A stretch of DNA of 29,913 nucleotides from the IMG/VR virus record IMGVR_UViG_2724678986_000028. The stretch is one strand, 5' to 3'. Both the position numbers and the translations under genes were made by a program. The notes under the pieces are model-generated. The model made no database searches. It was not told where the DNA came from and saw only the letters and a list, made by a program, of their open reading frames with translations. Origin of the DNA: a virus (lineage: Duplodnaviria > Heunggongvirae > Uroviricota > Caudoviricetes). This document shows positions 1 to 29,913 of this stretch, in pieces (position 1 is the stretch's first letter; every line of letters begins with the position of its first letter).

Positions 1-1002
1 TTACCCTCTATTGTCAAAAGGGTTCAATTCAACAGCAGCCTCTAAATGACCTGGAGCAAAATGCGCATAACGCATAGTCATTTTTATATCGCTATGCCCC
101 AGTATTTTTTGCAACACAAGAATATTTCCGCCCCGCATCATAAAATGACTGGCAAACGTGTGACGTAGCACATGAGTTAATTGCCCATCAGGAAGCTCGA
201 TCTTCGCTCTCTTAATTGCAGCGTCAAAAGCCTCATAACATGGTGAAAATAGCGCTCCTCGTTTTTGAGGAAGCATAGCCTGCAATTGAGGTGAAATCGG
301 TACAGTGCGGTTCTTCTTTCCTTTAGTTTTAACAAATGTGATTCGACCGGGCAGTACTTGAGATTGCTTTAATCCTTCAGCTTCACTCCACCGAGCACCA
401 GTCGCAAGCCCAATACGGACAACAACCCCCAAATCTTTATTCCGTGACTCATCACACGCAATCAGAAGGCGTTCAATCTCATCTACATACAGAAACGCCA
501 GTTCCTTTTCTTCCTCACGAAACTTGCGAATACCAGTCAGGGGGTTTTCACCAGACCACTCCCCAAGGCGCTTCAGTTCGGCAAAAACAGCATGTAGATA
601 TGACTGCTCGCGATTAACGGTTGCTTCACTAAGTTTTTTCTTCCCCTTGGGATTCCATTCTCCTGATAGCCTTCTTTCCCGATAAGTAGCAAACATATTT
701 TTGTCAAACTGAGAAGCAAATGGATCCCCCAGCCTGGAACAAATCGCCTCAAGTTTGACTTTGCGCTCTGCACCAGAGGACAAGGTTTTACCGTACATCT
801 CAAACCAACGAGCAATCAACTCAGAAAGACGAGGACCAGAACCATCTTGAAACTCGTCTCCAACTCTACTATTCATTAAACGGCGCTCATAAGAGAGCGC
901 CTCACTTTTTGTCGCAAACTGTTTACGAATGCGTTTTCCCGATGCCCCGTAGGGATAACATTCGCAAAGCCATTTACCTGATGGAATCTTACGAACCGAC
1001 AT
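1..1002 (-). CDS. int: P2-family tyrosine integrase
   Basis: Complete 333-aa ORF (stop at 1-3). C-terminal catalytic region shows HxxR (VLRHTFASH) and the terminal Tyr context (KMTMRYAHF). Lies at the prophage edge, co-directional with the repressor as in P2. Confidence 0.9.
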   Translation of the reverse strand: MSVRKIPSGKWLCECYPYGASGKRIRKQFATKSEALSYERRLMNSRVGDEFQDGSGPRLSELIARWFEMYGKTLSSGAERKVKLEAICSRLGDPFASQFDKNMFATYRERRLSGEWNPKGKKKLSEATVNREQSYLHAVFAELKRLGEWSGENPLTGIRKFREEEKELAFLYVDEIERLLIACDESRNKDLGVVVRIGLATGARWSEAEGLKQSQVLPGRITFVKTKGKKNRTVPISPQLQAMLPQKRGALFSPCYEAFDAAIKRAKIELPDGQLTHVLRHTFASHFMMRGGNILVLQKILGHSDIKMTMRYAHFAPGHLEAAVELNPFDNRG

Positions 1003-1007
1003 TTTAG

Positions 1008-1355
1008 TTACTTATCACATAAATCAAATGCAGCCTTAGTGACATCCCCCAGACTCTTTTTTAACCCTGGGGCGGCATCATTATCTAGCCAAAATGGATT
1101 ATTGTTATCTAACGGTAACGCACCAAATGTTTTACCTTTTATTCGAGCTAAACCTGTAAGCGCATATAACTTATTATCGTCAAAATTCATCACATAAGGA
1201 TTACCATCAAGACACTGTAATTGAACCTCATCAGTATTAAATGGCCATACCCCATTGAAACTCTCACGTTCAATAGTTTTAAAAGGCATTGCGACGGCGG
1301 AAAAAGAAAACATAGATAAAAAAGTAACTAATAGTTGAACCTTTTTTACTTTCAT
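1008..1355 (-). CDS. Small secreted protein, unknown function (cargo)
   Basis: 115 aa with an N-terminal signal-peptide-like segment (MKVKKVQLLVTFLSMFSFSAVA) and two Cys in the mature part. AT-richer than the phage backbone. Only 5 nt from the int start. Family unassigned; a DUF2511/YebY-like fold is a guess only. Confidence 0.6.
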   Translation of the reverse strand: MKVKKVQLLVTFLSMFSFSAVAMPFKTIERESFNGVWPFNTDEVQLQCLDGNPYVMNFDDNKLYALTGLARIKGKTFGALPLDNNNPFWLDNDAAPGLKKSLGDVTKAAFDLCDK

Positions 1356-1384
1356 ATCATTACCTCAATTTAGCTCAAGTAAGA

Positions 1385-2035
1385 TTACAAATTAAAAAAC
1401 ACCCTAGAAATGGCACCGCCTACCAAAACCCCTACGCAGATAAAGAATATTATTTCTTTTGGATAAAGTCGGATTAATTCTGAAGCACGAAGTCGAACTT
1501 CTGGTAAGGCCGAACTCTCTGTGTGACTTGATGCCGATTGTTGCTCTAACCACGACAATGCAGACTGTAACTGAGAACGAGTAAGATCGTTTAAACGTCC
1601 TGTACCGAAATTGATATGGCAATACCGCAGAAGTTTTTGTCGAAGTCCACAGTCTTCACTGTTACGTAGTAATAAACTTACAAGAGTCTTACAGGCATCA
1701 TGATCTTTACATCGCTCAAGCATTGCATGCAGAAAACTCTCCGCTGTTTTATATTGATTTACTGTCATATCATCAATACCAGCTACACCAATCTCCGCAT
1801 GTACTTTTTGCCAAATAATAAACGCTTCAGTATTGCTAGCTTCTGCAATAGCAGCAACCAAGCTATTTAGCTCCTTACGCTGAGCCTTAAGCAAAGGGCG
1901 ATCGTCATCATCATTATTCGAAGGGATTGCGATATTGACGGTATGAGAACCATCATATCGCTCTATCTGAATATTCTTTTCGTGAAAATCACGCCCAGCA
2001 ACGCGATTGTTTGAACCGTTTGAGTTGACGGCCAT
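1385..2035 (-). CDS. Tail-anchored membrane protein, unknown function (cargo)
   Basis: 216 aa with a single C-terminal hydrophobic helix (EIIFFICVGVLVGGAISRVFF). GGGAGG RBS 4 nt before the ATG; start lies 15 nt after the repressor stop. The N-terminus carries a motif also found at the repressor C-terminus. Confidence 0.6.
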   Translation of the reverse strand: MAVNSNGSNNRVAGRDFHEKNIQIERYDGSHTVNIAIPSNNDDDDRPLLKAQRKELNSLVAAIAEASNTEAFIIWQKVHAEIGVAGIDDMTVNQYKTAESFLHAMLERCKDHDACKTLVSLLLRNSEDCGLRQKLLRYCHINFGTGRLNDLTRSQLQSALSWLEQQSASSHTESSALPEVRLRASELIRLYPKEIIFFICVGVLVGGAISRVFFNL

Positions 2036-2050
2036 GTCACCTCCCTACTA

Positions 2051-2455
2051 TCACCTACCCTTAGTTTCGTTATAGTCACGACCAGCGATACGGTTATTAC
2101 CACCAGAAATATTTAACTCACGTCCTGATGGCTGAGTTTCCTTTTCACTGATCGCACCTTTTAAAGCCCCGATCACCGCGTTTTTCACATCTAACGAAGC
2201 TGCTCGAAAGCGAGTAATCAACTCCTGCTCATCATCGTTATAAGTTTCAGGTGAGTGAATTCCCAACACAACATACTGAACATCAAGGCCAAAACGAGAC
2301 AGCGCTGCCAAATACGCAGCATCAGGAAAGCTATCTCCTTTCTCATATCTAAGCTGAGTTAGCTTTTTGACTCCACCAATGTCGCTCATGGCAACTTGAC
2401 TAAGTCCCAATCTTTCCCTTTCCTCACGCAACCGCTGACCAATATCATTTTTCAT
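2051..2455 (-). CDS. Immunity repressor, XRE-type HTH (P2 C / 186 CI position)
   Basis: 134 aa; N-terminal HTH (LGLSQVAMSDIGGVKKLTQLRYEKG). Divergent from the early operon and first gene of the leftward repressor-int operon. Confidence 0.75.
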   Translation of the reverse strand: MKNDIGQRLREERERLGLSQVAMSDIGGVKKLTQLRYEKGDSFPDAAYLAALSRFGLDVQYVVLGIHSPETYNDDEQELITRFRAASLDVKNAVIGALKGAISEKETQPSGRELNISGGNNRIAGRDYNETKGR

Positions 2456-2530
2456 ACAAAAACCTTGACAGGTATCTTTTTTGATACCAAAATGATTTCA
2501 CGAGCTATTAGATGATCACAATATACCACT
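2456..2530. promoter_or_regulatory. Divergent lysis-lysogeny switch region with candidate early promoter and operator dyad
   Basis: TTGACA at 2465-2470; a perfect inverted repeat GGTATC(2471-2476)/GATACC(2483-2488) fills the spacer; weak -10-like CAAAAT at 2488-2493. Sits between the divergent repressor and early-operon starts. Confidence 0.4.
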
Positions 2531-2737
2531 ATGAAACAAGTTCTTCACGATACCAGATCACGCATTCCGCGTAACACCGCCACAGGTCCAAGACTGGCAC
2601 TTCGGCTGTCCCTCGAGGAGCGAGCCGTCATTGATGAAATGGCAGCTAAAGAACAACGCTCATCCTCTAACATGGCGCGCATGATCTTCCTTCGCGGCCT
2701 AGAGCTAACCCAGAAAGAACAAAACAAATCTTCCTGA
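2531..2737 (+). CDS. Small ribbon-helix-helix-like regulator, first early gene
   Basis: 68 aa; beta-strand-plus-helix pattern RLALRLSLEERAVIDEMAAKEQ typical of RHH/CopG-type DNA binders. No clear SD, so the start is uncertain. Confidence 0.5.
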   Translation: MKQVLHDTRSRIPRNTATGPRLALRLSLEERAVIDEMAAKEQRSSSNMARMIFLRGLELTQKEQNKSS

Positions 2738-2753
2738 TCAGGAGGCTAGTGGG

Positions 2754-2957
2754 ATGTCAGGTATAACCATCAATATCAATGTGAATGCCCCCTATGTATC
2801 CCTGCAGAAATATGCAGAGATAACAGGTATCCCTCTTAATACATGCAAAAAGATGTTGGCTGACGGTCGAATTATTATCCGCCCCAAACGCGCCAAAATG
2901 GAAAAGCCTGAAGTAAACCTTGTGGCGATGTTAAAAGACGCTTTGGCTAACAGCTAA
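2754..2957 (+). CDS. Cox/Apl-like small HTH protein (excisionase/early repressor candidate)
   Basis: 67 aa; GGAGG RBS 9 nt upstream. The segment PYVSLQKYAEITGIPLNTCKKMLADGRIII resembles the Cox/Xis-type DNA-binding region as I recall it. Confidence 0.5.
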   Translation: MSGITININVNAPYVSLQKYAEITGIPLNTCKKMLADGRIIIRPKRAKMEKPEVNLVAMLKDALANS

Positions 2958-2978
2958 AACAATGAACAGAGCATCATC

Positions 2979-3329
2979 ATGAAAAAAAACACTAATAATC
3001 CATACTCCAAATTTCGTAATGGCGTAGAACGCCATGTACACCACGTCGCTACCAGTGCATCACGTAGTAACAGCCGCTATAACCTGAACGAGACGCACGC
3101 AACACCAGATGGGCACGCTGTAAAACAAATCGGCGAACACACCTGGCTGATTGAGAAAGCTGGAATCGTGGTTCACAGATGCCCACACAATCCGTTTACC
3201 GGAAACCGCATTTTTGCATTAAGCAGCGGCGATAATCAGTTCGGGCAGGATTTCACATTGTACGAAGCACTACGCACAGTCGATCGTCTGCTTCGCGGGC
3301 AAAGTTTTATTAAACAGGCTGCTTTATAA
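2979..3329 (+). CDS. Early-operon hypothetical protein
   Basis: 116-aa ORF co-directional in the early operon; no recognisable motif. Confidence 0.5.
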   Translation: MKKNTNNPYSKFRNGVERHVHHVATSASRSNSRYNLNETHATPDGHAVKQIGEHTWLIEKAGIVVHRCPHNPFTGNRIFALSSGDNQFGQDFTLYEALRTVDRLLRGQSFIKQAAL

Positions 3330-3339
3330 CAGGTGCTTT

Positions 3340-3618
3340 ATGACTAAAGACCATGCACAAGGTGTATTTATCCGCTTTATTGATTTTCGCGGTGAACTGT
3401 TATTACGCGCATCAGCTATTGACGGAGTAGTTCCATCTGAAAAAAACGCAGCTACCTACGTTTATCTGAACGGTACACGCCTGACTGTAGAGCTTCCGTA
3501 CCAGATCATTCGCGAAATAATTAGCGAAGCCGAAAAATCTCGTCAGGTTAATGGCGATGAACCCTATATCGAGATTATCTGCATGGATTCAGAAGCTGAA
3601 ATTCAGAAAGCAGATTAA
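3340..3618 (+). CDS. Early-operon hypothetical protein
   Basis: 92-aa ORF, tightly packed in the early operon; no recognisable motif. Confidence 0.5.
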   Translation: MTKDHAQGVFIRFIDFRGELLLRASAIDGVVPSEKNAATYVYLNGTRLTVELPYQIIREIISEAEKSRQVNGDEPYIEIICMDSEAEIQKAD

Positions 3619-3629
3619 AGGGTGTTGCG

Positions 3630-3872
3630 ATGGATAAAGAATATAAAACTCTCATCAACAAAGCACTTGAGCGTTTTTATTTTCGTTTAAGCGCATCCGG
3701 CGCTCATTCAGAACGTGCAGCCCGTGACTCATTGACCAGGGCTATCCGGAGTCTGTATGACGTAGCTTTTTACGCTGACGATCTGGATGCACTTAATGAA
3801 CTTTCTGAGCTTATCTGCGCCGCAGAATGCGGGGAGCATATTGAGCCGTACAAACTGGGAAATATCGCATGA
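3630..3872 (+). CDS. Early-operon hypothetical protein
   Basis: 80-aa ORF, tightly packed in the early operon. Confidence 0.5.
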   Translation: MDKEYKTLINKALERFYFRLSASGAHSERAARDSLTRAIRSLYDVAFYADDLDALNELSELICAAECGEHIEPYKLGNIA

Positions 3873-3982
3873 GTATATTTATATCCTGGATTGTTCTTAT
3901 TATTTCGGTGGTTTGTGCAATTGGTATTATGCGAATTATTAATTCAGTAAAAAAGATTGAACGCTTTTTCACTGGCGAATAA
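3869..3982 (+). CDS. Candidate 37-aa single-pass membrane peptide
   Basis: Not in the ORF track (too short). ATG at 3869 overlaps the preceding stop as ATGA. Translation MSIFISWIVLIISVVCAIGIMRIINSVKKIERFFTGE has a hydrophobic core and a basic C-terminus. Confidence 0.35.
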   Translation: MSIFISWIVLIISVVCAIGIMRIINSVKKIERFFTGE

Positions 3983-4068
3983 CCGCATAAATAAAACCCC
4001 AGCTTAAATAAAAAAATGTGAACACAATCTGCATTCGCAGAGGTATTCACACACACCAAGGAGGCGTA

Positions 4069-4272
4069 ATGGCAATTAAGCATTTTCCTGTCGTTCGTTT
4101 CACCTCCAGAGGACGTGAATACGAAGTCGACGAACGTCTGATTACCACAATCGACAAACACCGCTCAGAAAAGGATGCACACCACATCTATCTCACTGAC
4201 GGCACTTACTTTTGCGCCACTAATGTGGCGCGGGTGAATCTTATCCGACAGGTACAGGATCCACGCAAATGA
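4069..4272 (+). CDS. Early-operon hypothetical protein
   Basis: AAGGAGG at 4058-4064, 4 nt before ATG 4069. The track ORF from 4018 is likely an N-terminal over-extension. 67 aa. Confidence 0.5.
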   Translation: MAIKHFPVVRFTSRGREYEVDERLITTIDKHRSEKDAHHIYLTDGTYFCATNVARVNLIRQVQDPRK

Positions 4273-4487
4273 GTAGGAGAAGAATCACTCGCAGACATCA
4301 CCGAACACACCTGAGTTCCTCAGCAACGCTAAAGGCACTTATTCAAAGCGAGATCGGTGATTTCTTCGCGGGAGTTGGCTCACCAGGCGAACCAGAAACA
4401 CCAGAAGCGATGCAGCGTGAGCTCATGATACGCATAGATAACACTTTTGATTTCTTCTACAGCATGCACGGAATTAAACAGAAATGA
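4269..4487 (+). CDS. Early-operon hypothetical protein (Arg-rich N-terminus)
   Basis: 72-aa ORF; ATGA overlap with the upstream gene. Confidence 0.4.
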   Translation: MSRRRITRRHHRTHLSSSATLKALIQSEIGDFFAGVGSPGEPETPEAMQRELMIRIDNTFDFFYSMHGIKQK

Positions 4488-4595
4488 ACCTCAAGCCAGC
4501 AATAACTACTCGTAGAACGTCAATTCCTGTAACCGACCGCTTCTGAGTTTTTTGGCAGGAAGCCTTCGCACATCTGTAGTAAAGAGAATTGCAGC

Positions 4596-4985
4596 ATGAT
4601 TGACGCTCATGACTTCACAAGATGGGTGCGCACACAGGACACCCGTCTGGCTCCCATTCTTCGGGGATTATTTGATCTCTACATTCGTGGTCGTGACAAC
4701 AGAGCACGCACCACAAAACCGGAGAATGTGGATACCCTTTATTTCACAGTAGACGACTGCTACCGCGTGGACTTCACACCACACGGACTGGCGTTGCACT
4801 GCCTGACACCGCACGGCGAATCACTGCTGGCGTATTACGACTCCCCGGCCTCCGTATTTGCGGCAATGCTGGCGCATCGCACTGCTGGCGGGTGTGTCTC
4901 GCTGAGTGAATACACCGCTGAATTTAACCGCCTTTCCACCATCTTCTTGCAGGAGTGGCAGCGCGTGACGGGATACCAGCCATGA
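4596..4985 (+). CDS. Hypothetical protein immediately upstream of the replication gene
   Basis: 129-aa ORF; its stop overlaps the gpA start as ATGA. Confidence 0.5.
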   Translation: MIDAHDFTRWVRTQDTRLAPILRGLFDLYIRGRDNRARTTKPENVDTLYFTVDDCYRVDFTPHGLALHCLTPHGESLLAYYDSPASVFAAMLAHRTAGGCVSLSEYTAEFNRLSTIFLQEWQRVTGYQP

Positions 4986-7822
4986 GTGCGTTTGCATGGA
5001 GCTGGAATGAACCACGGCCAGCCATTGATCCGGCCAGATTTACGGAGCGCAGGCAGGAAACTGAAACCGACCTGCAACGCGCCATCCGTTACTACCTTGA
5101 GGCAAACAAAAGGGCACAGGAAGAACAGGAAGCGAAGGAGGAAGCCTTTTTCGCACAATCCACCGTGGGTAAAAAACTCATGGCATCCCTTGAGGAAGCC
5201 GGACAGCGTGAAAAGCTGGCACAAAGCATCATCAGCAAGCGTCAGGCAACAGAACAAGACCCGGTGGCCCGTGCTTTTGCCACACTGAAGGTGCTTCCCG
5301 TTTATCTGCGTGAACCTCTGAGCCGCCACCTCTCTTTTCTGCGCAAGAAGCAGGAAGCCGATCGTCAGAAAGGCAAAAAGAGCTGGCAGGCTGAACGCTA
5401 CGCGCGCGGAACCCTGCGCAAAATATTCGAACGTCTGGACCGCACCGACAGCCGCTGGCTGACACCGGGCTATCGCTCCCTTGCCGGACGCGAACGCCTG
5501 GACGATTTGCTTTACCTGCCGCAGCTCAACAAACACCAGATACAGACGCTGGCCACCATGACGGCGGCGATGTTCAGTGGCACTTTTGAAAAACTCTGCG
5601 ATGGCTTTGGCGCGACCGATGGCGAGCTGACCATGGATGTAACGCTGAAGGCGTATCAGATGCTGGCCCGCATGGCGTTACACCTGCACGCTATGCCTCC
5701 ACATTATGACGCTCTGACAACAGACAAAGACCGGAGGAATGAACCGGACACGGAGCTGCTGCCGGGCGCAATCCTTCGCCTGACCTGTGCGGAATGGTGG
5801 AAACGCAAACTGTGGCTGTTACGTTGCGAGTGGAGAGAAGAACAACTCCGCGCCGCCTGTCTGGTTTCCAGAAAAACATCACCCTATCTGAGCCAGGACG
5901 CGTTAAGCGAGTTTCGCGCACAGCGCGAGAAAACACGCGATTTCCTGAAAAGTTTCATGCTGGAAAACGAAGACGGGTTCACGATTGATCTCGAGACAGT
6001 GTATTACGCGGGAGTAAGTAACCCGATTCACCGTAAGGCAGAAATGATGGCCACCATGAAGGGGCTGGAACTTCTGGCCGAAGCCCGTGGCGACAGAGCG
6101 GTGTTTCTGACTGTCACCTGCCCGTCAAAATACCACGCCACAACAGAGAACGGTCATCCGAATCCCAAATGGAACGGGGCCACCATGCGCGACTCCAGCG
6201 ATTACCTGGTTAACACGTTTTTTGCGGCGGTCCGCAAGAAACTGAACCGCGACGGCCTGCGCTGGTATGGCATCCGCACGGTGGAGCCTCACCATGACGG
6301 CACCGTGCACTGGCATATGATGGTCTTTGCTCATCCGGAAGAAATCGACACCATTGTGTCCCACACCCGCGATATTGCCATTCAGGAAGACCGCCACGAG
6401 CTGGGCAATGATATTACTCCGCGCTTTAAGGTGGAGTATGTCGACGGCTCAAAAGGCACGCCAACCAGCTACATCGCCACCTACATCGGAAAGAACCTGG
6501 ACAGCCGCGCCGTGGATGGCATCGACCCGAAAACGGGCAAGCCACGCGTTGACCACGAAACCGGAAAATCAATGGCCGAGAGCGTGGAACGCGCCATCGG
6601 CTGGGCACGCCTTCACCGGGTCCGCCAGTTCCAGTTCTTTGGCATCCCCTCCCGTCAGGTATGGCGTGAACTCCGCCGCCTTGCCAGCCAGATGGCACGC
6701 AACCCGGAAGGCCCACAACGGCTGAAGGATGATGCAATGGATGCGGTACTCGCTGCCGCTGATGCCGGGTGTTTTGCCACCTACATTGAGAAACAGGGCG
6801 GCGTACTTGTTCCACGCAAAGACTACCTGATTCGCACCGCCTACGACCTCGCAGATGAGCTGAACGATTACGGCGAACAGAGCGTACAGATTTACGGGAT
6901 CTGGTCACCACTCATCGGGGAATCCTCCCGTGTGTGCACGCACCCGGATAACTGGAAGCTGGTAAGACGTAAACCGGAAGCGGAAGACAGCACCCGCGAA
7001 AATGGTTTTGACCTTCAGGGCGGCCCTGCCGCCCCTTGGACTCGTGGCAATAACTGTCCCCGTGTACAGGAAACGGACAACAACGGGACAGAACAGCCGG
7101 AAGAAAGGCCAGCACCGTGGCCGCAGCTTCCTGACGGCGTTGACGTGAATGAATGGATGCGCTCACTGAAACGGCACGAACGCCGGGCGCTGATGCGTTC
7201 GCTGCGTGACAAACAGGCAAAAAACAGCAGTGATGAAATGCAGAACTGGACACAGAGCCGCAAACAGCCACGGCCTTTGCCTGATAACCACGAGTTACTC
7301 GCTAAAGAATGGCGGGAGTCTGCTGAATCTCTCGGCCTGCATATCGGTGAACAGCAGATGCAGCACCTGTTACGGGGCGGCAGTCTGTACGTTGACGGCA
7401 GCATCATTGCACCGCAGGGATTTGAAATTGTACGCAAACCAGATACCCGCCCGGACAGCCGAATCACGCAACTCTGGCAGCGCCTGAGCCGTAATCACGG
7501 CGTAAGCAGCACGGAGATCCGCCATAACCCGGTCGCCAGCTATCTGGAACAGCTGGGGGCATCAGACCCCGAAGCCGCCGCACACCTGGCATCCACACTT
7601 CAGCAGGACCAGAACACCATGAAAACCCCCGTTACCGTGCTTTCTGACATGCTGCGCGCCATCCGTGACGCAGTGCACGCACAGAGAATCAGTGAAACCA
7701 CTGAACGCGCCCACCGCAAAGCAGACCTGCTGCGGGGTAGCCTGACCAGTGGAAACAAAAAACAGACAGAAACGGGACTCACAAATCCCGTAAATGAGCA
7801 AAAAACGTGCCGCGATATATGA
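4982..7822 (+). CDS. A: Rolling-circle replication initiator, P2 gpA family (HUH endonuclease)
   Basis: About 946 aa. HUH motif VHWHMMVF and paired-tyrosine motif SYIATYIGKN are visible. First ATG at 4982; the GTG at 4955 in the track has no usable SD. Confidence 0.85.
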   Translation: MSAFAWSWNEPRPAIDPARFTERRQETETDLQRAIRYYLEANKRAQEEQEAKEEAFFAQSTVGKKLMASLEEAGQREKLAQSIISKRQATEQDPVARAFATLKVLPVYLREPLSRHLSFLRKKQEADRQKGKKSWQAERYARGTLRKIFERLDRTDSRWLTPGYRSLAGRERLDDLLYLPQLNKHQIQTLATMTAAMFSGTFEKLCDGFGATDGELTMDVTLKAYQMLARMALHLHAMPPHYDALTTDKDRRNEPDTELLPGAILRLTCAEWWKRKLWLLRCEWREEQLRAACLVSRKTSPYLSQDALSEFRAQREKTRDFLKSFMLENEDGFTIDLETVYYAGVSNPIHRKAEMMATMKGLELLAEARGDRAVFLTVTCPSKYHATTENGHPNPKWNGATMRDSSDYLVNTFFAAVRKKLNRDGLRWYGIRTVEPHHDGTVHWHMMVFAHPEEIDTIVSHTRDIAIQEDRHELGNDITPRFKVEYVDGSKGTPTSYIATYIGKNLDSRAVDGIDPKTGKPRVDHETGKSMAESVERAIGWARLHRVRQFQFFGIPSRQVWRELRRLASQMARNPEGPQRLKDDAMDAVLAAADAGCFATYIEKQGGVLVPRKDYLIRTAYDLADELNDYGEQSVQIYGIWSPLIGESSRVCTHPDNWKLVRRKPEAEDSTRENGFDLQGGPAAPWTRGNNCPRVQETDNNGTEQPEERPAPWPQLPDGVDVNEWMRSLKRHERRALMRSLRDKQAKNSSDEMQNWTQSRKQPRPLPDNHELLAKEWRESAESLGLHIGEQQMQHLLRGGSLYVDGSIIAPQGFEIVRKPDTRPDSRITQLWQRLSRNHGVSSTEIRHNPVASYLEQLGASDPEAAAHLASTLQQDQNTMKTPVTVLSDMLRAIRDAVHAQRISETTERAHRKADLLRGSLTSGNKKQTETGLTNPVNEQKTCRDI

Positions 7823-7868
7823 AGCGCGCACAAAACAGGCAAAAGCGGGATTTAAAAATCCTGTAACC
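7760..7868. repeat. Imperfect direct repeat (two ~36-bp copies, each with an internal dyad) spanning the A 3' end and the parM leader
   Basis: Copy 1 at 7760-7795 (AAACAGACAGAAACGGGACTCACAAATCCCGTAAAT) and copy 2 at 7833-7868 (AAACAGGCAAAAGCGGGATTTAAAAATCCTGTAACC), about 27/36 identical. Each contains a CGGGA...TCCCG-type dyad. Confidence 0.5.
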
Positions 7869-7898
7869 GATTAATTAATCAACACAAGGAAAAGCGAC

Positions 7899-8858
7899 AT
7901 GAAAATTTGTATCGACGACGGCTCCACCAACATCAAGCTGGCGTGGACTGAGAACGGCGAACGCCGCAACGCCATCAGCCCGAACAGCTTCAAGTCGGAA
8001 TGGTCTGCGCCGTTCGGTGGCACGCAGCCCGCGAACTACATGCTTGATGGCGTGCGCTATGGTTTTGATCCGGTCAGCGATCGCTTTGTCCAGACGACCG
8101 ACACGCAATACCAGTACAGCGATGTGAATATAATTGCCATTCATCACGCGCTGGTCAAATCAGGCATCACACCACAGGAAGTGGATGTGGTTGTCACCCT
8201 GCCACTGAGCGAGTATTTCGATACAAACGCACAGCCGGACATGGCCAACATCAACCGCAAAAAAGCGAACGTCATGCGCCCGGTGGAGTACCAGAACGGC
8301 GAAGCATTCACTATCCGTAACGTACGGGTTATGCCTGAATCCATTCCGGCTGGCTTTAAGGCACTGGCTGACATGAGTCCGTTTGAATCCCTGCTGATTG
8401 TGGATTTGGGCGGAACCACTCTGGATGTGGCAAAGGTTCAGGGGCAACTGGCAGGTATCAGCCAGGTGTTTTGCGATCCACACGTGGGCGTTTCTCTGAT
8501 GGCCGATGCCGTACTGTCGGTGATGGCCACTAACGGTATGCGCACCAGTCACCACATCGCCAATACCATTATCGAACATCGCCATGATGAAGCCTGGCTG
8601 CGCCAGCACATCCACAATGACGCGCATTACGCCAGCCTGATGGCGGTTATTCGTGAAAAGGAAGAAACACTGAAACAACGCGTGATCCGCGCGCTGGCGG
8701 GTTTTTCGGGTTACGGGCGGGTGATGGTTGTCGGTGGAGGGGCGGAGATTGTGGCACCCGCTATCCGCGAAGCCTGCGGAGTTAATGCGACTTTCATCGC
8801 GGACGGGGTGCCACAGTTTGCTCTGGTTAATGGGCTGTACGCAATGGACAAGGAGTAA
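7899..8858 (+). CDS. parM: ParM/StbA-like actin-fold partition ATPase
   Basis: 319 aa. Actin-fold motifs IDDGSTNIKL (phosphate 1), IVDLGGTTLDV (phosphate 2) and VVGGGAE (adenosine). Collinear over its full length with plasmid R1 ParM as recalled. RBS AAGGA upstream. Confidence 0.85.
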   Translation: MKICIDDGSTNIKLAWTENGERRNAISPNSFKSEWSAPFGGTQPANYMLDGVRYGFDPVSDRFVQTTDTQYQYSDVNIIAIHHALVKSGITPQEVDVVVTLPLSEYFDTNAQPDMANINRKKANVMRPVEYQNGEAFTIRNVRVMPESIPAGFKALADMSPFESLLIVDLGGTTLDVAKVQGQLAGISQVFCDPHVGVSLMADAVLSVMATNGMRTSHHIANTIIEHRHDEAWLRQHIHNDAHYASLMAVIREKEETLKQRVIRALAGFSGYGRVMVVGGGAEIVAPAIREACGVNATFIADGVPQFALVNGLYAMDKE

Positions 8859-8862
8859 ACCA

Positions 8863-9174
8863 ATGACGACTCCAACCAGACGGATAAGTTTCTATCTGAA
8901 GCCCACCGCCGTCAAGAACGAAGGAGAAGCATGCGCCTGGCTGGACAGCCTTACACCAGAAGCCCGCAAAAGCGGCCAACGCGTGGCTTTTCTGGCCGGG
9001 CTGGCACTTCTGAAAATGAATCCGGCAGAGGCTTATCGACTGGCTGCATGGGCTGGTGATGAAGCGTTATCAGTGACACAAACCAGGACAGAACGCCCCG
9101 CATCACAGCCAGTATCAACCGCACAGATAACCAGTCAGATGGCCGGAAATATCCGGGCGTTATTTCCTGAATAA
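8863..9174 (+). CDS. parR: ParR/StbB-like centromere-binding adaptor
   Basis: 103 aa from ATG 8863, with AAGGAG 7 nt upstream (the track ORF from 8728 is over-extended). N-terminal RRISFYLKP...RVAFLAGLALL resembles the ParR RHH region; C-terminal NIRALFPE resembles the R1 ParR tail as recalled. Confidence 0.6.
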   Translation: MTTPTRRISFYLKPTAVKNEGEACAWLDSLTPEARKSGQRVAFLAGLALLKMNPAEAYRLAAWAGDEALSVTQTRTERPASQPVSTAQITSQMAGNIRALFPE

Positions 9175-9182
9175 CACAACAT

Positions 9183-9200
9183 CAGGGCGAGTTCGCCCTG
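9183..9200. repeat. Stem-loop CAGGGCGA-gt-TCGCCCTG
   Basis: Perfect 8-nt inverted arms, 9 nt after the parR stop; no T tract follows. Confidence 0.5.
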
Positions 9201-9237
9201 CTCTCCACCTCAGAACATAAACAAGGAGAACGACTTA

Positions 9238-9828
9238 ATGAGCGAAATCAACTATCAGGCATTACGTGAACGTTATTCACCTGTGCCAGTACCGAAATGC
9301 CCTATTTGCGGCGAGGAAATGTCAATTCAGCGAATATCTGGAGCACAGGTTGTTTATGCCTGCTCCGGTTATGGTGATGATGGAGATTTCAAAATTGGCC
9401 GAACTCTTGCCGACGAACATTATGAAAAATCACGCGTAACAGTGTTGGATGTCGGGGATCCTGAAGTATTGGCGCTACTTGATTGGCTGGAAACCAAAGA
9501 CAACCGAATCGCTGAACTGGAAAAAATCGCCACTGACTATGCACTTAAATTCCAGAAAGCACAGGACGCATTAAAGTATGCCGCTTTGCTGCATAGCAGG
9601 ACGGCGCAACAAACAAATAATTTTGCAGTATCGCTTCCGGACATAAGCGAATATTTCATTAATGACGTATTTCAGCCCTTGCGATACGAGCGGGATGTTG
9701 AAAGAGCCATCATAAAGGCTGGCGGAAAAGCATTGTGGCAGGAGAAACACGAGGACAGAACGCATCAGTCCTGCGATGTAAATCGTGGATGGTTTAGCCC
9801 ACTGACGACAGATAAAAATAACACCTGA
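9238..9828 (+). CDS. Hypothetical protein, Cys-containing N-terminus and central coiled-coil-like segment
   Basis: 196 aa; AAGGAG 9 nt upstream; N-terminal CPICGEEM...YACSGYG. The 3' half is AT-richer. No family assigned. Confidence 0.5.
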   Translation: MSEINYQALRERYSPVPVPKCPICGEEMSIQRISGAQVVYACSGYGDDGDFKIGRTLADEHYEKSRVTVLDVGDPEVLALLDWLETKDNRIAELEKIATDYALKFQKAQDALKYAALLHSRTAQQTNNFAVSLPDISEYFINDVFQPLRYERDVERAIIKAGGKALWQEKHEDRTHQSCDVNRGWFSPLTTDKNNT

Positions 9829-9840
9829 TCCCCCTCAAAC

Positions 9841-9866
9841 CAGGGCGATAATCGCGCATCGCCCTG
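9841..9866. repeat. Stem-loop CAGGGCGA-N10-TCGCCCTG, same arms as 9183-9200
   Basis: Identical 8-nt arms to the element upstream of the 196-aa gene; sits 12 nt after its stop. Confidence 0.5.
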
Positions 9867-9867
9867 C

Positions 9868-9901
9868 TGCACAATAGTGCACAAGTTTGCACAATTTTTT
9901 T
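9868..9901. repeat. Three TGCACAA iterons at exact 10-bp phasing followed by a T7 tract
   Basis: TGCACAA at 9868, 9878 and 9888, then TTTTTTT at 9895-9901; lies in the noncoding region upstream of the portal end. Confidence 0.5.
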
Positions 9902-10268
9902 GAACGACTTTTTACCCTTCCGGCCCGCATGGCGGCTGGATCCGTCAAGGATCCGTGCGTGCACAAAAAAACGCGCTTTTTCTGCGCGCAGGTGACGGGG
10001 GAACAGCCCGCGTTTCAGGGGGTAAATAGCATCCCCTGAACGATGTCGCAGCGACACAACAGAATGGCTGTATTTCTCACGCTGAGCGTGAAGAATACGT
10101 GAGGGATTCTGATTTGATGGGGTGAAAGGTAAGGCCGTCAAAATCGCACTGAGGCGGCGAGAACATGCAGTCAACGCGGTGGGATTGCGTAAGAGTCTGA
10201 CCGTCGATGGTGGCGATAAACTGGAAGGCGTCGTGAAATTATCTGACTGATACAGGAGCTGGAGAGTC

Positions 10269-10291
10269 GGGGCATAAATTTTTTATGCCCC
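10269..10291. repeat. Palindrome GGGGCATAAAtttTTTATGCCCC downstream of the portal gene stop
   Basis: Perfect 10-bp arms, 28 nt downstream of the Q stop on the minus strand. No flanking U tract, so terminator status is uncertain. Confidence 0.4.
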
Positions 10292-10318
10292 GGCGAAGCA
10301 GCAGACAAGCGAAGCGCG

Positions 10319-11365
10319 TCAGGATGTGGGCTGGGTGTCTAACAGTGCGTAAGGGTTAAAGCGGATCACCTCTTCGCCAAGCCAGTCATTGATGTGCTTC
10401 ATGGCCTCCATGACGGGCATCAGCTCGTTAATTGCGTAAACCCGCGCGGCCTTCTCCACATCACCAAACGCACTTTTTTCACCCGGCATCGCCCCCATCA
10501 GTTGCGGCGGAACGCGGTGCGCAGCCAGCACATCATCACGGGATGCCGCCTTAACATTCATGAACTCATCCTTTGCGGTGATCTGCTGGAACGGCAAAAT
10601 TTGCACCCCCTCTTTGCCCCCGTTGGGCGCATGAATGAGCACGTTTTTAAACGCACCACCACCACGCGCACCCTGTAGCGTTTCTTTCAGGGAGTCCATG
10701 CTTTCGCGGTTTACCTGCGCTGCACCGATGTAGATGATGCACCCGGCGTGGGATCCGTTGTCGTAATACAGTTTTCTGAACATGTCCGCCGAATGAGACA
10801 GGCTGGCCGAGAGTAATGCGCCGAGATATTCCGGCATGCCGTAGATTTCCTGGTTAATGTCCGGATTCATCAGGTGGCACACTTTGCCTGGGCGAAACTG
10901 AAACGCATCCTTGCCATCCTGCACATACCACCATGATTCAAGATCGCTTCCGCGTCGCATGTATTTCGCCAGGGCGTGCCGTAATTTAAGCGGTTCGCCG
11001 AGCATATTGCTTCGAAGCTCAAGGAATGCGTTACCGAACACAAACCAGTCCAGCGCCAGCGCCGAGAAATCCTGCCGGGAAAGCAGCGGGTGCGGGATGT
11101 AGCAACCGAGCAATACATTGCGCTTAAAGTAAAGCGCAGACTGATGCCAGGACGTTTGCCGGGCGGCTCTTGCCAGACCGTACCAGTCCACCGGGGTTTC
11201 ATACCACCGCCCGTTATCAGCACAGTACATATTGTCCAGCAGGTCATGCCCGGTCAGGCGATAAGGACCATCAAATGTGAATGCACTGAGCGATGATTCT
11301 TTCCTGAGCGCATCAGCGAGATCAATGCGTGAACTCATGCGCACTTTTTTATTTTTTCTGCTCAT
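10319..11365 (-). CDS. Q: Portal protein, P2 gpQ family
   Basis: 348 aa; position (after cos, before terminase), size and 1-nt stop/start overlap with gpP match the P2 Q-P arrangement. Confidence 0.85.
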   Translation of the reverse strand: MSRKNKKVRMSSRIDLADALRKESSLSAFTFDGPYRLTGHDLLDNMYCADNGRWYETPVDWYGLARAARQTSWHQSALYFKRNVLLGCYIPHPLLSRQDFSALALDWFVFGNAFLELRSNMLGEPLKLRHALAKYMRRGSDLESWWYVQDGKDAFQFRPGKVCHLMNPDINQEIYGMPEYLGALLSASLSHSADMFRKLYYDNGSHAGCIIYIGAAQVNRESMDSLKETLQGARGGGAFKNVLIHAPNGGKEGVQILPFQQITAKDEFMNVKAASRDDVLAAHRVPPQLMGAMPGEKSAFGDVEKAARVYAINELMPVMEAMKHINDWLGEEVIRFNPYALLDTQPTS

Positions 11366-13116
11366 CAGAACTCCATAACCGTGAAACGCTCGTTTTCTCC
11401 TTCGCCGCCAATCGGTTCGTTAATGACAGCAAGCATGGTTGCCCACGCAAGGTCGCCGTGGCTGATCCCCCTCGCGCGGTCCGTTTCGTAAGTGATAAAG
11501 CCGCCCGGTGTTTTCACCTTACGCACGGCGTTAAAGGCCGCGACCAGCTCGCGTTCGGCGCGATCGTATTCCCACCGCCCGGCACGCATTATTTGCAGCA
11601 TTTTCAGTACCAGCGACCGTTTTGATGACAGCGTGAAGGTGTACGGAATAGCAGCAGGGAAAAACCGTTTCACTATCTGATAAACAGCCTCCCCGTTCCC
11701 GCCCGTCACATCAATGCCGATGTGTTCCACGTTGTAGCGATACGTGAACTCTTCAATGACTCTGGCCTGTTCTTCAAACTCCAGCCCCTGAACGCGTCGC
11801 GTCTCCACCGTTCGAAAACGGCCACCAGGAACAGCCGGAGGAACCACCACGGACACAGCGCCGCTGTCGCCGTTGCCACTACTGCCGTTTGCGTCATACC
11901 CAATCCATACCGGACGATTCCCCATCGGGCGGGGAGCAAAAGGTTTCCAGTCTTTCCAGTCGTCGTATCCGTCAACACCGCAGCCAATCAGGATATTCAG
12001 GTTAAATGCCGATTCCCCTTCGCGGACAAACTCACACATATAGAGATTGAGGAACTCGTCTTCGGTGTTTTCATCACGAATTTCGTCGATATCGGTGTGT
12101 TTCCAGCCGTGATTGACCACATCTTCCAGCGTGACAATTTGCCGCCACGTCCGGTCAGGGCAGATAAGCCCGTTATGCAGCGTTTTCCAGTCCACAGAAA
12201 AACGCTGGCGTTTATGCGTGGCCTTTTTCTCGTTCCAGCGGTCGCCGTTCCAGTAGGCGTATGCCTCGTGCGTTTCGGTGGATGGCGTGGAGAAGTAGGT
12301 GCGCCGCAGTCCGCTGAGGGTTGCCATAGCGCCAGCCACCTTGCGCAGTTCAGCAAAGCGACTGACCCAGAAAAATTCATCAAAATAAAAATTGCCCGTA
12401 TAGGACTGTGCCGACGCAGCAGAAGTGCCGAGAAAATGCAGCTCTGCGCCGTTGGAGAGGATGATTTTATCGCCCCCTTTCAGCTCCACATCAACTTCAG
12501 CCGCGGCCTTCTGAATAATGCTTTTAAACTGGAACGCCTGACGACGCGACGCAGACAAAAAAATCTGGTTACGCTGGTAAGGTTGCGCCACATCGTCACG
12601 CAGCGCCATCAGCAGAGCTTCCTGTGCAAAATACCAGGTCGCCCCAATCTGTCGGGATTTCAGGATCATCCTGTTACGTATCCCGGCTTCCCTGCAAAGG
12701 GTCAGGGAGTCAAACCAGCCCCGCTGATGCCACTCCAGCCTGCTGATGATTTTTTCCCGCAGTGCGGCAATCTGTTCCGGCGTGAAATGATTTTTGAGTT
12801 TTTTCGCCCGGCCTTTCTTTCCTGTGACCGTCGCATCCGGCTGGCCATCATGCAGTTTTTTAAGCTGCCGGGTCAGCAGGTCTATTTCCTTAAAGTCACC
12901 GCCTGTTTTATTCTGTTTTTCAGTAAGCTGGATGAGGCGCGCATCGATGGACTGCGTGACACGCTGCACGGGTGGCGTTTCATCCCACTGGTCGCGTTTT
13001 TTCCACGCATAAATCGTGTTCGGGTTTATTCCCATCAGACGTGATATTTCTGCGGGCGGATAACCCTGCCAGTAAAGTTGCCGCGCACGCTGGCGCACAA
13101 AAGCGTCCTGAATCAT
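11365..13116 (-). CDS. P: Terminase ATPase (large) subunit, P2 gpP family
   Basis: 583 aa, divergent from the O-N-M-L capsid operon as in P2. Confidence 0.85.
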   Translation of the reverse strand: MIQDAFVRQRARQLYWQGYPPAEISRLMGINPNTIYAWKKRDQWDETPPVQRVTQSIDARLIQLTEKQNKTGGDFKEIDLLTRQLKKLHDGQPDATVTGKKGRAKKLKNHFTPEQIAALREKIISRLEWHQRGWFDSLTLCREAGIRNRMILKSRQIGATWYFAQEALLMALRDDVAQPYQRNQIFLSASRRQAFQFKSIIQKAAAEVDVELKGGDKIILSNGAELHFLGTSAASAQSYTGNFYFDEFFWVSRFAELRKVAGAMATLSGLRRTYFSTPSTETHEAYAYWNGDRWNEKKATHKRQRFSVDWKTLHNGLICPDRTWRQIVTLEDVVNHGWKHTDIDEIRDENTEDEFLNLYMCEFVREGESAFNLNILIGCGVDGYDDWKDWKPFAPRPMGNRPVWIGYDANGSSGNGDSGAVSVVVPPAVPGGRFRTVETRRVQGLEFEEQARVIEEFTYRYNVEHIGIDVTGGNGEAVYQIVKRFFPAAIPYTFTLSSKRSLVLKMLQIMRAGRWEYDRAERELVAAFNAVRKVKTPGGFITYETDRARGISHGDLAWATMLAVINEPIGGEGENERFTVMEF

Positions 13117-13270
13117 TGCTCCCCCTGAGTAATTACAGGAAGATTACCCGCGCGCGAAACTGTTCTCCTTAACCCCCTGTTCTGGCCGTTTTCTTACAAC
13201 AAAATCCCTTTGTATCAGCCTGTTACGCTTTGCCATCATGACTGAAGAACCAGTCAGAGGGGCAAAAACT

Positions 13271-14107
13271 ATGGCTAATGAAAAAAAGACATCCCGCAAA
13301 AAGTTTCGCGTGGCTGTCTCCGGATCAACTGTTGATGGCCGTGAAATCAGTCCGGTGCATCTGCGTGAAGCCGCCGAGAACTTCAACCCGGATGTTTACG
13401 CTGCCCGCGTGAACGTTGAGCACTATCTCTCGCCATGCCCGTCAAGCGAATTTTCCGCAATGGGCGATGTCACCGCGCTGAGTACGGAAGATATTACGGA
13501 AGGCCCGCTGGCCGGACGTACTGCGCTGTATGCAGAAATCGAACCGACCGAGCGCATGAAGCAGCTTGTCGCTGACGGCAAGAAAATCTATTCCAGTATC
13601 GAACTGCACCCGCAGTTCTCCGTTAACGGGCGTGCCTATCTGGTCGGGCTGGCGATGACCGACACCCCGGCAAGCCTGGGCACTGAGCGCCTGAAATTCA
13701 CGGCACAGCAGCGTCAGGCGGTGATGACGTTCAACAGTATCCAGGGTGAAGCACCGCTTATCTCCGAAGCCATCGAGTCTGAAATCATCGAAATGGCAGA
13801 ACAACGCCAGGAAGAAGGCACCCAGTGGTTTAACCGCGTAATGGGGATTATTGGTCGTGGCCGCAAAGCGGATGACGCCAGTTTCTCCCGTATTCAGGAA
13901 GCGGTGGAAGGCGTTGCAACATCACAGGCCGACATTATCGACCGTTTTAATGTGCTGGAAACCCGCCATCAGCAGGACCGCCAGAAAATCACGTCACTGA
14001 CCACAGAGCTGACAGCACTGAAGGAAAAACTGCGCACGCAGGACGGCGATCCGCAGAACCGCTTCACCGCAACGGGCGCAGCCTCCGACCAGCTGGCTGA
14101 CTTCTGA
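13271..14107 (+). CDS. O: Capsid scaffolding protein, P2 gpO family
   Basis: Start at ATG 13271 (MANEKKTSRKKFRVAVSG...), with GAGGGG upstream; this N-terminus matches gpO as recalled. The ATG at 13238 in the track lacks an RBS. Confidence 0.8.
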   Translation: MANEKKTSRKKFRVAVSGSTVDGREISPVHLREAAENFNPDVYAARVNVEHYLSPCPSSEFSAMGDVTALSTEDITEGPLAGRTALYAEIEPTERMKQLVADGKKIYSSIELHPQFSVNGRAYLVGLAMTDTPASLGTERLKFTAQQRQAVMTFNSIQGEAPLISEAIESEIIEMAEQRQEEGTQWFNRVMGIIGRGRKADDASFSRIQEAVEGVATSQADIIDRFNVLETRHQQDRQKITSLTTELTALKEKLRTQDGDPQNRFTATGAASDQLADF

Positions 14108-14130
14108 TAAGACAAAGGAGCAAATTTTTT

Positions 14131-15183
14131 ATGAATCTGGTGATGTCAGATATTACCCGCAACAAGCTGGGTTGCTATATGGCGCAGCAGGCGTCGCTTA
14201 ACAATATCCCGGTATCTGCACTGGTATCGCGATTTACCGTGGAACCCGCGGTGCAGCAGCGTTTTGAAAACGCCTCAAAGGAAAGTACCGAATTTACGAA
14301 AAGAATTAACGTGATCGGCGTGACCGACCAGAAAGGCGAAAAAATCCTCCTGGACACCACCGGGCCAATTGCGCGCACGAATAGCAGTTATGACGGCATC
14401 AAACGCCGTAACCCGAATAACGTGATCGATATGAAGTCTCGTCAGTACCAGTGCGAACAGGTGAACTACGATACCTTTATTTCGTACCCACAGCTTGATA
14501 CCTGGGCGGCCCACAGCGATTTTCAGTCCCGTATCAGTACACAGATCGCCCGGCAGGTAGCGCTTGATCGCATCATGATTGGCTTTAACGGCACATCCCA
14601 CGCCTACGAGTCTGATTTTCACACCAACAAGCTGCTTCAGGACGTTAACGTGGGCTGGCTGGAGCACATCAGAACCGATGCCAGCGAGCGCGTAATGAAT
14701 GACGTGACGCTGACCTCCCGCAACATGGACAACACTGTGGCGCACGCGGGTAAGTATGCGAATGCCGATGCTCTGGTACAGGATGCGCGCTCATCCCTGC
14801 TGGATGAATGGCACAAGGAAGCTGACGACCTCGTGGTGATTATGGGGCGCAACCTGTTTAACTCGCTGCGTCTGCCCGTGCTGAACAGCATCAGCGGCCA
14901 GAATCCCAATGCGGAATTACTTGCCGGGCAGCTCATCCTGTCATCGCGCACCATTGGCGGGCTGGGCGTGTTCCTTGCGCCGTTCTTCCCGGATGCAACG
15001 ATGCTTATCACCTCGTTCAACAACCTGTCGATTTACTGGCAGAAAGGTTCAATGCGTCGTCTGATGAAAGACGAGCCGGAATACAACCGCATCGCCACCT
15101 ACCAGTCCATCAATGACGCTTATGTCGTTGAAGACTATGGCAAGTGCGCGATGGTCACTGGCCTGAAGTTCGCCGACAGCTAA
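14131..15183 (+). CDS. N: Major capsid protein, P2 gpN family
   Basis: 350 aa; AAGGAG upstream; blocks FTVEP..., INV..V.D.KGEKI and IGFNG... match gpN as recalled. Confidence 0.85.
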   Translation: MNLVMSDITRNKLGCYMAQQASLNNIPVSALVSRFTVEPAVQQRFENASKESTEFTKRINVIGVTDQKGEKILLDTTGPIARTNSSYDGIKRRNPNNVIDMKSRQYQCEQVNYDTFISYPQLDTWAAHSDFQSRISTQIARQVALDRIMIGFNGTSHAYESDFHTNKLLQDVNVGWLEHIRTDASERVMNDVTLTSRNMDNTVAHAGKYANADALVQDARSSLLDEWHKEADDLVVIMGRNLFNSLRLPVLNSISGQNPNAELLAGQLILSSRTIGGLGVFLAPFFPDATMLITSFNNLSIYWQKGSMRRLMKDEPEYNRIATYQSINDAYVVEDYGKCAMVTGLKFADS

Positions 15184-15228
15184 TCAACTCACGGCGGGCA
15201 TCATGCCCGCCTGTAACGGAGAGAAAAA

Positions 15229-16029
15229 ATGATTACTCCTGCACAACAACACTGGCAGAACGTGATGGCACAGCGCGCAGGCCGGGCGAATGAAGGTGTG
15301 GACCACGCCGCGTGTACCGCGCATGAAGAAGTGCTGTATCGTCTGCGTCTGGCACAGGCCAGGCTAAAGGCCATACAGGCCAGAAGCGCGAAAGCCGCCA
15401 TCAAAAAAGAGTTGTTGCCGGACTTTTCCGGCTGGATTGAGGGAACGCTGGAGGCTGACGGCGGGCAACAGGACGAAGTAATTGCCACGCTGATGGTGTG
15501 GGCGATTGACTGCGGCGATCTTCCGCTGGCGCTGCGTATTGGTGCATATGTGGTCCGTCACAACCTCATCATGCCGGATAACTTTGGCCGTACTGCTGCC
15601 ACGGTACTGACCGAAGAAATCTGCAACCCGGTACTGACGCAGGCTGGGACGGATGCCGACGCGGATTTATCCGCCTTTATCGAACCACTGGACACACTTT
15701 GGGAAATTGTCGCCAACCAGGACATTCCGGACGAAGTGCGCGCCAAATTATGCAAGGCGTGTGCCTTTGCCCGTCGTGGCCTGACCGATGCAGACAACAT
15801 GGCCTCATCACTGAAGCTGCTGCGCGAAGCGATGCACCTGAACCCGAACGCAGGTGTGAAACGCGAGATTGCAACCCTTTCCCGCGCCCTGAAAAAAGCC
15901 GATTCCGCAGCCGAACCAGAAGACGCCAGCGCACAGCAGGCGCAGGACGAAAGCAGCAAAAATAAAAAGACAACGCGGAAGCCTGCAACACGAAAAACCA
16001 CCGCGACGCAGAAGGCAAAGCGCGGTTAA
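15229..16029 (+). CDS. M: Terminase endonuclease (small) subunit, P2 gpM family
   Basis: 266 aa; N-terminus MITPAQQHW and ELLPDFSGW resemble gpM; basic C-terminal tail; GGAGAG RBS. Confidence 0.8.
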   Translation: MITPAQQHWQNVMAQRAGRANEGVDHAACTAHEEVLYRLRLAQARLKAIQARSAKAAIKKELLPDFSGWIEGTLEADGGQQDEVIATLMVWAIDCGDLPLALRIGAYVVRHNLIMPDNFGRTAATVLTEEICNPVLTQAGTDADADLSAFIEPLDTLWEIVANQDIPDEVRAKLCKACAFARRGLTDADNMASSLKLLREAMHLNPNAGVKREIATLSRALKKADSAAEPEDASAQQAQDESSKNKKTTRKPATRKTTATQKAKRG

Positions 16030-16130
16030 CGACTGACCCCGTCAGCGGGCGGCGTGCGCGGTGTTCCGGTTTGACTCCGTGACCGTTTACACCGCGCACC
16101 CACCGCCCGATTTTTTCAGGAGTGAACCCC

Positions 16131-16625
16131 ATGAGTATGGTTGCCAGAACTAACCCCGGCCCCGCAGAGGACGACATCACCGATACCGATGATGGCGACA
16201 CTCGCATTTCAGCGGGTGCATTCTGGCCGGATATTGTGCTGCGTGAGCTGCGTCTGGCGGTACGACTGCCGGGCCGCGTGACCACCTCCCGCCTGCTGCA
16301 TACCGCCACCGGGGCCATAGCACACGTTACCCGCGAGCTGGAAGCATGGCAGCAGGAACAACAGGCGGCTGGCTATCAGACGCTGGCCGATGTTCCGGCC
16401 CCTGTAATTAACGGAGAAAGCGTCAATCTCTGGCACTGGCGCAATGCTGTTTATACCGCCACACGCGCCCTGATTCTGGAGCGTTACCGCGATGCGGACA
16501 CAACGGACAAGGGCGACCGCCGGGCGGACGCACTGGATATACAGACATCGGATTTGTGGCGCGATGTGAGCTGGGCCATCTCTGACATTCTGGGACGACC
16601 GCGAATGTTTGCGGAGCTGTGCTGA
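16131..16625 (+). CDS. L: Head completion/stabilisation protein, P2 gpL family
   Basis: Start chosen at ATG 16131 (AGGAG 7 nt upstream); the track GTG at 16122 overlaps the RBS. LADVPA, ERYR and LWRD..WA blocks resemble gpL. Confidence 0.75.
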   Translation: MSMVARTNPGPAEDDITDTDDGDTRISAGAFWPDIVLRELRLAVRLPGRVTTSRLLHTATGAIAHVTRELEAWQQEQQAAGYQTLADVPAPVINGESVNLWHWRNAVYTATRALILERYRDADTTDKGDRRADALDIQTSDLWRDVSWAISDILGRPRMFAELC

Positions 16626-16825
16626 TGAAAGTGAAGGCACTGGAAGGCGACACCGTGGATTCGCTCTGTTTCCGGTACTACGGCACGACACGGGGCGTCA
16701 CCGAAAAGGTGCTGGATGCCAACCCCGGACTCTGTCAGCAGGTATTTCTGGACGCCGGGCAGGAAGTGGAGATGCCGGAGCCGGAGAAGAAGAAACGAGA
16801 AATGATTCAGTTGTGGGGGGAGTAG
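16625..16825 (+). CDS. X: Tail protein X (LysM-like), P2 gpX family
   Basis: 66 aa; ATG overlaps the L stop by 1 nt; LEGDTVDSLCFRYYG...ANPGL matches gpX as recalled. Confidence 0.7.
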   Translation: MKVKALEGDTVDSLCFRYYGTTRGVTEKVLDANPGLCQQVFLDAGQEVEMPEPEKKKREMIQLWGE

Positions 16826-16827
16826 CA

Positions 16828-17151
16828 GTGAGCACCATTCAAACAGGGATCACAGAGCAGGTTATTGCGTGGCTCTTTGACCACCTGCCAACGGTGTATG
16901 CAGTAGGCGCGGCTGTCAGCATTTCCGCGCTGATGAGTCTTTATGACGGACGAACACTGGTTCAGACCGTAACGGGATCGCTGGCGTGCGGCGTTCTTGC
17001 CATGGCCGTGGCCGGGTCGCTGCGCTTCTTCGGGATCCCTGAGGATGCAGTGACGTTTTTTGGTGCCTCAATCGGTTTTATGGGCGCAGAGAAAGCACGC
17101 GACAAGGTTATTGCAATATTTGATCGCAGGGTGAAGGAGAGGAACGAATGA
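16828..17151 (+). CDS. Holin
   Basis: 107 aa from GTG 16828 (GGGGGGAG RBS 5 nt upstream); two to three hydrophobic segments and a charged C-terminus; directly precedes the endolysin. Confidence 0.65.
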   Translation: MSTIQTGITEQVIAWLFDHLPTVYAVGAAVSISALMSLYDGRTLVQTVTGSLACGVLAMAVAGSLRFFGIPEDAVTFFGASIGFMGAEKARDKVIAIFDRRVKERNE

Positions 17152-17540
17152 GCAACACATTTAAATTCAGCAGCCGAAGCGAAAAGAATTTGCAGGGTGT
17201 AAATCCTGATCTGGTGAAAGTGACCCGACGGGCGCTGGAAATCTCGGAAGTGGATTTTGGTATCACCGAAGGATTGCGCAGTCGTTATCGTCAGAAGCAG
17301 CTCGTGACCACAGGCAAGAGCCAGACCATGAACAGTCGCCATCTCACAGGGCATGCCGTGGATGTTGTGGCTTATGTTGGCAGCCAGGTGTCATGGGAAT
17401 GGCCGCTGTACGAAAAAATCGCAGCAGCATTCAGACAGGCCAGCCGGGAACTGAATATTCCGGTGGAATGGGGCGGCGACTGGAAGACCCTGAAAGACGG
17501 ACCGCATTTTCAGTTACCACACGGAGCCTATCCGGCATGA
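17148..17540 (+). CDS. Endolysin, peptidase M15-type (L-Ala-D-Glu endopeptidase-like)
   Basis: 130 aa; zinc-ligand pattern HLTGHAVD (H-x6-D) plus a distal His (DGPHFQ) and WGGDW; AGGAGAGG RBS; ATGA overlap with the holin. Confidence 0.75.
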   Translation: MSNTFKFSSRSEKNLQGVNPDLVKVTRRALEISEVDFGITEGLRSRYRQKQLVTTGKSQTMNSRHLTGHAVDVVAYVGSQVSWEWPLYEKIAAAFRQASRELNIPVEWGGDWKTLKDGPHFQLPHGAYPA

Positions 17541-17944
17541 AGCTCTGGCCCACGCTTGGCGTCGCTTTCCTTCTGATTGCCGCATGGGGAACATCCATGC
17601 GTCTGTCGTGGTCGCTGGGCCGGGAGAACGCCAGAAACGAAGCGCAGGCCAGCACCCTGAAAAGTACCGTCGACACACTGAATATCATCAGCGCCGGGGT
17701 ACAGGATATGCAGCAGGTGCTGGCTCAACTCCGCGCGGACAATCAGCAACGCAATCAGGACGGAGAGGTAAGACGTGAACAGCTACGCAACGATATTGCA
17801 AAAGATGAATGCGCCCACGCTTTGCCTGACGCTCGTTTTACTGACAGGTTGCGCAGGCACGCAGAACGCGCCACGGCCAGCGCCGTCAGTCCGGCTTATA
17901 CCGCAGACGCTGACCATGCCGGTAACGCCTCCCCCCTTCCCTGA
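17537..17944 (+). CDS. i-spanin (LysB/Rz-like)
   Basis: 135 aa from ATG 17537 (overlaps the endolysin stop); N-terminal TM segment LWPTLGVAFLLIAAWG followed by a coiled-coil-like region. Confidence 0.65.
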   Translation: MKLWPTLGVAFLLIAAWGTSMRLSWSLGRENARNEAQASTLKSTVDTLNIISAGVQDMQQVLAQLRADNQQRNQDGEVRREQLRNDIAKDECAHALPDARFTDRLRRHAERATASAVSPAYTADADHAGNASPLP

Positions 17945-18086
17945 CCAACCCACATGGGGAAACCTCGGAATATGGGGCGACCGCCTTCTGGATGCACTGG
18001 AAACCTGTAACGCGGATAAACGGGCCATTGCTGAACTGGATAAGAGAATAGCCGAACTGACACACCAGACGGGAGTAACACAATGA
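17805..18086 (+). CDS. o-spanin lipoprotein (LysC/Rz1-like), overlapped architecture
   Basis: Starts in the +1 frame inside the i-spanin and extends beyond it; lipobox LLTGC; Pro-rich mature part. An alternative GTG start at 17775 has a GGAGAGG RBS. Confidence 0.6.
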   Translation: MNAPTLCLTLVLLTGCAGTQNAPRPAPSVRLIPQTLTMPVTPPPFPDQPTWGNLGIWGDRLLDALETCNADKRAIAELDKRIAELTHQTGVTQ

Positions 18087-19802
18087 CCAGTAAGAACTTT
18101 GCACTGATTACAGCCATGACACAGGCTGAACTGACTCAAAAGGTGAATGAACATCTTGCGAAAGGGTGGCATCTTCAGGGGGAGACGCGGGTTGCCTACG
18201 AACCCGGCACCCCGTGGTATCTAATGCAGGCAATGGTGGCCGATGGCACTACAGACATCTCACCTGATTCCCCCCAGCACGGCAGCGTGCCGGAGTGGTA
18301 TTACGTGGTGGTACTTGCTGGTCAATCCAATGCCATGTCATATGGTGAGGGAATGCCGCTGCCGGATTCTTACGATGCGCCCCACCCACGCATTAAGCAA
18401 CTGGCCCGTCGCAACACAGTGACTCCCGGTGGTAAAGCATGCGCATTTAACGACATCATTCCGGCAGATCACTGCCTGCATGATGTTCAGGATATGAGCG
18501 CACTGAATCACCCGAATGCAGACCTGAGCAAAGGGCAGTATGGCTGTGTCGGACAGGGCTTGCATATTGCCAAACGCCTGTTGCCTTACATTCCACAGAA
18601 TGCCGGGATTTTACTGGTTCCATGCTGTCGTGGTGGTTCGGCATTCACCCAGGGCGCGGAGGGGACATTCAGCGAGTCCACAGGAGCCAGTCAGGATTCG
18701 GCTCGCTGGGGTGTGGGTAAACCTTTATATCAGGACCTGATTTTGCGCACGAAGGCCGCATTGCAGAAAAACCCAAAAAACATGCTGCTGGCCGTATGCT
18801 GGATGCAGGGCGAATTTGACATGAGCGCCGCTACGTACTCACAGCAACCTCCGCTGTTTGCGGCCATGCTGAAACAGTTTCGTGCGGACATTACCGAGTT
18901 TAACACGCAGTGTCATGGAGGCAGAGCGGCAAGTGTGCCATGGATTTGTGGTGACACGACGTATTACTGGAAAAACACCTACGGCACGCAGTACGACACC
19001 ATTTACGGGGCGTACAAAAACAGGGAGAGCGACAACGTTTTCTTTGTGCCATTCCTGACCGATGGTAGTGGCAACAATACCTCCACCAACGCACCAACGG
19101 AAGATCCGGATGCTGCAAGTGAGGGATATTACGGTTCGGCATCCCGAACGAACAAAAACTGGGTATCATCAAATCGCCAGACGCATTTCAGTTCATGGGC
19201 GCGCNNNNNNNNNNNNNNNNNNNNNNNNNNNNNNNNNNNNNNNNNNNNNNNNNNNNNNNNNNNNNNNNNNNNNNNNNNNNNNNNNNNNNNNNNNNNNNNN
19301 NNNNNNNNNNNNNNNNNNNNNNNNNNNNNNNNNNNNNNNNNNNNNNNNNNNNNNNNNNNNNNNNNNNNNNNNNNNNNNNNNNNNNNNNNNNNNNNNACTG
19401 ACCAACAATCAGTTCGGTCTGGGAATTTATCTGTATACCGATGTAGCGTTACCTGACGTCGTGGCGATGACCGGGACTGGTAACCCGTTCCTGATGTCGT
19501 TCTTCACCCAGACCACAGACGGCAAACTGAATCTGATGCATCACAAGAAAGCAGGAAACACAAAGTTGGGCGAGTTCGGGAATTACAGTAACGACTGGCA
19601 GACGCTGGAGCTGGTGTTCACCGCCGGCAGTGCCACGGTTACTCCGAAACTGAATGGAGTGGCTGGCCCGGCATTCCAGGTCATAAAAGACAGTCTGACA
19701 CTGGGGCTGAATGCACTGACGCTGACGGATATTACCAAAAATGCAACGTATGGCGTTGAGATAGAAAGTCTGGTGCTGGAAATAAATAGTCCTGCAGCGT
19801 AA
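18083..19802 (+). CDS. DUF1737 + SASA/SGNH-type carbohydrate esterase (NanS-p-like), interrupted by an assembly gap
   Basis: ATG 18083 overlaps the o-spanin stop (ATGA). N-terminal MTSKNFALITAMTQAELTQKVNEHLAKGWHLQGE (DUF1737-like) is followed by VVVLAGQSNAMSYGEG (the GQSNM-type serine motif of sialate O-acetylesterase-family hydrolases). The 5' part runs 18083-19204 and the 3' part 19397-19802 in another frame, because the N run has arbitrary length. Confidence 0.6.
19205..19396. other. Assembly gap (192 N)
   Basis: Uninterrupted run of n; the true length and sequence are unknown. Confidence 0.95.
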
Positions 19803-19825
19803 GGAAGAACAGGAGAGCAAAACAG

Positions 19826-20293
19826 ATGCTTAAGACAAACAGCCTCCGGAAGGGCATGATTCATGGGTGTCGCTGGTGTCAGGCCAACCCGGAAAAATTC
19901 ACCATTTTCGTGGAGAGCGGCAACATTGAAACGACCGGAGAAACGCCCTCGTTTGTTTACCGCTATCAGATGGTGATGTTTGTCATGGATTACGCCGGGG
20001 AGCTGGACGACCTCACGCTGCCGCTACTGGCGTGGTTATCCGAAAATCAGCCGCAATTGTTGCTTAATCCGGAGCGTAATCAGGACATCAAATTCTCCGC
20101 CGTTATCAATGACGATGACAGCGCCGATCTCCTGTTTACGCTCCCTCTGCGGGAACGCGTTCGCATCACGCGCAGCAGTCAGGGGGCACCGCAGGCAGAA
20201 CACCTGCAGGAGCCAAAACCCCGTCTGCCATCTTCCGAAGGCGACTGGTCGCATGTATTCCAGGATGTGACGTGGGGTGAAAGCGATGGATAA
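19826..20293 (+). CDS. R: Tail completion protein, P2 gpR family
   Basis: 155 aa; MLK..SLR, IFV..G.I, LPLLAWL.ENQP blocks match gpR as recalled; AGGAG RBS. Confidence 0.8.
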   Translation: MLKTNSLRKGMIHGCRWCQANPEKFTIFVESGNIETTGETPSFVYRYQMVMFVMDYAGELDDLTLPLLAWLSENQPQLLLNPERNQDIKFSAVINDDDSADLLFTLPLRERVRITRSSQGAPQAEHLQEPKPRLPSSEGDWSHVFQDVTWGESDG

Positions 20294-20921
20294 GGCATTC
20301 ACCCGCGTGGATGAAACCTTTGAGGCTATCCGCGACAGCCTGAATCAGCAGGCCATCAATAACATCGCCAGAAAGCTGGCACAGGATTTATGCCGCGCCC
20401 AGCAGGCGCGTATCCGGTCACAGAAAGCGCCGGACGGGACCGCGTGGACACCACGCAGACGCCGCGTAACCCGGATACAGGAGCGCATTCGCTTTATCTG
20501 GAATAACGAAGCACGCACGCTGAAAAACTGGCATCACGACACGGGGAAATACGGGCGAACCATTACCGGGTGGGATGAGGATAAAAACAATATCCGCACG
20601 TTTTACCGGGATGACATCGACCGCTTTCTGGAAATACGCACCCGGCGCATCAACCAGGACAGCACAAAGCGCGTCCCCATGTTCGTAAAACTGCGCACCG
20701 CCCGCTACCTGAAAGCCCGTGCAGATGCTTCCGGTGTGACGGTGGGTTACAGCGGCGTGGCCGCACGTATTGCCCGCGTTCATCAGTTCGGTGAGCGCGA
20801 TCAGGTTGCGCCGGGCATTTTCACCGATTACCCGGTACGTGAGCTGTTGGGCATCAGTCAGGCAGATGAACGCCTGATTTATAACACGGTGCTGGGCCGG
20901 ATTGCGGAGGCTGTACGGTGA
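20286..20921 (+). CDS. S: Tail completion / virion morphogenesis protein, P2 gpS family
   Basis: 211 aa from ATG 20286 (an alternative GTG lies at 20277); overlaps R by 8 nt; sits in the gpS position before V. Confidence 0.7.
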   Translation: MDKAFTRVDETFEAIRDSLNQQAINNIARKLAQDLCRAQQARIRSQKAPDGTAWTPRRRRVTRIQERIRFIWNNEARTLKNWHHDTGKYGRTITGWDEDKNNIRTFYRDDIDRFLEIRTRRINQDSTKRVPMFVKLRTARYLKARADASGVTVGYSGVAARIARVHQFGERDQVAPGIFTDYPVRELLGISQADERLIYNTVLGRIAEAVR

Positions 20922-21499
20922 GCGCAGAACTCATGCGACTGCTGAGCAACATCATCCGCACTGGGATCATCTCTGAAGTTGATGAGAAGTCCTGGTGCGT
21001 GCGCGTTCGCAGCGGCGAACTGGAAACAGGCTGGTTGCGCTGGAACACCACGCGCGCGGGAGCCTTCAATGTGTGGCTGCCGCCATCACCCGGCGAACAG
21101 GTGGTAATTGCCTGCATTGGCGGCAACCCGGAAACCGCCATGATAATTGGCAGCCTGTGGAGTGATGCCAATCCGGCCCCCGGCAAAAGCCTGAAAGAAA
21201 TCGTGGTCAGCGCGCCGGATGGCGCGGTGTTCCGCTACGACGCGGACGCAGGCGCACTGAGCGCCAGCGGCATGAAAACGGCCACCCTGCAGGCATCCGT
21301 CAGTGTGACACTGGACACGCCCGTCGTGGAATGCACAGACCTTCTGAGAACGGCGACGCTTGACGTCACAAAAGGGGGAAAGATGAGCGGCAATATCACG
21401 CACAGCGGCGGCAATTTCACCTCAAACGGCATCACAGTGCATACGCATAAACACGGTGGCGTTAAAGGTGGCAGCGATTCGACAGGAGGCCCGCAGTGA
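20918..21499 (+). CDS. V: Baseplate spike, P2 gpV family
   Basis: GTG 20918 overlaps the S stop; IRTGII, W..RAG, GEQV, HTGG.F.SNG..HTHKH blocks match gpV as recalled. Confidence 0.8.
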   Translation: MSAELMRLLSNIIRTGIISEVDEKSWCVRVRSGELETGWLRWNTTRAGAFNVWLPPSPGEQVVIACIGGNPETAMIIGSLWSDANPAPGKSLKEIVVSAPDGAVFRYDADAGALSASGMKTATLQASVSVTLDTPVVECTDLLRTATLDVTKGGKMSGNITHSGGNFTSNGITVHTHKHGGVKGGSDSTGGPQ

Positions 21500-21846
21500 C
21501 AACCCGCTACACAGGAATGAACCCGGACGGAACGGGAAACCTGAACGATATGGAGCATCTGAAACAGTCAGTCAGGGACATCCTGACCACCCCGCTGGCA
21601 AGCCGGGTTATGCGACGGGAATATGGCAGCCTTGTGCCCGATTTAATTGACGAACCCATGAATAACACCACTCGTCTGCAATGCATGAGTGCTGCCGTGA
21701 TTGCGCTGACACGATGGGAACCCCGCATTGCCCTGGACGCCATCGACGTTGTCTGGAAGGCAGGAGGCCGCGCCGGGGTGACGCTGTCGGGCACTGTCAT
21801 GCAGACCATGCAGAATGTTGAATTAACCATCACGCTGAGGGAGTAA
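21496..21846 (+). CDS. W: Baseplate wedge protein, P2 gpW family
   Basis: GTG start overlapping the V stop; N-terminus MTTRYTGMN vs P2 MTARYLGMN; SRVMRREYGSL block. Confidence 0.8.
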   Translation: MTTRYTGMNPDGTGNLNDMEHLKQSVRDILTTPLASRVMRREYGSLVPDLIDEPMNNTTRLQCMSAAVIALTRWEPRIALDAIDVVWKAGGRAGVTLSGTVMQTMQNVELTITLRE

Positions 21847-21849
21847 ATC

Positions 21850-22746
21850 ATGCCTGCCGTTGACCTTTCCCAGTTACCGGAACCCGCCATCATCGCGGAG
21901 CCTGACTTTGAGGCAATTCTGGCTGACACAAAGGCCATGATGATTGCGTCCTATCCTGCCGAACAGCGTGAAGCCGTCTCCGCCGCGCTGGAGCTGGAAT
22001 CGGAACCCCTGAACGTTATCGCCCAGACAACAGCGTTTCGTGAAATGCTGTTACGCCAGCGGGTCAATGAGGGGGCACGCGCCTGCATGTTAAGCCACAG
22101 CGCCGGGACAGACCTGGACAACCTCGCGGGCAATATGAACACAAAGCGCCTGACCATCACTCCGGCAACGGATACCACCGACGCAGTGATGGAAAGTGAC
22201 ACCTCGCTGAGACTGCGGGCGCAGCGGGCGTACGATGGCCTGAGTGTTGCTGGCCCGTCAGGTGCATACGAGTATTTTGCCCGCAGCGCCAGCGGTCTGG
22301 TGCGTGATGCGCGGGCTATCAGTCCGTCTCCGGCAAATGTGACGGTTTCCATCCTGTCCACTGAAGGCGACGGCACAGCAACGGAGGCGTTGCTTAATAC
22401 CGTTCGCGCCGTTCTGAATGCAGAGGATACCCGCCCGGTGGCCGACCGCCTGACGGTACAGAGCGCCAGAATCGTGACATGGCGGCTGAATGCAAAACTG
22501 TACTTTTACCCCGGCCCGGAATCCGAACCTATTCTGGCGGCGGCTGAATCGTCGTTCAGGAAGTGGCTGGCTGAGCAGGGGCTTATCGGTCAGGACGTGG
22601 CGTTGTCCGCCATTGCTGCCGCACTGCATGTGCACGGTGTGCAACGCGTGGAGATAATCGAACCCACACAGAATATGGCCATCAGCGACATACAGGCGGC
22701 GCGCTGTGAGTCGTTCACCATCAGCGAAGGTGGGCGCAATGAGTAA
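21850..22746 (+). CDS. J: Baseplate protein, P2 gpJ family
   Basis: 298 aa; position and size match gpJ. Confidence 0.85.
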   Translation: MPAVDLSQLPEPAIIAEPDFEAILADTKAMMIASYPAEQREAVSAALELESEPLNVIAQTTAFREMLLRQRVNEGARACMLSHSAGTDLDNLAGNMNTKRLTITPATDTTDAVMESDTSLRLRAQRAYDGLSVAGPSGAYEYFARSASGLVRDARAISPSPANVTVSILSTEGDGTATEALLNTVRAVLNAEDTRPVADRLTVQSARIVTWRLNAKLYFYPGPESEPILAAAESSFRKWLAEQGLIGQDVALSAIAAALHVHGVQRVEIIEPTQNMAISDIQAARCESFTISEGGRNE

Positions 22747-23269
22747 TTCACTGTTACCACCATCAGCCAGCAGTTTCATGCGTTGTGCCGAAGCTGTCGG
22801 AACGCGCATTACAGACATCCCGGTAGACCTCAACACGCTGTGGTCGCCGGACACCTGCCCGGTGCACCTGCTGCCTTATCTCGCCTGGGCATTTTCCGTT
22901 GACCGCTGGGATCGCAACTGGCCGGAAGAGACAAAACGACAGGTGATTCGTGATGCATGGCTGATACACCGACACAAAGGGACCATCAGCGCACTGCGCA
23001 GGGCCATTGAGCCGCTGGGATACCTCATTCGCGTGTCTGAGTGGTGGGAGTTCGGCGGAGAACCGGGAACATTTACCGTTGAAGTCGGCACACTGGACAG
23101 TGGCGTGACGGAGGAAATGTATCTGGAAATGGAGCGGTTGATTGCTGATGCCCGTCCGGTCAGCCGCCACATGACAGGGCTGAATATCATTCAGGAAATT
23201 CCGGGGGATATTTTTGCAGCGGCGGCAACTCATGACGGTGAAGTTATTACCATTTATCCGGACGATTAA
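22739..23269 (+). CDS. I: Baseplate protein, P2 gpI family
   Basis: 176 aa from ATG 22739 (overlaps J by 8 nt); [21 protein letters not shown] and [12 protein letters not shown] blocks match gpI as recalled. Confidence 0.8.
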
Positions 23270-23271
23270 GC

Positions 23272-25404
23272 ATGAGTACCACAACACGAAAATTTAAAAC
23301 CGTTATCACCGATACAGGTGCCAAAAAATTAGCTCAGGCAGCCGCGCCAGATGGTAAGCCTGTCCGCCTGACTCATATGGCCGTGGGCGACGGTGGCGGC
23401 GCGTTGCCCACACCAGACAGTAAGCAGACCCGTCTGGTGCATGAGGTGTGGCGACACACTGTTAATCGCGTCATCCTGGACGCAACACATCAGAACCGCA
23501 TTATTGCGGAGCTGGTTATTCCTCCAGAAACGGGCGGATTCTGGATCCGGGAAATTGGTGTGTTTGATGAGCACGGCGATTTAATCGCGGTGGGCAATAC
23601 TGCCGAAAGTTACAAGCCAGCCGTTGCCGAAGGGTCCGGACGTGCACAAACATTTCGCACCATTCTGACCGTATCCAGCACTGCCACTGTGGCGCTTACC
23701 GTGGATAACACCATGGTGATGGCCACAGTGGATTACGTGGATAACAAACTGAAAGAGCATGAACAGTCACGATGTCACCCGGATGCCTCGCTGACCGCAA
23801 AAGGCTTTGTTCAACTCAGTAGCGCCACTAACAGCGATTCTGAAACGCTGGCTGCAACGCCGAAAGCGGTTAAGGTCGCGTATGATCTTGCTAACGGAAA
23901 ATATACAGCGCAGGATGCCACAACAGCGCGAAAAGGCCTTGTCCAGCTTAGTAGTGCAACCAACAGTACATCTGAAACGCTGGCGGCAACATCAAATGCA
24001 GTAAAAGCTGCCTATGACAATGCTGAAAAACGTCTGCAGAAAGCTAAGAATGGTGAGGATATCTCTGATAAAGACACCTTTACGAAAAATATCGGTGCCT
24101 GCCGTGCATATAGTGCAGAGCTGAATATTGGTGGAGATAGTGAAGCATGGACAACTGCGCAGTTGATTTTTTGGCTAGAGAGTCAGGGGGCATTTAACCA
24201 TCCTTACTGGATGTGCAAAGGCTCATGGGCTTATGCAAATAATAAGGTCATTACAGATACAGGTTGCGGAAGTATTTGTCTTGCAGGTGCTGTTGTGGAA
24301 GTTATTGGCACCCGCGGCGCAATGACCATACGCATTACCACACCGAGTACATCCAGCGGTGAAGGCATCCCTAATGCTCAATTTACTTATATTAATCATG
24401 GTGATGCTTATGCTCCTGGCTGGCGAAGGGACTATAACTCCAGGAATAAGCCAACAGCATCAGAGATCGGGGCGTTACCGTCAGATGGGACAGCAGTATC
24501 GTCAGTTAATCTGGCTTCAAAAGGTCGGCTGACCGCCCTGACAGATAATATGCAGGGGGCCACAGGTCTGGAGTTATACGAGGCGTATAACAACGGATAT
24601 CCAACAACGTATGGAAATATCATTCACCTGAAAGGGATGACAGCCGTTGGCGAAGGCGAATTACTCATCGGCTGGAGTGGTATAAGCGGTGCTCATGCTC
24701 CGGCATTTATTCGTTCACGACGGGATACGACCGACGCAAACTGGTCGCCGTGGGCGCAGCTTTACACCTCGGCTCATCCTCCTGAAGAGTTTTATCCAGT
24801 CGGTGCACCGATTCCGTGGCCATCAGATACCGTTCCGTCTGGTTATGCCCTGATGCAGGGGCAGACTTTTGACAAATCTGCATACCCGAAACTTGCAGTC
24901 GCTTATCCGTCAGGCGTTATTCCTGATATGCGTGGCTGGACGATTAAGGGCAAGCCCGGCAGTGGTCGTGCCGTATTGTCTCAGGAACAGGACGGCATTA
25001 AATCGCACACCCACAGCGCCAGCGCATCCAGTACGGATTTGGGGACGAAAACCACATCGTCGTTTGATTACGGTACTAAAACGACCAGTTCATTTGATTA
25101 CGGCACAAAAACTACGAATAGCGCTGGAAATCATTCACACAATATACCTGTTGGTCACACTGGCGCGGGGAATGGTGTATCAGCCGGTTATAACGCTGCG
25201 TTAGGTACTGGTACCACGTCGAGCGCAGGCGAGCATGCTCACAATGTATATATCGGTGCCCATAACCACACTATCGGCATTGGTGCTCATGCCCATTCTG
25301 TCATTATTGGTCCCCACGGACACACCATCACCGTTAACGCTACGGGTAACGAAGAAAACACCGTAAAAAACATCGCATTTAACTATATTGTGAGGCTTGC
25401 ATAA
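23272..25404 (+). CDS. H: Tail fibre protein, P2 gpH-like N-terminus with a mosaic C-terminal receptor-binding region
   Basis: 710 aa; conserved N-terminal about 150 aa; two phage-fibre repeats ([25 protein letters not shown]); [10 protein letters not shown] tandem repeats; His-rich HxH run ([31 protein letters not shown]). Confidence 0.85.
25042..25122 (+). repeat. Tandem 30-nt (10-aa [10 protein letters not shown]) repeats inside the tail fibre gene
   Basis: Units at 25042-25071 and 25072-25101, with a partial third unit; copies differ at synonymous positions. Confidence 0.6.
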
Positions 25405-25982
25405 TGACATTCAGAATGAGTGAACACTCACGGACCATAAAAATTTATAATCTACTGACCGGAACCAATGAGTTTATTGGTGAAGGTGATGCATACATTC
25501 CACCTCATACAGGTCTGCCTGCAAACAGTACCGATATTGCCCCGCCAGATATTCCGGCTGGCTTCGTGGCCGTTTTCAACAGTGATGAGGCATCGTGGCA
25601 TCTCGTTGAAGACCATCGGGGTAAAACGGTTTATGACGTGGCATCAGGGGACTCGTTATTTATTTCTGAACTCGGTCCATTACCGGAAAATGTTACCTGG
25701 TTGTCGCCGTATGGAGAGTATCAGAAGTGGAACGGCACATCCTGGGTGAAAGATGCAGAAGCAGAAAAACTGTTTCGGATAAGGGAGGCGGAAGAAACAA
25801 AAAACAGCCTGATGCAGGTAGCCAGCGAGCATATTGCGCCACTTCAGGATGCCGTAGATTTGGATATTGCAACGGAGGAAGAGGCATCGTTACTGGCTGC
25901 ATGGAAGACATACCGGGTATTGTTGAATCGTGTTAATACAGCGGTAGCAGCGGATGTTGAGTGGCCAGTCGCCCCACAATAA
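25404..25982 (+). CDS. Tail fibre assembly chaperone (gpG/Tfa family)
   Basis: 192 aa; ATGA overlap with H; C-terminal [22 protein letters not shown]...WP is typical of Tfa-family chaperones. Confidence 0.8.
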
Positions 25983-26018
25983 AGAGAAAAAGCCATCGAT
26001 TGAAATATAGATGGCTTT
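25983..26018 (-). terminator. Intrinsic terminator-like hairpin at the convergent junction, oriented for the minus-strand gene
   Basis: Perfect 9-bp stem AAAGCCATC(25989-25997)/GATGGCTTT(26010-26018) with a 12-nt loop; on the minus strand it is followed by a T-rich tract (plus-strand A-run 25981-25988). Sits between the Tfa stop and the acetyltransferase stop. Confidence 0.5.
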
Positions 26019-26025
26019 ATGTACT

Positions 26026-26598
26026 CTATTTATACAATACAACACCGCTCTTTTTAGTTATATATGTGCAGTTCGATGGTATATCTTTATTTATAAAAGA
26101 CATTGCACCTATTTTTACATTATCCCCAATTTTACGTGATAATCCAATGATGCAACAATTAGCTCCGATATCAACGTTACTACCAATTTTTACTCTTGAA
26201 CCAGGCATGTCACCATCTATCTGTCCAATGGTAGTATTCTGTCGTAACACCAGATTTTCACCAGCATCAACAGCAAAATGAACAACAATTCCAGCATGAT
26301 GGGGAATTGTTAACCCTTTTCCAATATTTGCGCCCAATCCAATTTCACAACCAAATTTGTTAATTATTTTACTGTTTAACTTTTTGGCTGCTTTCTTATG
26401 TAATTTATTACCATTAATATACATTTCGTTAGCCAACCGCCACCAGAAAAGGAAATTCCGGTTACGCTGTTTTTTCTCTCTTAAAAGCCTCCAGATATCC
26501 ATACGTTTCCGCCGAATTACTTCATATTTCCAGAAGTTTTTTAAATTAGTAGAGTCCCCAAATAAAACAAAGTGAATTGCCATTAAGTAAGACAGCAC
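26026..26598 (-). CDS. Hexapeptide-repeat (left-handed beta-helix) acetyltransferase, serine-acetyltransferase-like; candidate polysaccharide O-acetyltransferase (cargo)
   Basis: Start chosen at GTG 26598 (AAGGAG 7 nt upstream); an alternative ATG lies at 26583 and the track start at 26631. Hexapeptide repeats VKIGSNVDIGANCCIIGLSRKIGDNVKIGAMSFI and a SAT-like GLTIPHHAGIVV block. The region is strongly AT-rich compared with the backbone. Confidence 0.7.
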   Translation of the reverse strand: MLSYLMAIHFVLFGDSTNLKNFWKYEVIRRKRMDIWRLLREKKQRNRNFLFWWRLANEMYINGNKLHKKAAKKLNSKIINKFGCEIGLGANIGKGLTIPHHAGIVVHFAVDAGENLVLRQNTTIGQIDGDMPGSRVKIGSNVDIGANCCIIGLSRKIGDNVKIGAMSFINKDIPSNCTYITKKSGVVLYK

Positions 26599-26754
26599 GA
26601 TAATCTCCTTAATTATTATTTCAGACCACACATATTATAAGGTTAAGAGATTATAAAATCCTGTTGTTTGTTATTCAAAAACAATTTTCTGAGAAGGACA
26701 TACAACAGCAAGTCGCCAGTCACCTTCATCAGGAAATTGGCGACATACGTTAAA

Positions 26755-27243
26755 TCAGAGCAGCCCCTTAACTGAGCTGGTCGCGCTATTAAGGGATGAT
26801 GTCACCTTATCTTTGAAGCCGGACAACATATCGCTGAACGATGAGGATTGCAGGCGCTCCCGCAAATCCTCATCACAGCGTTCAAGAGTCAGTGAAAATT
26901 CTATCTTTTTCGCCTTACCGTAGCGATCAAACTCGGAGCGGGTCGTATTCGTTTCGGTCAGGACATACATGCCGTAAATCTGCCCGACGCCATCAATCAG
27001 AGGCCAGGGCCGTCCTGTATACGCCTGCGTGGTCAGCAGAGACAGCGACACTTCGCCACCTGTAATTTCAGGATAAAGCACACCAGAAAGAACGATGCGA
27101 TCATCACCTGCACCGATATACTGCCAGCTTGCTGAACGGTTAACGCGTTCATTTTTCACATGCCGCCAGCTTTTGTTTTGCTGTAACTGCTGATGCGGCA
27201 GCGTGCGCAGCTCAAAAACAAACATGCCATAGATCATCATCAT
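26755..27243 (-). CDS. U: Tail protein, P2 gpU-like
   Basis: Start taken at the third Met (MMMIYGMFVFEL), which has a GAGGAG RBS at correct spacing. Lies immediately downstream of the tape measure gene on the same strand, as T-U in P2. Family call is from recalled resemblance. Confidence 0.55.
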   Translation of the reverse strand: MMMIYGMFVFELRTLPHQQLQQNKSWRHVKNERVNRSASWQYIGAGDDRIVLSGVLYPEITGGEVSLSLLTTQAYTGRPWPLIDGVGQIYGMYVLTETNTTRSEFDRYGKAKKIEFSLTLERCDEDLRERLQSSSFSDMLSGFKDKVTSSLNSATSSVKGLL

Positions 27244-27255
27244 GGCCATGACTCC

Positions 27256-29913
27256 TCAATCTTTATCGTAAAAACTGCCACGCCCGGCACGGGCGCGCCG
27301 TTCCATTTCTGCCCTGACCATTTCACCGACCAGTTTCGCCAGTTCGCGGGGATTCTGCGTAACAACGTTATGCAGATGAACATGAATTTCACCGCCAAAT
27401 CTGGAGACAGCAGGCTCCCGATTACGGGAAGCTGCAGGAACTGATGCCACTGGCGATCGTATGGCCTCCGCCACCGGGCGGGAGCTGGCCGCAACAACAG
27501 GGACCAGCGCCGGAGGCAGCGGAGCCGGGACTACGGGTGTGATATTAATTGCGGGGGCAGGCTTACTGACCTGCGCAATCTTCCGCTCCTGCCACTCCCC
27601 ACGAACAGCAAGTGCGCGGGGCAGGTTCTTAAAGACAATATCGCCAGGGCCAATGCGTTTTTTCGTCTCATCAACCAGCTTACCTGTGTTATCAGCAATT
27701 TTGCTGAGTCTGCGTAGCGTCCCGGTATTGCTGTCTGTGAGCGGTTTGTTGTCTTTGGGTTTATCACCTCCGGTGCCATTGCCATTTTCCACAGGCTTCG
27801 GCGGATTGATTTTCGCCAGGTCCCCCTGAAGTAAGGCAACCTTATCCTGAAGAATGGCCGCACGCTGTGCGTCTTCGATTTTCTTGCGCGCCCTTTCCGC
27901 TTCATCCGGAAGGACGCCAAGTTTTTCAAGTATCCACGCCAGCGTATCCAGTAGCATTTTTGCAGGTGTCAGAACAAGTTGTAACGCACCGCCAAGAACG
28001 TTACCGAATATCTCGCCAGCACTGGTACATTTATCCAGCGTTTCCTTGCTGGACTCCATCGGTGACAGCAGCGATTTAAACCAGTTAAACACCTGGCTGA
28101 TCCCGCTTCCGATTGCGTCAAAAACAGGGCCAAACCGTTCAAAGGTTTCACGCAACGGGTTCAGCCTTTCCATAATCCCGCTGAACACCCCGGCAAAAAA
28201 TGCCCTGATGGGATCCCAGTATTTCCAGATAAGGACGGCAGCTCCGGCAAGCGCAGCCACGATAAGACCAACCGGACTGAACAGCGCCCCGATAGCGCCT
28301 CCCAGTAAAGAAACGGAACCCGTCACCATTCCCCATAGTGCTGGCAGGACCCTGACAGCATTCATTGATCCGGTCAGGAGAGAAAAACCAAGACGCAGTT
28401 TTGCCAGCGGACCAGCAAGCACACCAATAGCCAGCGACAACGAGCCAACCGTTGCAGTCATTGCCAGCAACGCACCGCCTGCTATCAGTAGCTGGCGCGT
28501 CAGTGCCGGATGGGCCTGCGCCAGCGCCGTCACCCTTGATACCACCCGCGTGAGCCACTGCGTGACAGAACGCAGCGGACCGTCAATCAGATCTGCAATG
28601 CGGATGCGCAACCCTTCCCATGCACTGCCGAGTGATTTCAGATCGCCGTCAAGGTTGTTGGCCATAACCTTTGCTGTGCGTTCAGCCTCACCGCGCGCGC
28701 CTTCAAGTTCTTTTCTCAGTTTGGGTAAGGAACCGTCACCCACTGCATCAACGAGCGCCATAAACGATGTGAAAGCCTCTTCTCCGGCAATGTCCTTAAA
28801 GAACGATACCCGGTCAACTTCCCCGTATTTGCGGGTGGCTTTATAAAGGTCGGCCAGCACATCCTCCATCGGGCGCATTTTACCCCCGGCATCCGAGACG
28901 GACACGCCCAGCTCTTTCAGAGCTTCTGCCGCCGCCTTTGGCGGTGATGCCAGACGAGCCAGGCTGGCACGCATTGCCGTCCCGGCATCACTCCCTCTGA
29001 TGCCCATATTCGCCAGCACACCAGCCATCGCTGCGGCCTGCTCCAGCGATATTCCCAGCTTACCCGCCACCGGACCTGCATATTTCATGGTTTCGCCCAG
29101 TGCGCGAAGGTCAGTGTTGGTACGGGTAAACGCTGCGGTGAGTGTGTCACCGACCCGGTCCATCTGGTCAGCAGAAAGGCCGAACTGCGTCAGGATATTT
29201 GAGCCAATATCTGCCGTCTCGCCGAGATCCATACCGCCAGCCGTTGCCATGCTCAGCACTCCGGGAAGCGCAGCCTGAATGGCCTGCGGTGTGAAGCCTG
29301 CCATTGCAAGAAATGCCTGCCCACTGGCGGCATCGCCTGCGGTGAACTGCGTTTCAGAGCCAAGTTTTAACGCCTGCTCACGCAGCGCCTTAAACTGCGG
29401 GCTGTTCTGGTCGATTCGCGTCAGCGCCTGAACGCGGGACATCTCTTTGCCGAACCCGATCGCGGGCTGCAAAAAACGCCCGGCAGCATAGCCGCCCGCC
29501 GCTGCCGCACCAATTGCCAGCGCACCACCTGTTTTCAGTTTTCCCGCGGTTTCCTGCGCGCGCGAATACCACTCACGCGCCCGCGTTACACGCGCAAGCG
29601 CCTGCCGTTCGCGTTCAAGCTGGTTGTTGTACTGTTCGGTGCGTCTGATGGCCTGCTGGATGGTGTTATCGCTGCCTGTCAGGGAAATGCCGTGGCGTTT
29701 CAGCTCTCCGCCAAGCTCCCGCATTTTCTGAATTTCCCGTGTGCGCGATTCATTCAGGCGTTCAAGCCGGGTGCTTAACTGCTGCATCAGCTTTTGTTGT
29801 TTTTCGCTGAGCACTGTACCCGTGCGTTGTAACTGATTAAGGGCGTTAAGCTGGCGTCGTGCTTTCACGATACCCGCATCCGCTTTACTGACAGCGTCGC
29901 GGGCGCGCTCAAA
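27256..29913 (-). CDS. T: Tail tape measure protein (gpT-like), 5' end beyond the window
   Basis: Reading frame is open to the window edge (the track start at 29868 is an internal GTG). Long helical, Ala/Gly-rich protein with hydrophobic central segments typical of tape measure proteins. Confidence 0.75.
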   Translation of the reverse strand, partial: FERARDAVSKADAGIVKARRQLNALNQLQRTGTVLSEKQQKLMQQLSTRLERLNESRTREIQKMRELGGELKRHGISLTGSDNTIQQAIRRTEQYNNQLERERQALARVTRAREWYSRAQETAGKLKTGGALAIGAAAAGGYAAGRFLQPAIGFGKEMSRVQALTRIDQNSPQFKALREQALKLGSETQFTAGDAASGQAFLAMAGFTPQAIQAALPGVLSMATAGGMDLGETADIGSNILTQFGLSADQMDRVGDTLTAAFTRTNTDLRALGETMKYAGPVAGKLGISLEQAAAMAGVLANMGIRGSDAGTAMRASLARLASPPKAAAEALKELGVSVSDAGGKMRPMEDVLADLYKATRKYGEVDRVSFFKDIAGEEAFTSFMALVDAVGDGSLPKLRKELEGARGEAERTAKVMANNLDGDLKSLGSAWEGLRIRIADLIDGPLRSVTQWLTRVVSRVTALAQAHPALTRQLLIAGGALLAMTATVGSLSLAIGVLAGPLAKLRLGFSLLTGSMNAVRVLPALWGMVTGSVSLLGGAIGALFSPVGLIVAALAGAAVLIWKYWDPIRAFFAGVFSGIMERLNPLRETFERFGPVFDAIGSGISQVFNWFKSLLSPMESSKETLDKCTSAGEIFGNVLGGALQLVLTPAKMLLDTLAWILEKLGVLPDEAERARKKIEDAQRAAILQDKVALLQGDLAKINPPKPVENGNGTGGDKPKDNKPLTDSNTGTLRRLSKIADNTGKLVDETKKRIGPGDIVFKNLPRALAVRGEWQERKIAQVSKPAPAINITPVVPAPLPPALVPVVAASSRPVAEAIRSPVASVPAASRNREPAVSRFGGEIHVHLHNVVTQNPRELAKLVGEMVRAEMERRARAGRGSFYDKD

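Follow-up and report, generated by a model that had tools for sequence, protein, structure and literature searches.

A tail-fibre-linked left-handed beta-helix acetyltransferase of P2-like and other phages, labelled as a serine O-acetyltransferase, is a candidate modifier of the lipopolysaccharide core

What does an enzyme that carries the name of a serine O-acetyltransferase do behind the tail-fibre genes of a phage? The question is posed by a P2-like prophage of Escherichia coli, represented by a stretch of 29,913 nucleotides from IMG/VR record IMGVR_UViG_2724678986_000028 (the whole stretch is called the window here), in which a gene of 573 bp runs convergent to the gene for the tail-fibre assembly chaperone. 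An earlier analysis based on the DNA letters (the sequence-only reading) had proposed a moron encoding an acetyltransferase for surface glycans, possibly paired with an esterase of the same prophage. The following features of the window are relevant:

23272..25404, plus strand: tail fibre gpH; its C-terminal tip, together with tfa and the acetyltransferase gene, is 93-95% identical in nucleotides to P1-like phage-plasmids
25404..25982, plus strand: tail-fibre assembly chaperone gpG/Tfa (tfa), of Caudo_TAP type; a conserved partner that runs convergent to the acetyltransferase
25977..26018, minus strand: intrinsic terminator (hairpin and U-run) in the 43 nt that separate the convergent stop codons of tfa and the acetyltransferase
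25983..26754, no strand: AT-rich island of 34.1% GC, from the tfa stop to the U stop
26026..26598, minus strand: acetyltransferase CDS, 190 aa, GTG start, SAT/WcaB-like left-handed beta-helix (LbH) with a five-helix N-terminal domain
26605..26610, minus strand: Shine-Dalgarno motif AAGGAG, read from the sequence, with a 6-nt spacer to the GTG
26650..26678, minus strand: sigma-70-like promoter TTGAAT-17-TATAAT (10/12 consensus matches), predicted by consensus only

The open reading frame is identical in extent to RefSeq CDS WP_000954196 of E. coli O103 RM8385 (locus L001 12727..13299; offset 13299), which is labelled 'serine O-acetyltransferase'. Homologues share the position of the GTG start at 26598 (MLSYLMAIHF...), the Shine-Dalgarno motif is kept in four relatives (L073, L076, L078 and L079), and a leader of about 95 nt around the putative promoter is conserved across differing phage contexts. 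The terminator hairpin at about 25989-26018 is followed by UUUUUCUCUUUAUU on the minus strand and has a folding energy of -16.2 kcal/mol (z = -3.75), which none of 200 shuffled sequences equalled; a simple scanner had not seen it because of its loop-length rule. The island is AT-rich compared with its neighbours, as had been described, while the 'GC-rich backbone' of that description is somewhat overstated, because the tfa, H, U and T genes have 48-57% GC and the whole window has 52.5%. In agreement with the earlier observation, Tandem Repeats Finder detected neither tandem nor heptanucleotide phase-variation repeats in 25900-26800. An Rfam scan of 25900-26900 gave sub-threshold chance matches only, and hence no sign of a riboswitch or sRNA in the leader. 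Pairwise dN/dS values of the window gene against eight alleles ranged from 0.09 to 0.26 and therefore indicate purifying selection. The acetyltransferase gene is thus real, intact and under purifying selection, and with its own ribosome binding site, putative promoter and terminator it was rightly seen as an autonomous AT-rich moron.

An AlphaFold2 model with a pLDDT of 93.4 shows five N-terminal helices and a beta-helix from about residue 85, and Foldseek matched it to LbH enzymes at a probability of 1.00. At the level of this predicted structure, membership of the left-handed beta-helix (hexapeptide-repeat) acyltransferase superfamily was confirmed, as the sequence-only reading had proposed; the Pfam Hexapep score alone is sub-threshold for the window protein (24 vs 27 bits), and PF00132 is annotated (precomputed) on its homologues. 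The protein also matches PHROG 2154, a phage family with no assigned function, over nearly its full length (E = 1.4e-87; residues 13-190 against profile positions 3-181 of 185). The alignment predicts that the catalytic pair of a histidine and an acidic residue is present: H100, equivalent to CysE H158, is near-invariant (at least 90% of the 94 family members aligned), and E85, equivalent to CysE D143, is retained, with Glu or Asp across the 94-member family.

Among curated profiles, where 25 NCBIfam matches were obtained at E <= 0.1, the top-scoring model was EpsC (NF041874) with 75.4 bits, about half its cut-off of 150. Both WcaB models were missed (NF007564, 54.8 bits vs 196; TIGR04016, 54.0 vs 194.65), and both CysE models were missed by a factor of 3 to 10 (TIGR01172, 61.7 bits vs 210.65; NF008349, 36.8 vs 397). 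In BLASTP the enzyme scored higher against WcaB (58 bits) than against CysE (42 bits). No CatB/Vat-type xenobiotic acetyltransferase (XAT) family occurred among the 25 NCBIfam matches or among 37 PDB sequence matches at E <= 0.01, the latter including no chain named NeuO, and none of the defence families in the 5,027 models of PADLOC-DB 2.0 was matched at E <= 1. A curated family of LPS-core O-acetyltransferases does not exist.

The RefSeq name is in line with several of these observations. All best PDB matches in sequence and fold are CysE enzymes (E = 1e-12, TM about 0.7), which makes CysE the closest solved structure, and the catalytic histidine and acidic residue are common to both. However, SATase_N was not matched by Pfam in the window protein, the counterpart of the D92 region is missing, D157 is replaced by Pro99, R192/H193 are not conserved, and the C-terminus (...SGVVLYK) is devoid of the CysK-binding Ile tail. 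The roles of the CysE residues, i.e. serine binding by D157, R192 and H193 and catalysis by His158 and Asp143, are those of the published SAT structures of E. coli and Haemophilus influenzae. The genomic context differs as well, as the neighbours in the window are tail genes and not genes of cysteine synthesis. As a control, genome contigs were searched with a profile of the family alignment. The matches listed were mostly distant true CysE genes (28-40% identity), and at least six family members were recovered. Among these listed matches the CysE genes adjoin cysS or cysK (18 of 135 neighbours were CysRS and 6 of 135 PALP enzymes), whereas in the same scan neither cysK, cysS nor cysM was seen next to any family member. 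Housekeeping CysE, which the sequence-only reading had set against its own proposal, thus fits neither the profile scores nor the surroundings of the gene. The window enzyme is not the CysE serine O-acetyltransferase, and the database name is a mislabel; that a genuine feedback-insensitive serine O-acetyltransferase is at work here, raising O-acetylserine/cysteine or CysB signalling in the host, is very unlikely.

Which genes accompany the acetyltransferase instead? Relative to G, its slot and orientation are those of fun(Z) in the P2 reference layout, so that the earlier assignment to a Z/fun-type cargo slot behind the tail-fibre assembly gene holds. The far neighbour is U and not FI, because the FI-FII-E-E'-T-U block is inverted here relative to P2; relatives with the canonical order (L081 and L084) carry H-G, the acetyltransferase on the opposite strand, and FI-FII-E-T. 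An actively invertible FI-U segment was considered and rejected, as inverted repeats around the block in L001 were limited to short imperfect pairs, none of them at the junctions. Among the IMG/VR loci that could be assessed, 65 of 73 carry tfa in convergent orientation, at most 200 nt from the stop codon of the acetyltransferase, and loci with 45-66% identity of the acetyltransferase are among them. The same arrangement was found in Citrobacter phage phiNP, Hafnia phage yong2 and a Proteus mirabilis prophage, and homologues down to about 35% identity remain linked to tail-fibre/chaperone genes in P2-like, P1-like, phiNP, Hafnia and Proteus phages. P1-like phage-plasmids carry the gene beside cin, in their tail-fibre region between tfa and U. 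Instead of a shared function, this linkage could have its origin in joint movement within a cargo slot that is prone to recombination. The fibre tip and tfa of the window prophage resemble lambda Stf/Tfa (about 89% nucleotide identity). Cargo of the same slot elsewhere is related to the LPS core (HtrL_YibB and a GT9 heptosyltransferase-family gene), and toxin-antitoxin genes sometimes adjoin the acetyltransferase (HicAB in phiNP and Morganella, hok in E. coli).

The gene is present in 530 of 5,426 complete E. coli genomes and, among the matches listed for these carriers, is an intact CDS in every record. Carrier strains include O157:H7, O26, O103, O111 and O104:H4, a spread which argues against an acceptor limited to one O-antigen repeat unit.

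Chromosomal relatives point to the kind of glycan that may be modified. Four independent family members lie inside LPS-core (waa) clusters, and none of the members examined was located in an O-antigen, capsule, wca or ECA cluster. In Leminorella the order is GT4 - GT8 - WaaY - (MptE-like) - acetyltransferase - WaaL, in Halopseudomonas HldE - MsbA - Kdo/WaaP-family kinase - acetyltransferase, and in a Pseudomonas sp. Mig-14 - MsbA - acetyltransferase - GT - GT8-like - WaaL-like; in the last case the gene has 63% GC in a locus of 66% and therefore looks native. The P. mendocina type (24 contigs) has four Kdo/WaaP kinases - carbamoyltransferase - GT2 - acetyltransferase - ... - MsbA - Mig-14, with the acetyltransferase start overlapping the GT2 stop. 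Judged by their similarity, the waa-cluster proteins and the phage enzymes are one family: the Leminorella enzyme is 57% identical to that of phiNP (210 bits) and 48% to the window enzyme (137 bits), and, at 39-48% identity, the proteins of Leminorella grimontii, Halopseudomonas oceani and Pseudomonas spp. share with the window enzyme the FWWRLA motif of the N-terminal helix, the catalytic histidine and the RQNTTIG motif. They differ in being chromosomal, of native GC content and co-oriented or translationally coupled with core glycosyltransferases, and are neither phage-borne nor adjacent to tail-fibre genes. As their identity to the window enzyme is only 39-48%, the acceptor may have changed.

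Taken together, we tentatively favour, at not quite an even chance, an enzyme that O-acetylates the LPS core in the cytoplasm, is carried along with the receptor-binding module and changes phage adsorption to lysogens. Its acceptor, its expression in the lysogen and its effect on adsorption are what we infer. The protein would be a soluble, acetyl-CoA-dependent O-acetyltransferase of the SAT/WcaB-like LbH clade, expressed in the lysogen from its own putative promoter, antisense to the tail-fibre operon. It would O-acetylate a sugar of the LPS core oligosaccharide on the cytoplasmic side of the inner membrane, at a time when lipid A-core assembly is still under way and MsbA has not yet flipped the product. 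The altered core would change the adsorption of core-binding phages, and since these would include phages with the same kind of fibre, the proposal amounts to receptor masking, i.e. superinfection exclusion. Enzyme, fibre tip and chaperone would form a single cassette that is inherited and exchanged as a whole. For phiNP, a carrier of this cassette, the LPS outer-core GlcII was experimentally shown to be the receptor (PMC6456863). The core is favoured over O-antigen and capsule because of this receptor, the family members in waa clusters and the HtrL and GT9 co-cargo of phages. The earlier idea of a surface-glycan acetylation that affects receptors hence stands as the best reading, narrowed to the LPS core.

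Several points weigh on the LPS-core proposal. To our knowledge no O-acetyl groups have been reported in E. coli core types, which counts against it; the usual alkaline deacylation work-up strips O-acetyl groups. Lambda Stf is reported to use OmpC, and with a lambda Stf/Tfa-like tip the masking of its own receptor may not hold literally for the window prophage. Orphan family members in surroundings with no LPS genes (L104, L182, L186 and L019), one location on an EAF-type plasmid and a promoter recognized by its consensus match only also count against the core.

The nearest alternative keeps lysogenic conversion and places the acetyl group on another envelope glycan of the cytoplasmic face, such as Und-PP-linked O-units, ECA or colanic-acid units, capsule or a nucleotide sugar. 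The closest curated models, EpsC and WcaB, are indeed enzymes of polysaccharide loci, WcaB is slightly nearer than CysE in BLASTP, and acetyltransferases are frequent prophage cargo, with a link to capsule type in Klebsiella (PMC13123978). Yet the scores to both models are far below their cut-offs, four independent relatives lie in waa clusters compared with none in clusters for the other glycans, and the gene is spread across many O-serogroups, which makes such an acceptor unlikely. We give still less weight to readings that do not involve surface glycans, either an effector acting inside the cell against phages or against defence systems, or an acetyltransferase for small molecules or xenobiotics. 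The fun(Z) slot is reported as a second defence-enriched locus of P2-like phages (PMC9519451), and the gene occurs as a singleton on phages, plasmids and islands, sometimes beside HicAB or hok; however, the PADLOC result and the lack of a CatB/Vat-type family among the NCBIfam matches speak against both versions, which would also leave the waa-cluster homologues and the tight pairing with tfa unexplained. The xenobiotic enzyme that the sequence-only reading had kept as an alternative gained no support.

A passenger with no function directed at the host, hitch-hiking with a mobile fibre-tip/tfa cassette, would agree with the joint movement of tip, tfa and acetyltransferase between P2-like and P1-like phages, but the low dN/dS values, the intact CDS in the listed carrier records and the conserved catalytic residues render it highly improbable. 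Least credible of all is the proposed pair of writer and eraser, in which the acetyltransferase and the late-operon esterase would act on one bacterial surface glycan. Both genes lie in one prophage and both proteins handle O-acetyl groups. The esterase, however, matches two domains, the 9-O-acetyl-Neu5Ac esterase domain of NanS at E = 2e-124 and the C-terminal domain of NanS-p at E = 3e-31, and is, on these matches, NanS-p, predicted to be a sialate 9-O-acetylesterase for host sialic acid. In the published work on NanS-p, the substrate of this family is described as host-derived O-acetylated sialic acid. NanS-p homologues were found neither in phiNP, the single further carrier whose complete genome was checked, nor in any other locus examined; the constant partner of the acetyltransferase is the tail-fibre/chaperone module, and the pairing with the esterase was abandoned. 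Sialylation is not known to us for serogroups O157, O26, O103 and O111. A frameshift in the esterase, suggested by two open reading frames (18083-19456 and 19062-19802), was rejected: it is only apparent because of a masked run of 192 N at 19205-19396, and the gene is intact in RM8385 with 625 codons.

Among known systems, NeuO of prophage CUS-3 in E. coli K1 is a soluble hexapeptide-repeat, acetyl-CoA-dependent O-acetyltransferase of polysialic acid that acts from the cytoplasmic side. The likeness drawn to it earlier is functional, as both enzymes are prophage-borne, of LbH type and (for the window enzyme, by inference) directed at a surface glycan; it does not extend to a specific sequence relationship or to 5' heptanucleotide repeats, the hosts are not K1, and the acceptor would probably be the LPS core instead of polysialic acid. 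WcaB of the E. coli colanic acid cluster is likewise short, SAT-like and of LbH type; its helical N-terminal domain is reduced, the serine-binding residues of CysE are missing, and its ...TIHHG... resembles ...TIPHHAG... of the window enzyme. It differs by an identity of only 35% (58 bits), an HMM score far below the cut-off (54.8 vs 196) and its place in the wca cluster, where the window gene is phage cargo. The Oac proteins of Sf6 and phiV10 acetylate the O-antigen in the lysogen and block adsorption, and LPS acetylation with blocked adsorption in lysogens has also been described for GtrC of BTP1/P22-like phages. The proposed logic is the same, LPS being acetylated in the lysogen against adsorption, but these three are multi-pass membrane proteins of the acyltransferase-3 type that work from the periplasmic side on the O-antigen and are encoded near int/att, in contrast to a soluble LbH enzyme encoded beside the tail fibre with the core as its likely target. 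P2 Fun(Z) is encoded in the same slot behind G, likewise convergent to it, and is also a gene of lysogenic conversion or exclusion; its protein (P2 CDS 15675-17261) is unrelated, and it is reported to block T5 growth with no glycan modification.

A broader formulation, which we consider possible though doubtful, is that temperate phages of several unrelated architectures (P2-like, P1-like, phiNP-like and others) share a portable cassette of two parts, in which tip and chaperone read an LPS-core epitope and a convergent soluble LbH enzyme, captured from host waa clusters, O-acetylates the same epitope in the lysogen. In the literature searched no functional study of this acetyltransferase family was found. 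[quoted passage not shown] New here are the tail-fibre linkage of homologues down to about 35% identity, the family members in waa clusters and the connection to the GlcII receptor of phiNP.

Roughly a tenth of complete E. coli genomes carry the mislabelled gene, the major Shiga-toxin-producing lineages among them, and so do P1-like phage-plasmids. If the core is acetylated, this would be an unrecognised lysogenic-conversion function that alters phage susceptibility, with relevance for phage therapy and typing of STEC and possibly for the contact of antibodies or antimicrobial peptides with the core. The homologues in Pseudomonas and Leminorella core clusters would gain a name, and receptor-binding and receptor-editing genes could move as one module. 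O-acetylation of the Pseudomonas core has been reported with no enzyme assigned to it. Should the cassette formulation hold, it could explain this modification, and a family of LPS-core O-acetyltransferases would be assigned for the first time; determinants of host range and of receptor masking would then be inherited and swapped as one unit, and a cryptic modification of the core would be present in some 10% of sequenced E. coli, with O157:H7, O26, O103, O111 and O104:H4 among them.

The window was identified as a P2-like prophage of E. coli, and many STEC chromosomes (e.g. O103 RM8385, O111:H11 and O26:H11) match positions 25300-27300 at 100% identity. The RM8385 prophage (locus L001) follows the P2-like order from capsid to ogr, and its end adjoins a tRNA cluster.

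Features of the prophage (window coordinates unless a locus is named)
18083-19802, plus strand: esterase reading frame with DUF1737, SASA/NanS and DUF6645/NanS-p C-terminal domains, between lysC and a tail-completion gene
25983-26754, no strand assigned: AT-rich segment from the tfa stop to the U stop, 34.1% GC against 48-57% in the flanking tail genes
43-nt gap between the convergent tfa and acetyltransferase stops, minus strand: acetyltransferase terminator, hairpin plus U-run (dG -16.2 kcal/mol, z = -3.75)
26026-26598, minus strand: acetyltransferase reading frame, identical to RefSeq CDS WP_000954196 'serine O-acetyltransferase'
26598, minus strand: GTG start with the RBS AAGGAG 6 nt before it; homologues start at the same residue
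26678-26650, minus strand: sigma-70-like promoter TTGAAT-17-TATAAT, within a leader of ~95 nt
26755-29913 (L001 13456-20289), minus strand: tail block FI-FII-E-E'-T-U, inverted relative to P2

The AT-rich island, the gene's own RBS and the hairpin terminator described in the sequence-only reading were all recovered, and no tandem repeats were found at the acetyltransferase region, in agreement with the reported absence of phase-variation repeats at its 5' end. The leader is conserved in other phage contexts, and dN/dS of the gene was 0.09-0.26 against eight alleles.

An AlphaFold2 model based on 94 homologues was confident (pLDDT 93.4) and placed five N-terminal helices before a left-handed beta-helix (LbH), the fold that had been assigned by inspection. 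The top PDB matches in Foldseek and phmmer searches were all CysE-type serine acetyltransferases, and no NeuO chain was among the PDB hits. Identity as CysE, WcaB or EpsC was rejected on NCBIfam scores of 61.7, 54.8 and 75.4 bits against cut-offs of 210.65, 196 and 150, respectively, and a SATase_N domain was not found; the profile search proposed earlier thus speaks against a housekeeping CysE. When aligned with authentic E. coli CysE and WcaB, the protein retains the catalytic histidine (H100) and its acidic partner (E85), has a proline where CysE has D157 and lacks the CysK-binding C-terminal tail, and neither CysE R192/H193 nor the D92 loop has a conserved counterpart. No xenobiotic acetyltransferase family was matched in the NCBIfam and PDB searches, and the suggested antibiotic-modifying alternative found no support there; none of the PADLOC defence models was matched either. 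The protein belongs to PHROG 2154 (E = 1.4e-87), a phage family of unknown function, and is an annotated but mislabelled member of a phage-associated LbH family. In the homologue of Hafnia phage yong2 (L101 4043-4588) a tyrosine was seen by eye to replace the near-invariant catalytic histidine (NIAYLSGVV vs TIPHHAGIV), and judging from these residues this protein may have lost activity, or its active site may have shifted.

Of 73 assessable IMG/VR loci, 65 have a convergent tfa gene ending at most 200 nt from the acetyltransferase stop, namely all 56 with at least 85% acetyltransferase identity and 9 of the 17 below. Acetyltransferase and tfa identities correlated across these loci (Spearman 0.85, an indicative figure because the sample is redundant). 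The same arrangement was found in Citrobacter phage phiNP (44% identity), Hafnia phage yong2 (~37%), a Buttiauxella tail cluster and a Proteus mirabilis prophage, where a convergent 457-aa gene downstream of the baseplate genes overlaps with that of the acetyltransferase. In two P2-like contigs of canonical order (L081 and L084) G and FI flank the gene, which is encoded on the opposite strand; P2 fun(Z) has precisely this position and orientation, so that the cargo slot proposed earlier is confirmed. The fun(Z) locus has been described as a second defence-enriched locus of P2-like phages (Vassallo et al., PMC9519451). Compared with P2, and with respect to gpD, the window prophage has its FI-FII-E-E'-T-U block inverted, which brings U next to the acetyltransferase gene; no inverted repeats were found flanking the block. 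After the inversion gpD remains on the plus strand, divergent from FI, with no pF upstream of D. The tfa-acetyltransferase-U junction is common to about 495 E. coli genomes.

At a threshold of roughly at least 85% nucleotide identity, the gene was detected in 530 of 5,426 complete E. coli genomes (533 chromosomal placements and 66 on plasmids of ~95-102 kb), including O157:H7, O26, O103, O111 and O104:H4 strains, and relatives are encoded on at least 270 IMG/VR viral contigs. Fibre tip, tfa and acetyltransferase are shared with two P1-like phage-plasmids, JL22 and Ro157c2YLVW, where they are 93-95% identical at the nucleotide level; tfa and U flank the gene in JL22, and cin adjoins it. According to the JL22 authors it is not known why the gene is there, and in C. 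rodentium phage phiNP it is listed merely as a 'fitness' gene. Plasmid contigs of E. coli, probably EAF-type (L012-L015), carry a family member of 50% identity (P0039) a few genes downstream of type-IV-pilus (probably bfp) genes, amid IS66 fragments and T3SS-effector remnants (EspF, IpaB_EvcA), a context that is neither phage nor waa cluster.

The tail-fibre-proximal slot of other phages holds further genes in addition to the acetyltransferase.

Genes sharing the acetyltransferase slot
L087 3753-4610: HtrL_YibB-family gene
L183 6064-7194: GT9 (heptosyltransferase-family) gene
L091 6161-6889: unannotated 242-aa protein with a DxD-like motif

Both the HtrL_YibB and GT9 families are associated with the LPS core. 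Upstream of the acetyltransferase, at a distance of 30 nt, L085-L087 have a small gene without Pfam match (89 aa, or 88 aa in L086); it possibly encodes an HTH protein, and the two may form an operon. The phiNP late region (L193 23165-23695) contains a gene annotated 'alpha-2,3-sialyltransferase', which may be a second cargo gene for glycan modification or else wrongly annotated.

Chromosomal members of the family lie inside LPS-core biosynthesis clusters. In Leminorella grimontii the order is GT4, GT8, WaaY, an MptE-like gene, acetyltransferase and WaaL; in Halopseudomonas oceani HldE, MsbA, a Kdo/WaaP-family kinase and acetyltransferase; and in a Pseudomonas MAG Mig-14, MsbA, acetyltransferase, GT, GT8-like and WaaL-like genes, the acetyltransferase gene having the GC content of its locus. 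The P. mendocina-type cluster (24 contigs) consists of four Kdo/WaaP kinases, a carbamoyltransferase, a GT2 and the acetyltransferase, whose start overlaps the GT2 stop, with MsbA and Mig-14 two genes on; in L187-L189 (6001-6570) the gene is translationally coupled to the GT2 inside this waaP-wapO-msbA core cluster. Core O-acetylation is reported for Pseudomonas, to our knowledge with no enzyme assigned, and this family member is a candidate. The Leminorella enzyme is 57% identical to that of phiNP (210 bits) and 48% to the window enzyme (137 bits), while WcaB and CysE reached merely 42-58 bits in the same comparison; by sequence, the core-cluster enzymes group with the phage enzymes. As a control, distant homologues (28-40% identity) among the genome-scan matches listed were real CysE beside cysS or cysK, a context found for none of the family members. 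The receptor of phiNP, which carries the acetyltransferase with a tail-fibre cassette, is the LPS outer-core GlcII, as determined by transposon and waa-knockout analysis (PMC6456863).

Several points count against an LPS-core target. The window enzyme is just 39-48% identical to its waa-cluster relatives, and several family members are found elsewhere, as orphans amid housekeeping genes, beside integrases or on the probably EAF-type plasmid. The window fibre tip and tfa are lambda Stf/Tfa-like, and OmpC is the reported receptor of lambda Stf. We know of no report of O-acetyl groups in E. coli LPS cores.

The acetyltransferase had also been proposed to form a writer/eraser pair with the late-operon esterase. 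The latter appears frameshifted into two reading frames (18083-19456 and 19062-19802) because 192 masked N lie inside the gene at 19205-19396; a broken gene was rejected, as the identical RM8385 prophage has an intact one of 625 codons. Its 625-aa product matches NanS (3pt5, E = 2e-124) and the NanS-p C-terminal domain (6yp6, E = 3e-31), and the esterase is therefore a NanS-p sialate O-acetylesterase. Members of this family, described from Stx phages, are reported to act on host-derived O-acetyl sialic acids. A NanS-p homologue is absent from phiNP, which has the acetyltransferase, and from the other acetyltransferase loci compared. The pairing is consequently not supported; of the sequence-only reading, the observations are confirmed and the interpretation holds in part, with a surface-glycan role as the best reading. 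Since the NanS-p papers found, as far as their consulted portions go, concern lambdoid Stx phages, a P2-like carrier with NanS-p in its lysis cassette may merit notice.

Further cargo was observed in the prophage. The gpA-gpQ (old/tin) defence hotspot (window 7899-9828, plus strand) encodes a ParM/StbA-like actin ATPase, a Plasmid_stab_B protein and an Ead/Ea22-like protein in place of a recognised defence system; the first two form a pair like those of plasmid partition, here within an integrated P2-like prophage. Between gpD and ogr there is an inserted YecA-family gene (L001 20689-21828), and a hok/gef toxin gene lies at the prophage end beside a Leu/Cys/Gly tRNA cluster (L001 22569-22709). 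In a different E. coli prophage (L003-L007), too, a hok/gef gene comes before an acetyltransferase homologue, P0029.

Taken together, the gene encodes a predicted active LbH acetyltransferase that is not CysE, is genetically linked to tail-fibre genes and has waa-cluster relatives. Beyond this, we infer a soluble O-acetyltransferase dependent on acetyl-CoA. The lysogen would express it from the gene's own promoter, and it would modify an LPS-core sugar on the cytoplasmic face, ahead of MsbA-mediated flipping. Such core acetylation would alter adsorption of core-binding phages, and the gene would be exchanged as a single unit with the fibre tip and its chaperone. Prophages that acetylate glycans and so alter phage receptors are already known; this case is set apart by the putative LPS-core target, the type of enzyme, soluble and SAT-like, and the conserved linkage with the tail-fibre/chaperone module.
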